In this document: positions 1-64,000 of the stretch, piece after piece
Layout: each line of letters starts with the position of its first letter
Position numbering within the stretch: the first letter of the stretch is position 1
DNA from: Nitrososphaeria archaeon
Lineage (GTDB): Archaea; Thermoproteota; Nitrososphaeria; Geothermarchaeales; JDFR-13
Assembly: GCA_027078545.1 (NCBI GenBank)
Contig: JALWXN010000004.1
Coordinates: forward strand, 160,001 to 224,000
Length of the DNA: 64,000 nt
Reading direction: 5' to 3'
The notes under the pieces: model-generated
The model's input: the letters and a program-made list of their open reading frames with translations, nothing else
Database searches by the model: none
Told to the model about the DNA's origin: nothing
Translations under genes and position numbers: made by a program

Positions 1-670
1 GGTCTCACTAATCTCCCATGGATCCCCAATAGCACAGGAGAGGGTGTCGTACGACTGGATAGAGGCCCTTGAATGGATCCGGAACAACGTTGCCCCTGAC
101 GAGGTAATAGCGAGTTGGTGGGACTACGGATACTGGATAAGCTTTATAGGTGAGAGGAAGAGCTTGGCTGACAACGGTACACTCAACGCCACCAGGATCA
201 AGGAGCTGGCCGAGATGTTCATGACTACCGATGAGGATAAGGCTATAGAGATGTTGAAGGAGATGGGTGCAGACTATGTACTAGTATATATAGGTGTGGC
301 CCCCGTAGCCCCAGACAACAATGACCTAGTCATGCTCGCAGGCTTCGGCGAAGATGGTAAGTTTGTTGCTATAGCTAAGATAGCGGGTGTGAACTCCTCA
401 GAGTTTATAAACGAGGATGGCCAGGGCCCAAGGCTGACCGATGCCTTCTGGGAGACGTTCCTAGGAAGGCTGATCCCCTATGAATACCAGTCTACCCAGC
501 CGGTGGGGGCCTTCTCGGTAGACGTATATGTATATTCACCGAAGTATCCAGAGGCATGGAACCTAGAGAGCCTAGAGGGTGAGAAGCTGGTCATGGTGTT
601 CAGATCCAGCGACCCAGCACCGGGGGAGGTAGTCATATACAAGATAGTGGATAGTGAGGAGTCAGAGTGA
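1..670 (+). CDS. aglB: Oligosaccharyltransferase AglB/STT3, C-terminal part (5'-truncated by window edge)
   Basis: WWDYG motif followed by DNGT; frame is open back to the window start. Confidence 0.92.
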   Translation, partial: VSLISHGSPIAQERVSYDWIEALEWIRNNVAPDEVIASWWDYGYWISFIGERKSLADNGTLNATRIKELAEMFMTTDEDKAIEMLKEMGADYVLVYIGVAPVAPDNNDLVMLAGFGEDGKFVAIAKIAGVNSSEFINEDGQGPRLTDAFWETFLGRLIPYEYQSTQPVGAFSVDVYVYSPKYPEAWNLESLEGEKLVMVFRSSDPAPGEVVIYKIVDSEESE

Positions 671-673
671 CTC

Positions 674-850
674 TTAGGGATCTATACGCCTCAGCTCCTC
701 CACCAAATTTTTTACCTTGAGGTCTAGGTAGGGGTCGTCCGGAGAGAACTTGGCTGGATGGGCTACATTAGTAGATCCTCCACAGATGGGGCACCTCTCC
801 TTCAAAGTGTATCGGCCACATTCTCTACAGATCCTTATCCTACTCTTCAT
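674..850 (-). CDS. nop10: H/ACA RNP protein Nop10 (58 aa, not in ORF track)
   Basis: Manual translation MKSRIRICRECGRYTLKERCPICGGSTNVAHPAKFSPDDPY...; Zn ribbon and HPAKFSP motif; directly downstream of aIF2alpha. Confidence 0.95.
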   Translation of the reverse strand: MKSRIRICRECGRYTLKERCPICGGSTNVAHPAKFSPDDPYLDLKVKNLVEELRRIDP

Positions 851-1668
851 GTCTTAGTCTTAAGATTCTCCTCAAGGATCTCTATATTAACGTCTCCCTT
901 CTTACCCAGCTTCTTAACCACCTGGTTAACGGTTGGTATGACCTTCTTCTTAATCGTCTCCGGCTTATAGCTCCACGTTGTTAGACGATATCTCGGGCTG
1001 CCAATCAACACGATCTCTGTATTCTCCAGCTTGGTGGCTGATGCCAGCTCTTTATCCAGCTGCCCAAGGGCCTCCTTTATCCTATATACACCTCCCCTTC
1101 TAATGCTGCTGACTGAGATCACGGCCTCATAGAAATACTTCTTCAGATGGATCTTCTTGGAGAAGAACTCTATCAGATCATTCTTGATGTCTGATAATCC
1201 AACCTCGTCTAGAAGGCCTGGGTTCAGCATTATATTCTCCAGGGCATCGTAGACAGTCTGCTCCCTATCTATTATTGGTTCTAGCTTCTCCTCCAAGTTA
1301 ATGTTGATCCCCTTCTCCCTAAGGTGTTTCTCGGCCTCCTTTATTATCCTGATTCCCCTCTGATTCCTCTTCCAGAGCCTCAGGATCTTGTTCTTCTCAG
1401 ACTCCGAGACGTCTTTATAGGAGACGTCTACACTCTTTGTGAACTTGTCTATCCTGATTACCTTGACTACGATCTTCTGGCCCTCCTTTATAACATCCTC
1501 AATATCCCGGACAAACTTGGTTGAGACCTCTGTTATGGGGAGGTATCCCTCGATGTTATAATCCTCGATATGGAGATATGCGCCGTGACCAACTATCTCC
1601 TTTACAGTGGCGACTACTAGTTCTCCCCTCCTCGGGAATATGATTCTCTCCTCCTTATCCATACTCAT
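847..1668 (-). CDS. eif2a: Translation initiation factor aIF2 alpha
   Basis: N-terminal S1 domain (PRRGELVVATVKEI...GAY), GSPRYRL motif, conserved synteny. Confidence 0.95.
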   Translation of the reverse strand: MSMDKEERIIFPRRGELVVATVKEIVGHGAYLHIEDYNIEGYLPITEVSTKFVRDIEDVIKEGQKIVVKVIRIDKFTKSVDVSYKDVSESEKNKILRLWKRNQRGIRIIKEAEKHLREKGININLEEKLEPIIDREQTVYDALENIMLNPGLLDEVGLSDIKNDLIEFFSKKIHLKKYFYEAVISVSSIRRGGVYRIKEALGQLDKELASATKLENTEIVLIGSPRYRLTTWSYKPETIKKKVIPTVNQVVKKLGKKGDVNIEILEENLKTKT

Positions 1669-1864
1669 CTATTATCTCACCGAGTATCTCGGCCTTACCA
1701 CCCGTAGGCCTGGCTAGTGGCTCGCCGCAGACTATACAGTACACAACCCTGGAGGCGTGTGAGAATATGATCATCTCATTGCCGCACTCCTTACACTTAA
1801 CCCTTAGGAACTTGCTTCTAGGCTTAGGCAGGTATTTGTCCAGCTCACCACTCACCAGGATCAC
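1655..1864 (-). CDS. rps27e: Ribosomal protein eS27
   Basis: PRSKFLRVKCKECGN...C..CG..LA.PTGGKA. Confidence 0.97.
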   Translation of the reverse strand: MILVSGELDKYLPKPRSKFLRVKCKECGNEMIIFSHASRVVYCIVCGEPLARPTGGKAEILGEIIDEYG

Positions 1865-2139
1865 CTGGCTATCTCGATCTTCTTAATCCTAATACCCTCC
1901 TTATGTAGGATGTATCCACACTCTGTACAGGTGAGTTTTAGTACCGCCTTCTTGGTGGTCTTAGCCTTCCTCCTAAGGAGTGGCCACTTCTGGCCTCCAT
2001 AACCCTTCTTCTCCCACTCGTGCTTCCTAACACCCCACCTGAATGGGCTGTCCTTCCCCTTCTTATATAGCGATACCTTATGAACAGTGTGCCTCCTACA
2101 TCTCGGGCAGTATGTCCTAATCTCCTTAGGTACGATCAT
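1861..2139 (-). CDS. rpl44e: Ribosomal protein eL42 (L44e)
   Basis: TYCPRCRRHT, GYGGQ, KAKTTKK..L.L.C..C. Confidence 0.97.
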   Translation of the reverse strand: MIVPKEIRTYCPRCRRHTVHKVSLYKKGKDSPFRWGVRKHEWEKKGYGGQKWPLLRRKAKTTKKAVLKLTCTECGYILHKEGIRIKKIEIAR

Positions 2140-2485
2140 ATGTATCCACCCCTTCGACTACCCCGGTCTCTCTAAGTCTATTATACAGTTCTCTATTTAA
2201 CCCTACTAGATCCCCCGGCTTGAGGGGGCCTAGGACATCTCCATTGTCAAGGATAGTCTTGAAAGTAGTCTTAACTATTCCCAGGACAATCTTGTCCTTC
2301 TCTACATTCTGCTGGGCCGGTGTCTGCGTATCCACACCGTCACGTTTCTCCAGGGAGGATGTATGTGGAGGCCTATCCGATGCGTCTCCAGGCTTCTCCC
2401 CTGTTTTTATGAATGTTTCTAGCGGTAGCTCTCCCCTCAGGATCATGTTTATAATCTGCTCCTTGGTGAGGTTGGGTGAGGCCAT
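2126..2485 (-). CDS. Short Gins15/Gins51-like protein, apparently B-domain only
   Basis: C-terminus (DNGDVLGPLKPGDLVGLNRELYNRLRETGVVE) resembles the GINS B domain; occupies the usual gins15 position upstream of rpl44e. Confidence 0.6.
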   Translation of the reverse strand: MASPNLTKEQIINMILRGELPLETFIKTGEKPGDASDRPPHTSSLEKRDGVDTQTPAQQNVEKDKIVLGIVKTTFKTILDNGDVLGPLKPGDLVGLNRELYNRLRETGVVEGVDTYDRT

Positions 2486-2578
2486 AGGTAGACACCTTTA
2501 TAGAGGGGCTAGGGCATCGGGATACTTAAAGCAGCTATATAATATCAACTATCGAGATGGGATTATAATGGTTCAGCG

Positions 2579-3670
2579 GTGAACATAGTGGCTGGTAACC
2601 AGTCTAGGGGGTCAAACACCCACGTGATGGATCTGCCGGGTCGCGTAGTGATTGGTAAGGGTGTGATCACAAGTATCTCCAAATATTTGGATCCCCTCCT
2701 CCCAGATGGTGGTGGGGTATACGTAGTCACTGGACCCAAGCTTAGAGAGACAATCCTCCATAGACTGACCGAGAACCTTGGGATGGACTACAAGGTTCTA
2801 GTGGTTAGACACTCTTCGAAGGAGGAGTATGAGTCCCTACTAACCTCGTTCCAGGAGATACATGCGTCTCTGGAATATCCTGTAGTTATAGGGTTTGGAG
2901 GGGGCAAGTCGATAGATATGGCTAAACTCCTGGCCTATAGATATGGACTCACATTTGTAAGCATACCTACAGCGCCCTCGCATGACGGTATAGCAAGTCA
3001 ATTCGCCTCCCTAAGAGGGGCTAACAAGGCTTTCTCAGTTAAGACCCTCCCTCCAAAGCTCGTCGTGGTGGATATAGACCTCATAATCGGAGCCCCGATG
3101 CGCCTCATAGCCAGCGGCGTCGGCGACGTATTGGCTAAGTTCACGGCGGTAGCCGACTGGCAGCTGGCTAGGGATGAGGTGGGGGAGTATTACGGGGAGT
3201 ACTCAGCCAACCTAGCACTAATGTCCGCCAAACTAGTCCTAGACAACTATGAGGGGATCGCATCCCGCGACGAGGATAGTATCAGAACCCTGGTGGAAGC
3301 GTTGATAAGCACTGGTGTAGCCGCAGGTATAGCGGGTAGTAGCAGGCCCTGTAGCGGGTCAGAACATCTCTTCAGCCATGCCATAGACCTCCTATACCCT
3401 GAGAACGCCGCCTATCACGGGGAGAAGGTGGGGCTTGGGACTATAATGATGGCGTATCTCCATGGGCTCGACTGGGAGGGTATCAGAGAGGCTATCATGG
3501 CTGTAGGCGGCCCCGTAGACTATAGATCGGCTAATCTAACTAGAGAGATGGTTATAACAGCCATAGTGGAGGCCAGGAAGGTTAGGCCGGAGAGATACAC
3601 CATATTGCATAAATTGATGCCAGATAGGATGGCCGCCGAGAAGATCGCTAGGGAGACGAAGGTATTATAG
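2579..3670 (+). CDS. egsA: sn-glycerol-1-phosphate dehydrogenase
   Basis: GGGKSID, PTAPSHDGIAS, SSRPCSGSEHLFSHA, HGEKVG motifs. Confidence 0.96.
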   Translation: MNIVAGNQSRGSNTHVMDLPGRVVIGKGVITSISKYLDPLLPDGGGVYVVTGPKLRETILHRLTENLGMDYKVLVVRHSSKEEYESLLTSFQEIHASLEYPVVIGFGGGKSIDMAKLLAYRYGLTFVSIPTAPSHDGIASQFASLRGANKAFSVKTLPPKLVVVDIDLIIGAPMRLIASGVGDVLAKFTAVADWQLARDEVGEYYGEYSANLALMSAKLVLDNYEGIASRDEDSIRTLVEALISTGVAAGIAGSSRPCSGSEHLFSHAIDLLYPENAAYHGEKVGLGTIMMAYLHGLDWEGIREAIMAVGGPVDYRSANLTREMVITAIVEARKVRPERYTILHKLMPDRMAAEKIARETKVL

Positions 3671-3706
3671 GAGCGCCCAAATCCCTAATTATATAGGGTT
3701 AGGATA

Positions 3707-4168
3707 ATGGCCAAGGAGCTATACTTCCTAGTCGGCGAAAATTCAGAGGTCGGGGACAAGTTTCGGATACAATGGAACGAGGTCTGTAGATCCTGTCGCT
3801 ACAATAAGATATGTTTCAACGAGAAGAAGATCGGCCACTACTACAAGATCGTGGAGATAAGGAAGCCTAAGTCCCAAATCTATTGTAAGTTGATAGAAGC
3901 CCCAGCTATGCTGGCCGTTGTGGAGGAGACTGCGATACAGATCTCAATGGGCTCGTCCTCAGCTGTTGAAGGGGTCTCAGTACTCTACTCCCCAATAACA
4001 TGTAGTGAGAGACAGTGTCCCTACATCAAGTACTGCGTAGATAACGGACAGGCTCTAACGGGTAGGGTTAGGATAGAAAAGGTGATTGAGCGTCTAGACT
4101 GCCCTATAGGGCTGGATCTCACCCTTGTTGAGGTTCGGCCTGAGCCTCCTGAACACTCTCCTCCTTAG
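3707..4168 (+). CDS. UPF0179 family Cys-rich protein
   Basis: CxxCxxxxxC and CxxxxCxxxxxC motifs; position after egsA. Confidence 0.8.
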   Translation: MAKELYFLVGENSEVGDKFRIQWNEVCRSCRYNKICFNEKKIGHYYKIVEIRKPKSQIYCKLIEAPAMLAVVEETAIQISMGSSSAVEGVSVLYSPITCSERQCPYIKYCVDNGQALTGRVRIEKVIERLDCPIGLDLTLVEVRPEPPEHSPP

Positions 4169-4925
4169 CGATCACATCCACAAACTTCACGGCCTTTGTG
4201 CCCTCGATATACTTTAGGATATCATCAGCCACGTGCTTCTTCTCCAGGTGTAGCTGAGGCTTCTTGATAGCGAGGTCTCGTAGGTTGAGTACGACCTCTC
4301 CATCCACGATCTCTATCGATATCTTCTCGACATCCTCGTTGATATGCCTCTCCACCAACGCCTTGATCTTACCATTTGTATCAGTGATCTTCTCCCGGAT
4401 CTTCACCCAGTATTTAAGCCTCTTCCCGGCTAGTGGTGGGTTGAAATCCAGCATTACCCTGCCCCCAGCTATAGCCCTAACAACTGCGGGGGCCCCATCG
4501 ACATTTATGACCATTCCAGGGGCGATGTCTCCCTGGAGCCCGGCTCTCTGTAGCTTCCTAATAGTCGTCGTGACTATCTTCTTACTATCCCTACGGCCAA
4601 ACCCCTTCTCGGGAGGTATCTCCACCTCGTATTCCTCACCCACCTTCCTACCTATCAGGCTCTCATCCAGCCCCTCAACTACCCACTTCTCCCCAACCAC
4701 CACTAGGATAGGCTTGTATCGAGAGTCGTCTCCACCTAGGCCCGCCTCGACAGCCTTCTCCTTAATAGTTGTGTCGAAAACCTCGCCAGTATCTAAAACC
4801 TGGCCTACATAGTCGATCTTTATGAAGTCGCCCTTGTTAACCACGTCCTCCTTCGGTTTAGATCCAGTCTTCTTAGTCTTTTTAGCCCTAGTCTTCTTAG
4901 CTGTTTTACCCGTCTTCTCAGCCAT
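4119..4925 (-). CDS. Long-type FKBP peptidyl-prolyl isomerase (SlyD-like)
   Basis: GEVFDTT, IPPEKGFG.R, DFNPPLAGK.L. Confidence 0.93.
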   Translation of the reverse strand: MAEKTGKTAKKTRAKKTKKTGSKPKEDVVNKGDFIKIDYVGQVLDTGEVFDTTIKEKAVEAGLGGDDSRYKPILVVVGEKWVVEGLDESLIGRKVGEEYEVEIPPEKGFGRRDSKKIVTTTIRKLQRAGLQGDIAPGMVINVDGAPAVVRAIAGGRVMLDFNPPLAGKRLKYWVKIREKITDTNGKIKALVERHINEDVEKISIEIVDGEVVLNLRDLAIKKPQLHLEKKHVADDILKYIEGTKAVKFVDVIAKEESVQEAQAEPQQG

Positions 4926-4978
4926 CGGCCAGACACCTCTTCAAGAGTATTCATAAATATTCGACTAGCCAAGATTAA

Positions 4979-5509
4979 TTAAGCCTCGGACTTATCGTCC
5001 CTCCAAAGCTCAACCAGCCTCTCGATCAGCCCCTCCCTAATAAGTATCTCCTTCACCGGGGTGGGGATCAGCTCGCTCCACTCCTCTCCAGCCACAACCC
5101 TCCTCCTAAACTCCTCACCCGAGAATACTTTCCTCTGGTATAGGGGGATACGCCTCACCTCGTATCCACTCCTCCTCATGAGGCTCCTCGTCAGGGGGTC
5201 GTTGCTATAGACCCTCTTGAAGGGGGGAACTATGGTCTCTACAATGCTGACCCATGTAGTGTGTATATCGGAGTCTGGGATGGGGAATATGTAGTACCTC
5301 GAGCTGTCGATCCCCTCCTCCCTAAGTGTAGATACGATCATCCTGAACCTCTCTGCAAAGGTGAAGGGGTTCCTCTTCGTATATGCCTCTAGGGCGCTAC
5401 CCACACCTATATATACGCCTCCCTCCCTCTCCAACACGTATTTAACCGCATGTAGATGACCGTAGTGGAAGGGCTGGAACCTACCAATTATCAACGCCTC
5501 GAACTCCAT
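4979..5509 (-). CDS. nadM: Nicotinamide-nucleotide adenylyltransferase
   Basis: GRFQPFHYGH, NPFT..ER, SG...R. Confidence 0.93.
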   Translation of the reverse strand: MEFEALIIGRFQPFHYGHLHAVKYVLEREGGVYIGVGSALEAYTKRNPFTFAERFRMIVSTLREEGIDSSRYYIFPIPDSDIHTTWVSIVETIVPPFKRVYSNDPLTRSLMRRSGYEVRRIPLYQRKVFSGEEFRRRVVAGEEWSELIPTPVKEILIREGLIERLVELWRDDKSEA

Positions 5510-5579
5510 GTCCAAGAAAATTAGTGCTCCCCCTTTTAATCCCAGCTTTAAGCCGGCCCCCCATAATTCTATATGGACA

Positions 5580-6914
5580 ATGTCTGAGCAGATACAGGAA
5601 CGCTTCAGAAGACTGATGGATAGGATCAGAGGCGCCCCCTACATCGATGAGAAGGAGCTAGACAACCTTCTAAGGGAGCTCCAGAAGATCCTTCTACAGT
5701 CAGACGTCAACGTAAGGGTCGTCTTCGACCTGACAAAACGTATAAGGGAGCAGATAAAGGAGGAGAGGAAGCTCTCAACGAGGGTCCCCCTGAAGGACCT
5801 TGTGATAAAGGTTCTCTACGAGGAGCTGGTGAAGATCCTGGGTGGTGAGCAGAGCCGGCTAGAAATCTCTAGGGATAAGAAGCCCTTCAACATCCTATTC
5901 ATAGGTTTGGAGGGTTCTGGTAAGACCACTACCGTGGCTAAACTGGCGAAACTCCTCTCTAACAAAGGGTACAGAGTAGGTGTGGTAAGCCTCGACCTCT
6001 ATAGACCCGCGGCCATAGACCAGCTTAGACAGTTGATAGAGTCTATAGACTCGGAAAACGTGGTCTTCATAGATCCGGATGAATATGGAGACGTTGGCAA
6101 TAGACTTAGGAAGGCCCTAGACACTGCTAAGACCCTGGAGATAGATGTCTTACTCATCGACACGGCCGGGAGGCATAAGAATGAGGAGTCCCTACTAGAG
6201 GAGTTATCGGAGATTAATCGACTCCTCAATCCGGACTACACCATACTGGTTATAGACGCCTACATGGGTCAGAAGGCCTACGACCACTCCAAACACCTAT
6301 CCGATAGAGTCAGGATAGATGGGATAATAATAACCAAGATGGATGGGACTGGTAAGGGTGGAGGAGCAATCTCAGCAGCATACGCATCAGGTGGAAAGGT
6401 AATCTTCCTAGGGATGGGTGAGAAGCTTGACGACTTGGAGGAGTATAATCCAAAGAGCTTCGTAGCTAGACTACTAGGCCTAGGCGACCTAGAAGGATTG
6501 TTGAAGAGGGTGGAGAGACTAGCTAGACAGGAGGATGAGGCAGAGCTACTAAAGAGGCTCTCCAAGGGTAGGATAACCCTCATCGACGTGATAAACCAGC
6601 TAGAACAGATCGAGAGTATGGGCGGGCTCTACAAGGTTCTATCATACCTACCTGGGATAGGCGACAAGGTGAAACGTGAAGAGATAGAGGAGATGGAGAA
6701 GAAGCTGAAAAAGTGGAGAGTAGCGGTGGACTCGATGACCCTGGAGGAGAAGCTGGACCCGACACTCATAAAGGGGTCGAGACTCACAAGAATCAGCAGG
6801 GGCTCGGGAGTCGATGAGAGGACTATAAAGGAGCTTGTGAAGCAGTATAACCTTATGCGCAAAGCGTTTAGAGACAGGAGGCATAGAAGGCTCCTAAAGG
6901 ATGTCTTTAGATAA
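5580..6914 (+). CDS. srp54: Signal recognition particle protein SRP54
   Basis: GLEGSGKTTT, DTAGR, TKMDG..KGGGA, M domain with SRL.RISRGSG; start taken at ATG 5580. Confidence 0.96.
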   Translation: MSEQIQERFRRLMDRIRGAPYIDEKELDNLLRELQKILLQSDVNVRVVFDLTKRIREQIKEERKLSTRVPLKDLVIKVLYEELVKILGGEQSRLEISRDKKPFNILFIGLEGSGKTTTVAKLAKLLSNKGYRVGVVSLDLYRPAAIDQLRQLIESIDSENVVFIDPDEYGDVGNRLRKALDTAKTLEIDVLLIDTAGRHKNEESLLEELSEINRLLNPDYTILVIDAYMGQKAYDHSKHLSDRVRIDGIIITKMDGTGKGGGAISAAYASGGKVIFLGMGEKLDDLEEYNPKSFVARLLGLGDLEGLLKRVERLARQEDEAELLKRLSKGRITLIDVINQLEQIESMGGLYKVLSYLPGIGDKVKREEIEEMEKKLKKWRVAVDSMTLEEKLDPTLIKGSRLTRISRGSGVDERTIKELVKQYNLMRKAFRDRRHRRLLKDVFR

Positions 6915-6970
6915 TCTGAAGTGATATTAAATACTTTGGCCAGGCCTATACAAGATTGTGGTGGATATAC

Positions 6971-7255
6971 ATGCCCCAGTCCAAGGGATATAGGGTAAAG
7001 ACTAGGAGATTATTGACTAGGAAGGGTAATCCCGGCTTCAGCGATAAACTCTTGAGACTGAGAGAGTTGAAGCCAGGGGACAAGGTTCTGATCTATATAG
7101 ATCCTAGGTTTCACAAGGGGATGCCCCATAGGAGATACCACGGCAAGATAGGGATTGTACAGAAGCGGAGAGGCCGTGCATTCGAGATAGACGTGGGGAA
7201 GGGGGATAAGATAGTCCGGCTAATAGTGCCTCCTGAGCATCTAAGACCCCTCTAG
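6971..7255 (+). CDS. rpl21e: Ribosomal protein eL21
   Basis: SKGYR..TR, KGMPHRRYHG, PEHL. Confidence 0.97.
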   Translation: MPQSKGYRVKTRRLLTRKGNPGFSDKLLRLRELKPGDKVLIYIDPRFHKGMPHRRYHGKIGIVQKRRGRAFEIDVGKGDKIVRLIVPPEHLRPL

Positions 7256-7277
7256 AACCTGCCCAGGTGGTCCCGTC

Positions 7278-7637
7278 ATGGAGGAGGAAGTTGGTAGGAA
7301 GATACTGGAGCAGAAGCCAATCTCCATTCCCGAGCTCAAGGAGGAGCTGGAGAATATCGGGGAGGTGGACTACGAACTATTCGCAGTCCCAAAGAGGGTG
7401 AAGGAATATCTAAACAGGTTCTCCAAGGTAGACGCAGAGACGGCGAGAAGGCTGAGGGAGAGGCTGGTGGAGGCTCTGGAGCCCGAGTTTGGCCAGGAAG
7501 CAGATGACTATGCCGTACAGATAATAAACATCCTCCCTCGCTATCCAGAGGAGGTACGCCTAATACTGGGTAGGGCGATAGCCGGAGAGTTGGAGAAACG
7601 TGTAATAGAGATTCTGAAGGAGGAAGGAGTGATATAG
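7278..7637 (+). CDS. rpo4: RNA polymerase subunit Rpo4 (F)
   Basis: YL.RFSK, AVQIINILP...EEVR.IL; between rpl21e and DUF655. Confidence 0.9.
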   Translation: MEEEVGRKILEQKPISIPELKEELENIGEVDYELFAVPKRVKEYLNRFSKVDAETARRLRERLVEALEPEFGQEADDYAVQIINILPRYPEEVRLILGRAIAGELEKRVIEILKEEGVI

Positions 7638-7653
7638 AGAGGCTGGACCAGGG

Positions 7654-8238
7654 ATGTATAGGCCGGGAGCCAGAGAGACGCGAGAGACCTACGGAATCCT
7701 ACTCGGCCATTCAAGGAGGAGCATAACGGTTAGGAAGGGAGGAGAGGTAATAAGGGTTCGGGACGGGCTTATCGGGGACGTGGTGGGGGAGGAGCACTTC
7801 AAACTCCTAAGGGTACAGCTAGCCAACGACGTGGTGATAAACGGTCTAGACCGTGTATCGCTGGAGACTGGGATGCGTAGGAAAGTTGTAAGGATACTAA
7901 CAACGATAAAGTATGGCGAGCTTCTAGACGAGTCTATGGAGATGCTTGAGAACGCAGTTAAGAAGATTGTGTTGATGAGGGAGCCCGAATGGGTAGAGTT
8001 CCTCAATAAGGCCGGCTTACTTACCCATAAGGTCCATACCCTAGAACTCCTACCCGGGATAAGTAGGAAGAAGGTGGCACTTATCCTGGAGGAGAGGGAC
8101 TCACGACCATTCACCAGCTTCAAAGACTTCAAGGAGAGGGTTGGGGTAGACCCTCTGGATAGCATATCCAAGAAGATTGTGGAGGAAATGAGGGGTGAGG
8201 CCAAGAAATATATCTTCCTGGAGACACAGCATCCTTAG
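7654..8238 (+). CDS. DUF655 family helix-hairpin-helix protein
   Basis: GEEHFKLL, H.LELLPGI, PF.SF.D...RV; synteny. Confidence 0.88.
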   Translation: MYRPGARETRETYGILLGHSRRSITVRKGGEVIRVRDGLIGDVVGEEHFKLLRVQLANDVVINGLDRVSLETGMRRKVVRILTTIKYGELLDESMEMLENAVKKIVLMREPEWVEFLNKAGLLTHKVHTLELLPGISRKKVALILEERDSRPFTSFKDFKERVGVDPLDSISKKIVEEMRGEAKKYIFLETQHP

Positions 8239-9296
8239 TGAGTCTTGAGATACACTACATCCCCATCCCTCAACTCATGTGTTGGGCTTACCCGTACCAC
8301 CTCGCCATCCCTTATAATTAGAGCGTATCTAAGGCTCTCAGCTACTCTAGAGTGTATATGCCTGGCCAGGTCGGCCACCGTTGCACCACTCCTAAGTATT
8401 ATAGGTTTAGACGTCTTTTCACGGATATTCCTAACAGGATAGACCCTTATCAGGCCCAGCTTCTCTACGACCATGTCCCCCATCTTAGATACGTGCCACT
8501 CCCTCCCAGTCTGTAGCTCCACTAGACTATCCCCGCTCCATAGATATGCACCGCCAAGGATGAAGGTCTTAACACCAAGGACAATGTCCTGGAAGAGCTC
8601 CGGATCCACGTTCCCATCCACCTTCACCACGGCATTGTATATCCCATAGTCCCGTAGGATACCCCTAATCTCCTCAATCCATTCCGAGTCGACGCCATAA
8701 ACCCTTATCCCTCCGGAGGGCGTCCTAGATATCTTCACATCAATAGGGTGTGGAGTGATATGTATACCCTCCTCTTCAAGCAGGCCAACCATCCTAGAGA
8801 CGTCGTCCCTATTCCCAGCTATCAAGAGGGTGTAGTTAACCTTCTTAGCCAGGTTGATCACCTTCCTATCAACACTCGGATTGATGCCTATGGGTGGGGC
8901 CACTATATACTGGATCTCAACATCGTTAACCACCTTGTTATACATTGTGGGCAGCATCCTCCAATGCATATACCTATCCGGCCTCCCGAAGGTGCTATCC
9001 ATGAAGCTGGTCAGGATGCTGTAGTCTGTAGATATTATCCCAAGTGTGACGTCCCCAGTCTTCTCGAACTCCCAGGGACTTAGATAACCACCCCTCCTCC
9101 TCTTTTTAGACTCCTCGATCTCCTCCCTAAGCCTAGCCATCTGGCTCCTGACGGACCTCACAAGGTTCTTAGTACCCTTGTGCTTGGGGATCAGGCTATA
9201 GAACTTCTGTAGCTCCCTAAGCTTCTCCTCAGGGGTCCTAGCCTCCATAACCCTTCTCCACTGTGCCTTTGCCTCCGCTGGTAGATTCGTTACCAT
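8235..9296 (-). CDS. DRG/OBG-family TGS-domain protein with degenerate GTPase motifs
   Basis: N-terminus MVTNLPAEAKA...PKHKGT and C-terminal TGS domain (TVADLA..IH...L.DGDVV) typical, but no GxxxxGKS. Confidence 0.8.
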   Translation of the reverse strand: MVTNLPAEAKAQWRRVMEARTPEEKLRELQKFYSLIPKHKGTKNLVRSVRSQMARLREEIEESKKRRRGGYLSPWEFEKTGDVTLGIISTDYSILTSFMDSTFGRPDRYMHWRMLPTMYNKVVNDVEIQYIVAPPIGINPSVDRKVINLAKKVNYTLLIAGNRDDVSRMVGLLEEEGIHITPHPIDVKISRTPSGGIRVYGVDSEWIEEIRGILRDYGIYNAVVKVDGNVDPELFQDIVLGVKTFILGGAYLWSGDSLVELQTGREWHVSKMGDMVVEKLGLIRVYPVRNIREKTSKPIILRSGATVADLARHIHSRVAESLRYALIIRDGEVVRVSPTHELRDGDVVYLKTH

Positions 9297-9365
9297 TCCG
9301 CACCCTCCAATTATTTACTATACCGGAGACGACCCCATTAGATTTCTAGGCCAAGGGCGGTCAAG

Positions 9366-10079
9366 ATGGATGAGAAGATAGACATAGTCATGGTGGAGCC
9401 GGAGGGCGGCGTAAACCTAGGCCTGATATGTAGGCTCGCAGACAACTTCGACGTGGACAACATCATCCTCGTCAACCCAAACTTCATGGATGAGGATTAT
9501 GACCTGGCCGAGGTATTCGCCTCAAGAGCGGCGCACAGGCTTGAGAAGATAGTCGTCGTAGACAGTCTGGAAAAAGCGGTTGAGAATTCAGACATGGTCA
9601 TCGCAACCACCGGGATAAGATCGCTGTCGTATCCATTCAGGGGTAGCATAGACGTGCGGGAGCTGGGAACAGTCCTGAGAAACGCTTCGCCCAGTAGGAT
9701 ATCAGTAGTCTTCGGGAGGGAGAGTATAGGGCTAACCAAGGATGAGCTTGGTCTCGCCGACGTCCTCGTCACCATACCCACGTCCAAGAGGTACCCCTCC
9801 ATGAATGTGGCTACAGCAGCGGCGATCGTGCTACACCACATATATACCTATAGAATAAAGGGTGAGAGGGGTGGGGAGGGTCTAAGAGAAGGGAATGAAT
9901 ATAGGTTGATAAGGAGATATGTCTACGACCTGGCCGAGAGGGCGCTGGACAGGCCCAATATAGCCTCTACAATCAGCCAGGTAGTGGTTAAATGTGTATA
10001 CCGGGGCGTGGATAGGAAGGAGGATCTCAAGCTGATACTGACACTATTCCGCAGACTACATACACTACTCGTTGGATAG
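9366..10079 (+). CDS. trmJ: TrmJ-family SPOUT tRNA methyltransferase
   Basis: VEPE...NLG.I.R...NF, VFGRES.GL, IPT...YPSMNV. Confidence 0.88.
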   Translation: MDEKIDIVMVEPEGGVNLGLICRLADNFDVDNIILVNPNFMDEDYDLAEVFASRAAHRLEKIVVVDSLEKAVENSDMVIATTGIRSLSYPFRGSIDVRELGTVLRNASPSRISVVFGRESIGLTKDELGLADVLVTIPTSKRYPSMNVATAAAIVLHHIYTYRIKGERGGEGLREGNEYRLIRRYVYDLAERALDRPNIASTISQVVVKCVYRGVDRKEDLKLILTLFRRLHTLLVG

Positions 10080-10123
10080 GGGTACCGGCTTTAATACTCC
10101 TAGTAATACTCAATCTATAGAGG

Positions 10124-10639
10124 GTGGCCGGAGTGAAGGCGAGGAACTTCAGGGAGATCAAGGGGATGCCATACACCAGGCTGGAATATATCCATGGAGC
10201 TCCACAGTCTAGGATCACCAGGTTCAACATGGGTACATGGAAGGAGGACTATGACGTGGTGCTGGAGCTGAAGGCCAAGGAGCAGGCATATGTCAGGGAC
10301 GTGGCCCTAGAGGCCCTCAGGGTAAACGTGAACCGTCTACTCCAGAAGAAGCTAGGCACACAGAACTACTACTTCACAATAGTGGTGTATCCCCACCACG
10401 TCCTCAGGGAGAATAAGATGATGACCGGCGCCGGTGCAGACCGTCTACAGGAGGGTATGAGGAGAGCCTTTGGGAAGCCTGTCGGTAGGGCGGCGGCGGT
10501 ATGGAAGGATCAGGTCATAGCTAGGGTATATACATATAGTGGCAACGTGGAGTATGCCAAGCAGGTCTTGAAGGTTGGGGCTTCAAAGATACCTAAAGGG
10601 GCCTATATAGATGTCAAACCACTCAATAAGCAGGCTTGA
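10124..10639 (+). CDS. rpl10e: Ribosomal protein uL16 (L10e)
   Basis: YPHHVLRENKM..GAGADRLQEGMRRAFGKP. Confidence 0.98.
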   Translation: MAGVKARNFREIKGMPYTRLEYIHGAPQSRITRFNMGTWKEDYDVVLELKAKEQAYVRDVALEALRVNVNRLLQKKLGTQNYYFTIVVYPHHVLRENKMMTGAGADRLQEGMRRAFGKPVGRAAAVWKDQVIARVYTYSGNVEYAKQVLKVGASKIPKGAYIDVKPLNKQA

Positions 10640-11657
10640 GACAAGCCTATCCACTGTAGTATCAGAAATAATCAAGAGGAACAGGGGTAAGAGGATAGTT
10701 ATCGAGGGGTCTGAAACCTACATATACAGGCTGATAAGGGAGGGCCTAGAGGCTCCGCCGGATACCCATGTCGAGATAAATCTAGAGCCTAGGTTTGGGG
10801 CCTGCGACATAGATATCCAGCACTACCTCGAGACGAGGCCCGATATAGTTATCCACCTTGGGCATAACCCATTTCCAAATACCTATGGAGAGCTACGTAG
10901 ACTACCATTCAAAATATTCTTCATACCCGTTGTAGAGGAGCCTGACCCTAACCTTATAGAGAGGGTTGTCAGGGACGCTTGGGAGAACTATCTGGCAAAC
11001 ATATCCAACGAAAGGATCGGCCTAGTCTACTCCATCCAATACTATAGGGTGGCCAGGATAGCCATGGATATGCTTCTCGAGATGGGGATGGACCTATTCG
11101 TCCCTAGACAGCCAGGTATGCTCAGCGGCCAGATACTGGGGTGTACCACAAAGCCTTTGAGACAGGAAGGGGTAGATAGATTCATAGTAGTGTCTTCTGG
11201 CCTCTTCCACGCCCTAGGGGTCAGCCTCTATACCGGTCTCCCAACACTCCTACTGGATATGCATAACGGCGTGGTTAAGGACATGTACGACGCTACGAGA
11301 AGGGTCAGGGCCCTAATCTCGTGGAACGTCTACCAGGCCAGGGGCTATAGAAGGGTCGCGGTGGTAAGGATAGTTGATAGTCACCAGCCATTGATAGGTG
11401 GGTTGACAATAATCGAGAGGATCCTACGCAGTAGGGGGTGGGCCTACCGTGTATACACCGCCTCGAGGCTGGGCGAGGATATACTCGCCAGGATCCCGGA
11501 GGATGAGCTGGTCATCGTCGCTGGGTGCCCCAGGATATCTACTGACGACCTGACACGTTTTGGGAGACCGGTTCTAAACCTCGAGCAGTTATTAATCGCG
11601 ATGGACGAGAAAGATTTTAATGACGTGTATCCTCCACCTAGACGGTGGTCTACATGA
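10611..11657 (+). CDS. dph2: Diphthamide biosynthesis radical-SAM protein Dph2
   Basis: FGACD, GQILGC and GCPR cysteine motifs, HLGH, G.FH. Confidence 0.9.
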   Translation: MSNHSISRLETSLSTVVSEIIKRNRGKRIVIEGSETYIYRLIREGLEAPPDTHVEINLEPRFGACDIDIQHYLETRPDIVIHLGHNPFPNTYGELRRLPFKIFFIPVVEEPDPNLIERVVRDAWENYLANISNERIGLVYSIQYYRVARIAMDMLLEMGMDLFVPRQPGMLSGQILGCTTKPLRQEGVDRFIVVSSGLFHALGVSLYTGLPTLLLDMHNGVVKDMYDATRRVRALISWNVYQARGYRRVAVVRIVDSHQPLIGGLTIIERILRSRGWAYRVYTASRLGEDILARIPEDELVIVAGCPRISTDDLTRFGRPVLNLEQLLIAMDEKDFNDVYPPPRRWST

Positions 11658-12265
11658 AGAAGGATGGTGAAAAAGTCTCTCCCGGCGATCCATTAGCCCT
11701 TATAGAAGAGTTCATCGGAGGTAGGAACACCTATATAGACGACTCCGTTATCAGGAGCTCCGTAGCAGGGGTTGTGAAGGTAGACTGGAAGAACAGGGTA
11801 ATAGATGTTGAGCCTATAAAGCAGCCCCTAACCATAGATGTGGGGGACGAGATACTCGGCAAGATATTCCACATCTCAGGAGTCTTCGGATATGTAGAGA
11901 TAGAGCTCGTGAGGAAGGAGGGGAAGGGACCATGGATACTCCTAAGGGGTAAATACACAGGCGTCGTCTACCCACCCACAAGGGTCACCGACGTAGGATC
12001 AACCTACCACATAAGGGACGAGATCCTGGCGAGGGTTGAGAGCACGCTAAACAGGACCCTACACCTCTCAATAAGGGGTCCGAGATACGGCGTTGTAAGG
12101 GCTTTCTGTAAAACCTGTAGAACCGAGCTTGTAAGGGGCGATGAGCCTGGTAAGCTCGTGTGCCCAACCTGTAGATCTATAGAGACGAGAAAGGTTTCCA
12201 GGCTATATGGAAACACAACCATAATCAAGACCCTCCACAAAGAGAAAGTTTTAAATACGTGGTAA
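11654..12265 (+). CDS. csl4: Exosome subunit Csl4
   Basis: PGD.L..IEEF, S1 domain, C-terminal Zn ribbon and E.RKVS..YG. Confidence 0.93.
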   Translation: MKKDGEKVSPGDPLALIEEFIGGRNTYIDDSVIRSSVAGVVKVDWKNRVIDVEPIKQPLTIDVGDEILGKIFHISGVFGYVEIELVRKEGKGPWILLRGKYTGVVYPPTRVTDVGSTYHIRDEILARVESTLNRTLHLSIRGPRYGVVRAFCKTCRTELVRGDEPGKLVCPTCRSIETRKVSRLYGNTTIIKTLHKEKVLNTW

Positions 12266-12282
12266 CTGATGTGTGGTTTAGT

Positions 12283-12588
12283 ATGGAGATTCAGGTACTT
12301 AAGGTAGAGGGAGGGAGGCTACGCCTCAAGATAATAGGGGAGACATTCACATTTGGAAACCTCCTGCAGAAGGCCCTCCTAGAAGATGAGAGGATTCTAG
12401 GGGCCGGGTTCCACAGGCCCCATCCATTGAAGAAAGAAATCGTTTTCGACATATACTTCAAGGATGATGTGAAGCCTGAGGAGTATCGATCAATAATCAT
12501 CGAGAATGTTGAGCGTATGTATAACTATATCTCCGAGTTGAAGTCGGAGGTACTCAACGCCCTTGAGAAGGCTGGTGAGAATAAATGA
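12283..12588 (+). CDS. rpo11: RNA polymerase subunit Rpo11 (L)
   Basis: GET.TFGNLL...L, PHPL; synteny with csl4 and tfs. Confidence 0.92.
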   Translation: MEIQVLKVEGGRLRLKIIGETFTFGNLLQKALLEDERILGAGFHRPHPLKKEIVFDIYFKDDVKPEEYRSIIIENVERMYNYISELKSEVLNALEKAGENK

Positions 12589-12899
12589 AGTACTGCCCAA
12601 AGTGTAAGGAGATAATGTCTCTTAAACAGATAGATAACCAGCTCTTCTACGTATGCGACTCCTGTGGATATAAGGAGCCCTACGACACCTCGAACCTATA
12701 TGTAGACGTCGTGAGGGAGGAGAGGGTTCTGGTTCTCCAGAAAGACACGACCGCCGAGCCCACGGTGAAGGTGGAGTGTCCAAAGTGTGGGAATGACGAG
12801 GCCTATACATGGATAGTCCAGACAAGATCGGGAGACGAGGGTGGCACAGTCTTCTACAGGTGCACCAGGTGTAAGTATACCTGGAGAGTGTATACATAG
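12585..12899 (+). CDS. tfs: Transcript cleavage factor TFS
   Basis: Two Zn ribbons, QTRSGDE acidic hairpin. Confidence 0.95.
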   Translation: MKYCPKCKEIMSLKQIDNQLFYVCDSCGYKEPYDTSNLYVDVVREERVLVLQKDTTAEPTVKVECPKCGNDEAYTWIVQTRSGDEGGTVFYRCTRCKYTWRVYT

Positions 12900-12965
12900 G
12901 CCGGGTCGGAACCGTTATTATAAGCCGTCTATAACAATATATCACTATCACACAGGTGGTACCAA

Positions 12966-13730
12966 ATGTTTAGAGGCGTCCTAGACAAGGACAAGCTTAA
13001 GAGATGGATAAAGATCGTGACGACTATAGACGCCCTAGTCGAGGAGGCCTGCTTCAGGATATCCCCCGAGCAATTCATGTTCAGAGAGGTGGACAGCACC
13101 AGGGTCTCCATGATAAACTTCGTGGCCGAGAAGGACTACTTCGACCTCTATGAGTTCAACGCTGATAGCGACATAACCATATGTGTCCAGAGCGACAGGC
13201 TCCTCAAATTCTCCAAGCTACTCTCAAAGGCGGACGAGCTGATCATAGAGGTGGAGGATGGAAAGTTCATACTTGCTAGTACCAAGCCCTATGAGAAGAG
13301 GTTTATACTCCCAGCAGCCCTGGAAGAGAGGGAGGCCCTGAGAATACCCCAGGTAGACTTCAAAGCCAGGGCTAGGATAGTGGTCCCCACCTTGAAGGAC
13401 ATATTCAACGATGCGAGGGCATTGAGCGAGACGATAACGATACATGCTGAGGGCAGCGAGATAAGCTTCATAAGCAAGAGTGAGGAGGGGTTCCAGGCAG
13501 AGCATAAGCTTAAATATCCTGACAACGTGGAGATCCTCGACATAGTGGTGGATGAACCCTCCACATCCATATACTCCCTCGAGTATCTATACAGGGTGGT
13601 TAAGGAGCTGGCAAGCATCTCAGGCGTAGTCACCCTAAGCTTCTCCACGGACTACCCCCTCAGCCTAAACTTCGAGATGCTGGAGTATGAGACCTACCAG
13701 TTCATCCATGCACCTAGGAGCGAGGAGTGA
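12966..13730 (+). CDS. pcn: DNA sliding clamp PCNA
   Basis: D..RVSM, YSLEYL, DYPL.L.F, C-terminal APR.E. Confidence 0.93.
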   Translation: MFRGVLDKDKLKRWIKIVTTIDALVEEACFRISPEQFMFREVDSTRVSMINFVAEKDYFDLYEFNADSDITICVQSDRLLKFSKLLSKADELIIEVEDGKFILASTKPYEKRFILPAALEEREALRIPQVDFKARARIVVPTLKDIFNDARALSETITIHAEGSEISFISKSEEGFQAEHKLKYPDNVEILDIVVDEPSTSIYSLEYLYRVVKELASISGVVTLSFSTDYPLSLNFEMLEYETYQFIHAPRSEE

Positions 13731-13766
13731 TAATACCTCCCCACATCCACACATTTATATTTAGGA

Positions 13767-14777
13767 ATGGTGCGTGACCCGATAGAGGAAGAGTTTCTCT
13801 GGATGGCTAGATACCCCTTCCACCCCCTTACGAGGGAGCGGGTATTCGGCCAGCTCCAGGGGTCCATCGAAGACCTGGAGGAGTTCTACAGCGATGCAGT
13901 GTCTAGGCTAGGTAGGGCTCTGGCCGGTGAGAAACCAGTATTAGACGAGAACCCCCACCGCTCACTCGTAGTATTCTATACTACGGTACTGCTGGTGAAG
14001 TATCTAGATAACTGGCTGGTGGAGAGACGGTTCGTGGAATACGAGGCTGAACGGGCCTACAACTATCTGAGGATGGCTGATAAAGACGAGATCCTCAAGG
14101 TTTTCAGGGGTATGGGTATCGATCTCAAGATGATTGATAATAGGTATGGGGTATACTTCAGGGACTATATACAGGCGACTAGGGATCTCCCCCCAGGCTG
14201 GAAGATGATCTACTTCCCCATGGAGAGGGGATATGTATACCTCAACAAAAAGTCACTAGCCAGGATAGGTAAGGAGGTGTTTAAAGACGAGATTATCAAG
14301 ACGATAGAATTGGTCGAGTCTGTCCCATCCTCCATAGGGGAGGCGGCCAAGGCCTTGGCGGAGGCCTATTCAGACATACTGGAGAGGCTGAGGCCCGAGA
14401 CCACGTCTATCCAGACGAGGGATGTGGAGAGGTTCCCGCCATGTATGAAGTATCTATACGCCAATATTGGAAAGGGCCTCCCACACCCTGGCCGCTTCAC
14501 CATAGTGACCTTCCTACACAAGATGGGGTTCACGGTAGATGAGATAATATCGCTATTCGCTAGGACACCCGACTTCAATGAGAGGGTGACTAGGTACCAA
14601 GTCGAGCATATACTGGGGATGAGGGGTGGAAAGATAAAATACGATGTACCCAGCTGTAGAAAAATAAAGAGCTTCGGATTCTGCTTCCCAGACGAGATAT
14701 GTGTCAAGCATAGGATACGCCACCCACTAACCTATGTGAAGAAGGTGGCTAGGATTGGCGAGCCAGGTGGATCATAG
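13767..14777 (+). CDS. priL: DNA primase large subunit
   Basis: A.YPF, FPPCM, L.H..RF, PDF....T.YQ..HI, PSC..C..C, HPL.Y. Confidence 0.94.
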   Translation: MVRDPIEEEFLWMARYPFHPLTRERVFGQLQGSIEDLEEFYSDAVSRLGRALAGEKPVLDENPHRSLVVFYTTVLLVKYLDNWLVERRFVEYEAERAYNYLRMADKDEILKVFRGMGIDLKMIDNRYGVYFRDYIQATRDLPPGWKMIYFPMERGYVYLNKKSLARIGKEVFKDEIIKTIELVESVPSSIGEAAKALAEAYSDILERLRPETTSIQTRDVERFPPCMKYLYANIGKGLPHPGRFTIVTFLHKMGFTVDEIISLFARTPDFNERVTRYQVEHILGMRGGKIKYDVPSCRKIKSFGFCFPDEICVKHRIRHPLTYVKKVARIGEPGGS

Positions 14778-15909
14778 ATATATTGAGAGGCTCTTCAGAG
14801 CATACTACAGCGAGGAAGTCGCGGAGAAGATATTCCACAGCGCGCCGGAGCCTGAGAAGAGGGAGTGGGCATTCCTAAGACTCGATGGGCCGATGGTGAG
14901 GCATGTCAAGCTAACCAGTATAGATGATCTATATAGCCAGCTAGACCCCCCGCCAAAGGGGATATACTACTCACTATCCACATATGAATACCCCGACTAT
15001 CCAATGCCTGACAAGCAGAGGATAAAGACCGATGTGGCGTTCGACCTCGACGCGGATCACATTAGGGGGGCCGTCCTACAGGAGGTCTCTAGATGCAAAT
15101 CCTGTGGATGGATAGGAGAGGGAGACGTGTGTCGAAAATGTGGGGGAGAGGTTAAGAAGATCCAGTTGGTCGATGATAGGACTATCGAGAGCATCTCTGG
15201 AGAGGTCTCCAGGCTCCTAAACAGGCTGGCCGACTATCTAGACGTGGATATAGATAGGCTCCGAATATTCTTCAGTGGGCTTAGGGGTTATCACATACAT
15301 CTCGAGGAGGAGCCCTACAGGTCGCTAGACTCGGTCGAGCGTATAGAGCTCAAGGACTTCCTCACCCTCGACGGGGTCGAGATACACCTTGCCAAGGAAC
15401 CCGACTCAGCTATAATCAGGATCCTGGAGGAGTGTAGAGACATGCTAAGCGAGGTGGAGGACGTATCGGTTAGACAGGTCCTAGAGAGCCTAGTCAATAA
15501 TACGGGTGATCCTAGGCTCTACGCCAGTATAAGGAAGAGGCTGAAGGAGGACAGGGTTCTAAGGGAGCGGGTCTCCAGAACAGTTAGGGAGCTCTGCGGA
15601 GTAAACATAGACCCGGTAGTAGTGACCGATATGAGCAGGCTGATCAGGGCTCCATACTCACTACATGGAAAGTCATCCCTCATCAAGACCCCCCTAGATA
15701 TCGAGGCTTTAGAGGCTCAGGACCCCCCTGTAATAGCCTTGGCATCGCCATCTAACAACATGGTTAAGGTCCATGTACACTATGTGCCACGCCTAATCTG
15801 GGGAGGTAGGGAGATACCCAGTATCCATGACGAAGACGTGATACTCCCGGAGCCCCTAGCCATATACCTGGTGAATATGGGTCTAGCCCAGGGTCTTAGA
15901 CATGTCTAG
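14755..15909 (+). CDS. priS: DNA primase small subunit with Zn-ribbon insert
   Basis: REW, FDLDAD, FSG.RGYH, D.VV..D..RLIR.P.SLHGK; CxxC...CxxC insert. Confidence 0.94.
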   Translation: MASQVDHRYIERLFRAYYSEEVAEKIFHSAPEPEKREWAFLRLDGPMVRHVKLTSIDDLYSQLDPPPKGIYYSLSTYEYPDYPMPDKQRIKTDVAFDLDADHIRGAVLQEVSRCKSCGWIGEGDVCRKCGGEVKKIQLVDDRTIESISGEVSRLLNRLADYLDVDIDRLRIFFSGLRGYHIHLEEEPYRSLDSVERIELKDFLTLDGVEIHLAKEPDSAIIRILEECRDMLSEVEDVSVRQVLESLVNNTGDPRLYASIRKRLKEDRVLRERVSRTVRELCGVNIDPVVVTDMSRLIRAPYSLHGKSSLIKTPLDIEALEAQDPPVIALASPSNNMVKVHVHYVPRLIWGGREIPSIHDEDVILPEPLAIYLVNMGLAQGLRHV

Positions 15910-15996
15910 CCCCGGCCTGAGGATCAGTACATAAACTATTTATTAACCCCCTCAATTATTTGATGGTTGGTAATCCCTCATCCTACTGATCTATAG

Positions 15997-16644
15997 GTGT
16001 ACAAGGAGATGAAGATGAACTATACCACGGGTACGACCACCCTAGCCCTTAAATACAGGGACGGGGTGGTACTAGCAGCGGATACCAGGGTGACCGCGGG
16101 ATACCTGATAGCCCATAAGAAGGGTAGGAAGATCCATATGATCAAGCCCTACCTCGCCGTGACCATAGCCGGGGTAGTAGCGGATGCCCAGGTTCTAATC
16201 GAGCAGCTTAGGAACCACCTGAACCTCTATGAGAATATGTATGGAAGACCCCTATCACTAAGGGCCGCGGCCAACTATCTAAGTCTACTCATGTATTCAC
16301 ACCGCCTCCTCCCCTTCATAACGGAGATGATACTTGCGGGTAAGGATCGGGATGGCTACAAGATATTCAAGCTGGACCCCCTAGGGAGCGTGATAAGCGA
16401 TGACTACATGGTATCCGGATCAGGCTCCATGTTCGCCCTAGGTGTGTTGGAGAACGAGTATAGGCCCGATCTCACGGAGAAGGAGGCCGTGAAGGTTGCC
16501 CTGAAGGCCTTGGCAGCCGCCATGAAGCGTGACATAGCTAGTGGAGACGACTTCATGATAGCCATTATAGATAATAAGGGGTTTAGGGAGGTGTCCACCC
16601 CTGATAAGGCGAAGCTCCTGAGTGAGCTGGAGCTTAGGACATAG
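15997..16644 (+). CDS. psmB: Proteasome beta subunit
   Basis: GTTT autocleavage site, AAD.R, GSGS. Confidence 0.96.
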   Translation: MYKEMKMNYTTGTTTLALKYRDGVVLAADTRVTAGYLIAHKKGRKIHMIKPYLAVTIAGVVADAQVLIEQLRNHLNLYENMYGRPLSLRAAANYLSLLMYSHRLLPFITEMILAGKDRDGYKIFKLDPLGSVISDDYMVSGSGSMFALGVLENEYRPDLTEKEAVKVALKALAAAMKRDIASGDDFMIAIIDNKGFREVSTPDKAKLLSELELRT

Positions 16645-16684
16645 ATAGGTGATAGTGGCTCGGAATGGCCCATCCACCTAGGAG

Positions 16685-18661
16685 GTGGTTATATTGAGTG
16701 TGACTAAGGATAACAAGAAACTATCAGTCCAGGAGTTGACTCTCCAGATATACCTCCGCCTACAGCAGGAGGGGGTCACGCCGACGAAGATAGAGTATGA
16801 GGGACCCGCACTAGCGATATTCACGAAGAATCCAGAGGTGTTGATAGAGGATCCGGCCAAGATAAGTAGGATTGCGACTGACTATAAGCGGCGCTTAGTC
16901 TTTAGATCCTCCCCCAACTACCGTATGGATGCTAGCCAGGCCAGGGAGAAGATCCTCGAGATACTTGCCAACGAGGGTATAAACCGGGAGCAGGTAAAGA
17001 TCTTCTTCGACTCTCTCAGGGGAGAGGTACATATATTCTTATCAGGCGTGAACGGCCTAGACTTTAGGCGTCTCAGCTACGTAATAGCGAAGGAGACGAA
17101 GTGGATACCCAAGTTTAGAAGCTACTACTCCGACGTCCCAGACGTCCTTAGGGACATATACTCGTCATACAGGAAGAATGGGACCAAGGGTAGGAGGATA
17201 CTCTCGAGGATAGGTGAGAGGATCTTCAGGGAGCCCGTCAGGATGAGTAGGGATATCAGGATAATGGGTCTGGGTGGTGTGCAGGAGGTTGGGAGGTCCG
17301 CCATTGTACTCGAGACGTCGGAGAGCAAAGTGTTGATAGACTTCGGTGTAAAGGTGAATGCAGATGGACTACTGGACTACGTGCCTAGGATCGACGCTAT
17401 AGACTATCTCATAAACGACCTCGACGCCATCATCCTGACCCATGCCCACCTAGACCACTCGGGGATGATACCACTCCTCTATAAATATGGGTATCGGGGC
17501 CCGGTCTACATGACGGAGCCCACACTACCACTATCCGTACTCCTGATCAAGGACTTCATGGAGATCTCGAGGAAGAACGGGTTCCCCTCACTCTACAACA
17601 TGAATGATGTGAAGGAGATGATTAGACACTCGATCCTACTGAGGTATAAACAGGTCACCGATGTATCGCCAGACATCAAGCTCACCTTCTACAATGCGGG
17701 GCATATCCTAGGCTCGGCCATGCCCCATATACACATTAGGGAGGGGGTCTACAACATCCTCTTCACAGGGGACTTCAAGTTTGGTAGGACTAGGCTCCTG
17801 GAGACGGCCCATTCAGACTTCGCCCGTGTAGAGACCCTGGTGATGGAGAGTACATATGGAGCGGATACTGATAAGCTGCCTAGCAGGCCAGAGGTTGAGA
17901 GGCGCTTCGTAGAGTTCGTCAACAAGATATATGCCCAGAAGGGTAAGATCCTCATCCCCACACCAGGCGTTGGGAGATCCCAGGAGATGCTCGCCGTGAT
18001 CCACCACTACATGAAACGGGTAGATCCGGACAGTAAGCTTAGGATACCTAGTGACATGAAGATCTATATAGATGGGATGATCGACGAGGCCAACAAGCTC
18101 CACCACATCTACTCCGAGTATCTACGGAGCGATATCCACGCAGCCCTCCGCTCAGACGACAATCCATTCAACAATGAGAATATAATCCCCATAACCAACT
18201 CATCCAGGAGGGCCGAGGCAATAGAGGATGAGGATCCAGCCATAATACTATCCACCTCAGGCATGATGCAGGGCGGGCCCGTGATCGAGTACTTCATAAA
18301 CCTGGCCGGGTCGGAGAGGAACGCGATAGTCTTCGTGTCCTACCAGGCGCCGAATACCCTGGGACGTAAGATAGTGGATGGCGCCAAGAAGGTGGATATC
18401 CTCTATGAAGGCAGGATAAAGACGGTTGATATCTCTATGCAGGTCGTGAAGTTCGACGGCTTCACAGGGCATAGTGATAGGAACCAGCTGGTAGGCTTCG
18501 TCAGCAGGCTGAAGAGCAAACTGGGTAAGACGTTTAGAAACGTGTATCTAGTCCATGGAGAGCCGAGTAAGATAGACTCACTATCAAGATTCCTAACAAG
18601 GAGGGTTGGCATATACTCCGAGGGGATGAAGCTTCTATCGACGGTCCTGCTGAAGGAGTAG
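16685..18661 (+). CDS. fttA: beta-CASP ribonuclease aCPSF1 / termination factor FttA
   Basis: N-terminal KH region (EYEGP), GG..EVGRS, THAHLDH, AGHILGS, GF.GHSD, VHGE. Confidence 0.96.
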   Translation: MVILSVTKDNKKLSVQELTLQIYLRLQQEGVTPTKIEYEGPALAIFTKNPEVLIEDPAKISRIATDYKRRLVFRSSPNYRMDASQAREKILEILANEGINREQVKIFFDSLRGEVHIFLSGVNGLDFRRLSYVIAKETKWIPKFRSYYSDVPDVLRDIYSSYRKNGTKGRRILSRIGERIFREPVRMSRDIRIMGLGGVQEVGRSAIVLETSESKVLIDFGVKVNADGLLDYVPRIDAIDYLINDLDAIILTHAHLDHSGMIPLLYKYGYRGPVYMTEPTLPLSVLLIKDFMEISRKNGFPSLYNMNDVKEMIRHSILLRYKQVTDVSPDIKLTFYNAGHILGSAMPHIHIREGVYNILFTGDFKFGRTRLLETAHSDFARVETLVMESTYGADTDKLPSRPEVERRFVEFVNKIYAQKGKILIPTPGVGRSQEMLAVIHHYMKRVDPDSKLRIPSDMKIYIDGMIDEANKLHHIYSEYLRSDIHAALRSDDNPFNNENIIPITNSSRRAEAIEDEDPAIILSTSGMMQGGPVIEYFINLAGSERNAIVFVSYQAPNTLGRKIVDGAKKVDILYEGRIKTVDISMQVVKFDGFTGHSDRNQLVGFVSRLKSKLGKTFRNVYLVHGEPSKIDSLSRFLTRRVGIYSEGMKLLSTVLLKE

Positions 18662-18665
18662 CGGC

Positions 18666-19328
18666 ATGGCTATGGAGCGTCTAGTGGATCATCTAGTCGC
18701 CATAGGGGCTCTGAAGACGGAGAAGTATATCGAGGTCTTTAGACGGCTGGATAGGAAGCTATTCATGTGGCCCGGATATGAGGACGAGGCATATCTAGAC
18801 TCGCCCTCACTCCTCGGGGAGACTGGCCAGACCATATCGGCTCCACATATGCATGCATACTACCTCGAGTATAGCGGCGTGTCTGAGGACGACGTAGTCA
18901 TGGAGGTGGGTGTAGGGAGCGGCTACCTATCAGCCCTGATAGGCCTATTGATAAAGATGTATGGGGGACGGGGCCACGTATATGGCCTGGAGTATGACCC
19001 CCGTCTATACAGCTTCGCAAGGACAAACATATCTAGGGTGGGCCTCGAGGACCAGGTAACCGTTATACTGGCCAATGGCTACTGGGGCTGGCCACCTAGG
19101 GAGGAGAGGGAGCTCTACGACGTCATACTGGTATCAGCAGCAGTTGATACCCCGCCTCAATACCTACTGGCCCAGCTCAGGGAGGGTGGGCGGATGGTAA
19201 TACCGGTCGGCCCAGCCCTATACCAGGAGCTCAGGCTATACATGAAGAGGGGTGGAGCCATAGAGTATAAACCCCTCTTCCCCGTATCCTTCGTGAAGAT
19301 GAAGGGCTATGAAGGAGGTAGTCTTTAG
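18666..19328 (+). CDS. pcm: Protein-L-isoaspartate O-methyltransferase
   Basis: QTISAPHM, EVG.GSGY, QL..GGRMVIPVG. Confidence 0.93.
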   Translation: MAMERLVDHLVAIGALKTEKYIEVFRRLDRKLFMWPGYEDEAYLDSPSLLGETGQTISAPHMHAYYLEYSGVSEDDVVMEVGVGSGYLSALIGLLIKMYGGRGHVYGLEYDPRLYSFARTNISRVGLEDQVTVILANGYWGWPPREERELYDVILVSAAVDTPPQYLLAQLREGGRMVIPVGPALYQELRLYMKRGGAIEYKPLFPVSFVKMKGYEGGSL

Positions 19329-19728
19329 GGCAAGGGGGCATCCAAACATATCGGCAACACATAGATCCACATTCGAGATAACCAGGGAAGACTTCCTAAC
19401 CCCCAGGGGAGACTGTATAATAGGAGTCGAGGCAGAGCTGGCCTGCAGAGACCTACCAACCACGTTCAAAGAGGCTCTACGAAGTGGAGAAGCCTCACTA
19501 GTGATAGAGCTGGAGGTGGAGGGTGTAAAGGAGGTAGTCAATGCGAGGGGCTCACCCAGGCTGAGCCTAGCATCACCCACATCAATGGTCATCAGAAGGT
19601 CGGACTACATAGACGACAGGACACTAGCTATCAAGGCGGACAAGGCCGCCAGAGACCTCAGCAGAGAACTGGTAAACAGGCTAAAGAATCGAGACGCAAC
19701 CCTCACCATAAGGCTCAGGATCATTTAA
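19309..19728 (+). CDS. DUF371 family protein
   Basis: ARGHPNI.A.H..TFEIT...LTPRGDCIIGV. Confidence 0.92.
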   Translation: MKEVVFRARGHPNISATHRSTFEITREDFLTPRGDCIIGVEAELACRDLPTTFKEALRSGEASLVIELEVEGVKEVVNARGSPRLSLASPTSMVIRRSDYIDDRTLAIKADKAARDLSRELVNRLKNRDATLTIRLRII

Positions 19729-19792
19729 GACCACTCAATAGATAATCATCTTTAAGTGGGGAATACCCATCAAATATAATATCTATAGAAGT

Positions 19793-19890
19793 GGGCCCGT
19801 GGCCTAGCCTGGTCAGAGCCCCTGCCGGGCGGCTAGGGCGCCCGGCTGATAACCGGGAGGTCGCCGGTTCAAATCCGGCCGGGCCCACCA
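19793..19890 (+). tRNA. tRNA-Ile(GAT) with 20-nt non-canonical intron at about 22/23 (19817-19836)
   Basis: Acceptor GGGCCCG/CGGGCCC, anticodon arm CCCGG-CTGATAA-CCGGG, T-loop TTCAAAT, encoded CCA; extra 20 nt in D arm with relaxed BHB. Confidence 0.93.
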
Positions 19891-20090
19891 ATTAATTCCT
19901 TTTTGGTCGCGCTCCTTTTCTTCCCATTCCTTCCCGAGAAGTTAATCAATATTCGGAAAAATGTAAAGAAAAAGAGGACGTGATGGGTTACAAGTATTGC
20001 ATAAGTCATGCCTCCCGGGGGGCGCTGAGTTAAGTAAAAATAGACTGCAATCAGTTTATAACGATTGTGACTTAACTTACATTTTTAAGC

Positions 20091-20684
20091 TTGAAAGGGA
20101 GAATGAGATTTGTAAGTGAAATGAGTCTCGGAAGAGAGACGCAACTTATGACCTATAAAGATAAGGGTAAAACCATTAGGCCTATAAGCGTAACAATGAT
20201 TAATGACAGTTTTATAGTTGCAGTCTATAAGGGTAAGAAAAGCGCAGCAGATATAGTAGTAAGATATAGACAAAGATTAAAAAACGGTGGTTGGTCTAGG
20301 ATTCGAACTCCAAAACATATACACTGGACTGTGGACATTTTATTGAAGATGCTAAAATGTGACAAACTTACTAAAAAATTTCTAGACGAGCTAATAAAAA
20401 TCTGGGAGAAAGATGTTCATCCACTATCAGAAGAAGATGTAAAGAAATTAGACCTTAATCAATTGGTAATCAGTAAGAAAGATATATTGGAAAGGTTTAA
20501 AGAACTAAATAGATATGGAGAATATAGTGTTGATTTCCTCTTATTAATAGCAGAACTTCTCATGTTACAAGAAAAAACAAACTATCCAAGTGGAAAACTA
20601 TTCCTCATATTGCTAAAAAAACTAAAGGAAGGTGAAGATCTGTTCAGTATTGTTCAAACAGCTTCACTTCGAAGACTTCAGTGA
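20091..20684 (+). CDS. Hypothetical protein in AT-rich island (start may be 20121 or 20148)
   Basis: Uninterrupted ~190-codon ORF in AT-rich DNA; motif RTPKHIHWxxD; no family confidently recognised. Confidence 0.7.
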   Translation: MKGRMRFVSEMSLGRETQLMTYKDKGKTIRPISVTMINDSFIVAVYKGKKSAADIVVRYRQRLKNGGWSRIRTPKHIHWTVDILLKMLKCDKLTKKFLDELIKIWEKDVHPLSEEDVKKLDLNQLVISKKDILERFKELNRYGEYSVDFLLLIAELLMLQEKTNYPSGKLFLILLKKLKEGEDLFSIVQTASLRRLQ

Positions 20685-20834
20685 GGATAATTGTTGCTTC
20701 CTCTACTAGTTAAAAAGGCCAAGCCTGAATAGTTATGTTAAAGGCCCTCGTTACAAAAACTGAGTTTATGGTTTCGACTACATTTACTTAGTCTATGAAT
20801 GGCTCGATAAGGCAGCCTAGTTGTCTATGTTTAA

Positions 20835-22520
20835 TTATTTAATTATATTTGCTAGTATGCCCGCTAACAGACTCGTTCTTTTCTCTATTTCTTCTCCGCT
20901 CCATTTCTTATATTTATCAACTAAGTATTTGGTGTTTAATGCTAAACCCGATTTTTTATAAGTCTCTTCCTTTTCATTATAGTTTTTAGAACCTAACTTG
21001 ATGTTTTCATCCTCCTCTAAGAGAGTTAAATTTCCTATTTTATAAACTAATTCAGGATTATCTAGTTTATCACGACGACTAATTGGATAAATATGCTCTA
21101 GTGTCAGGTCTTTTGAGGGGCGTTTCGTGTTCTCAGAGCTCTCAATTTCAAACAGCAAAGCTTTAGCTAATCTTTCATGTTTTCTTTCCTTAAATAAGAA
21201 TTTAAGTAAACTTTGCTTAAACTCGTTATCCTCTGGAAATAGGTTACGCAGTTCTTGGTAATATTTTTCAGTGTTATTATTCTCAATAAGCTCTATCAAT
21301 CGTCGTATTTTCTTTTCAAATTCACTTGGTGATTTAGAACATATTGTTCGTCTTATAAGTGTATAATATAAAGGTTTTAGTTTCTTCTCTATCTCTTTGT
21401 CGTTTATATTTCCTTTAGGATCTGCATATTTTTCAAGAAGAGCAAACATAATGGGAATGTGTTGTCTTATACCGATGGAGAAAAGAGTAGTTAAATAATC
21501 CACTATTGTCTCTTTCTTCCAATATATTTTCGATGGTGCTGAGATGTTCCTGTAATATATATTAAGAAATCGTTCTAGTTCGTCGAAAAATTGTCTGACA
21601 TCATCAAGATTATTAATCCTCTTTTTTATTTCTTTAAAAATATCCTTTTCTCTTACAAAGTCATATTTGTATATAAGATAATATCTTATAACATATTTCA
21701 GTTCTCTACTTTCATATTCTGAGAGGAAGCTATTCCACTTTTCATCAAAACGTATAACCTGTGTTTGATCCTCAGAATTACTTAGAATACCTAGAAGATA
21801 GTTTTTTATAAGGTCTAGTGGAGCTAAGGTAAGCCCTCTAGCGTTTAAAGTTTCGAAAATTAGAAAAGCGTTATGTTCAGAGTCCACTTCTACTACTACA
21901 GTAATTATATTCTCTTTTATCCCGATGTCAACAATCTTACTTAACCATTCTTCAATTTTCTGATTATTTTTCTTTATTTCTCTATCTATAATTTTATAGG
22001 ACTCTACATAAGTTGTTAACATATTATTCCATGATGTATATTTTTTATCGTTTAGAAGTTTTCGCAGTTCCCTTTCCTTTTTCTGTAAAGAACCTTCTTT
22101 GATTGTTATAATTTTTTCGTAGAATTGTCTATCAATCTTATTAGGAATGACACTTAGTTTCTCATTGCCTACAACATCATGATGACGCATAAGAAACAGT
22201 GAATGGATCCTATTGCTAAATTTTGTATAATTCATATTAATAAGGTAGTCTCTTAGAGCAGCCAAGAAGAGACAGGTAGTTATTAGTCGTTGTTGACCAT
22301 CGATTACAACATATTTATTCCTACCCTTTGATGTTAGAACCATCGGACCAATAAAATATTCCTCTCTAGACCCTTGCTCTATGATATCTAAAATAAATTC
22401 CTTTGCTTCCTCTTTCCAAGAATAGCTTCTCTGATTAATAGGAACTTCAAAATCTCTTGTCTGCAACAACTGTCCTAATGTTTCACTCCTAACATCTGTT
22501 ACAACTTTTTTGTTACTCAT
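20835..22520 (-). CDS. GmrSD-type (DUF262 + DUF1524/HNH) modification-dependent restriction enzyme
   Basis: VP..QRSYSW, IDGQQR, FETLNARG..L...DLIKN, LEHIYP...IGNLTLL...N. Confidence 0.92.
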   Translation of the reverse strand: MSNKKVVTDVRSETLGQLLQTRDFEVPINQRSYSWKEEAKEFILDIIEQGSREEYFIGPMVLTSKGRNKYVVIDGQQRLITTCLFLAALRDYLINMNYTKFSNRIHSLFLMRHHDVVGNEKLSVIPNKIDRQFYEKIITIKEGSLQKKERELRKLLNDKKYTSWNNMLTTYVESYKIIDREIKKNNQKIEEWLSKIVDIGIKENIITVVVEVDSEHNAFLIFETLNARGLTLAPLDLIKNYLLGILSNSEDQTQVIRFDEKWNSFLSEYESRELKYVIRYYLIYKYDFVREKDIFKEIKKRINNLDDVRQFFDELERFLNIYYRNISAPSKIYWKKETIVDYLTTLFSIGIRQHIPIMFALLEKYADPKGNINDKEIEKKLKPLYYTLIRRTICSKSPSEFEKKIRRLIELIENNNTEKYYQELRNLFPEDNEFKQSLLKFLFKERKHERLAKALLFEIESSENTKRPSKDLTLEHIYPISRRDKLDNPELVYKIGNLTLLEEDENIKLGSKNYNEKEETYKKSGLALNTKYLVDKYKKWSGEEIEKRTSLLAGILANIIK

Positions 22521-22991
22521 TAGAATAACCTCCTAACGACTCTGAATATGTTACCTACTAGCTTGTAATATCTGTTAAATATTTGCTTCAATTACATATA
22601 TAAGTCGATTCCTTACACAAACACTGGGAAGAAAGTTCAAAGACTATATTAATTCCTTTATGTAAATAATTATTTCGAACAAGTTCCTCATTTAAGAACA
22701 TGGGTGGGAAACCTATTATAAACCTGAGTTTGCAACACTTTGTCTTATAGGTGTTCAGCTACGAGAAATATAGTATATTATATGCATATGAACATCTCCA
22801 TTGACAATAGTGATAATAATGATGTAAAAGTTTGAATGAATCTTCAAGAACATCCAGGACTTTCAGATAAATTGTGAAGGGGGAAAGGGTAGTCTGATAT
22901 ATATTCTACTTTCAATTAGATACTTCCAACCAAGACTTATCTATAACAAGTTAAAAAAATCAATGAAGAGGCCATAGAAAACCGGACAAAC

Positions 22992-22999
22992 TTTATAAA
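22992..22999 (+). promoter_or_regulatory. TATA box of tRNA-Asp promoter
   Basis: TTTATAAA preceded by purine-rich BRE-like bases, about 30 nt upstream of the tRNA. Confidence 0.7.
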
Positions 23000-23027
23000 A
23001 CCGGAGTCTGAAAATATAGAGTTGACT

Positions 23028-23125
23028 GCCCCGGTGGTGTAGCCCGGCCAGCATACCGGCCTGTCGACAAGTATCCACGGGCGGTCAGCCGGTGGACCCG
23101 GGTTCAAATCCCGGCCGGGGCGCCA
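23028..23125 (+). tRNA. tRNA-Asp(GTC) with 20-nt canonical 37/38 intron (23067-23086)
   Basis: Acceptor GCCCCGG/CCGGGGC, anticodon stem CCGGC/GCCGG, central BHB helix CTGT/GCGG, encoded CCA. Confidence 0.94.
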
Positions 23126-23195
23126 AAAGTCCTAATTATAACGGAAGGATTGAGAATACCTATGAGTCTAGCCCCTAGGATCTCTGATTCATTTT

Positions 23196-24596
23196 TCACT
23201 CTTCTACTCGGGTTATGGAGTTTCTTATTATCTTTATAAGCTCATTATCCGTCACCCGTTCGTCTCTCAGGTTCTTGAAGTCGTATCTGGTGATGATCAG
23301 TTTGTTTATGCCTCTTCCATCTATTATGAATTCGAACTCGAATTGGGGGTGGTCATCAAACACCTCGTTGAAGACCCCCTCTAGATAGGGATATATAAGA
23401 ATAGTATTGGGTATAGGGGCTTTCCCATCATCCTTGCCCTCCAAGACCCTATTTACCTTATGAGCCAGCCTCGAGTAGACATACATCTGCCTGACATCAT
23501 TAACATCTATCGGGATCTTGTCATACCCCTCCTTATCCTGGTCCTTAGATCCCTTCAGCTCTTTGTACTTTACATCCACTACCAGTAGGATCCTACGGTT
23601 CTTGGATACCGTGATGTCCGGATACTGTGCAAAGACTTCACTGTCCCTATTGATGCTCATGTCTCGTAACAGCTTACCGATGGGCCTTTGATGCACCACG
23701 TCATACCCAGTGAGCTCACGCTTCAGCAGTTGATAGATGAATCGTTCGAAGAGATCGTTCATCTTGATGAAGAATCCATAGACCTCCCTGCCCCTCCCCA
23801 CCTCTATCCTGTGGAGGAGTAGTCTCGCCAGATTGTATGGCCTCCTAAACCTCTCATTTAACCTGTTGAAGACCGGTTCCCGATTAGTTGCTAACACCTT
23901 TGTATCCCTGTACATTGTTACTTCGCTCAACATATGTGATATCAGCTTTGCATAGGTCACCGTATCCCTATGTCTAGACATCTGTTCACATAGAGCGGCT
24001 GCCAGACGGAGAACCCTATTTAGTTCGTTATCCATGGACAGTGTATACTGCTCCTGTGTAAAGGTTATGAGCTGGTGTGGAAGCTTCCTAATCTGTCTAG
24101 AGACCAGTAGCTTCCCCCTAAGGAATGGCTCATCATAAACCCTCCTAATGTATCTACGGTATACCCCGTTCTGAAGCTCCCTATAGAGCATGAACGTATA
24201 TAGATACATTAGAACCTCGTGCAACGCCCTCTCAGACACCCCTCTCTTCCTGAGCATAGCATGGGACTCCTTCAACTCCAGCTGTAGCGCTGTGTCGAGC
24301 ATCCTAATGAACGCGATAGCCTCATCCTGTGTATCGAACAACCCTCTATCCCTAGCCCTCTTAAAAACCTTGGGGAATATGGTGAGGTTTATCCCATCTA
24401 CATGTCCAAACCCGACATACTGGTTAGTATAGATGTTGACCTCTCCCCCCAGCCCAAGCTGGATCCTCAATATTCTCTCACGATTGATTACAACCCTCTC
24501 CTCTATCAGGGCTAACTCCCTCTCCGATACTCCTAGCTCCTCCTTCTTAAACGTAGCTCCTGGCTCGTAGATCGCTAAATCCTTAGCTCTCCTCAT
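23196..24596 (-). CDS. mcrC: McrC-family PD-(D/E)XK nuclease subunit
   Basis: YVG, LRGKL, DNELNR, MNDLFERFI, PDI...VDVKYK, D..QMY.Y. Confidence 0.92.
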   Translation of the reverse strand: MRRAKDLAIYEPGATFKKEELGVSERELALIEERVVINRERILRIQLGLGGEVNIYTNQYVGFGHVDGINLTIFPKVFKRARDRGLFDTQDEAIAFIRMLDTALQLELKESHAMLRKRGVSERALHEVLMYLYTFMLYRELQNGVYRRYIRRVYDEPFLRGKLLVSRQIRKLPHQLITFTQEQYTLSMDNELNRVLRLAAALCEQMSRHRDTVTYAKLISHMLSEVTMYRDTKVLATNREPVFNRLNERFRRPYNLARLLLHRIEVGRGREVYGFFIKMNDLFERFIYQLLKRELTGYDVVHQRPIGKLLRDMSINRDSEVFAQYPDITVSKNRRILLVVDVKYKELKGSKDQDKEGYDKIPIDVNDVRQMYVYSRLAHKVNRVLEGKDDGKAPIPNTILIYPYLEGVFNEVFDDHPQFEFEFIIDGRGINKLIITRYDFKNLRDERVTDNELIKIIRNSITRVEE

Positions 24597-26581
24597 CAGC
24601 CCTCCTCTTCTTTTCTGGCCTGTGACGAGCCGCTACCCTTCAACCTCTCCCGGAATTTTTCAAGACCTTCTATATTGTTGAGCTCTTCCATCCACTCTCT
24701 TGGATCCTTCAGATGGTACTTACCACCCCTTTCACTGAGGAAAACACTTGATAGGCCTCCCAATACAACGGCGAGGTCATCCCACCTATTATAGAAATAC
24801 TCCTGTAAAAGAGGCATTATCCTATACACCCATACCTCTTTAAACGTCTCAAATGCATCATTTTCGTTTTTGGATCCAGCTAAGACCTCGAGGAAATAGC
24901 TATGCCCAATCCTATGATCCCTATCCAAGTAACTCTCAATTCTCTCGTTCAAAACCTCCAGGATCTCCTTCAGATGCTTTGCCAGCTCCTCCTTCTCCTC
25001 GCCAATCTTTCTAGCCACTTCTACCAGGGTATCGGGATCGGGGGGTATCTCGAGGAATGCAAACCGTCTCCTCAATGCATAGTCGACAAGGGCGATACTC
25101 TTATCCGCAGTATTCATGGTACCGATAATATAGAGGTTTGGAGGAACCGCGAATAGCTCCTTTGAATAGGGCAGGGTTACCAACACGTAATTCTCTCCAA
25201 ACAGCCTCTTATCCATCTCCAGGCAAGTAATCAACTCACCAAGTATCCTAGCCAAGTCACCCCTGTTTATCTCATCAATAACCAGATAGAACTTGCGAAC
25301 AGACTCACCTGATTCGTCATATTTTTTCTTATACTCATTAAGATCATCTGGGTTTTTAAGAATCTCACTAACGCCTTTCTTATAGCCTAGATCTTCAAGT
25401 AGGGCTTCTAAGGCCCTACGAGCCAGATCCTTAAACACACCATCCTCAACCTTATACATTATTCTACCCTTTTCATCGGTCACGGCTCTATAGCCCTCAA
25501 CAAACTCCTCATAACTATATGATGGATGGAAAGTGACAACCTCATAGAGATCTTTATTGCCACAAGTCACCCCATCCACGTATTTCAGAGCAAGAAAAGT
25601 CTTACCCGTACCAGGAGGACCATACAAAACAACCTGTCCATACATCTTTAGAAGATTATCAATATCTGAATATCTTTCCTCCTCTCTTAAGTTATCCTTC
25701 TCTTGATCATTATGGTTGCCATTGTGGTTACCCTCTTCCTTCGAGTGTTGGCCATTATTGTGTGTATAGAGATATATGAAACCAGAAAACCAAACAGTTT
25801 TGTATTTCACCCTACAAATCATATTTTTATTCAGTATTTCGTTGAAATTCAAATAATGAATTTCCATAAGATATTTTCTCACATAAATTTCGGGTTCATT
25901 TTCAATTTCTTTCACCTTTGGAAGATGGTTACATGTTTTTGAAAAGGCTATGGCATTACTATCATATGGACAAAATATCTTCGGATTAATCAAAAATAAT
26001 CCTTGAGTTAATTTTGGTACTCTTATCCCAGGTTCTGATCGTATTTCCTTAAATCTTTTAGAAAAGTAGCTTATGTCATTAACAAGATCCTCTATGGTAT
26101 CATAATTACTTATTCTTTCCCCAAATTCCCATAACTTGGGGACGATGTCCTCGATGTTATTGCTATCGGGATCAAAGAAGAATCTTCGCTTTGGGGAGGG
26201 TTGTAATGGCTGCCCGGTTCCAACTGGTAAATCATATTTTTTGCTAGTTCTTTTAATGCGTATCTCTTCTGGACGGATAGGTTTTTTACTTCTTCCTGCA
26301 GTATGGATAGAATAAATTATCGTAAATGGATCAATTAAATATTTTCCTTCTTTACTCTTAAACTTCTCCTTTTCCATTTTAATGCTTACTATTGATGTTA
26401 GTTCATCCACTAGTTCTTCATAAAACAATGCTTCTTCCTCGGGATCGGTCTTGACCTTCCTCCATTCGTCGAACAAATCTTTCCAGAACTCTAAGTATTT
26501 CTCGACCCAGTTATCATTATAACCTTTCATTAATGCCCTAATTTTTTGGTCGTGTTTCTTAATGCATTCCTCTAATGGCAT
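24596..26581 (-). CDS. mcrB: McrB-family AAA+ GTPase
   Basis: GPPGTGKT, TFHPSYSYEEFVEG, IDEINRG, GTMNTAD, ALRRRF, IGHSYF, PLLQEYF. Confidence 0.95.
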   Translation of the reverse strand: MPLEECIKKHDQKIRALMKGYNDNWVEKYLEFWKDLFDEWRKVKTDPEEEALFYEELVDELTSIVSIKMEKEKFKSKEGKYLIDPFTIIYSIHTAGRSKKPIRPEEIRIKRTSKKYDLPVGTGQPLQPSPKRRFFFDPDSNNIEDIVPKLWEFGERISNYDTIEDLVNDISYFSKRFKEIRSEPGIRVPKLTQGLFLINPKIFCPYDSNAIAFSKTCNHLPKVKEIENEPEIYVRKYLMEIHYLNFNEILNKNMICRVKYKTVWFSGFIYLYTHNNGQHSKEEGNHNGNHNDQEKDNLREEERYSDIDNLLKMYGQVVLYGPPGTGKTFLALKYVDGVTCGNKDLYEVVTFHPSYSYEEFVEGYRAVTDEKGRIMYKVEDGVFKDLARRALEALLEDLGYKKGVSEILKNPDDLNEYKKKYDESGESVRKFYLVIDEINRGDLARILGELITCLEMDKRLFGENYVLVTLPYSKELFAVPPNLYIIGTMNTADKSIALVDYALRRRFAFLEIPPDPDTLVEVARKIGEEKEELAKHLKEILEVLNERIESYLDRDHRIGHSYFLEVLAGSKNENDAFETFKEVWVYRIMPLLQEYFYNRWDDLAVVLGGLSSVFLSERGGKYHLKDPREWMEELNNIEGLEKFRERLKGSGSSQARKEEEG

Positions 26582-27086
26582 CTTAAAATAAATTATAACA
26601 CCCTATTTCCTTAAATAGATGTTTTAGGGTCTCTAACAACTAGCTGATTATACAATAGTTTTCAGTTTTCACCGCTATTCTTAAGAAATGTTGCATGGGA
26701 GAAAAAATTCGCTATTAGTTCTTATGTTGAGTTGTTTAGTTGCTTTCTATAGACAGGATGTGGTTCAAGTGAGTATATGAGATCATCTTAATTTATATTT
26801 TATTGAATTAGTATGTTTAACTGATAACATTATATGTTTCATTTACTCAAATAGTTCTCGGAAGCTATTCATGGAGAATATCCATTATATCATCGTTTCT
26901 GTCATATATAGTCACTCGTTATATAGCGTGAGGTTGTCTTTATAACAACAGGTTAGAGATAACGGTCCTCCTGTTTTTGAATGTCTAGGAACTAGCTCTC
27001 AGCTTTGTAACACGTGTACCATACACAGATCTGGAGGGTGCATAGCATTAAGCAATGCATGTGGAGATTTCTAAGTCCGATGTAAG

Positions 27087-27094
27087 TTTTAAAA
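27087..27094 (+). promoter_or_regulatory. TATA box of tRNA-Tyr promoter
   Basis: TTTTAAAA about 30 nt upstream of the tRNA. Confidence 0.6.
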
Positions 27095-27122
27095 GTTTCT
27101 TGTGGGGTAGAATATTGGTGGG

Positions 27123-27279
27123 CCCCCCGTAGCTCAGTGGCTAGAGCGGCCGGCTGTAGCTGTCTCGGCCCACGGATGACTGGGCGTATGCCTTGGGTTG
27201 AGTCCGTGGCGGCCGGCGGAGACAGGGCGATGTCCCCTCCAGCGGCAGGTCGTGGGTTCAAATCCCACCGGGGGGACCA
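27123..27279 (+). tRNA. tRNA-Tyr(GTA) with two introns: 37/38 (27160-27221, 62 nt) and 39/40 (27224-27242, 19 nt)
   Basis: C1-G72 acceptor CCCCCCG/CGGGGGG plus A-CCA; removing both introns gives perfect arm GCCGG-CTGTAGA-CCGGC; both introns fit BHB geometry. Confidence 0.88.
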
Positions 27280-27366
27280 GGCCTCCTACTCCTCCCATGG
27301 ATTAATAACCACGTTTGTGTAATCGATTATCCTATTATGTATTCCTAGTATATCCGGTGGTGGGTA

Positions 27367-29775
27367 GTGTCTAGCCAGGTGGATTTCAGGCCGAGGCTTA
27401 GGGATAAGCGTTGGGACAAGTCTAGGGAGGAGGAGCTCCTTAGGAAGTGGGTGGAGGAGGGTCGGTACGAGTTTAGGCTGGATCCTTCTAAGCCAGTATT
27501 CTCTATAGATACTCCCCCGCCATATGCCAGTGGGACGTGGCATGTGGCTGCTGCCGCCCACTATGTGCAGTTCGATGTGTTCGCTAGGTACTATATGATG
27601 AAGGGGTATAACGTCCTCTTCCCCATGGGGATCGATAGGAATGGCCTCCCGGTCGAGATGAAGGTTGAGCAGGAGTATAGGGTCCGGGCGAGGGATGTGG
27701 AGAGATCCGAGTTTATAAGGCTCTGCCGAGAGCTCCTGGACAGGTATGAGAAGTATATCTTGGAGGTTATCCGTAGAACCGGTATGCTGGCCAACTATCT
27801 CGAGCCCTATAGGACTGATGCCCCCGACTATAGGGCGCTTACCCAGGCCACCTTCATAGAGCTGTGGAGGAGGGGTCTGATCTATGAGGATGACCGGCCC
27901 ACTATATGGTGCCCCGTATGCTACACCCCCATAGCCGAGGCGGAGATCAACTATGTAAAGAGGATGGGTAAGCTGTACAAGGTGAGGTTCCCACTGAAGG
28001 ACGGCTCAGGATACCTAGTCATAGCGACCACCAGGCCGGAGCTGATAGGCGCCACGGGCGCCGTCCTATTCCACCCTGACGACGAGAGGTATAAGAAGTA
28101 TGAGGGTAGGGAGGTGGTTATCCCGCTCTATGGATATACAGTCCCGGTGCTGGCCAACCCCATCGTGGATCCTGAGTATGGGACCGGCGTCATGATGCTC
28201 TCAAGCTATGGAGACCTGGACGATGTAAGGCTCTTCAGGGAGCTGGGCCTGAAGCCCAGGGTACTCATCACCCCTGACGGCAGGATGAACAGTCTGAGCG
28301 GTAGGTATGAGGGGATGTCCGTCGAGGAGGCTAGGGAGGCCATTGTGAAGGATCTTGAGAGGGAGGGCTATCTAGAGGGTGTGGAGGAGGTTGAGCAGAA
28401 CGTACCCACATGCTGGAGGTCTAAGAATCCTGTCGAGTTCATAAATGTGAGGGCCTTCTACCTGAAGCAGCTGGAGTATAAGGATGCTATCCGGAGGATA
28501 GCCGATGAGATAGTCTTCTACCCCGAGTTCCATAAGCAGATCCTACTGAACTGGCTAGACTCGATCTCTATAGACTGGGCCATAAGTAGGGATAGGGTCT
28601 ATGGGACCGAGATCCCTATCTGGTACTGTAAACGCTGTGGCCACCCGAATCTCCCGGAGCCTGGGAGGTACTACGTCCCCTGGAGGGATCCGCCCCCCTT
28701 CGATAAGTGTGAGAAGTGTGGGCACAACGAGTTTAGGGGTGAGGAGAGGACCTTCGACACCTGGATGGACTCCAGCATCTCCTGCCTCTACATAAGTGGA
28801 TATATGAGGGATAGCCAGCTATTCGAGAAGGCCTTCCCAGTATCTGTCAGGCCCCAGGGAATCGACATAGTCAGGACGTGGCTCTACTACACCCTGCTCA
28901 GGGTCTACCAGCTCACCGGTAAGCCGGCCTTCAAATATGTGAGGCTCTCAGGGATGGGTCTCGACGAGAAGGGTAGGCCGATGAGTAAGAGCCTCGGCAA
29001 CGTCGTGGAGCCCATACCCATACTGGATAAGTGGGGGGCCGACGTCTTCAGGCTATGGGCCTGTGGAGACACTAAGCTGGGCTACAACTACCGCTTCTCT
29101 GAGAATAGGCTCGTCCCGGCCCAGCAGTTCATAACCAAGCTGTGGAACATAGCCAGGTTCATATCCAACTTCCCCGACACTAGTGGGGAGCTCGGGGTGG
29201 ACGGCCTGATAGAGGCTGACAAGCATATGATAGAGGCTCTGAACGAGGTTATCGACCTGGCTAATGAGGAGTACTCCAGGCTGGACAGCTTCGAGACGGT
29301 AACCAGGACTAGGCACTTCACCTGGGAGGTCTTCGCATCCAACTATCTAGAGCTGGTTAAGAAGCGGGCCTACAACAGGGATGGTGAGTTCACCCTGGAG
29401 GAGCAGAGGTCTGCATGGGCAGCTCTACACATTGTCCTGAAGAATATCCTCCTGATCCTACACCCCGTGATACCCTTCGTGACCGACTATATATGGAGGG
29501 AGCTCTACGGCGCCTCTGCCCTCGACCAGCCCTTCCCCGAGAGGATGGATACCGGGCTTGGGAGGAGCCTTATACCCATGGTTATGGAGCTGAACTCGGC
29601 GATATGGAGGTATAAGGAGATGAATGGGCTGAAGAGAAAGGACCCGATATCCCTGGTGGCTATCCCTAGGGAGCTGGAGCCCTTCGCCAAGGATATCAAG
29701 GCTCTCCACAACATTGGCGAAGTGGTTATAGACGACTCGATAAGGAGTGTAGAGGAGGTTAGGATAGAGAGGTAG
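27367..29775 (+). CDS. valS: Valyl-tRNA synthetase
   Basis: FSIDTPPPY.SG, HIGH-like HVAA, ATTRPE, DW.ISR, FDTWMDS, RPQG.DI.RTW, MSKS. Confidence 0.95.
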   Translation: MSSQVDFRPRLRDKRWDKSREEELLRKWVEEGRYEFRLDPSKPVFSIDTPPPYASGTWHVAAAAHYVQFDVFARYYMMKGYNVLFPMGIDRNGLPVEMKVEQEYRVRARDVERSEFIRLCRELLDRYEKYILEVIRRTGMLANYLEPYRTDAPDYRALTQATFIELWRRGLIYEDDRPTIWCPVCYTPIAEAEINYVKRMGKLYKVRFPLKDGSGYLVIATTRPELIGATGAVLFHPDDERYKKYEGREVVIPLYGYTVPVLANPIVDPEYGTGVMMLSSYGDLDDVRLFRELGLKPRVLITPDGRMNSLSGRYEGMSVEEAREAIVKDLEREGYLEGVEEVEQNVPTCWRSKNPVEFINVRAFYLKQLEYKDAIRRIADEIVFYPEFHKQILLNWLDSISIDWAISRDRVYGTEIPIWYCKRCGHPNLPEPGRYYVPWRDPPPFDKCEKCGHNEFRGEERTFDTWMDSSISCLYISGYMRDSQLFEKAFPVSVRPQGIDIVRTWLYYTLLRVYQLTGKPAFKYVRLSGMGLDEKGRPMSKSLGNVVEPIPILDKWGADVFRLWACGDTKLGYNYRFSENRLVPAQQFITKLWNIARFISNFPDTSGELGVDGLIEADKHMIEALNEVIDLANEEYSRLDSFETVTRTRHFTWEVFASNYLELVKKRAYNRDGEFTLEEQRSAWAALHIVLKNILLILHPVIPFVTDYIWRELYGASALDQPFPERMDTGLGRSLIPMVMELNSAIWRYKEMNGLKRKDPISLVAIPRELEPFAKDIKALHNIGEVVIDDSIRSVEEVRIER

Positions 29776-29781
29776 TGGGGC

Positions 29782-31050
29782 TCAGTAGCTCAGGGGGTAT
29801 CTAAGCAGGGCTGCCACGCCTCCGAACTGGCTGAAGATCTTGCCATGCTCCGTCTCGGGGGTTATCAGGACTACCTTGAACCCCATCTCCTCACCCTTAT
29901 CGGCGAGGTAGTCTATCAACCCCTTCTCCTCAGCTATGGACATCTCGGCGCCGCACTTGTCGCACTTGGGTGGGCGGTACTCAAGCTTCAATGCATCTGA
30001 GGGGTCGAGGATCAACTCCTTCTCATATCCACATTTTGGGCATCTAAGCCTTACATACCTCTTGTCGATATCCTCCATCACCAGTACCGTGTCTATGGCC
30101 CCGCTGTATATGTTCCTAACCACCTCGTCGATGCCGTAGAGAACCATGTTGTGCCTCTTGCTCAGCCTTGTTAGGAACTCGTCGACCAGCCTCTTCTCCC
30201 TGACATACTTCATCCCCGATAGGATGTCCCTAGCCCTGTCGAGGATCTCCCTGAGCCCCTCCTCCCCCGAGTAGTTCGTGTCTATGACAGCCACGATCTT
30301 GTTCTTGATCCTATAGTCTAGATCCGCCTCCTCGATGAACTCGTTCTTAGTAAAGCCTGGCCCACCGACTATGACCCCCCTCAGCCGGGGATAGACATCA
30401 TCCCTGAGGAACTCTTCATTCACGTGTTTAGCCACCCTGTCGAAGTATTGGTGGACAGCCATCTCCCTCAGCCGCTCGAACCTCCTGGCCGACTGGCCAC
30501 CTGCCCTATGCTTACCGGGTATCCCAGAGGTGTATTTACCCAGCACCTTGATCCTACTCCCCTCCAGTAGGCCTATCGCCGCCTCGTTCACATCTATCGA
30601 TATGAGGCCGAAGACCTCCTTCTCCCTGAGGGTCTCCTCTAGATACTCGGTGTGGAAATGGTCGTCACACCTGTAGAGGTTGACGTTCACCGGCTCGGGG
30701 GGCTCCACCACGTATATCTCCATCTTCTCAGTCCCCGGGCCCGATACGGGTATGGCTCCACAGAAGACTACGAGCCCGTTCTCAGGGGCCTCGTCATAGT
30801 ACTTGAGCCTCTCAATAACCTTGGTTATAGCGTCCTTCACATGTTTACGGGTCGTGTCGGACTTTATGTTCTCGGCGGTGGCATACTCCTGCCTAAGATA
30901 GTTTATCACGTCGGACATCCTCTTCCTAGGAGGTATGTATAGGGAGATAAGCTCGGTCCCCCTACCCTTCTTCCTCTTAATCTCCTCAATCATCTTCTTT
31001 ATCCTATAACGCCTGAGATCCCGCTCCTCAACCTTCTCCTCTCTAGCCAT
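29782..31050 (-). CDS. prf1: Peptide chain release factor aRF1 (start MAREEK at 31050)
   Basis: GTELISLYIP, NIKS, YRCD, GGQS. Confidence 0.97.
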   Translation of the reverse strand: MAREEKVEERDLRRYRIKKMIEEIKRKKGRGTELISLYIPPRKRMSDVINYLRQEYATAENIKSDTTRKHVKDAITKVIERLKYYDEAPENGLVVFCGAIPVSGPGTEKMEIYVVEPPEPVNVNLYRCDDHFHTEYLEETLREKEVFGLISIDVNEAAIGLLEGSRIKVLGKYTSGIPGKHRAGGQSARRFERLREMAVHQYFDRVAKHVNEEFLRDDVYPRLRGVIVGGPGFTKNEFIEEADLDYRIKNKIVAVIDTNYSGEEGLREILDRARDILSGMKYVREKRLVDEFLTRLSKRHNMVLYGIDEVVRNIYSGAIDTVLVMEDIDKRYVRLRCPKCGYEKELILDPSDALKLEYRPPKCDKCGAEMSIAEEKGLIDYLADKGEEMGFKVVLITPETEHGKIFSQFGGVAALLRYPLSY

Positions 31051-31090
31051 ACCAATTATATTTCGAGGCGGCCTCCATAATAACCTCTGG

Positions 31091-31780
31091 ATGGTCGGGA
31101 TGGCCGGGTATGTAGTCAAGCTGACCGGCTCACTATTCGAGGAGGAGAACTGGGAGACACTGGTATCGATAGCCGAGACAGCCCGCCTCGCCAGGGGTAG
31201 GGCGAGGCTACTCTTCGTATGTGGAGGTGGGAGGCTACTTAGGAAGTGGCTATCCCTCCTGAGGAGGGAGGGCGGGGCGAGTGAATACGACCTGGACATG
31301 CTCGGCATAATGTTTACAAGGGTCAACGCAAGGATATTCAGCCTCCTCCTCAAGCCCGAGTCGGAGGAGAGGATACCCGAGACCGTGGAGGAGGCGGTGA
31401 TGCTGGCTCGGAACACTGATAGACACATCGTCATGGGAGGCGTATCCCCAGGCTTCTCCACAAACGCGGTGGCAGCCTTCCTAGCAAGGGAGCTGGGCTA
31501 CAGCTTCATAAACATGACTGGCGCCGGAGGCGTATATGACAAGGACCCCACGATACACAGCGACGCGAAGCTCTTGAGAAGGGTCGACACGGAGAAGCTG
31601 GCGGAGATACTGGGAGCAACATCCGAACATGCGGGGCACTACCCACTCCTCGACAAGACCTCCCTAGGGATAATAAGGAGGTACAGGGTCAAGACCTACA
31701 TAATCCCACCCGACCCTGAATCCCTAGGAGACATACTGAGCGGCAGAGAGCCGAGGAGGGGGAGCATAGTCACCCCATAA
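31091..31780 (+). CDS. pyrH: Uridylate kinase
   Basis: VVKL.GS, GGG, D.LGI..TR.NA, PGFSTNAVAA, GVYDKDP. Confidence 0.93.
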   Translation: MVGMAGYVVKLTGSLFEEENWETLVSIAETARLARGRARLLFVCGGGRLLRKWLSLLRREGGASEYDLDMLGIMFTRVNARIFSLLLKPESEERIPETVEEAVMLARNTDRHIVMGGVSPGFSTNAVAAFLARELGYSFINMTGAGGVYDKDPTIHSDAKLLRRVDTEKLAEILGATSEHAGHYPLLDKTSLGIIRRYRVKTYIIPPDPESLGDILSGREPRRGSIVTP

Positions 31781-31842
31781 GACGGGCCAAACGTTAATAA
31801 AAACCGGGGATCCAAATACCTATTGACAGCCCCACCACCCGT

Positions 31843-31931
31843 GGAGGGGTTCCCCTAGCCTGGCCAACGGGGCGCGGTTCAGGCCCGCGTGGCGTAGGCC
31901 TTCGTGGGTTCAAATCCCACCCCCTCCACCA
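31843..31931 (+). tRNA. tRNA-Leu(CAG)
   Basis: Acceptor GGAGGGG/CCCCTCC, anticodon arm CGCGG-TTCAGGC-CCGCG, long variable arm, encoded CCA. Confidence 0.95.
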
Positions 31932-32116
31932 CCCCTATCAACACTCCTAGACACCCAACCACCAACACAGTAAACCATTTACAGACACCAGACTTGCAAA
32001 GCTAGACTAAACAATTATTCACCACTTCGAATCCGAAATAGAAATTTTATATAAGAAGACTTAGGAAATAGCTTATATAGAAAAGAAATATGCTAGGTCA
32101 GTGAAGGTGGAACGAG

Positions 32117-32470
32117 ATGAAAATGTCTAGCCGGAACTACAAGGTATTCGCGTTGATCCTGGGCAACGCCCTACTAGTCCTAGCAATATTCCTAGAAACC
32201 AGCTTCAGACCCGAAGCCGTCATAGTATTCTCATCATACTTCGTAATATCATCCATACTATCCAGGTACATAGAAAGCCCTGGATCCCTATTCCACATCA
32301 CAGTCTCCCTCCTCGTACTATCAATCGTAATATACAACAGGCTCATCGGAGACACGAGAAACATACACATAGACATCGCAGTCTTATCAACATACATGGC
32401 AGTCACAACAGCAAGAGAAATATACCACGAAGCAAGGAAGAGACGGCAAACCAACAAACCAAAGCCATAA
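32117..32470 (+). CDS. Small membrane protein (about 4 TM helices)
   Basis: Four hydrophobic segments, basic C-tail, SD-like GAAGGTG upstream. Confidence 0.7.
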   Translation: MKMSSRNYKVFALILGNALLVLAIFLETSFRPEAVIVFSSYFVISSILSRYIESPGSLFHITVSLLVLSIVIYNRLIGDTRNIHIDIAVLSTYMAVTTAREIYHEARKRRQTNKPKP

Positions 32471-32703
32471 AACCCCCGGCATAAATACCGAGGGACACCA
32501 AGCCACCCAAAAACATCAACAATACAGATAAACAACACCCTCCACCCTTGAGACAGGACAACCAATAGAGGATCGAGGCACGAATCCACAAAGCTGTTGA
32601 TGGGTTGCTAGGATAATGGAAGCCGTCTGATGATTCGGTAGGGGGATTTTAGACAGGTTGTTAAATAAATAATGCCATTATAGTTATTTGGGGGCTAAAA
32701 CCC

Positions 32704-33804
32704 GTGTATAAGCAAGGTATTCCCCTAATACTTATAGCAATACTCGTAACCGGGTTAACTCCCATCCAGGCCGTGTCGATTGATGATGATCCTCCCGTAA
32801 GGGTGTTGCTGAAGTATATTGATGAGGGCTTCACCCATATAGGGGATGGGGTCTATGTCATCGACTACATGGAATATCTAAAGCCTCGTAACAGGACTGT
32901 ATTAGTAAATGGCGAGAAGCTCCCCCGCGAAGCGGAGGAGTTCATGAGTAACCACGTACTGAATTCCCAGATCATGAAGATGTATGAAAAATACGTGTCT
33001 AGCATAAAGTCCCTAGTGGTCACGGCCCTCGAGATCGAGCAGAGCGTCACCGTGATACCCACGATACACCACTACAACGAGAAGAAGGATATAGTCCTCC
33101 TGAGATACCGTATAAACCTCTTCATGGACGACAAGTATAGAGACTTTGTAGAGGCCAAGATAAAGGAGCTCTACCCAGTCCTGATCAGACACTTCAGGGC
33201 ATGGTCGTCAAAGGCAGCTGAACAGTTCTACTACATGACGGGGATAGACATCAGCGGCGAGTATAGGAACGAGACCATCATAGTCCTCATAGCAGACATG
33301 AAGACGGAGCCCCACTACATAGTGGGGAGGGAGGTATATATCCCCAAGGGCTCCAGAGTAGTCGAGGACCCGATCAACGTCACCCACCTAAAAGAGGTGC
33401 TGAGAGACGCCATGAATAGATGGCCAGAGCTGGTGGGCCATGACTACTCATTCGGAATACTCAGGATATTCCTCACAGCATACGACAACCCCCCAACAGA
33501 GGAGATACTGGCGAAGGCAACCATGCTGAGGAGGGAGATACTGGGGAGGGACGACCTACCCATACAGGTAGTCCTCTTCAGAAAAATTCGCATCACCGAC
33601 ATAGAGATAGCCCCATACAGACCAGCAGAGACATCGCTACAGCCCCCCACAGACCCTGAGACCCAGCCCCAAACCCAGGAACAGCAAGACCCAGCGGCCG
33701 AGGAAGACCCGAGCCCAATCACCGCCATAGCCATAACAGCCACCACAGCCACGATACTAGCAGCACTAACCCACATACTGAGACGCATCAGGAGAACAGG
33801 GTAG
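32704..33804 (+). CDS. Secreted, C-terminally anchored cell-surface protein of unknown function
   Basis: Signal-peptide-like N-terminus, P/Q/E/T linker, C-terminal hydrophobic helix followed by RRIRR. Confidence 0.75.
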   Translation: MYKQGIPLILIAILVTGLTPIQAVSIDDDPPVRVLLKYIDEGFTHIGDGVYVIDYMEYLKPRNRTVLVNGEKLPREAEEFMSNHVLNSQIMKMYEKYVSSIKSLVVTALEIEQSVTVIPTIHHYNEKKDIVLLRYRINLFMDDKYRDFVEAKIKELYPVLIRHFRAWSSKAAEQFYYMTGIDISGEYRNETIIVLIADMKTEPHYIVGREVYIPKGSRVVEDPINVTHLKEVLRDAMNRWPELVGHDYSFGILRIFLTAYDNPPTEEILAKATMLRREILGRDDLPIQVVLFRKIRITDIEIAPYRPAETSLQPPTDPETQPQTQEQQDPAAEEDPSPITAIAITATTATILAALTHILRRIRRTG

Positions 33805-33840
33805 GAGCCAAGAACCAGCCGGACAACCCCCCACTAAACA

Positions 33841-33856
33841 AGGTAAAACTTATATA
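33841..33856 (+). promoter_or_regulatory. BRE + TATA box of 16S rRNA transcription unit
   Basis: AGGTAAAA-C-TTATATA about 210 nt upstream of mature 16S. Confidence 0.75.
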
Positions 33857-33888
33857 CCCACCCCCATAAACATAAAGATGGAACACCA

Positions 33889-33963
33889 GTCCGTGTGGCG
33901 GTATCCAGGCGACAGAGGCGCCCGCCTCGAATGACCCCTGGATCTCCACACACGGACACACCA
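33889..33963 (+). ncRNA. H/ACA-type pseudouridylation guide hairpin in 16S pre-rRNA leader
   Basis: 9-bp lower stem directly followed by ACA, 5+5 nt pocket, 7-bp upper stem, K-turn-like apex, 14 nt from pocket top to ACA. Confidence 0.72.
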
Positions 33964-33999
33964 CCAGATGTCGGTCCAACCGAGGAAAAGATGGTTGGG

Positions 34000-35615
<1,616 letters not shown>

Positions 35616-35670
35616 TTTTGTTATGTTGTTTGTTGTGCTATTGTTTTGATTGTTGTTTCTAGGTGTTTGT
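35616..35670 (+). terminator. T-rich tract after the processing stem, probable terminator region
   Basis: Run of T-rich sequence immediately 3' of the stem; overlaps the end of a convergent gene. Confidence 0.4.
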
Positions 35671-36556
35671 TGAGTTGTTGTGTTGTTTTTGGTGGGTTGG
35701 TTGTTTCTATTCTGTTTTTTCGGGTTTGTTTGTAGTTGTGGGGTTTTAGTGTTTTTTTGAGTTTTTGTAGGGTTTTTTGTTTGTTGGTTTCGATTCTTAT
35801 TATGTATCCTTGTGGTTCGTCGTAGATCATTAGGGTTATGTGTGTGTCTGGCTGGGGTTTGTAGTGTGCCTCTATTTGTGGCCATCCCCAGTTCTGTGTT
35901 GATTCTAGGATTGGTGGTAGGTTGTTTTTGAGTGATTCTTCGAGTATTTTTCGGGCTATGTCTAGGTATGTCCTCATCTTCTCCCTCTTTGTTTGTTGGC
36001 GTGGGCGGGTGTGTCTTGTTATTCGTTCTTGTGTTACTTGTTTGAGTGTGTCTATTCCTTGTCTGACTAGGTTTTTTATGTGGGTTGTGTCGAGGGTTTC
36101 TAGTCTGTATCTGAGGATGGTGAATGCTACTCCGTCTGGGTGGATCTGTTCCTCTATGTCTAGTCCTTGTTGCCGTAGCTTCTCCGCGTTTTTTCTGCGT
36201 ATGTGGTGGTATTTGAAGGCTTCTGGGTATTTCTGCATTAGTTGTTGTAGGAATTCTCCTTTCCATGCTCCTTCCATTGGTTTTACTTCTTCCCATTCCT
36301 GGTCTAGGTCGAAGAGGATTGTTTCGAAGATCTTCTCTTTTGGTGTCTCGAGGGCTAGGATCATGTTGTCCATGTCTATCCAGATGGCTTCTATGGAGTA
36401 GTCCTCGATCAGGCTTACGGTTACTGATCGGTGGTCTATGGCTGTGGCTATCTCTGGGGGTATGGTCTCGTCCTCTAGTACTAGCTCGGTTATGACCCTC
36501 ATCAGGTCGTATGCCTTTGTTAGGCTCCTCATAACTCCCCCCTCTTCTCCTCCCAA
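35621..36556 (-). CDS. Hypothetical protein, paralog of 37293-38222
   Basis: 311-aa ORF sharing the YPEAF block and overall layout with the neighbouring 309-aa ORF; SD GGAGGGGG before ATG 36532. Confidence 0.75.
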   Translation of the reverse strand: MGGEEGGVMRSLTKAYDLMRVITELVLEDETIPPEIATAIDHRSVTVSLIEDYSIEAIWIDMDNMILALETPKEKIFETILFDLDQEWEEVKPMEGAWKGEFLQQLMQKYPEAFKYHHIRRKNAEKLRQQGLDIEEQIHPDGVAFTILRYRLETLDTTHIKNLVRQGIDTLKQVTQERITRHTRPRQQTKREKMRTYLDIARKILEESLKNNLPPILESTQNWGWPQIEAHYKPQPDTHITLMIYDEPQGYIIRIETNKQKTLQKLKKTLKPHNYKQTRKNRIETTNPPKTTQQLNKHLETTIKTIAQQTT

Positions 36557-36665
36557 TGTAAGATGTAATCTTGGGGTATGGCTGTTTTAACTTATTTCTT
36601 GACTAGGTTATCTGTGTCTGGAGAGTGTATTGGTTAAATTTTGATTTAGATATCTATTTTTTGGA

Positions 36666-37331
36666 ATGAGGCTTGCTTTACTGTCTCTCGCTTTGGGAGC
36701 CATATTTCTATATGTTGTCCTTAGTTATCCTCTGGTCTATCCTCTAGCTGAAAAAGATGGTAGAAGGGTATGTCTCGACTTAGAGGCGCTGGAGATAGAT
36801 ATGACGATTATCGTTGTTGGTGAGACTAGTGCCTATGTAGATGGGGTTATAGAGGTGTATATAGATAGGGGTATGGGGGTTGTACGTCTAGAGCCTGATG
36901 ATCTAGATGATTTTGACTGGATGGAGGTTGATGGGCTCGGCATAGTCGTGTTCTATGGCGATTGGCTGGCCAGCCATGTGTCAGACCCGAGGATAGCAGG
37001 CTTTATTGCTGAAATCGAGTTTGATAGGATAGGTCTTGTAGCGATCGATGGCAATACATCTAGCCTCTTTACCCTTCTGGATATGGTGGGTATCTATAAA
37101 CTTGTACAAGAGGGTGGTGTAAAGTGGAACCCTGCATATTCAAATCCTCATGTGGTGGGGTATATGCATCTTGAGGGGGTGATGCCTAATGGAAGCATAT
37201 ACTACTTCCCCTCGATCTTAATGTCGAATAGTAGGCTTGAGATAGATGCGGCTATCGCGATTGCCAATTGGATGGCTGGTGAAGACTACGAGTCAGAGCT
37301 GGACTGTGAATGGGTCCAGCTCCCGGGGTAG
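36666..37331 (+). CDS. Hypothetical protein with N-terminal membrane anchor/signal peptide
   Basis: Hydrophobic N-terminus, acidic globular remainder. Confidence 0.65.
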   Translation: MRLALLSLALGAIFLYVVLSYPLVYPLAEKDGRRVCLDLEALEIDMTIIVVGETSAYVDGVIEVYIDRGMGVVRLEPDDLDDFDWMEVDGLGIVVFYGDWLASHVSDPRIAGFIAEIEFDRIGLVAIDGNTSSLFTLLDMVGIYKLVQEGGVKWNPAYSNPHVVGYMHLEGVMPNGSIYYFPSILMSNSRLEIDAAIAIANWMAGEDYESELDCEWVQLPG

Positions 37332-38222
37332 TGTATCCCTAATCCACTGCCTCAGTCTTAGTGTTCCTATGAATACTTCTCTGTATAGTAGCTTCTCTGT
37401 ATGGAGTGTCTCTTTATACCTGCCCGTCTCTAGTAGTTCCCGGCGTTTCTCGGGTGTCGCGGGCCTCATCACTACATGGTATTTATGGCTGTCCATCTCT
37501 ATCTCTAGGGCTTTGACCAGCCTGCTCTTCTCCGTTCTGATATGGATCGCCGTGGGGGTCAGGTTGGATAGGTATACTGCCTGGGGTGTCTCGCCGATCC
37601 TGAGTAGGCTCTTCAGAGCAGTCTTCGCGGTCTCGTATAGCTCGTCTGTCGTCCTGGTCTCCCCCCTCCTATAGTAGGGATCGGCGGCGTCTCGATCCCT
37701 ACCCATCTCCCTACACCATCTCTGGAATGCCTCGGTGGCCTCCCTTGTCCTTGCGAGTATCTCGCCCGGCCCCCACCTGGCTATACGGAGCTTTAGCCTC
37801 GTATATGTATAGCTGTTCCGATCCACAATCGTCTCCAGCCTAATATTCATCTCCCTCGAGACTTTCTGAGCCGCCTCACGGGACATATCTAGATGTCTGA
37901 AGGCCTCGGGATACCTCTCCCTAAGGCTCTCTAGGGTGCTGGGGCTACTCCAGTCATCCACGTCCGAGAACTCGTCCTCCGCCCCGGGGTATAGCTGGGC
38001 TATCATCTCGGCTAGCTCATAGCCACCGCTCCTCGCCTCTAGCAGCCTGCCCTGCCGCCTAAGCTCCAGCTCCTCCAGCCTATCATCATCTAGGGTGATG
38101 AGGACCCTCCCCTCGTTTATGGATATGGAATAGTATGGGGCGAATATCGTCTCCCCGATTAGGTGCTTGGCGGCCAGATACGACATATCCAGGTTCTCCC
38201 GGATCTTCCCATGTCTAGTCAT
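37293..38222 (-). CDS. Hypothetical protein, paralog of 35621-36556
   Basis: 309-aa ORF with host-like codon use, start overlaps the stop of the upstream nuclease gene. Confidence 0.78.
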   Translation of the reverse strand: MTRHGKIRENLDMSYLAAKHLIGETIFAPYYSISINEGRVLITLDDDRLEELELRRQGRLLEARSGGYELAEMIAQLYPGAEDEFSDVDDWSSPSTLESLRERYPEAFRHLDMSREAAQKVSREMNIRLETIVDRNSYTYTRLKLRIARWGPGEILARTREATEAFQRWCREMGRDRDAADPYYRRGETRTTDELYETAKTALKSLLRIGETPQAVYLSNLTPTAIHIRTEKSRLVKALEIEMDSHKYHVVMRPATPEKRRELLETGRYKETLHTEKLLYREVFIGTLRLRQWIRDTLPRELDPFTVQL

Positions 38223-39441
38223 CTCGATCCCTCCAAAGGATTATGTATCCCTTATTACTCCTATGGTCGTAGCCAATTATTACGACAATTCTGGATAGTT
38301 TTTCCACCCGCCGATTCAGTAGGTCCTTTCCAACTACTCGTGTCAGCAGATCATAGTATTCACTGACTTGTTTAACGGCATTCTTTAAGGATCTCCTCCC
38401 TTCCCTTTCTTCAAACCTATACTTTATCTCTGCTACATACATCTCATTCTCGATAAATCCTATTATATCGGGTCTGCGATTAGCGAGGATCTCCCTTAAT
38501 ACATCTTTATAGGGATCGTGTTTAGTGGGCTCAACATACACTTCACGTATTCCGATGCTGTACAGGAAATTGATGGCTAAACTCTTCCCCAGGACGTCTC
38601 TTTTAGTCATGAACCCATCATTCCTTCCTTCTAGACGGTCTTTATGACTCTCCCTCATTATGGTGTCGGCTAGACTTCTAAGATTTTCATCCCTTATCCT
38701 GTATGTATACCTCTCTACTTCCAAGCCCGCTATTCTGGTTTTCTCTTTTTCGAGTATCTCCAACGAATCCGAAATAGGTTTAAAAAGCTTCTTCTTAACA
38801 TTCTTCTCGACGTCAAGAGACGTCTTCTTAAGCTTCTTTCCATGTCTGTAGTATAGATCGATGCTATATAGGGAGCTCTCTAACTTCTCGACTCTGTAAA
38901 CTGCTGGTCTAGATCCTCGCCTAGGTTCTACTATCCATAAATTAGCTTTTCCAAGTTTCATCTGAAACTTGAGTGTTACTACTTGACCTGCACGTGTTTT
39001 GCTGGGATACTCAGCTAGTAGTGCCACTCCACATCCTCTCTCCTTTTCATAGCTCCATCTCTCAGTGGATAGATATACGTCTCCCATCTTGACTACTATC
39101 TGGTTTATGTTGATGCTTAGAACTATTGGTAAGGTTTTCCTTATCGCTTCGTTAAAGTCTTTTATAAAATTGTAGACGTTGAAGGGTTTGATATTTACCC
39201 AATATTCCCCAGGCTTAAGGCCGCTAAACATTATTTCCTTCTCTTTCTCGCCCCCAAGGTGTCTCCAGTAGTAGATATACTGTTCTCCATCGTGGATCTC
39301 TAATTTGAAGACATCTGTACCCAGCATGTCGCGGGCATATTCAAATGTCAGACCGTGAATAACCAGTGTAGGGTATTTACCTCTCCTAATGACCGCGTTT
39401 GCAAGTATCTCAATGGACTCAGGCCTTATAGTTTCTCCCAC
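38215..39441 (-). CDS. Protein with C-terminal PD-(D/E)XK nuclease-like domain
   Basis: RRPDIIG...YVAEIKY...AVKQVSEY; N-terminal 270 aa unrecognised. Confidence 0.72.
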   Translation of the reverse strand: MGETIRPESIEILANAVIRRGKYPTLVIHGLTFEYARDMLGTDVFKLEIHDGEQYIYYWRHLGGEKEKEIMFSGLKPGEYWVNIKPFNVYNFIKDFNEAIRKTLPIVLSININQIVVKMGDVYLSTERWSYEKERGCGVALLAEYPSKTRAGQVVTLKFQMKLGKANLWIVEPRRGSRPAVYRVEKLESSLYSIDLYYRHGKKLKKTSLDVEKNVKKKLFKPISDSLEILEKEKTRIAGLEVERYTYRIRDENLRSLADTIMRESHKDRLEGRNDGFMTKRDVLGKSLAINFLYSIGIREVYVEPTKHDPYKDVLREILANRRPDIIGFIENEMYVAEIKYRFEEREGRRSLKNAVKQVSEYYDLLTRVVGKDLLNRRVEKLSRIVVIIGYDHRSNKGYIILWRDRDD

Positions 39442-39444
39442 GGT

Positions 39445-41037
39445 TTACACACCGTGTTCCTTAGATTTTCCAAATAGTTGGAATGGATTTACACCCTCTA
39501 GGATCTCCACTTCTCCGCTATGGGTGATGTATACTCCTCCGGGTCTTAGTAGTCTGGCTGGTTCTCTGTAGGATCCCCACCTCCCAGGCGTGGCTATCCT
39601 CCTCTCCCTGTCTATGTAGGGCTCTTCGATATAGTCTGTTACTAGCCATCCATCCTCACCTATCCCCCTGCCTAGATCCTCGATGGCCGCCTCCCTGGGT
39701 TTTCCACTGGGGCCTAGAAGCCTAATAGTCACGTCGAAGCCTCCTCCCCAGGTCTCCTTCCTTATGGTCATGGATCCCCATCTAGCTGTTAGGACTAGTC
39801 TGGTGACTAGTTCTCTAACCTGGGCTTCACCCTGGTCAGGACTCTCCTCTACTAGGTCTATACCCCTGTATAGGAGGCTGTCGAGTAGGCGGCCTATGTT
39901 GGCCCTGCCTGGCGGCATGTCCCATACCAGGATTATCCTGGTGTCCCGATGTGTATCTATCCATGCTCTAAACTCTTCCAGCACTTGTATGGATATCCGG
40001 CTGGTGTCGAATACCCGGCCCGTCAGGACTAGGTATCTAGGCCTATGCTCACCAGCCATCTTGAGGCCCAGTCTCCATAGGCTGTGCCTCCCACCTATCA
40101 TGAGGTCGTTTAGTATCAAGAGGTCGTCATACGTCTCTAGGATGAGGTCGTATCTCTCCACCCTGTAGTCCCTACTCTCCTCCCCAGCGTAGTGCCTAAT
40201 CAGTTCACGGCTTATCATGAGGTTGTGGAGGGATATGTACCGCCTCTCCCTCCTGAGCCTAGGCCCCGTGGCCAGGCACACATCGCAGTTACAGTGGTAG
40301 AACCCCCTCCTAATGTCTATGGCCTCGCCCAGCCCTCCATACACCGTCATCCTAGTGGCGTCGATAAACCATGAGTATCCAGCCAGCCTTATCCTCTCCG
40401 GATCCAGAGCCATCAGGTCGGGGATGTGCCTAGGCCCGGCCCCACCAAGTACCAACACCTCCTTGAATGGGTATTCGAGGATGAGCTCTAGGAGGTGCTT
40501 CAGATATTCATGGGTGTATCTGATGCCTGCTAGCCCAGCCCTCCTGAGGTAGGGCTCTATATACTGGTTTGTGGATAGGTAGGGAGACGCATGTATAGCC
40601 ACGGTCTCGAAGCCCAGCTCAGCCAGCCTCTCACATGCATATCTCTTATGCTCGGGGTAAGCCCCCTTTACAAGGGGTATTATGTTGAACCTCCCCCTAA
40701 GCCTCTCCACCACCTCTAGAGACTTCAATGTGTTTCGCCAGCTGGCCTCCTCATCGTCTAGATATGTGGGGGTGTCCCAGGCTATTATATAGTCGAAGCC
40801 ATGCTCCGAGGCGAATCCTAGGAAGTCTTGTAGCGTCTCCTCCCTCTCCAGATACTCGTCAGGCATGATGCTTGAGAGTATCAGCTTTATACCGGGGTTG
40901 GCCTCCCTAATAAGACGTATATCCTCCGGGCTTATCACCACCTCGTAGTATGGTAGGACTGCATATCCAAAGTGGTGGGCCGCCTCGGCGAAGATCCTCA
41001 ACGCGTCTCTACCGACTATGGGGATGAAGTGGTCCAT
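39445..41037 (-). CDS. Fusion of degenerate tRNA-guanine transglycosylase (TGT)-fold domain and degenerate metallophosphoesterase-fold domain
   Basis: D.I.AWDTPT, PLVKG, VLG.AGP, CNCDVC...LHNL zinc site; C-terminal LLILNDLMIG, LVLTGRVFD, TPGRW. Confidence 0.72.
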   Translation of the reverse strand: MDHFIPIVGRDALRIFAEAAHHFGYAVLPYYEVVISPEDIRLIREANPGIKLILSSIMPDEYLEREETLQDFLGFASEHGFDYIIAWDTPTYLDDEEASWRNTLKSLEVVERLRGRFNIIPLVKGAYPEHKRYACERLAELGFETVAIHASPYLSTNQYIEPYLRRAGLAGIRYTHEYLKHLLELILEYPFKEVLVLGGAGPRHIPDLMALDPERIRLAGYSWFIDATRMTVYGGLGEAIDIRRGFYHCNCDVCLATGPRLRRERRYISLHNLMISRELIRHYAGEESRDYRVERYDLILETYDDLLILNDLMIGGRHSLWRLGLKMAGEHRPRYLVLTGRVFDTSRISIQVLEEFRAWIDTHRDTRIILVWDMPPGRANIGRLLDSLLYRGIDLVEESPDQGEAQVRELVTRLVLTARWGSMTIRKETWGGGFDVTIRLLGPSGKPREAAIEDLGRGIGEDGWLVTDYIEEPYIDRERRIATPGRWGSYREPARLLRPGGVYITHSGEVEILEGVNPFQLFGKSKEHGV

Positions 41038-41189
41038 TCCACTTAATACTATGGCCTCGTGAGAGATTCATATCCTCGGCGTTTCTGCAACACCCCTAGA
41101 CTGGTGAAACTGTTCATGAATCAGCCTAGTATCCGGGTCTCCACACTATTTATTTCTGGATCTACCCATGTATACCTTGGTGTACCAAT

Positions 41190-41441
41190 GTGCTGGTAAC
41201 GGTGTCTATAAAGGTTAGGAGGGAGGTCGTGGATCTGGCTGATAAGATGGTCCGCCTCGGCCTGGCTAGGAGTAGGTCCCACGCCTTCAACAGGATGATT
41301 GAGAAGGGTCTGGATAAGATTCGGGAGGAGGTGGGCTTCTGGGAGGATACGCTCATTAGGCTTGAGGATCTCTCCAGATCTGGTTATAGGATCAGGCATG
41401 GAGGCCTCTCGAGGCTTTTGGTGGAGGGTAGGAGCAGGTGA
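41190..41441 (+). CDS. vapB: VapB-type antitoxin (ribbon-helix-helix-like)
   Basis: VTVSIKV strand-helix-helix, SRS motif; 4-nt overlap with PIN gene. Confidence 0.8.
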   Translation: MLVTVSIKVRREVVDLADKMVRLGLARSRSHAFNRMIEKGLDKIREEVGFWEDTLIRLEDLSRSGYRIRHGGLSRLLVEGRSR

Positions 41442-41839
41442 TATGTCTAGACACAGATATAATTATCTCCTACCTCGACGAGCTGGATCCTAACCATCAA
41501 ACAGCTGTGGAGCTCCTATCAGGGATACGTGGCAGGAGAGTGGTGAGCTGGTTGACCATAGTCGAGCTATCCAGCGTCTATTCACGGGCGGGTATGGAGT
41601 CTCCAGCAGCGCTGGCCCTATACTCCATCGAGAAGGTAGGAGCCGAGCTGGTCGACCTAGACATGGAGACGGTCATTAGGGAGGCCCTCAAACTATCCAG
41701 CCGGCTACGCCTTAAGACACTCGACCTGCTACACATATCTGCCTCCCTACAGGCCGGGTGTAGGTTCTTCATGACGCTGGACAAGGAGATTAGGAAGGCG
41801 TCTGATGAGATTGGGAAGATGGGGATTAGGATAATATGA
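41438..41839 (+). CDS. vapC: VapC PIN-domain toxin
   Basis: LDTDII, VEL, LKTLDLLHI, MTLD. Confidence 0.9.
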   Translation: MICLDTDIIISYLDELDPNHQTAVELLSGIRGRRVVSWLTIVELSSVYSRAGMESPAALALYSIEKVGAELVDLDMETVIREALKLSSRLRLKTLDLLHISASLQAGCRFFMTLDKEIRKASDEIGKMGIRII

Positions 41840-41951
41840 ACTCGTGTAAGGCTTGCTGACTACTCCTCATGGTTTGGGGGACTGGGTTCTCGGCGCCAGA
41901 ATATGTGGATAAGAGATTTATTAGAGATGTGTGGATTATAGACAGTTGGAT

Positions 41952-42028
41952 GGGCCCGTAGCTCAGCCTGGCGGAGCACCGGGCTCATAACCCGGGGGTC
42001 GTGGGTTCAAATCCCACCGGGCCCACCA
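41952..42028 (+). tRNA. tRNA with CAT anticodon, most likely tRNA-Ile2 (agmatidine-modified)
   Basis: Cloverleaf with CTCATAA loop; acceptor stem GGGCCCG identical to tRNA-Ile(GAT) in this window; no A1-U72. Confidence 0.9.
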
Positions 42029-42073
42029 GGGATATCTACATATCTCCCTTGGCTGTGAATAGTTTTCCTGGCT

Positions 42074-42622
42074 ATGGTTCTCAGGGTGGGGCTCTACACC
42101 AATAATAGGGCTAAGATAGAGGGTGTCTATAGGGTCTTCGAGGAGCTCTATAGGGATGTCGAGCTGGTGACTAGTGGATCCGGGCTAGTCTTAAAGGATC
42201 AGCCCACATCCCTCGAAGAGATTGTGGAGGGAGCTGTTGCTAGGGCTAGGCATATGATACACAACTTCGATGTGGACTATGGCGTGGGTGTGGAGGCCGG
42301 TGTCTCCCCCCTAGGGCTATATGGTGTATACATAGTTCTACAGGTAGCCGCTGTGACGAGGGATGGGATAGGCTTTGGGCTGGGCGGCTCCTCAGCCTAT
42401 TTCATAGACCATAGCCTAGGCTCCAGGATCGTTAGTAGCTCCATGGCGCGTGTACTGGAGAGTATAACTGGTGATCCTAGCATGAGGGAGTCGAAGGGCT
42501 TCATAGGCTACCTGACCCGGGGAAAGGTTGATAGGGCTGTGCTGACATATGAGGCTACCCGGAACGCGCTCCACACCTTTCTAAATGGCCATGTATTCAA
42601 GATGCCTAGTAAGGATCTCTAG
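42074..42622 (+). CDS. Inosine/xanthosine triphosphatase (YjjX/DUF84)
   Basis: TN..K, DQP...E...GA..RA, GVGVEAG, G.IG.LT.G...R. Confidence 0.87.
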   Translation: MVLRVGLYTNNRAKIEGVYRVFEELYRDVELVTSGSGLVLKDQPTSLEEIVEGAVARARHMIHNFDVDYGVGVEAGVSPLGLYGVYIVLQVAAVTRDGIGFGLGGSSAYFIDHSLGSRIVSSSMARVLESITGDPSMRESKGFIGYLTRGKVDRAVLTYEATRNALHTFLNGHVFKMPSKDL

Positions 42623-43366
42623 GAGGGCTGTCTCCACCGCTCCGCCATAGATGAGTAGGGCTGTGGCTATGGATAGGGAGGCCGCCACGTAGATCACATC
42701 CCAGAACCCTATCTTCATGGTGGTGAAGGGGGTGTGTCTAGCCCCCTCCCTGAAGCCCCGTAGCTCGAGGGTCTCGGCCACGCTTATACTCTTCCTTACA
42801 CTTATGATGATGAGTGGTATGAGGATCGCTGTATAGTTCCTTATCCTCGTGGTTATGCCGCCAGTATCTAGTCTATGGCCACGGGATAGCTGTGCCTCCA
42901 CTATCTCTGTCAACACCCTTGCCAATACATGTATGAAGCGGAGTGAGAGTGAGAATGCTAGGGTGATGGTTAGGGGCATACCCATCTTCTCCAGTGTTAT
43001 GGCGAAGTCGTCGGGATTGGTGGTTAGGAAGAACGTGTTTAGGCTCATGACTAGGTTTAGGAGCTTCTGGGTGGGTAGGAGACTCGCCATCGGGTCTCCG
43101 GAGACTAGGTAGTTGGCTAGGAAGACTAGGGTCATGAGTGGAGCCAGGGTCACCAGGTTTTTCACCAGTTTTCTCCCTAGCCGCCCCAGTAGTAGTAGCG
43201 TGGCTAGTAGGAGGGCTGTTATGAGTAGCTGGATCGCTTGGCTGTTAACCAGTATGGTGAGGACCATATAGATGAATGCTACTAGTAGCTTGGCCCTAGG
43301 ATCCAGCCTGTATAGGGCTGCGTCTCGCTCCTCGAATCTGAAGGCCTCTAGCCCGATCCTATACAT
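42581..43366 (-). CDS. ecfT: ECF transporter transmembrane component T
   Basis: LDPRAKL, LRF, AQ.SRG and LE.RGF motifs. Confidence 0.93.
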   Translation of the reverse strand: MYRIGLEAFRFEERDAALYRLDPRAKLLVAFIYMVLTILVNSQAIQLLITALLLATLLLLGRLGRKLVKNLVTLAPLMTLVFLANYLVSGDPMASLLPTQKLLNLVMSLNTFFLTTNPDDFAITLEKMGMPLTITLAFSLSLRFIHVLARVLTEIVEAQLSRGHRLDTGGITTRIRNYTAILIPLIIISVRKSISVAETLELRGFREGARHTPFTTMKIGFWDVIYVAASLSIATALLIYGGAVETALLEILTRHLEYMAI

Positions 43367-44174
43367 TGTCGAGCACCCCCGCCACCTCGGCGAATACTCC
43401 GCAGTATCCGTGATAGTCCCTGATGACGCCGCTGGTCTTCATGTAGCTTGTTGAGCGGGCATATGTAGGCTTGACCAAGCCATACCTTCCCAGCTGGCCG
43501 GGATCTAGGTCTATGAGCTCCTGTGTATAGCCCCTATACACGACTTGGCCGCCGCTGAGTATGACTACCCTCCCCTCCCTCTCTAGAACCAGCTCCATGT
43601 CATGTGTCACTATGACTACGGCCCCTCCTCTTGAGAGGTGTCTATCTATGGCCCATTGGAGCCTCCTCCTATAGTCGCCGTCGAGCCCTATTGTGGGCTC
43701 GTCCAGGACTAGGTATCGGGGGCTCCAGCCAGTCATTATGGCTATGGATAGTATCCTCTTCTCTCCCCCGCTGAGGGTGAAGGGTGATCTGTCCCGGTAT
43801 CTTGATAGGCCGTACTCCCTTAGGATCTCCTCGGCCCGTTGGTCAGGGTTCTCCACGCCGAAGTTCCTGAGTGTCGTGGATATCTCCTCGATTACTGTGG
43901 GCATGTAGAACATCTTCTCGGGGTTTTGGAATACTATGGAGACCTTCTCGGCCAGTCTGGATACTGGTGTCTCCCTTGTGTCTAGGCCGTCCACCAATAC
44001 TCTTCCCCTACTCGGTTTTAGGAGGCCGTTTAGATGTCGTATCAGGGTTGTCTTGCCCGAGCCGTTGTCCCCGAGGATATAGTATATCTCCCCCTCCACT
44101 ATCTCGAGGGAGACGTCTCTAAGGACGTAGTTCCCGCCGTCATAGGTGTACCAGAGGTTCTCCACCCTTATCAA
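43359..44174 (-). CDS. ecfA2: ECF transporter ATPase
   Basis: GDNGSGKTT, FQNP, LSGGEK, LDEPT, THD. Confidence 0.92.
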   Translation of the reverse strand: MIRVENLWYTYDGGNYVLRDVSLEIVEGEIYYILGDNGSGKTTLIRHLNGLLKPSRGRVLVDGLDTRETPVSRLAEKVSIVFQNPEKMFYMPTVIEEISTTLRNFGVENPDQRAEEILREYGLSRYRDRSPFTLSGGEKRILSIAIMTGWSPRYLVLDEPTIGLDGDYRRRLQWAIDRHLSRGGAVVIVTHDMELVLEREGRVVILSGGQVVYRGYTQELIDLDPGQLGRYGLVKPTYARSTSYMKTSGVIRDYHGYCGVFAEVAGVLDNV

Positions 44175-44995
44175 CTGTTTACACCCCTGGTGTTGACCAC
44201 CTGTTTAAGGTCGTGGCTCAGGCGGATGTGTAGGGGTATGTTCAGCCTATGTTCCTCCGAGCCTAGGAGGTTGAGTAGCCTCCCCGGACTACCCGTGTAT
44301 CTGACCACTCCCCTGTCTATGTAGATCACTGTGTCGACGAATCCTATCCAGTAGTCTAGTCTATGGTCTATGACGAGGAGTGTGCTCTGGCCCGGGATAT
44401 AGGTGTCTAGGAGGCTCTGGAGGTTCTTCACCGCCATTGGTGATAGGTATGCCGAGGGCTCGTCGAGTATAAGCATCTTAGGCTCTAGCACCAGCATACT
44501 GGCTATAACCACCTTCTGTAGCTCGCCTCCCGAGAGTGTGTCTGTGGTTCTCCCCCATAGATGTGATATTCCTAGGTTCTCCATCACCCGCCTAGTTATC
44601 CTCTCCATCTCCTCTGTGGTCAGCCCCCTAAACTCTAGGGAGAAGGCTATCTCCCTCTCGACCTTGGTCATCAGGACCTGCTCCTCAGGGTTCTGCCTGA
44701 GATAGCCCACTGTCTCGGCCAGCCTCTGTATAGGTGTCTCTGACACCTTCATCCCGTCCACCACGACCTCGCCGGAGTATTCCCCCTGGTAGAAGTGGGG
44801 TATTAGGCCGGTGATGCACCTGGCCAGAGTGGTCTTACCGGATCCGCTGGCCCCTACAAGTAGGTATCTCCTCCCCCGCTCGAGTCTCAGGTCTATCCCT
44901 CTGAGGGCTTTATCCCTGGCCCCTAGATACTTGAACTCTAGGTTCTCTATGGATACTATCTCCTTCATCACGCCTCTCCTAGCTAAGCCTTTCAA
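44171..44995 (-). CDS. ecfA1: ECF transporter ATPase
   Basis: GASGSGKTT, QNPEEQ, LSGGE, LDEP. Confidence 0.92.
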   Translation of the reverse strand: MKGLARRGVMKEIVSIENLEFKYLGARDKALRGIDLRLERGRRYLLVGASGSGKTTLARCITGLIPHFYQGEYSGEVVVDGMKVSETPIQRLAETVGYLRQNPEEQVLMTKVEREIAFSLEFRGLTTEEMERITRRVMENLGISHLWGRTTDTLSGGELQKVVIASMLVLEPKMLILDEPSAYLSPMAVKNLQSLLDTYIPGQSTLLVIDHRLDYWIGFVDTVIYIDRGVVRYTGSPGRLLNLLGSEEHRLNIPLHIRLSHDLKQVVNTRGVNS

Positions 44996-46001
44996 TTCTA
45001 TAGCCGAGGTCTTTAACCGTTTCCCCCAGGCTTTCGATAATTATCTCCCTCAGCTCCTCCCTATCCATCTTCCCAAATTCGATGTTGTAGATCGTTTCGT
45101 GCCCCCCTCCTGACGCCGTGATCCCCCTCTCCCTCAGTTTCTCGCCCAGCTTCTCCACCAGACGTTTAACCAGTCCGCCCTTCCCGTCGACCGCCCTGAT
45201 ATGGATCTTACCCCTCTTCTTGTATCCATATACTATTGCTACGTCCCCGCCTATGGATAGTAGCTGTCTAGAGACCTTGTTGTGGTGGGAGCTTACATCG
45301 GTCAGGAGTATTATGGTCCCATCCGCCTTCCACCCCTCCAGCCTGAGCATGGCCTTGACTATAGCCATCCTCTCCGAACTGTCCCTCTCCTCCCTGGGTA
45401 GCTTGGCGTAGATGTCCTTGATCGTGTAGCCTGTAAGCTCCATGAGCCTAGCCACCCTATACATCGTCATCGGGGTGGCTAGTTGGAGGAACCTGGTCTC
45501 AACGTATATAGCTGCGAGTGCCATGACTAGGAGGTTGTCATCCATCTCTTCCATTCCGAGGATCTGGTCTACTATGTCTAGGACGATCTCGATTGTGGAG
45601 GACGCGTCTACACCATGTATGAAGCATCGGCCCGGGGGCTTCTCCATGGCTAGGTGATGGTCTATCCAGACGACCCTATCCCTGATCTCATGGATCTTCT
45701 CGGCCAGATCCCCCAGTAGCTTTGGGTTCGAGGTGTCTACCATGATGTAGAGGTCGTAGTCCGGCGATGCTTCAGTGATATACTCTATCCCCACGTCTAG
45801 GTTGTCTAGGAGGCTTAGGGTTATGCCGGAGAGACCCTCCGGCACGTATATATCAACCCTCTCAACCCCCCTCCTTAGGAGGAGTGTTCTAAGTAGTTCT
45901 GCCGATGCCACTGCATCTATATCCGCGTGTCTATGGGTTGTGATTAGGGCTGAACCGGCCTTCTCGAGCAGGCCTGTTAGACAGTCTACCCCCATCACCA
46001 T
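44979..46001 (-). CDS. DHH-family phosphoesterase (exosome-operon aNrnA-like)
   Basis: H..AD.D, VDT, IDHH, GGGH. Confidence 0.9.
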   Translation of the reverse strand: MVMGVDCLTGLLEKAGSALITTHRHADIDAVASAELLRTLLLRRGVERVDIYVPEGLSGITLSLLDNLDVGIEYITEASPDYDLYIMVDTSNPKLLGDLAEKIHEIRDRVVWIDHHLAMEKPPGRCFIHGVDASSTIEIVLDIVDQILGMEEMDDNLLVMALAAIYVETRFLQLATPMTMYRVARLMELTGYTIKDIYAKLPREERDSSERMAIVKAMLRLEGWKADGTIILLTDVSSHHNKVSRQLLSIGGDVAIVYGYKKRGKIHIRAVDGKGGLVKRLVEKLGEKLRERGITASGGGHETIYNIEFGKMDREELREIIIESLGETVKDLGYRIERLS

Positions 46002-46039
46002 CTAAGATGACTGGTGATCCATCGTTATATCTGGCTAGT

Positions 46040-46399
46040 CTATGACACCTGTGCCGGCCCTCCCCCCATCAACTTCCTTATCTCGGCCTCAGCCTTCTTC
46101 ATATCTTCTAGGAGCTTCTTCTCCTGGTCCTCCAGGATCTTTATCCTGGTCTCTAGGAGCTTTATCGACTCTTCAAGCTCCTTAGCCACGTCCTCCTTCT
46201 TGACCTTTATGAATACTCCTCCCACTAGTCTATATACATATTCGTCCTCACTGTTCTTCATGGCCTCGTAGGCGTTCTTGTTCTCTAGGAGTGTTACCTG
46301 TAGCTGCTGTTTCTGTAGGGCTATGCTCTGATAGGTCTTCTGCATATCGTTGAGCTGTTTGAGGAGCTGCTGCACCTTCGGGGGTATCTCTCTGCTCAC
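46040..46399 (-). CDS. pfdB: Prefoldin beta subunit
   Basis: IPP..Q, coiled coils around VYRLVGGVFI. Confidence 0.94.
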   Translation of the reverse strand: MSREIPPKVQQLLKQLNDMQKTYQSIALQKQQLQVTLLENKNAYEAMKNSEDEYVYRLVGGVFIKVKKEDVAKELEESIKLLETRIKILEDQEKKLLEDMKKAEAEIRKLMGGGPAQVS

Positions 46400-46438
46400 C
46401 GCTTCTCACCTCGCCGTGCTGTTTATGTAAGGGTCTCT

Positions 46439-46672
46439 CTATAGATTCTCCTTCTCTGGTAATAAATTCTCAAGCATCGCGACTCCTCGTAGAATGCTGT
46501 TTATTATGCCTCGGAACTCGGTCTGGCTTTTGCTCTCGACCTCGAGGACGACTTCTCCATCGATCCTAACAATCCTTATCAGTGGGTCGTCGACAGCTAT
46601 CGCCGTGGCTATACGTATCTTCTCCTCTCCCCTGCCTAGGAAGATTCTCGCTCTATATCTACACCCCTCCAT
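46439..46672 (-). CDS. KEOPS Pcc1-like protein
   Basis: 77 aa, FRGIINSILR resembling LRA..NS.LR; between brix and pfdB. Confidence 0.75.
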   Translation of the reverse strand: MEGCRYRARIFLGRGEEKIRIATAIAVDDPLIRIVRIDGEVVLEVESKSQTEFRGIINSILRGVAMLENLLPEKENL

Positions 46673-47163
46673 CTCCTCACCCTTATAACTGGGTATAGCT
46701 CCTCCTCCCCATGTCTAAACACTATCCTGTGCTCCTCACCCTCCTCTACGTGTAGTGAGGCCTCTACACCGCTCCTCCTAGGGTCGTGTAGCGGTAGGTC
46801 TAGGTAGGCCTCTAGGAATCTGTAGAGCTCTCCCCCTCCCTCCCCTGATAGTGTGGAGACTATCCTCCTCTCCCTGTTCTTCTGGTCTACTAGGAGCTTC
46901 ACCCCTCCTATGTATGCCTCTCCAAGTATGGAGAGTGTTTTGTAGCCCGGCTCTGTGAATAGGATCTTGCCCGGGTTGCCCTTCCAGGTCTCGATTATGA
47001 TGACCTTTGAATATCCCTTTGTAACCGCGTATTCCCATAGGTCTCGTAGGCTCTTCTTCCCCCTGTTTATCTTCGTCGATGTCGGGATGACCCAGCTGAG
47101 CTCCTTAGCTAGTCTGCTCACCCTCCTAGTCGGGCGTCTGGAGGTCGTTATGAGGATGGCTAT
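46636..47163 (-). CDS. Brix-domain ribosome biogenesis protein (probable ATA start at 47163)
   Basis: ILITTSRRP, NRGKKSL, KGNPG; conserved N-terminal motif lies upstream of the GTG at 47121. Confidence 0.85.
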   Translation of the reverse strand: MAILITTSRRPTRRVSRLAKELSWVIPTSTKINRGKKSLRDLWEYAVTKGYSKVIIIETWKGNPGKILFTEPGYKTLSILGEAYIGGVKLLVDQKNRERRIVSTLSGEGGGELYRFLEAYLDLPLHDPRRSGVEASLHVEEGEEHRIVFRHGEEELYPVIRVRRWRGVDIERESS

Positions 47164-47180
47164 TTTGGAGCCCCTCCGGG

Positions 47181-47414
47181 CTACCTCACCTTATGGGTTA
47201 GGAAGGGCTCGTAGGCGCCTCCGGCGAAGGTGTATCCACACTTCCTACATCTCCATATCCCTACTGATACCCACTCCACCTTCTTGTGCATGCACTGGGG
47301 GCATTCATACTTGGAGAGCTTCTTCAGCATGACTAGGTTCCAACGCTTCCTTAGTGAGGCTCCGTAGCGAGGCCCGAATCTGGCGGCTATATTTGGTATC
47401 TTCTTCTTGGCCAT
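47181..47414 (-). CDS. rpl37ae: Ribosomal protein eL43 (L37ae)
   Basis: RFGPRYG..LR, CP.C, GIW.C.KCG..FAGGAY.P. Confidence 0.97.
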   Translation of the reverse strand: MAKKKIPNIAARFGPRYGASLRKRWNLVMLKKLSKYECPQCMHKKVEWVSVGIWRCRKCGYTFAGGAYEPFLTHKVR

Positions 47415-47458
47415 GGCTTATTACCTCCCTCTACACCCACTATACTCTGGTTATCCCG

Positions 47459-48310
47459 CTAGCCACTTATAATTCCACGTTCCCTCAATATATTCCGTAT
47501 CTCTATGCTCTTCTCATATGCCAGGTCTAGGGCCTTGAAGACGTCTTCATAGGATAGGCTGCCCTTTAGGAGTTGTATGCTGCATATCTCCCCTGTCGAT
47601 AGGTGTGTATATGTTATCAGGGCGTCGGCCACCTCCTCCTCGGAGGCTGTGGGGTCTACGAACATCTTGTCTCCATACATGGCTATGGTGTTTGCTATCG
47701 GGACCTCCTCTATCTGGAAGGGCTTCCTCGGCACCTCCTTGATATTGTTGTTATTAACGTTCTCGAGGTTCTCCCGTATATAGTCTAGATCCGGCATCTC
47801 CGCAGTGGCTAGGGCTGCTACAGCACCGATGACGGCTGCGTCTATGATGTTTCCATCGTCGTTTAGGATGTTGAAGTCGACGAATATCTTTAGGACTGCT
47901 TCTCCAGGGACTATCACGTATTTCTTGAAGTCTATTATCCCGCTCTCCCTGAGGCTTCTATCGACGACCCTACTCATCTCTATCTCGTACTCGTCTGGTG
48001 GGCCTGCCTCGGCCTCGAATGAGGCTGTGGGTAGGATCTCGCCCTCCACGAGGAGTATCGCGCTGTCTGGCGAGTCGGTGAATGGTGTGCCTATCTCGAA
48101 GTTTACGCCGGTAACCACTATCGTGTCTCCTAGATAGACTGTGGCGGAGCCGAAGGCCTTCTCTATGGTGCCCACCTTGATGTCTATGGGTCTGTACTGG
48201 GTGAGCTCCCTACCGTCCTCCCTCATCCCCTTCCCGAGGAAGTTTCTAGCCTGCTCCATCCGTAGGATCTCGGATAGGGTTTTACCCTTATACTCCTTGC
48301 TCATTACCAT
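47459..48310 (-). CDS. rrp42: Exosome subunit Rrp42
   Basis: REDGR, KA.GSA.V.LG.T, GPPDE...E..RVVDR..RES, DGN..DA, DPT..EE. Confidence 0.95.
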   Translation of the reverse strand: MVMSKEYKGKTLSEILRMEQARNFLGKGMREDGRELTQYRPIDIKVGTIEKAFGSATVYLGDTIVVTGVNFEIGTPFTDSPDSAILLVEGEILPTASFEAEAGPPDEYEIEMSRVVDRSLRESGIIDFKKYVIVPGEAVLKIFVDFNILNDDGNIIDAAVIGAVAALATAEMPDLDYIRENLENVNNNNIKEVPRKPFQIEEVPIANTIAMYGDKMFVDPTASEEEVADALITYTHLSTGEICSIQLLKGSLSYEDVFKALDLAYEKSIEIRNILRERGIISG

Positions 48311-49028
48311 CTCCCTCCGATGGTATCTCACTCATCTTCTCGATCAGTCCCTTAAGGGCCCTCTTCTGCTCCTCATACAGCTCCAGGGCTCCTGCCAAGG
48401 CCTTCTCGAAGGCCTCTTTAAACTCCTCATGTGTAAGCTTGCCATCCATCTGTAGGAGTACTACCCTCTTCAGGTTGGGCATGATGGCTATGGGGAGGTC
48501 CGCCTCACCCTCCTTATCCTCCTCCTCCCCCACGTCGACCACTATCTTGCCACTGACCTTACCAGCTGAACATCCCACGACCATGTCTCTAAGGGGTATA
48601 CCCGCCTCGGCCAGTGCCACTGATGCTGCTGTTATGCTGGCTACCCTGGTGCTCCCCTCGGCCTGGAGGACCTCTATGAAGATGTCTATACTCATCTCGG
48701 GGAACTTCTCGAGTATCACCGCCTGTTCGAGGGCGGTTCTTATAACCTTGGATAGCTCTATCTCCCTCCTCGAGGGTTTGGGCGACTTCCTCTCGGTAGT
48801 GCTGTATGGAGCCATGTGGTATCTACAGTTTATTATCGCCCTGTCCTGTAGGGCCTCGAACTTTGGGAAGTGTTCCTTCGGCCCATATACACCTACTACT
48901 ATCCAGTTCTTACCCAGCCTGATCTCGGCCGATCCATCCGCGTTTTTCAGGATACCCGCGTTGATAGAGTATTTCCTAAGTTCATCCGGCTTTCTACCGT
49001 CTACCCTTATGAACTCCTCCTTACTCAT
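48288..49028 (-). CDS. rrp41: Exosome subunit Rrp41
   Basis: R.DGRKPDELR, ADGSA, VYGP.E, YHMAP.S..ERK, SRREIELS. Confidence 0.96.
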   Translation of the reverse strand: MSKEEFIRVDGRKPDELRKYSINAGILKNADGSAEIRLGKNWIVVGVYGPKEHFPKFEALQDRAIINCRYHMAPYSTTERKSPKPSRREIELSKVIRTALEQAVILEKFPEMSIDIFIEVLQAEGSTRVASITAASVALAEAGIPLRDMVVGCSAGKVSGKIVVDVGEEEDKEGEADLPIAIMPNLKRVVLLQMDGKLTHEEFKEAFEKALAGALELYEEQKRALKGLIEKMSEIPSEGDGNEQGV

Positions 49029-49048
49029 ATCCTATAAACACCTCCTCA

Positions 49049-49819
49049 TCAAGACGTGTCGTTCTCCCCGTCTTCGAGGGTCGTCCCGAGCATGGAGGCT
49101 ATCTTGCCCGTCAACCCTGGGGCGAATGTACGGGATATAATCGTGTTTATAATCCTCTTGAGTAGGAGATACTTCTCATATTCTCCCTTGAAGAGTATCA
49201 CGCCGTTCTGGCCTATCACGATGTCCCCATCTATATTCTCCTTGATCATCTTTATCATGCTCCCCTTCTTACCGATGATCCTCGGGATCTTTGTTGTGTG
49301 GACCTTGATGACGAAGTAGCCCCTCAGCTTACCGATGTGGCGTGGGGAGACCGTGGTCTTCTCCGGGTTTAGGGAGAGGATTGCGTGGGACTGTGCATTT
49401 ATGTCGTAGATCACGGCTCCTATCAGGTCGCCTATGGAGAACTGCTGTGTCAGGTCATAGGTCTTGGGGTCGAAGCGCCTCTCGCCTCCCTGCCTCCTAA
49501 TCAGCTCCTGGGCCGCTAGGAAGGCCTTTGTGGATGCTCCTATATCGACTATCCAGCCGTTGGGGGCGTATGCTGTCACCACTCCTACCACGTAGTCCCC
49601 CTTCCTGGGGGTGTATACATTCTTATATGGTATTAGGTCTAGCCCCCTACCAGTCTTCTTTATCACTCCGAGGTGGGTCGCTACGTAGCCTATCGGCGTC
49701 TTTATGAAGTAGGCCTCCCCCGAGTTTGTATCTCCATATCTAGGCCTCTTTGGGACCTTCTCGCCTGGGGTCACTATCCACATCTTCTTGTTGGTATCCC
49801 TCTCTTCCTGGTTCTCCAT
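49049..49819 (-). CDS. rrp4: Exosome subunit Rrp4
   Basis: Y.P..GD.VVG, S1 and KH (PRIIGKKGSMI, GQNG). Confidence 0.93.
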   Translation of the reverse strand: MENQEERDTNKKMWIVTPGEKVPKRPRYGDTNSGEAYFIKTPIGYVATHLGVIKKTGRGLDLIPYKNVYTPRKGDYVVGVVTAYAPNGWIVDIGASTKAFLAAQELIRRQGGERRFDPKTYDLTQQFSIGDLIGAVIYDINAQSHAILSLNPEKTTVSPRHIGKLRGYFVIKVHTTKIPRIIGKKGSMIKMIKENIDGDIVIGQNGVILFKGEYEKYLLLKRIINTIISRTFAPGLTGKIASMLGTTLEDGENDTS

Positions 49820-49838
49820 AGTGCTCCACCCTCGCCCT

Positions 49839-50546
49839 CTATACCGTCTTCTCCTCCACTATCTCCACGTATGCTACTCCGCCGGTCATCCTCGATATCT
49901 TCTCCATGAAGTCCACCTTCATGCCGGAGGGTATCGAGACGGTGACGTCTAGGGAACCGTCGTTTAGCCAGTCCTCCTTTATAATGTCGCTGGCATTCCT
50001 GATGTAGCCATATACCTTGCCCACGTAGGCAGGCGGTATCTTGATAGAGAGGATCGATATCTGCTTCTTGATCGGTATGTATTTGGAGAGGTCTGATATG
50101 ACCTGGTTTATCTGTTCCTCGACGGGCTTGAAGGGGTCTATCTTTACACCCCCCTCTTCTAGGGCGGTCTCTATCCTCAGGGGTGGTATGGGGGCTGATG
50201 TCCTGGCGTCTACACAGTACCTAGAGATGTAGTCTATTATCTGCCTCTTCTTCTCCTCTATAAGCCTCCTCCTCTGGTCAGCCCTTATCTGGAGCTCCCC
50301 CTCCCTAACTATCTTCTCAGCTATCTTCTCCACATCCGTGGTTCCGAATACTGACATGAGGTCTGACTTGGATGCCCTTAGACCCTTGTTGGCATCTGTA
50401 TATACCTCGTCGAATACGAGGACGTTGGTGAAGTCCTTCCGCCTCCCCAGCTTGTATTCAAGTGCCTTGTCGGGGTCTACGAGTACCTCGAACTTCTTAC
50501 CACCTTTTTTGTACCTCGCTATGGTGTAATTCGTCAATTTAACCAC
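49839..50546 (-). CDS. Ribosome maturation factor SBDS/Sdo1
   Basis: KFEVLVDP, DA.KG..AS, FGT.D, PP.RI. Confidence 0.96.
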   Translation of the reverse strand: MVKLTNYTIARYKKGGKKFEVLVDPDKALEYKLGRRKDFTNVLVFDEVYTDANKGLRASKSDLMSVFGTTDVEKIAEKIVREGELQIRADQRRRLIEEKKRQIIDYISRYCVDARTSAPIPPLRIETALEEGGVKIDPFKPVEEQINQVISDLSKYIPIKKQISILSIKIPPAYVGKVYGYIRNASDIIKEDWLNDGSLDVTVSIPSGMKVDFMEKISRMTGGVAYVEIVEEKTV

Positions 50547-50635
50547 CGGTTGTTATCTGGGGATGGATCGATATGTAATTTATGGATTATTGTTCCACCA
50601 CCGTCTCTAGAAAATGATTATTCACCCTGGATTCC

Positions 50636-51382
50636 TTATAACTCCTCATACTTCTGCTTAGCCATCTCGATATACTTCTTCGCCTCGTCCACCCCTATGA
50701 ACTTGGCGTCCATGTCCTTGACGCTTATCTCTAGGAACCTGATCTCTATCGACTCCTTCTTACCGATGTTCTTCTTCCTACTGGCGTATAGTATGGCCCC
50801 AGCGGCTAGCACCTTCAGCTCCTCGAGGTCGGCCTCTGGGTTGTAGTACTTCTCTATGAAGTCTAGGGCTGAGTCTGAGTCGGCCCCTATGGCTGCGGCT
50901 ACGTATTTGATGAAGGAGCCGCTTGGGTCTGTTACATAGATGGCTGGTGTGCCGTCCGGGTTTATACCGCCGAATATTATGGCTACTCCGAAGGGCCTTA
51001 TCCCGCCCTGCTGTGTGAAGCCCTGCTTGATATTCCCTATACGCCTAGCCACTACGTCTACATATGGTGGCTCGTCGTAGAGGATCCTCTGATACTGGCA
51101 GAACTCCCTTGCATAGTCGATGAGGACTCTTCCATCCGGTACGTAGCCGGAGATGGCTCCACCTATATTCCTATCTATTATGAATAGCTTCCTACTGTGG
51201 TTCTTGTCCTGGAACCTTGCGAAGGGCTCCTCAGCCGCTAGGACCACCCCGTGTTTAGACTGGATCCCTAGGGAGATGGTCCCCCTCTTAACGGTCTCGA
51301 GGGCATACTCTACCTGGAAGATACGGCCGTCTGGGGAGAATACGGTTATGGCCCTGTCATAAGCCGCCTGTGTAGGTATCAT
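50636..51382 (-). CDS. psmA: Proteasome alpha subunit
   Basis: YDRAITVFSPDGRIFQVEYA, RPFGV, TDPSG. Confidence 0.97.
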   Translation of the reverse strand: MIPTQAAYDRAITVFSPDGRIFQVEYALETVKRGTISLGIQSKHGVVLAAEEPFARFQDKNHSRKLFIIDRNIGGAISGYVPDGRVLIDYAREFCQYQRILYDEPPYVDVVARRIGNIKQGFTQQGGIRPFGVAIIFGGINPDGTPAIYVTDPSGSFIKYVAAAIGADSDSALDFIEKYYNPEADLEELKVLAAGAILYASRKKNIGKKESIEIRFLEISVKDMDAKFIGVDEAKKYIEMAKQKYEEL

Positions 51383-51450
51383 TCTCTATGTACACCCCAC
51401 GCCAACTACATTAACAGTTGGATGACCTAATTAAAAATTGGCTGTTGATA

Positions 51451-51795
51451 CTACTCAGGCTTCCTGATGGGCCATGGCCTGGTTTCCTCAACACTCTTCC
51501 TACGCACCTGCCTCAACGTGTTGGCCACGATTATATATTTAGGCCTAGTCCCACTCTCCTCCATGGCTTTCCATAGGGCGTATATAGTCTTGTCTAGATA
51601 TTCCTGGAGCACCCGGTATATGAACTCCTCCTGATCCGTGTGTATAAGCTTCACCCTTGCTAGGCAGTAGTCGTGTGGCCCGTATAGCTTTAGATACTTC
51701 TTCAGCATTCGATAGGCTATCCTGTGTGGGGGGAGCACTGTCCCCACCCTGACGTATCGATACCTATATATCTTTACCATAGGGCTCTCCACCAC
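51451..51795 (-). CDS. Probable RNase P protein Pop5/Rpp14 (divergent)
   Basis: YRY, LYG, TLR motifs; position upstream of psmA. Confidence 0.55.
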   Translation of the reverse strand: MVESPMVKIYRYRYVRVGTVLPPHRIAYRMLKKYLKLYGPHDYCLARVKLIHTDQEEFIYRVLQEYLDKTIYALWKAMEESGTRPKYIIVANTLRQVRRKSVEETRPWPIRKPE

Positions 51796-52397
51796 CGGTT
51801 CAGGCTCCTGGTGACCATGGCCTCAAGGGTCTTGGGTACTTCATGTAGGTCTCTAACCCTGTACTCGTCGGCCTCTGTGGAGACTGTTAGTACCCCTCTC
51901 TTGTCGAATGTCTGCGCCATCCTCAGGTATTCACACCAGTCGCCGGTGAAGTCTAGTATGGGGTCTATATTGATCTCTATGGTGAATCTATGCCTAGAGA
52001 GTTCTATGGCTTCTCTAGTCGAGATCTTGTCCTGCATATTGATGGTGGTTACGCCTAGTTTGTAGAGGATGTTTACATCCATCTTCTCCAGCGTCTTGGA
52101 GCTGGCTATGTAGACCCCTATGTATCCCCTCCTCTTCAGTTCGCGCATGATGTCGCTGTATCTCTCCAGCTCCTTCCTCCTCCTAGCCTCTGTGGCGTCG
52201 AGTCTGATCATCGGTCCTCTCCGCCTCTCCCCGATGTTTTCTATGGTTATGAAGGGCTCCCCCATGGTCAGCTCTAGCTGGTCAACCTCTTCCAGGCTCT
52301 TGATCTGGATGAATATGTATCTAAAGCCCATTCCGTATATCCTCCTAAGTGTCCATGGCTGGATTATCCTTGATGGTAGGTATGAGTAGAACTGCAT
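51774..52397 (-). CDS. Probable RNase P protein Rpp30 (divergent)
   Basis: Mostly synteny (between DUF54 and Pop5); weak IEIN...VST.A.....R similarity. Confidence 0.5.
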   Translation of the reverse strand: MQFYSYLPSRIIQPWTLRRIYGMGFRYIFIQIKSLEEVDQLELTMGEPFITIENIGERRRGPMIRLDATEARRRKELERYSDIMRELKRRGYIGVYIASSKTLEKMDVNILYKLGVTTINMQDKISTREAIELSRHRFTIEINIDPILDFTGDWCEYLRMAQTFDKRGVLTVSTEADEYRVRDLHEVPKTLEAMVTRSLNRWWRALW

Positions 52398-52398
52398 T

Positions 52399-52812
52399 TC
52401 AGGGTCTTCCCATCAAACTATCTATCATCTTCCTCAGCCTATCCGCCTTGACGCCGGATACTACGACCTGTACCGGGTCTACATCGCCTAGCTGGATATT
52501 GCCCCCTCTACATATGCTGGACTTGTCGATCCTTATGTAGAGCCTATTCCCATGGTAATGCTCATCGAGGTATTCATATAGATAGGCTACATCGCTTCTA
52601 GACATGGATCTCAGTATCTTTTCCAGGGTCTCCATCACTCTCTCCCTGCCCCTCAGGACTATCCTGTAGTATGTTATCGGGTTTTTGTGGTGGCCTGTGA
52701 GGTCGGTCCGCCTAATATCTGTCACGTCGTAATTGACGATCCGTTTTAGGGAGTTGAGGATTTTGTCGGGGTTGTCGGTTGCATGTACAATAATGTTTAG
52801 CTCTATCCTCAT
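52399..52812 (-). CDS. DUF54 family RNA-binding protein
   Basis: VHAT, GHH.NPI, LYIRIDK, L...D. Confidence 0.88.
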   Translation of the reverse strand: MRIELNIIVHATDNPDKILNSLKRIVNYDVTDIRRTDLTGHHKNPITYYRIVLRGRERVMETLEKILRSMSRSDVAYLYEYLDEHYHGNRLYIRIDKSSICRGGNIQLGDVDPVQVVVSGVKADRLRKMIDSLMGRP

Positions 52813-52874
52813 GCCCCCTCAATTTAGAAGTTATCGAGATGCCTTGATATTTAGTGGGTGGAGGTGGGGGATAG

Positions 52875-53867
52875 ATGATTGTGATGGGTATAGAGTCTAC
52901 GGCCCACACCTTTGGAGTGGGTATTATCGATGGGGAGGGTAATATCCTGGCTGATGTGAGGTCTAGATACACGCCTCCTAGGGGGATGGGTATCGAGCCC
53001 TTCAACGCTGCGGAGCACCACTCTAAGGAGGCTGTTAATGTGTTTAGGAAGGCCCTCTCTGAGGCTGGGATTGGAGTTGAGGATATAGATGTCATCGCTT
53101 TTAGTAGGGGACCGGGTCTGGGGCCTTGTCTAAGGGTAGGCGCTTCTCTTGCGAGGTATCTAGCCCTGAGACATGGTAAGCCTCTCTATCCAGTCCATCA
53201 TGGGGTCGGTCATCTCGAGCTTGTTACGCATTACTACTCCCTTAGGAATCCTCTCCACCTGCTGGTGTCGGGGGGCCATACCTCCATCCTAGTCCTGAAC
53301 GAGTGTAGGTATAGGGTGTTTGGGGAGACGCTGGACATAACGATTGGAAACCTGCTAGACGTTTTGGCTAGGGAGGCGGGCCTAGACTTTCCCGGTGGGC
53401 CGGTGATAGAGTCGTTGGCGGAGGGGGGTGGGGAGCTTCTCGACCTCCCCTATACGATTATAGGTACTAGTTTCCAGTTCTCGGGGATCCTCACGAAGGC
53501 TATACAGCTTCTCAGGAGCCATAGGATAGAGGATGTGGCCTATTCTGTCCAGGAGGTGGCGTTCTCAATAATTGTCGAGGCTGTTGAGAGGGCGTTGAGG
53601 GCTGTCCCGTTCGACGTCGACGGCATAGCGATCTCCGGTGGGGTCGCCTCTAACGACACCCTATACAAGAAGTTGGGTGTAATGGCTGAGAGGTATGGAC
53701 TCAAGGTTTATAGGCTGCCTAAGAGGCTGAACGGGGATAACGGTGTACAGATCGCTGTTGTAGGCCTCAGGATGGCATTGGCGGGGGTGGAGCCGCCTGA
53801 CCTCTCATCCACCGGTGTGGTGCAGAGGTGGAGGATTGACGAGGTAGATATACCGTGGGCCTGCTAG
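52875..53867 (+). CDS. kae1: KEOPS t6A synthase Kae1
   Basis: GIESTAHTFG, GPGLGPCL, HHGVGH, VSGGHT, GETLDI..GN..D, GGVA.N, DNG. Confidence 0.97.
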   Translation: MIVMGIESTAHTFGVGIIDGEGNILADVRSRYTPPRGMGIEPFNAAEHHSKEAVNVFRKALSEAGIGVEDIDVIAFSRGPGLGPCLRVGASLARYLALRHGKPLYPVHHGVGHLELVTHYYSLRNPLHLLVSGGHTSILVLNECRYRVFGETLDITIGNLLDVLAREAGLDFPGGPVIESLAEGGGELLDLPYTIIGTSFQFSGILTKAIQLLRSHRIEDVAYSVQEVAFSIIVEAVERALRAVPFDVDGIAISGGVASNDTLYKKLGVMAERYGLKVYRLPKRLNGDNGVQIAVVGLRMALAGVEPPDLSSTGVVQRWRIDEVDIPWAC

Positions 53868-54514
53868 ACCGGCTGGTGGAGTCCTCAACCTTGATCTCTA
53901 GGAATGCAGAGGCAGATGTATATCTCGTTGACGGATTCCTGGGTAGGCCCGCAATACTTAAGATAAGGGTTCCAAAGGGGTATAGGGATGAGAGGCTTGA
54001 TAGGCGGCTTAGACAGCTCCGTAGCTATAGGGAGGCTGTGATACTCCATAGGCTTAGGGATAGGGGTCTCCCGGTGCCGATGCTCTACTTCGCCTCGCTT
54101 AGGGAGGGCGTCTTGATAATGGAGTATATAGAGGGTATAGCCCTGGCCCAGGCATTATCCAGCCTCGAGGTAGATGAGGCGGTGAGATACTTCTCCATAC
54201 TTGGTGGTGTGGCTAGGGAGATGCATGGAGCAGGTGTTATACATGGGGATCTAAACCTGAACAACGTCTTGGTAAGGGGTGGCGACTTATGGCTGATCGA
54301 CTTCGGCCTGTCATACTGGTCCGAGTCTCCGAAGGACATGGCGATAGATCTGGATAGTCTTAGACGGTCACTAGACTCTACAGTCCCCAGCCTGGCGGAC
54401 AAGCTATTCAGTGTGTTCTTGAATAGCTATAGGGAGGGTAATAACTACTATGATGAGGTGCTCAGGTTCTATTCACGTCTGAGGAGGATGGGGAGGTACT
54501 ATGCGGAGAGGTAG
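53855..54514 (+). CDS. bud32: KEOPS kinase/ATPase Bud32
   Basis: AEA, K.R.PKGYR...LD, HGDL, IDFGLS, RRMGRY. Confidence 0.94.
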   Translation: MGLLDRLVESSTLISRNAEADVYLVDGFLGRPAILKIRVPKGYRDERLDRRLRQLRSYREAVILHRLRDRGLPVPMLYFASLREGVLIMEYIEGIALAQALSSLEVDEAVRYFSILGGVAREMHGAGVIHGDLNLNNVLVRGGDLWLIDFGLSYWSESPKDMAIDLDSLRRSLDSTVPSLADKLFSVFLNSYREGNNYYDEVLRFYSRLRRMGRYYAER

Positions 54515-55145
54515 CCAGGTTATCCGGCTGGTAACCACTAATAGGCATAAGTTCCTCGAGGCCTCCGAGATCCTTTCACGGTATGGTGTGGAGGCTGAAT
54601 GGGTTAGGTATAAGCCCCAGGAGATCCAGAGCGATTCTCTCCTAGAGGTTGTTATATGGAAGGGCTTCGACGCTAAGAAGGTTGTGCCGCCCCCCTTCGT
54701 GGTGGAGGATACCGGTCTGTTTATAGATGCGCTTGGAGGCTTCCCAGGGGTGTATAGCTCCTACGTATTATCAACACTTGGTATAAGGGGTGTCTTGAAG
54801 GCCTTGGAGGGTGTGGAGGATAGGGGTGCGAGGTTCGTCTCCTATGGCCTCCTATACCTTGGGGACAACATGTTTAAGGTCTTCAGGGCTGTGGTGGAGG
54901 GTAGGATAGCCATGTCGCCGAGGGGGGAGGGTGGGTTCGGCTACGACCCTATATTCATCCCCCTAGGGGGTGTTAAGACTTTTGGGGAGATGTCTCTCGA
55001 GGAGAAGAATAGGTATTCCCATAGGGCGGGATTATTTAATAAGATTGGGCGTTATCTAACTAGTCTGAGCATAGGGGAGACAGTTATAAGTATGTTGGTC
55101 AGGGGTGGAGACGATGGCGAGGATGCATATCAGGAGGAAGGGTAA
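54501..55145 (+). CDS. Ham1/RdgB non-canonical purine NTP pyrophosphatase
   Basis: TTN.HK, VEDTGL, GFPG, GFGYDPIF, KN..SHR. Confidence 0.95.
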   Translation: MRRGSQVIRLVTTNRHKFLEASEILSRYGVEAEWVRYKPQEIQSDSLLEVVIWKGFDAKKVVPPPFVVEDTGLFIDALGGFPGVYSSYVLSTLGIRGVLKALEGVEDRGARFVSYGLLYLGDNMFKVFRAVVEGRIAMSPRGEGGFGYDPIFIPLGGVKTFGEMSLEEKNRYSHRAGLFNKIGRYLTSLSIGETVISMLVRGGDDGEDAYQEEG

Positions 55146-55563
55146 GTCCCACTCTAAGCGGCCCGTAACTATGGCTAAGCCGGACTGGGTAGAGATGTCT
55201 AGGGAGGAGATCGCCGAGCTTGTTATAAAGCTTGCCAGGGAGGGTAAGAGGCCCTCCGAGATAGGTATGATCCTTAGGGATCAGTATGGGATACCCACCT
55301 TCAAGCAGGTCATGGGTGTGAAGCTGACTAAGTTCCTGGAGATGAATGGGGTCACCTATGACCTGCCTGAGGATCTGGCTATGCTTATTGAGAAGGCTAA
55401 GAGGCTTATGAACCATCTGAAGTATCATAAGAAGGATTATAAGAATAAGCATTCGCTGGAGCTTATCGAGGCTAAGATACACCACCTGGCCAAGTATTAT
55501 AAGAGGATTGGTAAGCTCCCTAAGGACTGGAAGTATAAGACGTACGTGGCCCAGGTGGAGTGA
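55114..55563 (+). CDS. rps15: Ribosomal protein uS15
   Basis: MARMH.R..GKS.S.RP, IG.ILRDQYGIP, PEDL, YYK. Confidence 0.97.
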   Translation: MARMHIRRKGKSHSKRPVTMAKPDWVEMSREEIAELVIKLAREGKRPSEIGMILRDQYGIPTFKQVMGVKLTKFLEMNGVTYDLPEDLAMLIEKAKRLMNHLKYHKKDYKNKHSLELIEAKIHHLAKYYKRIGKLPKDWKYKTYVAQVE

Positions 55564-56960
55564 TGGCCAGTAGTAGTCTAGCCCCGGGTATCCAGGGGCT
55601 CACCAGTGATGTTGAGAGGGTTGCGGAGCGTCTACATAGCCATGGGGGGATCATCAACATACTCACCCATTATGATGCGGATGGCCTAGTAGCGGGTGGA
55701 TTGGTAGCCAGGTTTCTATCCTCCATCGGTAGAGAATTCCTGTTGAGGACCACGGTCGACCTTACTGATGACGTCCTATCAGGCTTCCTGGGTCTAGGGG
55801 GACGTCTAAACGTCTTTGTAGACCTGGGGTCTGGGGATCTCGACAGGATTATCGATATGCGTGGGGATAGGGAGGTAGTGATTATTGACCATCACAAGCT
55901 GAGTAGGGAGCCGGATGGCGTCACGATTCTAAATCCGGAGCTACATGGATTTGACGGCGGCGCTACTGGGTGTGCATCGATCCTCTCAGGCCTCCTGGGG
56001 TATCAGCTTACTGGTGATCCATACTTCCTCGGGGTCTCGTTAGTGGGTGCCGCTGGGGATATGCAGCTGGCCAACCCTGTGGATGTTACTAAGATGGTTC
56101 TGGATAAGGCTGTCGAGATGGGTGTAGCGGAGGTTAGGAAGGATTTCATATTCTTCTCTAGCCATAGCCTCCCTCTCCATAAGGCTATTACATGGAGCTT
56201 CAACCCCTACATCCCCCACTTCACGGGTAGGGATGATGTTGGTCTGATGCTTGTGAAGAGGTCGGGTATTGATTATGACCCTAGTGAGGGGAGGACGGTT
56301 GATAGTCTAAACGACCTTGAGAGGAATAGGCTCCTCGAGGTTATAGTCCAGTATATAGCTGGCCTCGGGATTAAGGATCTCAGGCCTGGGGATCTCATCC
56401 GTAACTTTGTCGTCCTTAGGTTTGAGGAGCATCCACTACTTAGGCATGTAGATGAGTTTGCTAATCTGGTTAATACTACTGGGCGGATGGGCGAGGAGCG
56501 GCTCGGCCTGCTCCTAGCGTATGGCGTTAGGGGTGGGGTGGTGGATAGGGCTATAGAGCTGTATATGGAGCGTAGGAGGTTTATCGCGAAGTATCTCGAG
56601 ATGGCTGACAGGTCTGCGAAGATATATGACGATATGGTTGCGATCGTGGATCTCAGGGGCCATGACTTCAACCCGAGGTTTAGCGGCACGATCTCAACGA
56701 TACTGTCTAGGTCGTTGAAGTATCAGGATAAGGTCGTCATCCTCCTGGCTAGGTCGGAGAGGGGTGTTAAGCTATCTGCTAGGGCGCCTAGACACCTGGT
56801 TGAGAGGGGCTTCAACCTGGCGGAGATTATGAGGGATCTCTCCAAGAGGTTCTCCGGTATAGGTGGTGGGCATAACGTGGCTGCCGGTGCCACTCTTGAG
56901 GGCTCTACAGACACGCTTGTGAAGGAGATTGTGGAGGCTGTTAAGTCGCGTCTAGGCTAG
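55560..56960 (+). CDS. RecJ/Cdc45-like DHH nuclease (GAN-like)
   Basis: H.DADG, DLGSG, DHH, LNP, GA.GDMQ, GGGH..AAGA; rps15-recJ-pcc-rps3ae synteny. Confidence 0.9.
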   Translation: MMASSSLAPGIQGLTSDVERVAERLHSHGGIINILTHYDADGLVAGGLVARFLSSIGREFLLRTTVDLTDDVLSGFLGLGGRLNVFVDLGSGDLDRIIDMRGDREVVIIDHHKLSREPDGVTILNPELHGFDGGATGCASILSGLLGYQLTGDPYFLGVSLVGAAGDMQLANPVDVTKMVLDKAVEMGVAEVRKDFIFFSSHSLPLHKAITWSFNPYIPHFTGRDDVGLMLVKRSGIDYDPSEGRTVDSLNDLERNRLLEVIVQYIAGLGIKDLRPGDLIRNFVVLRFEEHPLLRHVDEFANLVNTTGRMGEERLGLLLAYGVRGGVVDRAIELYMERRRFIAKYLEMADRSAKIYDDMVAIVDLRGHDFNPRFSGTISTILSRSLKYQDKVVILLARSERGVKLSARAPRHLVERGFNLAEIMRDLSKRFSGIGGGHNVAAGATLEGSTDTLVKEIVEAVKSRLG

Positions 56961-56976
56961 TGTTGAGGGTATTGAT

Positions 56977-57201
56977 ATGAAGGTTGAGGTGCTTGTTGAG
57001 GGTTTGGTGGATGGAGGGATAATTGCTGATGCCCTGTCCCCAGATAATTCGGCGGAGGGGTTGGAGATACTGGTCAGTGGTGGGGAGGGATATCTCCACA
57101 TATCTATAGTGGGTAGGCCCAAGTCTGTGAGGGCTGCTATGAACGATATATTCCGCTCTCTACACCCCATCCTCGACGAGGAGTGTGTGGGTAGGGGGTA
57201 G
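56977..57201 (+). CDS. Second Pcc1-like KEOPS subunit
   Basis: ALSPDN and SVRAAMND.. motifs; upstream of rps3ae. Confidence 0.75.
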   Translation: MKVEVLVEGLVDGGIIADALSPDNSAEGLEILVSGGEGYLHISIVGRPKSVRAAMNDIFRSLHPILDEECVGRG

Positions 57202-57249
57202 GGCCTTTATTAGATATATAGGTCCATAAGTAGACTAGTTAGCAAGGGT

Positions 57250-57849
57250 GTGGGGAGTATGCCGACTAGGTATGGTGTGAAGAGGGGTAGGAAGAAGGTA
57301 TATGTAATGGTGAAGGCCCCGGACTTTCTGGGTGGGAATGACCTATACTACGTCATTGCAAATTCTCCTGAGAACCTTATAGGTAGGAATATCGAGGTCC
57401 TCCTCTCCGATCTGACCGGTGACTTCAACCATCAGTTCATAAAGGTTAAGCTCAAGATCTATGAGGTGAAGGATTCCTATGCCTATACCAGGTATAATGG
57501 GCATGAGTACTTCAGGGAGTATGAGAGGTCTCTAATCATGAGGGGCACCAGCTATGTAAAGGCTATCAGGGATGTTGAGACGAAGGATGGTGGGCGTTTC
57601 CGTGTCAGGGCCAGCGTATTCACGACGAAGAGGATAACCAGCTCTAGGAAGAGCGCTATTAGGAAGCAGGTCTTCAAGGTGATTGATAAGTGGGCTGAGG
57701 CCTTGGACTCGAAGTCCTTTATAAGGGAGATCTTGATGGGTAAGGTGAATGACGAGATCGCCGAGGCTGCTAGGAAGGTCTATCCTATTAGGGAGGGGTC
57801 GGGGGTATTCAAGGTAAAGGTTCTCCACTGGCCTGGGACGCCTATCTAG
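57250..57849 (+). CDS. rps3ae: Ribosomal protein eS1 (S3ae)
   Basis: AP.F.G, GR.IEV...DLTGD, GHE..REY.RSL, TKDG, KVYPIR. Confidence 0.95.
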   Translation: MGSMPTRYGVKRGRKKVYVMVKAPDFLGGNDLYYVIANSPENLIGRNIEVLLSDLTGDFNHQFIKVKLKIYEVKDSYAYTRYNGHEYFREYERSLIMRGTSYVKAIRDVETKDGGRFRVRASVFTTKRITSSRKSAIRKQVFKVIDKWAEALDSKSFIREILMGKVNDEIAEAARKVYPIREGSGVFKVKVLHWPGTPI

Positions 57850-57870
57850 CTTGTCTAGCTGATAGTTGGC

Positions 57871-59055
57871 TCAGTATACCTGTATAGATACTATGTCCCT
57901 GTGTCTCAGGACGTAGTCGGGGGAGACCCTCGTCGTCTTGCCATATACGTAGCCATATTTTATCCTTTCCCCCAGGTCGGAGTGTATCATATATGCCAGC
58001 TCCCTAAGCGTGGTGCCCCTGGGGACTAGATAAGTGTCTGGTAGGACTCTCCCCTCCCCATCGGTCAGTCGGTTGATATCCTTGACTGGGTAGACAGCTA
58101 TGTATCCAAGCATGTCTAGAACTACGTGGTCTACAAGGTTCTGTACACCTGTCCCTCCCCACTCCCCGAATATCTTCTCCCTTATGATGCTTAGTGCCTT
58201 CCTCTCCCTATCCGTGAGTTCTCCTGGCTTCAAGATATCGAAGCCTGGCTCTCCTGGTATGTATCTTATCTTCCCCTCTCTATCGAGCGTCTTGAGGAAG
58301 TATTCGGATACCGCGCTTATTGGGTGGATCTCTATGCCCATTGATCTCAGCCTCTCGAGGTTCTCCTTGGAGTGTGGTAGGTCTATCTTGTTCCCAGCTA
58401 TGGCCATTGGCTTCGCTTCGGAGAGGAGTCTCTCTATGAAGGTGTCCATGTTCTCTACTAGTCTGGATAGGTCTTTCAGGCCTAGTGTCTCTATGATGTT
58501 GTCTATAGCCTCCTTCCTAACCGCTAGGCCCGATAAGACCCTGTGTAGCGCCTCTCCAAGCTCGGTCTTGCTATGCTTAACGTCCCTCTCTATAGTCTCA
58601 TAGTTCTTCTCCAGTATCCCCCTTACCCACATCCTCAGCTCTCGCTGTATAAACTTGATGTCGTCTAGGGGGTCATACTCGCCTGGCTTTCCAACGTTCC
58701 CCTCCATGTCTGTAGCGCCTGAGAGGTCTATGACGTGGATCCAAGCATCGGCCTCCATGATCTTGGATAGGAACTGGTTGCCCAGTCCCCTGCCTCTCCA
58801 TGCGTCGGGGACTAGGCCGGCTGTATCGACTATCTTGATCGGTATGAATCTCCAGCCCTCCCTACATACCGAGTTTACGGGTGTGTCTCTAACCCCGATC
58901 TCGCTACATACACATCTTATCTTTACGTATGCTATTCCCTCGGCCCCCTCTATCGTGGTGAAGGGGTAGTTGCCCGTCTTCTCGGATCCTAGTGTCAGGG
59001 CGTTGAACAGGGTCGTCTTTCCCACGTTGGGTTTTCCGACTATGCCCAGCTTCAT
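57871..59055 (-). CDS. ychF: YchF/Ola1-family OBG-like NTPase
   Basis: GKPNVGKTT, NYPFTTI, D.AGLVP.A..GRGLGNQFL, NKID, TGS domain. Confidence 0.93.
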   Translation of the reverse strand: MKLGIVGKPNVGKTTLFNALTLGSEKTGNYPFTTIEGAEGIAYVKIRCVCSEIGVRDTPVNSVCREGWRFIPIKIVDTAGLVPDAWRGRGLGNQFLSKIMEADAWIHVIDLSGATDMEGNVGKPGEYDPLDDIKFIQRELRMWVRGILEKNYETIERDVKHSKTELGEALHRVLSGLAVRKEAIDNIIETLGLKDLSRLVENMDTFIERLLSEAKPMAIAGNKIDLPHSKENLERLRSMGIEIHPISAVSEYFLKTLDREGKIRYIPGEPGFDILKPGELTDRERKALSIIREKIFGEWGGTGVQNLVDHVVLDMLGYIAVYPVKDINRLTDGEGRVLPDTYLVPRGTTLRELAYMIHSDLGERIKYGYVYGKTTRVSPDYVLRHRDIVSIQVY

Positions 59056-59142
59056 GGAGCTAACTGTTTTTATCATCGGGGGGTTGAATATTTAAGTACT
59101 TGTATGTTGATATGGAGAGTCTGAACCGGTGGTGTTGGAGAT

Positions 59143-59577
59143 ATGTATAAATATATAAATGAGACTTGGAGGCGGCTCTGGTCGGATCCCAAGTATAACC
59201 GTTATCTAACCCAGATGCGTATGAAGTGGCGTAGGGAGCCTGCTATTGTTAGGGTTGAGAGGCCCACTAGGCTTGATAGGGCCCGTGCCCTTGGCTATAG
59301 GGCTAAGCAGGGATATGTGGTTGTCCGTGTAAGGGTTTCTAAGGGTGGGCTCCGTAAGATACCTCCTAAGCTGGGTAGGAGGCAGAAGAGGATGGGTATC
59401 TCCAAGATTAAGCGTCAGCTATCTCTCCAGACCATTGCTGAGCAGAGGGCTAAGAGGAAGTTTAGGAACCTGACTGTGCTTGGGTCCTACTATGTTGGTG
59501 AGGATGGTAAGTATAAATGGTTTGAAGTAGTTATGAGGGATGAGAATCACCCTGCTGTAAAGTCGGTGAGGAGCTAG
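59143..59577 (+). CDS. rpl15e: Ribosomal protein eL15 (short form)
   Basis: [32 protein letters not shown]. Confidence 0.96.
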
Positions 59578-60536
59578 AACCCCTGCTGTCTAGGCTTCAG
59601 CGGCTTGAATAGCTCTCTTAGGAGGACCGTTGCATATTCTCCCCGGCCGAGGGTAAACTCAAGAATTGCTTCACCACTCTCCCTGGATAGGCTTATCTCA
59701 TCTAATATACGTATATAGGTGTTACGCACCCCTCCGTAGAAGTCGTATCCAGCGTGTCTCAGCATGAAGAAGCGCTTCTTTAGTCTGAGGGCCTTCTCCC
59801 TATCCATCCCCAGTAGGTCTTCCAGCTGTGGGGAGGGTGTGGCGTATCCCACTAGTGGGAGTGTCTGTGGTGGGTTGGCGCCCCTCTTCACGAGGTTGTT
59901 GATGGAGAGGTTGAATAGGTATGCCTGTAGGGCCTCATATTTTACTCTCTCGAGTCTCGGCGGTGGATCCTTCTTTATGGCCTTGTATCCATGTATATGG
60001 TTGTTCCTCGAGTGGCCGAACCTCTGGTAGCCATAGTAGTTGAGAATCCTCGTCTCTCCCCTGTTTATCAGCCTTATAGTCTCGAGGACATCGTCTAGGT
60101 CTTCCCCCGGCGGTATGAGAACCCTTATCCTGAATCTGTTTCCTATGTGGATATCTTCTGGCTTGTATGTCTCGTCGATCCTCCCTACTAGGGTGTATCC
60201 CTCCCTATATATCCTGGTCCTAGAGACTATGTGTATCCATGCATCTGAGTATTTATCCTTCCTCCCTATCAGCCTGGCGCCATACTTCTTGATACTCTCC
60301 TCCACATCTCTGCTGGAGACTCCCCATGGCTTGAATATTCTGTAGAGGTACCACCCCCTATCGCCGAGCATGTCTCTACGTATTATCTCCTCTACCTGGA
60401 AGCTGCCCACTCCGTGTTTTATCCTACATTCTATGTGCCTGCCTCTAGTGGTGTAGTAGCATAGGCCTATGGCTACATCCTCATTTACATGGCTGCGACG
60501 GTACTCCATAGTCACCAGTCTCTCGGCTCTATACAC
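59574..60536 (-). CDS. truD: TruD/Pus7-family pseudouridine synthase (compact)
   Basis: [34 protein letters not shown]. Confidence 0.9.
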
Positions 60537-60537
60537 C

Positions 60538-60888
60538 CTATAGGAGTTTCAAGTCGCCCGTGATCCTGTCGATCAGCTCCTCCTTGTCTGGGCCTATGCC
60601 TACACATGTGACGGTCCCTGGCTGTAGCTGTGTGAGGCCTGCATCCCTGACTATCGATACTATTAATCCGTGTTCGGATGCCTTCTCCGCCTTCTCGAGA
60701 AGCTCTGATACGCTCTTCACCTTAAGAACGACCTTCTTCTGGCCTTCCTGGAGCCATGCCAATGCCTTCTCAGGCCTAGACCTAAGGGTTTTGTAGAAGG
60801 AGTCTACCGCTGCGTGTGCCACCTGCGCGGCGAGCTTCCCCCTACCCATCTCTAGGTCTGTCCTCACTATGATGGCCTGTTTATACAT
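60538..60888 (-). CDS. pth2: Peptidyl-tRNA hydrolase Pth2
   Basis: KQAIIVR.DL.M..GK.AAQVAHA, DAGLTQ. Confidence 0.96.
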   Translation of the reverse strand: MYKQAIIVRTDLEMGRGKLAAQVAHAAVDSFYKTLRSRPEKALAWLQEGQKKVVLKVKSVSELLEKAEKASEHGLIVSIVRDAGLTQLQPGTVTCVGIGPDKEELIDRITGDLKLL

Positions 60889-60952
60889 CTCCCAATCCCT
60901 ATACATCACCTGTCGGGGGATAATATTAGGCCTGTGGGGATGTGTATTGGTG

Positions 60953-62026
60953 ATGAGTGATGACTCCATACCCATCCTAGGCGCCGGCCCGGCAGGGCTC
61001 CTAGCAGGTATAGAGCTGGCTAGGAGGGGGTATCGGACAGTTATATATGACCCTAAGAGGGTTATCGGCCGTCCCCAGCACTGCACCGGTGTCGTCAGCC
61101 CCTCCTTCATAAACTTCACTGGTCTGCCTGGGGAGCTGATCCTTTCCAGGTTTAGGGGGGTGGTTCTGGAGGTTGCTGGTGAGGTTTTCCACGCCTCTAC
61201 GACTACGCCTAAGGCATATGCTATTGACAGGGTGGGCTATGAGGAGTGGCTCTATAGGGTCTATGTGGATCAGGGTGGAGAGGCTAGGCTGGGTACGGGC
61301 GCCGCGCCCCAGGGTATCCATATAGACGCTACTGGTGCCGCCACCTATATCCGGGATGGGGTGGGGGAGACTCTCCCTGCTTTGCAGCTGATCGTGAGGG
61401 CCTCATCCCCACTAGAGGATGGCCATGTATTGATATGGTGGGATAGGGAGGTTAATCCATACTTCTTCTCATGGATAGTCCCCCTCTCCCATGATAGGTT
61501 TAAGGTGGGTACCGCTGGGAGGACTGGGCTATGGAGGGTTTTGACTAGACTCATGGATGGTAGGCTGGGTAGCTACGAGGTTCTCAGGAGGATGTATGGC
61601 TTCGTCGTCCTAGGTGGTCCTAGGGAGCGGTTCAGGAGTGGTGATAAGATATATATAGGCGACTCGGCTGGCCAGGTTAAGCCCTCTACTGGCGGCGGCT
61701 TGATGTACCATGCCCTGGCCGCTAAGATGCTGGCGGAGAGGATTGGTGGGGCTATGGAGTATTCAGACCTCTTCTACTCCATGCTTGGTAGGGAGATCAC
61801 ACTACAGAAGATCCTCAGGAAGATGTTTCTCCTCATGTCTAACGAGGAGACTAGGCAGATCTTCACAGTCCTCTCCCGGAAGGAGGTTCTAAACATGGCG
61901 TTGATGTATGGGGATATGGATTTCCACGCCTCTATACTGGTTAAGATGGTTATGGATATGGATCTTATGAGGCTTCTAGGGAGGCTTGGTATACGGGTCT
62001 TTGCAGAGCTGTTTAGAGGCTTATAA
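60953..62026 (+). CDS. Geranylgeranyl reductase-family FAD oxidoreductase
   Basis: GAGPAG, G.P.HC.G, DATG, F.W..P, GDSAGQVKP.TGGG. Confidence 0.88.
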   Translation: MSDDSIPILGAGPAGLLAGIELARRGYRTVIYDPKRVIGRPQHCTGVVSPSFINFTGLPGELILSRFRGVVLEVAGEVFHASTTTPKAYAIDRVGYEEWLYRVYVDQGGEARLGTGAAPQGIHIDATGAATYIRDGVGETLPALQLIVRASSPLEDGHVLIWWDREVNPYFFSWIVPLSHDRFKVGTAGRTGLWRVLTRLMDGRLGSYEVLRRMYGFVVLGGPRERFRSGDKIYIGDSAGQVKPSTGGGLMYHALAAKMLAERIGGAMEYSDLFYSMLGREITLQKILRKMFLLMSNEETRQIFTVLSRKEVLNMALMYGDMDFHASILVKMVMDMDLMRLLGRLGIRVFAELFRGL

Positions 62027-62061
62027 AGACTTTTATAGTGGCTATGTATTATGGTGTGGAT

Positions 62062-62247
62062 ATGAGCTTCGAGATAGAGTATGAGCCGCAGAAATGTATA
62101 TCGTGTAACAAGAACATACTCTACTTCGAGTCATCCGTATACTTCCCATGCCCCTCCTGTGGAGAGGTAATTATATGGAGATGTGAGAAGTGTAGGAGGT
62201 TCGCCAGGGAGTATACATGCCCCAACTGTGGCTTCAAGGGTCCATAG
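62062..62247 (+). CDS. DUF1610 small zinc-finger protein
   Basis: C.SC, F.CP.CG...I.RC..CR, Y.CPNCGF.GP. Confidence 0.92.
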   Translation: MSFEIEYEPQKCISCNKNILYFESSVYFPCPSCGEVIIWRCEKCRRFAREYTCPNCGFKGP

Positions 62248-62257
62248 GTGTATAGGC

Positions 62258-62533
62258 ATGGCCAAGGTTGGCGTTGTATATAGAGTCATGCCTGACAAGC
62301 CTGGGAAGGAGGCTCTGGACGGGGTTGTCAGTCGTCTTAGGGAGGCCTTGTCAAGCATTGGTGTGGAGATACAGGATGTCCAGGTGGAGCCTGTAGCCTT
62401 CGGCCTATATAGTGCCAAGATCCTCATAGTGGTGGATGAGGAGGATGAGGATATCCTAAACAGGGTTGAGGAGCTGATCCCGAGCGTCGAGGGTATTGGA
62501 AGCGTGGAGAACGTGGGTATGACTAGGCTCTAG
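62258..62533 (+). CDS. ef1b: Elongation factor aEF-1 beta
   Basis: MA.V....VMP, EPVAFGL. Confidence 0.94.
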   Translation: MAKVGVVYRVMPDKPGKEALDGVVSRLREALSSIGVEIQDVQVEPVAFGLYSAKILIVVDEEDEDILNRVEELIPSVEGIGSVENVGMTRL

Positions 62534-62663
62534 GGGTTAGCCGGGCTAGACATATTTTATTTATCAGTGGCCATTACTGTATGCCTCTTGGACATACCTC
62601 TCTTTAAATGACTACCAGGGAGTAGAATATTTTTTGGATATAAACGTGGGGGAGTAGTATAAG

Positions 62664-64000
62664 ATGGAGAGAAAGGTAGAGTTGGTTGTAAAGGATGCAT
62701 ATCCTAGGGATATTGATAGGGGTATAATCAGGATCCACAGGCTTGTGATGGAGCGTCTAGGTATACATGAGCGTAGCTCTGTCTTGGTGGAGAAGAAGGG
62801 ACGTGTAGTTGGCTGGGTTGCCTCGCTGTCCATGGAGGAGCCGGAGAACATTATAAGGCTCGACGATGAGATGAAGCGTAACCTAGGGGTGACCGATAAT
62901 GATACTGTGATCGTTAGGCCGGTGAAGCTCTTCCCAGCCAAGAAGGTTGTCCTAGTCCCGATAGACAGGATCGAGAATATAGATAGGAACTTTGAGAAGA
63001 CTATCCATAACAGATTGATTAACAGGCCTATACTCAGGGGGAACATCATAACTATAAAGCTTTTCGGGTCGCCTATCTCGCTGAGGGTGAAGAAGGTCAC
63101 TCCGGACGTGCCTGTATACATCACGGATACTACCAGGCTTGTAATTACCAGTGACTTCTCAGAGCAGATCGAGGATACCGAGGTTAGGTACGAGGATATT
63201 GGTGGTCTTGAGAAGGAGATTGAGAAGATCAGGGAGATGGTTGAACTCCCCCTTAGATTCCCCAAGCTGTTTAAGCACCTAGGTATAGATCCGCCGAAGG
63301 GTGTCATCCTATATGGGCCTCCAGGGTGTGGAAAGACTCTGCTGGCGAAGGCCGTGGCGAATGAGAGTGAGGCCAGCTTCTTCGCGATAAATGGTCCGGA
63401 GATTACTAGTAAGTATTACGGAGAGTCGGAGGCGAAGCTTAGGGAGATATTCAGGAAGGCTGAGGAGAATGCCCCCTCAATAATATTCATTGATGAGTTG
63501 GACTCGATAGCGCCTAAGAGGGAGGATGTATCTGGCGAGGCTGAGAAGAGGGTTGTGGCCCAGCTCCTGACGCTGATGGATGGTTTGAAGGGTAGGGGGC
63601 AGGTAATCGTCATAGGAGCCACTAATAGGATCGACGCTATAGACCCTGCCCTTAGGAGGCCTGGTAGGTTTGATAGGGAGATTGAGATACGTATACCTGA
63701 TGAGAAGGGGCGTTACGAGATATTCAAGATACATACTAGGGGTATGCCCCTGGCTGATGATGTGGATATCCGTAAGCTCGCCAGTATAACGCATGGATAT
63801 ACTGGTGCCGATATCCAGGCTATCTGCCGTGAAGCTGCTATGAAGGCCTTGAAGAGGAATCTGCCGCTGATTGAGGAGTATTCAGATACTGGTGAGATAC
63901 CTGATGAGGTGCTGAGTAAGATCCAGGTGACGATGAAGGACTTTATCGACGCGTATAAGGAGATAGTGCCGACAGCTCTTAGGGAGGTTGAGGTCTCGAT
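62664..64000 (+). CDS. cdc48: CDC48/VAT AAA+ ATPase (3'-truncated by window edge)
   Basis: [39 protein letters not shown]. Confidence 0.96.

Follow-up and report, generated by a model that had tools for sequence, protein, structure and literature searches.

The tRNA-Tyr(GUA) gene of this Nitrososphaeria archaeon lies between a McrBC-type gene pair and a valyl-tRNA synthetase-like gene within the stretch of 64,000 nt from contig JALWXN010000004.1 that was analyzed here (hereafter the window). The gene was not called by ARAGORN at default settings; Rfam places a tRNA at 27123-27276 with an insert of 84 nt and returns no guide-family match at the locus. It is interrupted by two introns that flank a mini-exon (Table 1). 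Bulge-helix-bulge motifs are present for both introns, and EndA is encoded. The motif of intron 2 has a central helix with 4/4 pairs, a 3-bp inner helix, and a weak outer helix, and that of intron 1 is relaxed, with two G.U pairs in the central helix and a 2-bp inner helix. Other intron boundaries, in which 27213-17 would serve as tRNA positions 39-43, yielded no splice motif in a hand check.

Table 1. Features of the tRNA-Tyr locus and two protein genes of the window
Feature	Positions	Strand	Basis or remark
tRNA-Tyr(GUA) gene, whole	27123-27279	+	genome's only tRNA-Tyr gene
Exon 1, tRNA positions 1-37	27123-27159	+	sequence reading, Rfam
tRNA 27-34, partner of the 3' guide of intron 1	27149-27156	+	pair check, covariation
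U35 (predicted target, 27157) and A36, both unpaired	27157-27158	+	fold and covariation
Intron 1 at 37/38, 62 nt	27160-27221	+	relaxed splice motif
5' guide, small hairpin with G37 and intron +1 to +3	27166-27169	+	pair check
Upper hairpin with K-turn, predicted L7Ae site	27170-27209	+	fold, covariation
3' guide, antisense to tRNA 34-27, directly 3' of the stem	27210-27217	+	
Last four bases of intron 1, central helix of the intron 2 splice motif with 27237-27240	27218-27221	+	
Mini-exon A38-C39, two bases	27222-27223	+	
ACA (A38, C39, and first base of intron 2), doubling as 5' bulge of the intron 2 splice motif	27222-27224	+	12 nt from pocket
Intron 2 at 39/40, 19 nt	27224-27242	+	splice motif
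Exon 3, positions 40-76, CCA encoded	27243-27279	+	
Nop10 match, H/ACA core protein; outside the element	725-850	-	
Divergent TruD/aPus7, 320 aa, rival enzyme; outside the element	59574-60536	-	

Two further tRNA genes of the window deserve mention. An intron-containing tRNA-Asp(GTC) at 23028-23125 was missed by default ARAGORN and found by Rfam, and the tRNA-Ala(GGC) that ARAGORN reports at 19793-19890 has the sequence of a tRNA-Ile(GAT) whose D-arm carries an insertion. On the minus strand, a GmrSD-type gene and the McrBC-type pair (20835-26581) stand amid three tRNA genes; because both are missing at L098, a locus syntenic with this genome, the stretch is probably an acquired defence island.

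A preliminary description of the locus had claimed that the 62-nt intron contains an 8-bp stem with tandem GA pairs and a GTT bulge, which was confirmed pair by pair. The stem 27170-77/27202-09 consists of seven Watson-Crick pairs and one U.G pair and is followed by tandem G.A pairs (27178-79/27200-01), a GUU bulge (27197-99), and an outer stem (27180-85/27190-96) that closes on a 4-nt loop. The tandem G.A pairs and the 3-nt bulge ending in U, both conserved, make up the K-turn. Together the 8 bp and the two G.A pairs amount to 10 layers from the pocket to the second G.A, the height of the GA stem found in all complete H/ACA RNP structures (PMC4652768). The two antisense elements that had been proposed hold up as well: the 3' guide forms seven Watson-Crick pairs and U33.G with tRNA positions 27-34, which places U35 at the stem base, and the bases preceding the stem form 4 bp with G37 (27159) and intron +1 to +3 around a 3-nt loop. 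Only U35 and A36 stay free between the two pairings, at the base of the K-turn stem, giving the bipartite arrangement of an H/ACA guide with the target U and the next base unpaired and with a 3' guide duplex. It has to be noted that G27209 could wobble with U35 rather than close the stem.

When the acceptor, D, and T stems and the 8-bp stem were enforced, the guide fold was the minimum-energy structure at 37 °C, both in the full precursor and after removal of intron 2, with a guide helix probability of 0.35 in the former and 0.89 in the latter. At 65-80 °C, a protein-free model gives a guide helix occupancy of only 1-15%, and the fold may therefore depend on proteins and ions in a thermophile. 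The competing helix CTGTCTC/GAGACAG, of which the preliminary description had warned, is real (27160-66/27219-25, 7 bp) and buries the ACA; it is not conserved, shrinking to 3 bp in G004, a genome of the same genus, and was rejected as a lower stem on these two grounds. Of 200,000 shuffled versions of intron 1, five had the 8-bp K-turn stem combined with an 8-bp guide at G34, and seven had the variant with a 5-bp guide and the 5' flank.

Both guides could also pair (6+5 bp) around the U at 35083 in the 16S rRNA gene (16S nucleotide 1021; stretch 35071-35093), which by offset count differs from the known S. islandicus U1009 site. This match is probably due to chance, being one of 13 genomic sites at the threshold, and the guide of G004 would mismatch it. 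The 16S rRNA gene itself (34063-35561) is not adjacent to the 23S rRNA gene, which is encoded on the opposite strand of C4 at a distance of about 80 kb.

Conservation was assessed in 123 distinct tRNA-Tyr-like gene sequences, drawn from relatives, from the phylum at large, and from metagenomes. In the 102 introns of 35-120 nt, K-turn hairpins were sorted by stem length and by the tRNA position to which the base immediately following the stem pairs. The combination of 8 bp with the next base pairing to G34 was found in 23 introns compared with 0.06 in shuffles, although this and the following counts overstate independence because the sequences are related and the K-turn descriptor was loosened after data inspection; the remaining filled combinations are the same junction counted differently. 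For covariation, 25 K-turn introns were used that could be parsed with at least four guide pairs. Pairing at stem positions 1-7 is kept in 24-25 of the 25, each position with three to five standard pair types, and the 3' guide tracks exon changes at tRNA positions 27 and 28. Selection took no account of the 5' flank, whose result is therefore independent of the descriptor loosening; this flank pairs with G37 in 24/24 introns and with intron +1 in 24/24, the latter through four pair types. In G004, three compensatory stem changes are found. Thus, the orthologous introns, whose comparison the preliminary description had named as a check, keep the K-turn, the 8-bp stem, and the antisense element with compensatory changes, and by these alignments the intron element is a real, conserved RNA element.

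A different design is present in 45 Tyr introns that are devoid of a K-turn. Here, the guide starts at G34 and a second helix is formed with the D-loop or D-stem of the tRNA, and the ACA is positioned at 14-15 nt in 39 of the 45 (loci L031-L080, L302-L334, and others). Over all 102 introns, this pattern occurs 41 times versus 0.5 in shuffles with the splice end fixed. The D-loop pairing covaries at position 20 (U-A in 23 introns, C-G in 4, A-U in 5) and at position 17 (C-G in 32, U-A in 2). In most K-turn-less introns, the ACA also begins the splice helix, which is a competing reason for its presence. However, this helix reads ACAG in 35 of the 45 but in none of 37 K-turn-type introns (a class for which 12 variants were assigned by eye) and in only 2 of 40 other introns, and in the same-genus genomes G001 and G003, and also in G007, the ACA lies at 14 nt outside the splice helix. 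From these comparisons, the two H/ACA rulers appear to be near-alternatives around one fixed register, which is predicted neither by a splicing role nor by a TruD role. It seems an even call whether many archaeal pre-tRNA-Tyr guide Cbf5 to themselves by either of two interchangeable designs (K-turn plus 10-layer stem; ACA at 14-15 nt plus a D-loop/D-stem lower helix), both of which occur within this genus.

According to a further suggestion of the preliminary description, the ACA, which is present only as long as intron 2 has not been removed, links modification to the order of splicing. This proposal fared less well, and the caveats that accompanied it, an ACA at 12 nt and a weak lower stem, both hold. 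Productive H/ACA guides carry the ACA at 14-15 nt (PMC2377435, PMC4652768), and some guides with a 13-nt spacing were non-functional (PMC2377435); where a lower stem should have 8-9 bp, the precursor offers no more than 4 bp with intron 2 or the ACA-burying helix of 7 bp. The two-intron layout occurs in five genes (that of this genome, G000, and those of same-genus G002, which shares the locus, of G004, and at L098 and L199), with ACA spacings of 12 nt here and 12, 13, 13, and 14 nt in the other four, and an ACA near the required spacing is missing from 19 of the 25 K-turn introns. Moreover, two of the three ACA bases are determined by the tRNA, and the guide fold is predicted before as well as after the loss of intron 2, which would therefore tie modification to intron 1. 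An ACA-based coupling of modification to the splicing order of intron 2 is thus doubtful. Equally tentative is the idea that the exon-built ACA bulge of two-intron genes might let Cbf5 and the splicing endonuclease compete and so link modification to splicing order. Natural guides that have neither ACA nor lower stem are active (PMC11077068), and in Haloferax, the ACA is dispensable for typical reactions (PMC7075261). In intron 1, the K-turn is probably the main anchor and the 12-nt ACA dispensable.

As for the splicing order itself, the central splice helix of intron 2 has 4/4 pairs with intron 1 in place and 3/4 after its removal. Since this helix uses the last four bases of intron 1 and the motif of intron 1 requires the joined anticodon stem, intron 2 should be excised before intron 1. 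In G001 and G003 (loci L004 and L005), the 3' part of the tRNA-Tyr gene holds a second insertion of 25 nt between duplicated 38-43 sequences, for which no clean splice motif was found in the seven registers tried.

Several known systems resemble parts of this arrangement. For Sulfolobales, H/ACA targeting of Psi35 in pre-tRNA-Tyr is proven, and stand-alone Psi35 H/ACA sRNAs are found there and in Aeropyrum (Sso1, Sto1, Sac1, Mse2, Ape7, and S. islandicus sR115) (PMC2651775, PMC11077068). Intron 1 has in common with them the U35 target, the pairing to the anticodon arm and intron, and the 10-layer GA stem with K-turn. However, those sRNAs are encoded by separate genes, act in trans, and have a full lower stem and an ACA at 14 nt, whereas here the intron itself is the guide, the 5' duplex is a hairpin, and the ACA, part of which is exonic, is at 12 nt. 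Atypical H/ACA-like guides that lack a lower stem or ACA include S. islandicus sR109, sR136, sR148, and sR563 and the Pyrobaculum H/ACA-like RNAs (PMC11077068, PMC4652768). With these, intron 1 shares the K-turn upper stem as anchor, the long 3' guide, and no need for a functional ACA, and its 10-layer K-turn stem with 3' guide fits their description. They are free sRNAs that target rRNA, whereas the element here is located inside a tRNA gene and embedded in its own substrate rather than separately expressed as a small RNA acting in trans. A box C/D guide resides in the pre-tRNA-Trp intron of Haloferax and other Euryarchaeota, and a putative C/D RNA in the tRNA-Met intron of Nanoarchaeum (PMC11408192, PMC3491384). 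The tRNA-Trp intron likewise contains L7Ae-type motifs aimed at the anticodon region of its own tRNA, but it has two motifs and directs 2'-O-methylation by fibrillarin in trans, whereas a single K-turn and pseudouridylation are predicted for intron 1. By analogy, intron 1 would work like the Psi35 guides of Sulfolobales and the ACA-less atypical guides and sit like the C/D guide of the tRNA-Trp intron; it is not classed as a classic H/ACA RNA because it departs from these in ACA spacing and lower stem. In a literature search that covered few subscription journals, no intron-encoded pseudouridylation (H/ACA) guide was found.

We consider it likely that intron 1 serves as an H/ACA-like guide for pseudouridylation that is built into its own substrate and directs the formation of Psi35 in cis. 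The core of the earlier reading, an intron-encoded pseudouridylation guide, is thus upheld by conservation and covariation, with activity as a prediction, and its add-on of ACA and splicing order is weakly supported. In the precursor, the 3' guide can take the place of the 3' strand of the anticodon stem, and the 5' guide can hairpin onto G37 and the first intron bases, which puts U35-A36 unpaired at the base of the 10-layer K-turn stem. If the element behaves like known H/ACA RNPs, L7Ae would bind the K-turn, Nop10 and Cbf5 (with Gar1) would dock on the stem, and U35 would be converted to pseudouridine by Cbf5, in the simplest case on the very molecule that carries the guide. Modification would have to precede the excision of intron 1, as the guide helix cannot coexist with the anticodon stem or with the splice motif of this intron; intron 2 would leave first, the RNA would refold, and intron 1 would then be removed. 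The cis-guide reading is supported by the K-turn-less relatives, in which the register is retained and the second H/ACA ruler, an ACA at 14-15 nt, is present. Speaking against a guide are the spacing of the ACA, the atypical lower stem, the low guide helix occupancy at 65-80 °C, and the presence of a TruD with a catalytic motif.

Cbf5, Nop10, Gar1, and L7Ae are all encoded in the genome. Among its 107 K-turn-like hairpins, the intron is the best U35 guide candidate (8 bp; the next best has 5), and no stand-alone U35 guide was found in this 92%-complete genome. TruD is present as a single, short copy that belongs to the two weakest matches of 53 genomes and gave no match to PDB sequences with phmmer. 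By pattern matching, it keeps the G-x-K-D catalytic motif and the N-terminal Lys and may therefore be active. Compensation by the guide for a defective TruD was not borne out: introns of the guide type are also seen where TruD is full-length and where its basic pair is intact, and enzyme loss is therefore no general explanation.

The same guide could instead act in trans, with one precursor or an excised intron directing Psi35 on another pre-tRNA-Tyr. The C/D intron of Haloferax tRNA-Trp does act in trans (PMC11408192), and the excised intron 1 would retain the K-turn, the stem, and both guides; this is nonetheless unlikely, as the fold within one molecule has the lowest energy at 37 °C and all but one of the 25 K-turn introns have a 5' leader of 6 nt or more, enough for the hairpin to close in cis. 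Alternatively, the intron could open the anticodon arm and present U35 to stand-alone TruD/aPus7, as eukaryotic Tyr introns do for Pus7, with L7Ae merely stabilizing the fold. Such a role would suit the motifs kept by the encoded TruD, and it is known that P. abyssi aPus7 makes Psi35 and that eukaryotic Psi35 is intron-dependent (PMC2651775). We judge it improbable, given that P. abyssi aPus7 requires no intron (PMC2651775), that the TruD found here is short and weakly matching, and that the fixed 10-layer stem and the 14-15 nt ACA of the relatives, both H/ACA rulers, would be left unexplained. Pairing and K-turn might also serve splicing only, as a scaffold for the motif of intron 2 or as an L7Ae-controlled checkpoint on the removal of intron 1. 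The guide helix does stack on the central helix of intron 2, where it could replace the missing outer helix, and it blocks the motif of intron 1; the same geometry, however, is found in 20 K-turn introns that have no second intron, and splicing does not require U35-A36 to be free at a fixed distance from the K-turn, which makes this explanation quite improbable.

A reading of the K-turn as one half of a 2'-O-methylation guide of the box C/D type is very unlikely. In its favour are the resemblance of the motif to boxes C and D, a possible pairing of 27168-75 with the T arm, and three other tRNA introns in the genome that resemble C/D-type self-guides for position 34. However, the bases upstream of the D-like box belong to the stem, where their pairing shows compensatory changes, and are therefore not a free guide. 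Furthermore, the T-arm match is missing in G004, only one K-turn is present where two C/D motifs are required, and Rfam gives no C/D match. Chance folding in a GC-rich intron is hardly tenable: loose K-turn-like hairpins with 7-9 bp do arise in 8% of the shuffles, but the full geometry does so in only 5-7 of 200,000, and its conservation with covariation contradicts chance.

The three other introns belong to tRNA-Met(CAT), tRNA-Lys(CTT), and a tRNA-Lys(TTT) outside the window (G000:C4:248049-248168 (+), 115540-115671 (-), and 292081-292233 (+)). Each contains a 9-bp antisense to positions 31-37(+2) of its own tRNA, after which come, in this order, a D-like box, a 3-bp stem, and a C-like box. 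Position 34 has its pairing partner in the fifth base ahead of the box, and the two covary (G:C34, G:C34, A:U34). Judged by these features, they look like single-motif C/D self-guides for 2'-O-methylation at position 34.

If intron 1 is active as a guide fused to its own substrate, it would be the pseudouridylation counterpart of the C/D guide in the tRNA-Trp intron and would explain how Psi35 could be formed without a separate guide gene. Eukaryotic Psi35, which depends on an intron, would thereby gain a parallel in archaea. Forms with only the K-turn or only the ACA would be natural single-anchor substrates and therefore allow a direct test of whether each H/ACA ruler suffices alone. More broadly, an active guide would assign a function to the long tRNA-Tyr introns across Thermoproteota, ammonia-oxidising archaea included.

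Follow-up and report, generated by a model that had tools for sequence, protein, structure and literature searches.

A candidate Pab19-family H/ACA guide in the 16S rRNA leader of a Nitrososphaeria archaeon, predicted to act mainly on helix 31

Introduction

In archaeal H/ACA RNAs, L7Ae binds a K-turn, Cbf5 anchors on the ACA box and the lower stem, and the uridine held 14 nt from the ACA is isomerised to pseudouridine. The helix-31 uridine of the small-subunit rRNA is a P-site nucleotide, and its pseudouridine is methylated by Nep1/Emg1, an enzyme mutated in Bowen-Conradi syndrome. During maturation of archaeal rRNA, BHB cleavage frees and ligates the spacers. Yeast snR35 is a nucleolar snoRNA in its own right, with the two hairpins typical of eukaryotes and no K-turn. 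It shares with the hairpin described here the predicted target position (18S psi1191) and the downstream Nep1/Emg1 step (PMC2853112). Methylation of the helix-31 site by Nep1 occurs only once pseudouridine has been formed there (PMC2853112).

The closest described RNA is Pab19 of the Thermococcales (also Pfu19, Tko-19 and Tba19; RF02794). Pab19 guides modification of the P. abyssi 16S helix-34 U1017 in vitro, the in vivo signal being obscured (PMC2377435). The position of this RNA in the rRNA leader has been noted for T. kodakarensis, where it is considered likely to be co-transcribed (PMC4247193). A 2026 preprint finds it in the leader of all 34 Thermococcales genomes with helix 34 as its target, reports few reads covering Tba19 in T. 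barophilus and leaves open why it sits in the rRNA precursor (bioRxiv 10.64898/2026.03.23.713588). T. kodakarensis carries m1psi917 in helix 31 (PMC11551388), a site that has been assigned to none of the seven published Pyrococcus H/ACA RNAs. In S. islandicus the helix-31 and helix-34 sites are both modified, by guides sR435 and sR136 respectively. The first of these is a single hairpin that guides the same helix-31 site (16S U930) and also U477; it tolerates weak 5'-strand pairing, and its 16S targets share similar 5' flanks (PMC11077068). Unlike the hairpin described here, sR435 has eight targets and no reported leader location.

Here we read the first folded domain of the 16S precursor of a Nitrososphaeria archaeon as a Pab19-family H/ACA guide aimed mainly at the helix-31 uridine U34994, with a probability of roughly two in three. 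Coordinates are those of the window, the whole stretch of 64,000 nt that was analysed.

The 16S transcription unit

The 16S rRNA gene forms a stand-alone unit with the following features.

33842..33856, + strand: BRE and TATA box of the 16S unit (sequence read by eye; start inferred)
33968..34004, + strand: second leader hairpin with a box C/D-like K-turn motif, degenerate here (as in ligated archaeal rRNA spacers)
34000..34040, + strand: leader strand of the 16S processing stem with BHB (helix 34015-18, 4 bp; bulge 34019-21; register set by hand)
34063..35561, + strand: 16S rRNA gene, unlinked to 23S (rRNA annotation)
35575..35619, + strand: trailer strand of the processing stem with BHB (helix 35594-97, bulge 35598-600; sequence)

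The TATA box, of archaeal type and identified by eye, lies at 33849-56 and predicts a start near 33880. The hairpin follows this box and precedes the processing stem, at a distance of 107 nt from the conserved 16S start motif. In the stem, 34000-40 pairs with 35575-615, and a T tract follows the trailer strand. The promoter geometry fits one transcript running from the TATA box through the hairpin into the 16S rRNA, and it is very probable that the hairpin is part of the pre-16S transcript.

The surroundings of the unit gave several further observations. The trailer bulge at 35598-600 reads UGG, compared with the usual A-ending triplet. The plus strand is A/C-rich before the 16S gene (33500-34060) and G/T-rich after it (35560-36100), far past the processing stem. 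The 23S and 16S genes are on opposite strands and about 80 kb apart (23S at G000:C4:112285-115359, - strand), and a second, partial 23S gene on a 2-kb contig (C3) may be foreign. A gene for Nop10 is present within the window (725-850, - strand; Pfam PF04135), together with five tRNA genes on the + strand (27123-27276, 19793-19890, 23028-23122, 31843-31931 and 41952-42028). The tRNA at 27123 spans 154 nt and probably contains an intron; ARAGORN misses this gene and the one at 23028, and Rfam at gathering score misses the tRNA-Leu(CAG) at 31843.

Structure of the leader hairpin

The hairpin is composed of the following elements.

33889..33960, + strand: whole Pab19-family box H/ACA hairpin (fold, covariation, cross-detection by models)
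33889..33897, + strand: 5' strand of the lower stem, 9 bp with 33949-33957 (fold, covariation)
33898..33902, + strand: 5' guide strand of the pocket (pairing scans)
33903..33943, + strand: upper stem, K-turn and apical stem-loop, the predicted L7Ae site (sequence, conservation)
33944..33948, + strand: 3' guide strand of the pocket, beginning 14 nt before the ACA (register counts)
33958..33960, + strand: ACA box (both A's invariant in 45 homologues)

An earlier note on this DNA, made from the letters alone, had described a hairpin with two stems, two pocket strands, an ACA and a 14-nt spacing, and all of these were located at the positions it gave. Folding of the leader region, which it had proposed as a check, showed the hairpin to be significant (-39.4 kcal/mol, z = -4.3, none of 200 shuffles as good). 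The upper stem is 7 bp (33903-09/33937-43). The K-turn, as read from the sequence, comprises a bulge at 33930-32, the pairs G33933.A33912 and A33934.G33911 and the closing pair C33913-G33929, beyond which there is a C.C opposition and then one bulged C. Within the K-turn TGA, the TG is invariant in alignment A1 and the TGA is at least 90 % conserved in alignment A2. The distance from pocket to K-turn is about 10 stacked layers, which conforms to the rule for archaeal H/ACA RNAs of a K-turn about 10 bp above the pocket (PMC4652768). The hairpin thus displays the archaeal H/ACA arrangement of lower stem, pocket and upper stem, with an ANA box directly after the lower stem and 14 nt from the pocket top, within the 14-16 nt range.

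Conservation and range across archaea

A hairpin with CUCC exactly 14 nt before the ANA was found in 45 of 46 leaders of the class to which the window belongs, and also in most other Thermoproteota families sampled. A structural screen blind to the target selects the same hairpin in most of these loci. The one sampled class member without the leader hairpin (locus L043, genome G026) has a shorter hairpin in its place.

Covariation of the stems was sought by aligning the 16S leaders of relatives, as the earlier note had suggested, and was found: two-sided changes occur in 18 of 19 pairs, and 81 % of cells are paired in the stem alignment compared with 30-42 % when it is slid. In the Asgard set 83 % of cells are paired, in an alignment fitted to the model. 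Our covariance model R1 gave one match in each of 100 loci, 45 of which had trained it and all of which had been picked for showing the motif, and one match in this genome. When applied to unselected loci up to E = 1, it gave 21 matches, all at the leader position: 20 in the 28 Asgard loci and one in the 28 Halobacteriota loci. In most classes of Thermoproteota, and in many Asgard genomes, the 16S leader begins with a member of this family.

In relatives, the hairpin is typically preceded at 27-50 nt by a TATA-like box and followed 2-4 nt on by a box C-like word, and there is usually no TATA box between hairpin and 16S gene. In Desulfurococcales-type genomes (names ending in '-type' being inferred labels for the genomes of relatives) the hairpin is set 200-660 nt upstream and is followed by a second promoter, and one Thermoproteaceae-type genome (G204) has a free-standing copy far from the rRNA genes (L206:1502-1576). 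The hairpin thus occurs in three genomic states: inside the leader, adjacent with its own promoter, and free-standing. An AT-rich, promoter-like stretch precedes the free-standing copy. The R1 search found no hairpin in eight Sulfolobaceae-type, four Pyrobaculum/Thermoproteus-type and two Ignicoccus-type genomes.

Nep1 was present in 22 of 25 Thermoproteota, 11 of 11 Asgard and 2 of 2 Archaeoglobi-type genomes and in none of 10 other Halobacteriota genomes, nine of which also lack the hairpin. The occurrence of Nep1 follows that of the hairpin, though over few lineages, and Methanocaldococcus has Nep1 without a leader hairpin.

Other features of these leaders were also recorded. One member of the Halobacteriota without Nep1 keeps a hairpin (L184:1313-1395) whose 5' pocket strand no longer fits helix 31. 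In one locus (L003) the helix-31 loop, CAGCGCC, departs from the Nep1 motif; a search of its genome (G018, 91 % complete) did not find Nep1. Archaeoglobi-type loci (L168-L172) have an H/ACA-shaped hairpin with a diverged pocket directly after the TATA box, some 100 nt ahead of the 16S start; it is missed by R1, its helix-31 match is weak, and it may be one of the Afu sRNAs. The word CTTGCGGCC recurs in the last 30 nt before the 16S start in many leaders of Thermoproteota and Asgard archaea (L057-L112, L135-L153); it is absent from the leader of this genome. A Halorubrum leader segment (L191 / L118) is duplicated around an N, probably as an assembly artefact.

Relationship to Pab19 and other known guides

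Model R1, although built without Thermococcales, gave 26 matches of 31-41 bits in Thermococcales-type 16S leaders and no match in Methanocaldococcus-type 16S leaders. One Thermococcales-type match checked against Rfam was Pab19, at 96.9 bits, and the Pab19 model (RF02794) in turn matches one Thermoproteota leader at 39.9 bits against a cut-off of 55. RF02794, a Thermococcales-specific model, gave no match at the locus even at E 10, nor elsewhere in the genome, so the family link is drawn through our own model R1. Of the features that define the Pab19 family, the hairpin lacks the Rfam gathering score and the helix-34 match; it has homology by an independent model and a leader position ahead of a C/D-like hairpin. 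It is a distant member of the Pab19 family, at the known position of that family.

The two RNAs share the position in the 16S 5' leader, the fold, the ACA at 14 nt, the pocket core (GGCGG / CUCCA) and the C/D-like hairpin downstream. They differ in that the 5' strand is 5 nt here and 15 nt in Pab19, that the small upstream hairpin of Pab19 is absent here, where the 16S unit is stand-alone, and that here the helix-34 match is broken while the helix-31 match is perfect on the 3' strand.

Two further RNAs were considered. Pf9/Pab160 was rejected as a known guide of the helix-31 site; its target numbering does not match helix 31, and the target presumably lies near E. coli position 950. For sR435, model and pattern searches for a relative of the leader hairpin in the Sulfolobaceae, the family of S. 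islandicus, were blank or at chance level.

Target prediction in this genome

Three segments of the 16S rRNA were of interest as targets of the pocket.

34989..35001, + strand: predicted main target, helix-31 loop, U34994 (E. coli 966; pairing scans)
35068..35086, + strand: helix-34 site U35073, corresponding to the proven Pyrococcus target of Pab19; match broken here (pairing comparison)
34536..34551, + strand: possible second target, 530-loop U34541, the S. islandicus psi477 position (U.U mismatch, 3-nt spacer)

T34994 is 16S position 932 and corresponds to E. coli 966, yeast 1191 and M. jannaschii 914, the helix-31 motif being identified as in previous work (PMC2853112); both the numbering and the motif agree with the earlier assignment of this base to the E. 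coli-966 position. The pocket forms five of five Watson-Crick pairs with the 5' flank of T34994 and five of six pairs on its 3' side, where the mismatch is G33901.A34997 and the sixth pair borrows the top base of the lower stem; the pairing is as the earlier note described it, including the single G.A mismatch. As expected of a UN pocket, there is no mismatch at -1 (G-C) or +2 (A-U).

A genome-wide scan found no better target for the pocket: among about 595,000 uridines on both strands, T34994 alone forms 10 or more of the 11 possible Watson-Crick pairs. When the genome was screened conversely for guides, the leader hairpin was the top H/ACA-shaped guide for T34994 (23.0, next 19.6), and under canonical rules it was no candidate for T35073. 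These pairing results support the helix-31 U34994 as the best predicted target of the hairpin in this genome, and the geometry together with the genome-wide pocket match supports the reading of the element as an H/ACA guide hairpin within the 16S precursor. Cbf5, Nop10, Gar1, L7Ae and Nep1 are all encoded; Tsr3 was not found in this genome (92 % complete). It is likely that the guide makes pseudouridine at U34994.

Helix 31 and helix 34 across the family

The pocket reads both helices, as CUCC(A) at 14 nt against the helix-31 flank and as CCUCC(U) at 15 nt against the helix-34 flank. Among 65 Thermoproteota loci, which include kin and so provide counts rather than a test, 60 form Watson-Crick pairs between helix 31 and all of the first four 3'-guide bases at exactly 14 nt, and in 43 the five 3'-guide pairs to helix 34 are complete. 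In 13 loci including this genome, the helix-34 flank has changed from GGAGG to GGUGG with the guide unchanged. Here this gives a wobble at -1 through an upper-stem base, a U.U at -3 and five extra unpaired bases, and the duplex fails the canonical screen.

Under a strict register, in 62 loci from 30 groups, the helix-31 uridine was the top conserved 16S uridine (mean 8.50, next 7.44), conserved uridines overall scoring 3.86 +/- 1.30. When register slack was allowed, two other sites drew level with helix 31, and under lenient scoring, in which some strand ends were misplaced, helix 31 stood alone at the top in only 15 of the 68 genomes taken singly. A site at 16S position 856, close to E. coli 891, was rejected as a candidate; it scores well only with a slipped register and misfits the AUCC and GUCC guides.

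Covariation between pocket and helix 31, another check proposed in the earlier note, was found in part. In Calditenuaceae-type genomes the helix-31 flank CGGAU occurs with the guide AUCCG, two matched changes, in three of the four cases tested. In the fourth (G189), where a CGGAG flank had been predicted, the prediction failed: the compensation at -1 is broken and a C is kept against the U. Two Asgard loci have GGAC with the guide GUCC; four clean helix-31 pairs occur in two of nine Asgard loci and the pairing is mostly imperfect. The compensated cases represent few independent events, and covariation between guide and target is limited; the guide 5' strand is unresponsive to helix-31 changes at +5 in six families. 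Nearly all Thermoproteota have the G.A at +3 and many relatives add a mismatch at +2, so the 5' strand of the pocket is better explained by helix 34 or the 530 loop than by helix 31. In one family (f43: L053, L054, L056, L060) the ANA is one base closer, which fits helix 34 at 14 nt and does not fit helix 31.

In Thermococcales there is a C.U mismatch at -1 of helix 31, and helix 34 is clearly the better match; a mismatch at -1 is unproductive under published rules (PMC4652768). An ungapped scan, which cannot score the bulged helix-34 duplex, nevertheless put U915-917 at the top in three Thermococcales loci (among 718, 417 and 222 uridines) and in second place in one more. The hairpin family is the best candidate guide for m1psi917 in T. 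kodakarensis.

Alternative readings

If the hairpin were an ordinary Pab19, its sole real target would be the helix-34 U35073, and the fit to helix 31 would stem from the GGAG flank that both sites have. Helix 34 is the only tested target of the family, a non-canonical duplex does not prevent Pab19 from modifying U1017 in vitro (PMC2377435), and helix 34 forms the stronger duplex in Thermococcales and in many Thermoproteota. Families with a changed helix 31 have moreover kept a 5' strand that fits helix 34, and the ANA spacing of f43 fits helix 34 only. Against this, the duplex of this genome is broken by its GGUGG flank, and the Calditenuaceae changes follow helix 31 and break helix 34, which makes a helix-34-only role improbable for this hairpin. 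The 530-loop uridine U34541 (E. coli 518 position) is a still less probable main target for Thermoproteota. The 5' strand pairs 6-8 bp there, the site is second best in this genome and a close third in the flexible family scan, the equivalent U477 is pseudouridine in S. islandicus, and Asgard genomes, which have C at this position, mostly carry GGCGU instead of GGCGG. The duplex has, however, a constant U.U mismatch at -2 and, here, a 3-nt spacer. Thermococcales have G at this position and yet retain GGCGGC, so this site cannot be what conserves the 5' strand. The case for the 530-loop uridine as the cause of the invariant GGCGG is weakened by this, and helix 34 explains that sequence better.

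The hairpin could instead bind the H/ACA proteins yet be mainly a tethered scaffold for folding or processing that, early in assembly, holds strands of the head domain and decoding site (helices 31, 34 and 18) apart in the manner of eukaryotic snR30, with modification secondary or absent. Three functional segments of the 16S rRNA fit the pocket, all of them with imperfect pairing close to the uridine; the hairpin stays beside the rRNA genes even after gaining its own promoter, is kept in three genomes in which Nep1 was not found, and is followed at a fixed distance by a second K-turn hairpin. Yet the 14-nt ANA spacing and the base beside the target uridine are near-invariant, as catalysis requires, Pab19 is catalytically active, and Sulfolobaceae, Thermoproteaceae and Methanocaldococcus-type leaders dispense with the hairpin. 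We consider a scaffold role about as doubtful as a role confined to helix 34, if not slightly more so, and retain the reading of the hairpin as a guide aimed mainly at helix 31.

Proposed mechanism and significance

From the observed fold, conservation, position and encoded partners we infer protein binding and pseudouridine formation as follows. L7Ae would bind the K-turn, and Cbf5-Nop10-Gar1 would load on the ACA hairpin during transcription. The pocket would then grip the unfolded helix-31 loop, and Cbf5 would turn U34994 into pseudouridine, the substrate for N1-methylation by Nep1. Since Tsr3 was not found, modification probably ends at m1psi. Across the family the pocket may be multi-target, serving helix 31 at 14 nt, helix 34 at 15 nt and perhaps the 530-loop uridine; in this genome helix 34 would have drifted out of match while helix 31 still fits. 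Once cut at the BHB and ligated, leader and trailer would form a by-product of about 165 nt that contains the guide. The predicted by-product contains a C/D-like motif, as does the ligated leader-trailer spacer RNA of Tang et al. 2002, which is described as C/D-like only, its function stated as unknown, in the passage of PMC7038931 that cites it.

A guide within the precursor would tie its own supply to rRNA synthesis. Action in cis on its own precursor is a tentative proposal, which we rate below even odds; the sparse Tba19 reads would fit a short-lived tethered guide. Action in trans is also possible, and the hairpin copies with their own promoter must work in trans. More speculative, and unlikely on balance, is the proposal that a Pab19-type hairpin was the ancestral, cis-acting helix-31 guide, pre-dating the split of Thermococcales, Archaeoglobi, Thermoproteota and Asgard, the source of the pseudouridine in m1psi917 and the functional forerunner of snR35.

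The leader location of an H/ACA guide is already known from Thermococcales. The earlier note knew of no leader-embedded guide for the helix-31 site; the leader-embedded Pab19 is in print, and the statement stands for the target, no paper assigning a helix-31 target to the Pab19 family having been found in the literature. The note overlooked that in most relatives the pocket fits helix 34 as well, and possibly the 530-loop uridine. An earlier mention of the hairpin in Archaeoglobus (Tang et al. 2002) may exist. According to the searchable literature, what is new is the archaea-wide range and the helix-31 target.

Regarded so far as confined to Thermococcales, the family now extends to most Thermoproteota and many Asgard archaea, in which it escapes current Rfam annotation. 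The three genomic states of the hairpin offer a natural series for a guide leaving the precursor that it serves. The predicted target ties the helix-31 m1psi of T. kodakarensis, to which no guide has been assigned, to the question of precursor location raised by the preprint, and the prediction is directly testable in a genetically tractable organism.

What the first reader, a model, noticed from the sequence alone, without database searches (positions are those of the whole stretch)
37293..41037. Candidate new defence operon: pseudo-TGT/pseudo-phosphoesterase fusion + PD-(D/E)XK nuclease + unknown protein
Seen: three tightly coupled minus-strand genes (3-nt gap, 8-nt overlap). The first follows the archaeal TGT fold motif by motif (DYIIAWDTPT, PLVKG, VLGGAGP, CNCDVC...LHNL zinc site) but both catalytic aspartates appear lost (DSG motif reads ILSSIM; FDSASY reads LAGYSW) while the base-binding Asp (WDTP) is kept. 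It has no PUA domain; instead the C-terminus resembles a calcineurin-like phosphoesterase with metal ligands lost (NDLMIG for SDLHLG, TGRVFD for GD.FD, no GNHD). The second gene ends in an intact PD...EIK...Q...Y nuclease motif. Established: TGT-fold DpdA proteins insert 7-deazaguanines into DNA, and viruses use these bases against restriction. Inference: a non-catalytic reader of deazaguanine-modified DNA, free base or tRNA coupled to a nuclease effector. It lies between the 16S gene and VapBC/tRNA-Ile2, in a genome region rich in modification-dependent restriction.
Basis: partly seen in the sequence, partly recalled or inferred. Interest (0 to 1): 0.75.

Follow-up and report, generated by a model that had tools for sequence, protein, structure and literature searches.

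The report
Nucleophile-less TGT-fold protein with glycine-tagged nuclease
An archaeon that makes no 7-deazaguanine carries a conserved three-gene cassette: a tRNA-guanine-transglycosylase look-alike without its key catalytic residue, a DNA-cutting enzyme whose first residues carry a rare conserved glycine tag, and an unknown protein. It is most likely an undescribed virus-defence or selfish DNA module, not a tRNA-modifying enzyme.

Summary
The three minus-strand genes are real, intact and translationally coupled. They recur as a trio in Candidatus Geothermarchaeota, once in permuted order.

- **Gene 1** has a confident TGT barrel (ArcTGT Z 23.2, DpdA Z 20.5). The zinc site and base-binding Asp88 are kept. 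No Asp sits at the nucleophile position. Invariant Asp60 aligns with the general acid/base Asp, so only one catalytic Asp is clearly lost.
- **Its C-terminus** is a calcineurin-type phosphoesterase fold with no conserved His.
- **Gene 2** ends in an invariant PD...E.K motif.

New here:
- All 17 genomes searched in this order lack canonical TGT and QueC.
- Distant relatives across TACK archaea keep the same fusion with intact phosphoesterase motifs.
- The adjacent partner protein starts Met-Gly-Gln-Tyr/Phe/His in at least three unrelated protein families. No ORF among 953 in this genome starts that way. The tag recalls the glycine-tagged partners of Cap10 and QatC.

Best reading (0.4): a conflict cassette in which the TGT-like subunit holds the nuclease's glycine tail. 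The deazaguanine-reader idea is untested. Earlier scan reports on other genomes read the distant relatives as mobile cassettes beside tRNA genes, which is a serious rival.

The parts
39445..41037 (-). Gene 1, 530 aa: TGT-fold domain fused to a degenerate calcineurin-like phosphoesterase domain
   Evidence: ORF. It has 14 homologs at 33-94% identity. The AF2 model has pLDDT 87.8. PADLOC model 'TGT' matches at 4e-12, while no Pfam family matches.
40174..41037 (-). TGT-like (beta/alpha)8 barrel, residues 1-288. Zinc site C249/C251/C254/H271. Conserved pocket residues S55, D60, D88, K124, H149, G198, G220, W223. No Asp at the nucleophile position.
   Evidence: Fold matches. hhalign to ArcTGT gives probability 98-99%. 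Invariant columns across near and distant relatives.
39448..40161 (-). Degenerate metallophosphoesterase-fold domain, residues 293-530. Motifs read NDLMIG, LTGRVFD and TDYIEEP where distant relatives have SDLHIG, GDTFD and GHxH.
   Evidence: Domain model of pLDDT 84.2. PDB matches are all of the calcineurin-like superfamily. Motif comparison in A7. Pfam Metallophos hits occur only in the distant relatives.
38215..39441 (-). Gene 2, 408 aa: starts GTG-GGA (Met-Gly). It has an N-terminal domain of about 215 aa with weak Ig/beta-sandwich hints, and a C-terminal PD-(D/E)XK core (D325, E338, K340).
   Evidence: Alignment A5. One homolog gives a weak AHJR-like REase hit, E 0.004. The Atlas search gives leads to Tox-REase-7 and AHJR-like. 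The start codon was read directly.
37293..38222 (-). Gene 3, 309 aa: orphan protein with a conserved W91 and a YPEAF-type motif. No family was found.
   Evidence: Alignment A6. No hits in Pfam, NCBIfam, PADLOC or the Atlas. Always present in the trio.
35621..36556 (-). Orphan paralog of gene 3. It is the remnant of a second cassette that is complete in a close relative.
   Evidence: It is 95% identical to the third gene of the second cassette in L004, where a TGT-like gene and a nuclease gene precede it.
36666..37331 (+). 221-aa ORF with a hydrophobic N-terminus, lying between the two cassettes. Probably not part of the system.
   Evidence: A 46%-identical homolog sits in the same place in L004. 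No family was found.
41190..41839 (+). VapB-like gene plus VapC (PIN) toxin-antitoxin pair, which separates the cassette from tRNA(CAT) at 41952-42028
   Evidence: Pfam PIN at 1e-17. tRNA found by ARAGORN and Rfam.

Best explanation
The three genes are one accessory 'conflict' cassette. It belongs to an undescribed family of TACK archaea built around a TGT-fold protein that has lost the transglycosylase nucleophile but keeps the zinc site and a conserved base-type pocket. The family's hallmark partner is the adjacent protein, which begins Met-Gly-(Gln-Tyr/Phe/His) whatever its fold. In this window the partner is a PD-(D/E)XK nuclease that starts Met-Gly-Glu-Thr. Proposed working (inferred, not shown): the initiator Met is removed and the glycine tail of the nuclease docks in the TGT-like pocket, as the glycine tail of CdnD sits in Cap10. 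Gene 1, whose dead phosphoesterase domain would serve as a scaffold, is then the recognition or regulatory subunit, and gene 2 cuts DNA when released or directed. Gene 3 is an obligatory third subunit of unknown role. The biological role is most likely antiviral defence. It is neither tRNA archaeosine formation nor deazaguanine marking of the cell's own DNA.
For: The trio is conserved at 25-40% identity in eight or more loci, and as gene2-gene3-gene1 in one locus. No Asp occupies the nucleophile position in any of 13 near and distant relatives, while S55, D60, K124, H149, G220 and W223 are invariant and D88 nearly so. Met-Gly begins all eight aligned gene-2 homologs. In three further relatives a GTG-GGN start gives the same reading. 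In distant relatives the gene immediately downstream of the TGT-like gene, often overlapping its end, starts MGQY/F, and one convergent neighbour reads MGQH. These partners fall into at least three families with no BLAST or HMM similarity to one another. In this genome 0 of 953 ORFs of 200 aa or more have a start followed by GQ[YFH]. Precedent exists: Cap10 (TGT-like) holds the modified Gly2 tail of CdnD, and QatB needs its MGTS tail (bioRxiv 10.1101/2025.04.06.647259; PMC13279940). Gene 1 matches PADLOC 'TGT' at 4e-12 but not Pfam TGT, and has Lys at the Cap10 K154-type position. The cassette behaves as an accessory element: it is found in 8 of 13 family genomes plus this one, with up to three divergent copies per genome. 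The nuclease is missing or fragmented in two close relatives at the same chromosomal site. Toxin-antitoxin genes lie beside or inside several copies.
Against: No experiment or structure shows the two proteins binding. The window's own tag (MGET) departs from the MGQY consensus. There is no QueC-like conjugating enzyme in the cassette or the genome, so the Cap9/Cap10 chemistry cannot apply as such. Outside this window the cassettes lie among ordinary metabolic genes rather than in defence islands. No PADLOC model hits genes 2 or 3. Earlier scan reports read the distant relatives as selfish mobile cassettes, which the docking mechanism would not exclude but the 'defence' label would.
Confidence: 0.4

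Rival explanations
1. One reading: gene 1 is a non-catalytic reader of 7-deazaguanine, in viral DNA, as free base or in tRNA, and it licenses the PD-(D/E)XK nuclease. That would make this a type IV-like, modification-dependent restriction system.
For: The base-binding Asp88 and the Gly-rich loop are kept and the nucleophile is lost. The whole order lacks TGT and QueC, so any 7-deazaguanine in the cell would be foreign. Twelve Ligamenvirales and two Bicaudaviridae viruses encode genes of this pathway (PMC6884629). Glycosylases that attack deazaguanine-modified phage DNA exist (bioRxiv 10.1101/2025.10.29.685425). GmrSD and McrBC lie 11-16 kb away.
Against: There is no evidence for the ligand. 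The pocket differs from TGT, DpdA and Cap10 (Ser-Ser for Asp-Ser, Lys for Gln, His149). The model does not explain the partner's glycine tag. Other copies are not in defence islands. The distant relatives carry an active phosphoesterase and a Cys cluster that the model does not use.
Confidence: 0.2
2. A small selfish, homing-type DNA cassette. The nuclease cuts a chromosomal target near tRNA or rRNA genes, and the TGT-like protein, a tRNA/tDNA binder by ancestry, selects the site or helps repair. The element spreads and then decays.
For: Earlier scan reports on other genomes describe the distant relatives as multi-copy three-gene cassettes beside tRNA genes, one bracketed by a 53-bp repeat and none with an integrase. 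Those relatives are homologous to gene 1 at E 1e-65 to 1e-33. In my loci a tRNA gene lies within about 50-250 bp of the cassette end in L027, L049 and L050. The window copy sits between 16S rRNA and tRNA(CAT). Several divergent copies occur per genome, tandem copies occur at one site, and the nuclease decays in close relatives. The flanks are ordinary metabolic genes.
Against: No flanking direct repeats were found in the window, L027 or L050, and only a weak 16-nt pair in L049. No empty site could be recovered, because the G003 contig ends at the junction. Copies within a genome are only 30-40% identical, so there has been no recent burst. There is no match in the phage or plasmid collections. 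Most tier-1 copies are not next to a tRNA found by ARAGORN.
Confidence: 0.25
3. A divergent housekeeping replacement for ArcTGT that modifies tRNA in a lineage that lost the canonical enzyme.
For: No PF01702 match was found in this genome or in 16 other genomes of its order, while every genome of five other families in the class has one. The closest solved fold is ArcTGT.
Against: It is absent from 5 of 13 family genomes and from both other families of the order, and present in up to three divergent copies elsewhere. It has no nucleophile Asp and no PUA or C-terminal tRNA-binding domains. There is no preQ0 pathway to supply a substrate. It is always coupled to a nuclease.
Confidence: 0.03
4. 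A minimal Dpd-like restriction-modification system. Gene 1 would insert a deazaguanine into host DNA, and gene 2 would restrict unmodified DNA.
For: DpdA is the second-best structural match, Z 20.5. A nuclease gene is adjacent.
Against: The three active-site Asp residues are invariant in TGT and DpdA, and D256A kills DpdA (PMC10164549). Here the nucleophile is absent. There is no QueC, QueD, ArcS, DpdB or DpdC.
Confidence: 0.03

Closest known systems
Cap10 with its CD-NTase CdnD (type IV CBASS), and the related QatB-QatC pair of QatABCD
   Same: A TGT-fold protein is encoded next to an effector whose extreme N-terminus carries a conserved Met-Gly motif. Gene 1 matches the PADLOC 'TGT' model at 4e-12. 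From memory, not checked, I take that model to be the type IV CBASS accessory protein. Lys occupies the position where Cap10 has the base-reading K154. Cap10 (9ntn_B) is a structural match at Z 16.7.
   Different: There is no QueC-like Cap9/QatC and no 7-deazaguanine synthesis in the host. There is no CD-NTase. The tag is MGQY rather than MGGSGG or MGTS. Cap10's essential D248 nucleophile has no counterpart. An extra phosphoesterase-fold domain is present. The system is archaeal.
Archaeosine tRNA-guanine transglycosylase (ArcTGT, PDB 1iq8) and bacterial TGT
   Same: ArcTGT is the best structural match (Z 23.2, 266 residues, 20% identity). The CxCxxC...H zinc site, the base-binding Asp and the Gly-rich loop are shared.
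   Different: There is no nucleophile Asp, no Pfam TGT match, and no C1/C2/PUA domains. The gene is not universal in its lineage and is coupled to a nuclease.
DpdA, the DNA preQ0 insertase of the Dpd system (PDB 7ui4)
   Same: TGT fold without a PUA domain (Z 20.5). A His lies in the pocket region (DpdA H181, here H149). The locus has a nuclease.
   Different: DpdA keeps all three Asp residues and needs DpdB/ATP and preQ0. None of these is present here.
QTRT2 and the B subunits of DNA polymerases alpha, delta and epsilon (catalytically dead members of the same two folds)
   Same: QTRT2 is a TGT fold without catalysis that is used for partner binding (Z 19.1). The polymerase B subunits are phosphoesterase folds without metal ligands that are used as scaffolds (Z 9.5-10.8).
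   Different: Those are eukaryotic or replicative housekeeping subunits. Here both dead folds are fused in one accessory protein.
Three-gene 'TGT-fold + LAGLIDADG + orphan' cassettes reported earlier by this scan in Brockarchaeota and Bathyarchaeia (no paper found)
   Same: They have a homologous TGT-like domain with the same invariant residues and the same missing nucleophile, a three-gene layout, several copies per genome and signs of decay. I find that their middle gene carries the same MGQY start.
   Different: Those copies have an N-terminal CX3CX2C cluster, an intact phosphoesterase domain and a different middle gene. The earlier reports call that gene LAGLIDADG, but here only one weak Pfam hit supports this. 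The window's clade has a dead phosphoesterase and a PD-(D/E)XK nuclease.

Membership tests
TGT / ArcTGT / DpdA transglycosylases (PF01702) | (beta/alpha)8 TGT barrel with the CxCxxC...H zinc site | tested here: met
   Fold matches. The zinc motif is invariant and aligns to 1iq8.
TGT / ArcTGT / DpdA transglycosylases (PF01702) | Nucleophile Asp (D249 ArcTGT, D280 TGT, D256 DpdA) | tested here: not met
   hhalign places R217 or A219 there and the strand register places G220. None of 13 near and distant relatives has Asp at any of these columns.
TGT / ArcTGT / DpdA transglycosylases (PF01702) | General acid/base Asp (D95 / D102) | tested here: inconclusive
   hhalign aligns invariant D60 (IMPD) with IMTD. 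The model's strand 51-55 would instead put S55 there. Model coordinates cannot be read.
TGT / ArcTGT / DpdA transglycosylases (PF01702) | Base-binding Asp (D130 / D156) | tested here: met
   D88 in WDxPT aligns with D130 of 1iq8.
TGT / ArcTGT / DpdA transglycosylases (PF01702) | Match to the curated family model | tested here: not met
   There is no Pfam or NCBIfam hit at E up to 1. The A1 profile against the PDB finds 1iq8 only at E 1.5e-4.
Type IV CBASS Cap10-type module | Partner protein with a conserved N-terminal Met-Gly tail | tested here: met
   Background is 0 of 953 ORFs. The motif differs, being MGQY/MGET rather than MGGSGG.
Type IV CBASS Cap10-type module | QueC-like Cap9 and a CD-NTase in the operon; catalytic D248 | tested here: not met
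   No QueC in the genome or the order. The operon genes have no such domains. The nucleophile is absent.
Calcineurin-like metallophosphoesterases (PF00149 / PF12850) | Fold | tested here: met
   All 50 best matches belong to this superfamily, Z 7-11.
Calcineurin-like metallophosphoesterases (PF00149 / PF12850) | Metal-binding motifs DxH, GD, GNH(D/E), H, GH, GxH | tested here: not met
   No invariant His in the domain. The motifs are present in the distant relatives P0037, P0041 and P0053, which do hit Pfam Metallophos.
PD-(D/E)XK nucleases | D ... (D/E)xK catalytic motif | tested here: met
   D325, E338 and K340 are conserved in all seven full-length homologs and in L028b and L038.
PD-(D/E)XK nucleases | Restriction-endonuclease-like fold or a family model match | tested here: inconclusive
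   Only a weak AHJR-like hit (E 0.004, one member) and Atlas leads below 0.9.
Dpd restriction-modification system | DpdA with DpdB and DpdC, plus a preQ0 supply | tested here: not met
tRNA-linked three-gene mobile cassette (earlier scan reports, undescribed in papers) | Homologous TGT-like first gene and a three-gene layout | tested here: met
tRNA-linked three-gene mobile cassette (earlier scan reports, undescribed in papers) | Insertion directly beside a tRNA gene, with flanking repeats or empty sites | tested here: inconclusive
   A tRNA lies within 50-250 bp in L027, L049 and L050, but 0.9 kb away in the window. No clear repeats were found. No empty site was recovered.

The most novel reading that the evidence does not exclude
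The missing Asp nucleophile is supplied in trans. The TGT-like pocket flips a guanine-type base out of target DNA or RNA, invariant Asp60 protonates the leaving base, and the free alpha-amine of the partner's Gly2 (exposed after Met removal) attacks C1'. This would be a split glycosylase/lyase, or a protein-nucleic-acid conjugating enzyme. It would be comparable to the N-terminal Pro of Fpg/Nei or Thr2 of T4 endonuclease V, and to the target attachment proposed but not yet shown for Cap10. It would tether or aim interchangeable effectors (PD-(D/E)XK or other nucleases) at their substrate.
Probability: 0.1. Interest if true: 0.9.

Novelty: new variant of a known kind. Interest (0 to 1): 0.68.

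Why it matters
TGT-fold proteins are known to act on tRNA, on DNA (DpdA) and, since 2025, on a protein N-terminus (Cap10). This family would add an archaeal branch that lacks the transglycosylase nucleophile, in hosts that make no 7-deazaguanine at all. It is nonetheless always paired with a protein bearing a rare, conserved Met-Gly-Gln-Tyr start. If the glycine tail docks in the pocket, the tagged-effector logic of type IV CBASS and QatABCD is older and wider than the QueC chemistry. The effectors would then be swappable: an intact phosphoesterase in cis, or a PD-(D/E)XK or another protein in trans. The cassette also gives a compact test case of three genes and about 3.7 kb for deciding whether such modules are immune systems or selfish elements. 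Separately, it shows that a whole archaeal order (Geothermarchaeota) apparently lives without archaeosine.

Tried and rejected
- **Complex prediction of gene 1 with gene 2.** It returned no verdict (score 0.02, controls not run), so it says nothing either way.
- **Single-sequence and profile searches of the PDB for genes 1, 2 and the tier-2 partners.** Only the ArcTGT zinc region came back for gene 1. Genes 2 and the partners gave nothing significant.
- **Pfam, NCBIfam and PADLOC on genes 2 and 3 and on all members of their alignments.** No reliable family was found.
- **ESM Atlas for genes 2 and 3.** Gene 2 gave only leads below 0.9. Gene 3 gave nothing.
- **tblastn of gene 1 against the phage and plasmid collections.** No match.
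- **Search for terminal direct repeats around the cassette in the window, L027, L049 and L050.** Nothing convincing.
- **Search for an empty site in same-genus genomes without the gene.** The only syntenic contig, G003:C3, ends at the junction.
- **Literature search for a TGT-like plus calcineurin-like defence system.** Nothing relevant. The first Cap10 search timed out.
- **LAGLIDADG identity of the tier-2 partners, claimed in earlier scan reports.** Here only one weak LAGLIDADG_3 hit was found (E 7e-4), so I do not assert it.
- **Readings considered and rejected.** I rejected an ArcTGT replacement and Dpd-like self-marking; see the rival explanations.
- **Residue-level superposition on TGT, DpdA or Cap10.** This was not possible because model coordinates are not exposed. 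The D60 versus S55 question therefore stays open.

Full report
**What is there.**
The three minus-strand ORFs are 39445-41037 (530 aa), 38215-39441 (408 aa) and 37293-38222 (309 aa). They exist exactly as described, with a 3-nt gap and an 8-nt overlap, and every quoted motif is in the translations. All three are full length compared with their homologs.

By contig titles of near relatives, the organism is a member of Candidatus Geothermarchaeota. G002 (WAKB01) is 95% identical in gene 1. G008 is Geothermarchaeum rappei JdFR-14 and G007 is Scotarchaeum otlingeri JdFR-13. The genome has 1.24 Mb and is 92% complete.

**Gene 1, N-terminal domain.**
No Pfam or NCBIfam model matches. The PADLOC model 'TGT' matches residues 50-165 at 4e-12.

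An AlphaFold2 model built on 15 sequences is confident (pLDDT 87.8, pTM 0.84). Residues 1-288 match the following:
- ArcTGT 1iq8: Z 23.2, 266 residues, rmsd 3.3.
- DpdA 7ui4: Z 20.5.
- Bacterial TGT: Z 20.1.
- QTRT2: Z 19.1.
- Cap10 9ntn_B: Z 16.7.
- Generic TIM barrels follow at Z 14.6 or lower.

C249, C251, C254 and H271 are invariant and align with the ArcTGT zinc motif. WD88 aligns with the base-binding D130.

In DpdA and TGT three Asp residues are invariant, and mutating the general acid/base or the nucleophile abolishes activity (PMC10164549). Here no alignment puts an Asp at the nucleophile position. hhalign gives R217 or A219 (probability 98-99%), and the model's strand register gives G220. 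None of these columns holds Asp in any of 13 near and distant relatives.

The general acid/base position is different. Both hhalign runs align the invariant D60 of ILSSIMPDEY with the Asp of IMTDSG. The strand register of the model would instead put S55 there. So one catalytic Asp is clearly lost and the other is possibly kept.

S55, D60, K124, H149, G198, G220 and W223 are invariant, and D88 nearly so, across proteins only 23-25% identical to this one. This argues for a conserved pocket rather than a decayed enzyme.

**Gene 1, C-terminal domain.**
Folded alone (pLDDT 84.2), residues 288-530 match only calcineurin-like phosphoesterases: LpxH Z 11.1, the catalytically dead B subunit of Pol epsilon Z 10.8, YfcE Z 10.5 and Mre11 Z 10. 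The domain has no invariant His.

Its motifs read NDLMIG, LTGRVFD and TDYIEEP. Distant relatives read SDLHIG, GDTFD and GHxH at the same places, and those relatives do hit Pfam Metallophos. It derives from an apparently active fusion partner.

**Genes 2 and 3.**
Gene 2 has a conserved D325...E338-x-K340 motif in all seven full-length homologs. Its other leads are weak: AHJR-like and Tox-REase-7. Its N-terminal region of about 215 aa is an independent module, because it occurs as a tandem pair without a nuclease domain in L003. Gene 3 matches nothing.

**Linkage and dynamics.**
The trio recurs in L001 (interrupted by a toxin-antitoxin pair), L003, L004, L026, L027, L028 and L031. In a third copy in G007 it occurs as gene 2-gene 3-gene 1.

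The family is found in 8 of 13 genomes of the taxonomic family plus this one, with up to three copies that are only 30-40% identical to each other. It is not found in the other families of the class.

At this very chromosomal site, close relatives differ:
- L004 has cassette A without the nuclease, plus a complete cassette B.
- The window has a complete cassette A, plus only the third gene of B (35621-36556, 95% identical to the L004 gene).
- L035 has an intact gene 1, a fragmented nuclease and a gene 2/3 chimera.

This is the behaviour of an accessory, conflict-type module.

**The host has no 7-deazaguanine pathway.**
PF01702 finds nothing in this genome or in 16 other genomes of its order. 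Those 16 include a one-contig genome. All genomes of five other families of the class score 1e-60 or better. QueC is likewise missing from all 17, and QueD and ArcS are missing from this genome.

Self-marking of DNA and archaeosine formation are therefore very unlikely.

**A wider family and a tagged partner.**
An exhaustive profile search found 128 proteins. Beyond the Geothermarchaeota clade there is a second tier of 530-617 aa proteins, found in MAGs labelled Thermoprotei, Thermoproteales, Thermofilaceae, Culexmicrobium, Brockarchaeota and Nitrososphaerota. These proteins have:
- the same TGT-like domain, with the same invariant residues and no nucleophile;
- an intact phosphoesterase domain;
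- often an N-terminal CX3CX2C cluster.

Their neighbours are not homologous to genes 2 or 3. Yet the gene immediately downstream, often overlapping the stop codon, begins MGQY or MGQF in L036, L046, L047, L048, L049, L050 and L052. A convergent PD...E.K protein in L038 can be read from a GTG as MGQH.

In the Geothermarchaeota, gene 2 begins MGQYK or MGQYR (four copies), MGQTKK (two) and MGE (two, including the window, which starts GTG-GGA). Further copies begin MGQYS and MGSF.

By BLAST and HMM these partners form at least three unrelated families. In the window's genome, 8% of 953 long ORFs have Gly after the first start codon. One has Gly-Gln there. None has any early start followed by GQ[YFH].

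This tag is the strongest new observation. It has a precedent. Cap10, the TGT-like protein of type IV CBASS, holds the deazaguanylated Gly2 tail (MGGSGG) of its CD-NTase in the base pocket. QatB needs its MGTS tail for QatC.

**Defence or selfish element?**
GmrSD and McrBC lie in a low-GC island 11-16 kb away, and a VapBC pair abuts the cassette. Housekeeping genes separate the island from the cassette, however. In G007 and G008 the cassettes sit among metabolic genes.

Earlier reports of this scan, on other genomes, describe what are evidently my second-tier relatives as multi-copy three-gene cassettes inserted beside tRNA genes, without an integrase. In my loci a tRNA gene lies within about 50-250 bp of the cassette in L027, L049 and L050. 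In the window it lies 0.9 kb away, with 16S rRNA on the other side.

I found no flanking repeats, no empty site and no phage or plasmid copy. Both roles remain open.

**Most likely working.**
Shown:
- a conserved trio;
- a TGT pocket without the nucleophile;
- a dead phosphoesterase domain in this clade;
- a PD-(D/E)XK motif;
- a rare N-terminal tag on the partner;
- no host deazaguanine pathway.

Inferred:
- the glycine tail of the nuclease docks in the TGT-like pocket;
- gene 1 is the recognition or regulatory subunit and gene 2 the DNA-cutting effector;
- gene 3 is an obligatory third subunit;
- the role is a genetic conflict, with defence somewhat more likely than homing.

It leaves the tag unexplained.

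The boldest reading not excluded is that the partner's Gly2 amine replaces the missing Asp nucleophile, as in Fpg/Nei-type glycosylase-lyases.

**Comparison and novelty.**
This is not a member of TGT/DpdA (nucleophile test failed), of Cap10 modules (no Cap9, no CD-NTase, no D248) or of active metallophosphoesterases. It works most like a Cap10-type 'TGT-like protein plus glycine-tagged effector' pair.

No paper in the searchable library describes it. The scan has met the distant relatives before on other DNA. The Geothermarchaeota form (dead phosphoesterase, PD-(D/E)XK partner) and the family-wide tag are new here.

Noticed in passing
whole genome G000 and 16 relatives: No canonical TGT or QueC was found in any of the 17 genomes searched in this order (Geothermarchaeota and two sister families). 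QueD and ArcS are also missing from this genome. All genomes of five other families of the class have TGT. The lineage probably has no archaeosine in its tRNA.
   Followed up: partly
window 20835-26581: A low-GC island (32-44% GC) carries a GmrSD-type type IV restriction enzyme (PADLOC HEC-06, 1e-89) and a McrB (AAA_5) plus McrC pair. It is bounded by intron-containing tRNA genes that Rfam finds but ARAGORN misses (23028-23122, 27123-27276).
   Followed up: partly
L036, L037, L038 and proteins P0036, P0041, P0053: Distant relatives of gene 1 carry an N-terminal CX3CX2C...CGG cysteine cluster, a radical-SAM-like or Fe-S-like spacing, ahead of the TGT barrel. They also have an intact phosphoesterase domain. 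The window's clade has neither.
   Followed up: no
L003:1662-2975: A 437-aa protein consists of two tandem copies of the N-terminal domain of gene 2 (E 1e-56 and 1e-72 to the gene-2 profile), with no nuclease domain. It lies two genes upstream of that locus's TGT-like gene.
   Followed up: no
L035:11597-13450 (JGI 3300003178, close relative): At the same chromosomal site gene 1 is intact (89% identical). Gene 2 is split into a 166-aa piece and a 320-aa chimera with gene 3 (P0017). This looks like nuclease decay in progress.
   Followed up: partly
L030:8336-9021, L034:6049-6722, L038:8536-9268: A homologous two-gene pair (an RHH_12-like protein plus a protein of about 140-160 aa, 37-40% identical between lineages) lies next to the TGT-like gene in unrelated archaea. 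It may be a toxin-antitoxin pair travelling with the cassette.
   Followed up: no
window 35621-36556: The orphan gene-3 paralog beside the 16S gene ends in a Q/T/K/N/P-rich low-complexity tail, encoded by the strongly G/T-skewed stretch just after the rRNA gene. An earlier scan note covers this.
   Followed up: no
L047:6554-7150, L052:6560-7183: The third genes of two tier-2 cassettes carry small DNA-binding-type helix motifs (RecX_HTH1 at 9e-8; SAP and LEM weakly). The third gene of the window's clade has no detectable motif.
   Followed up: no
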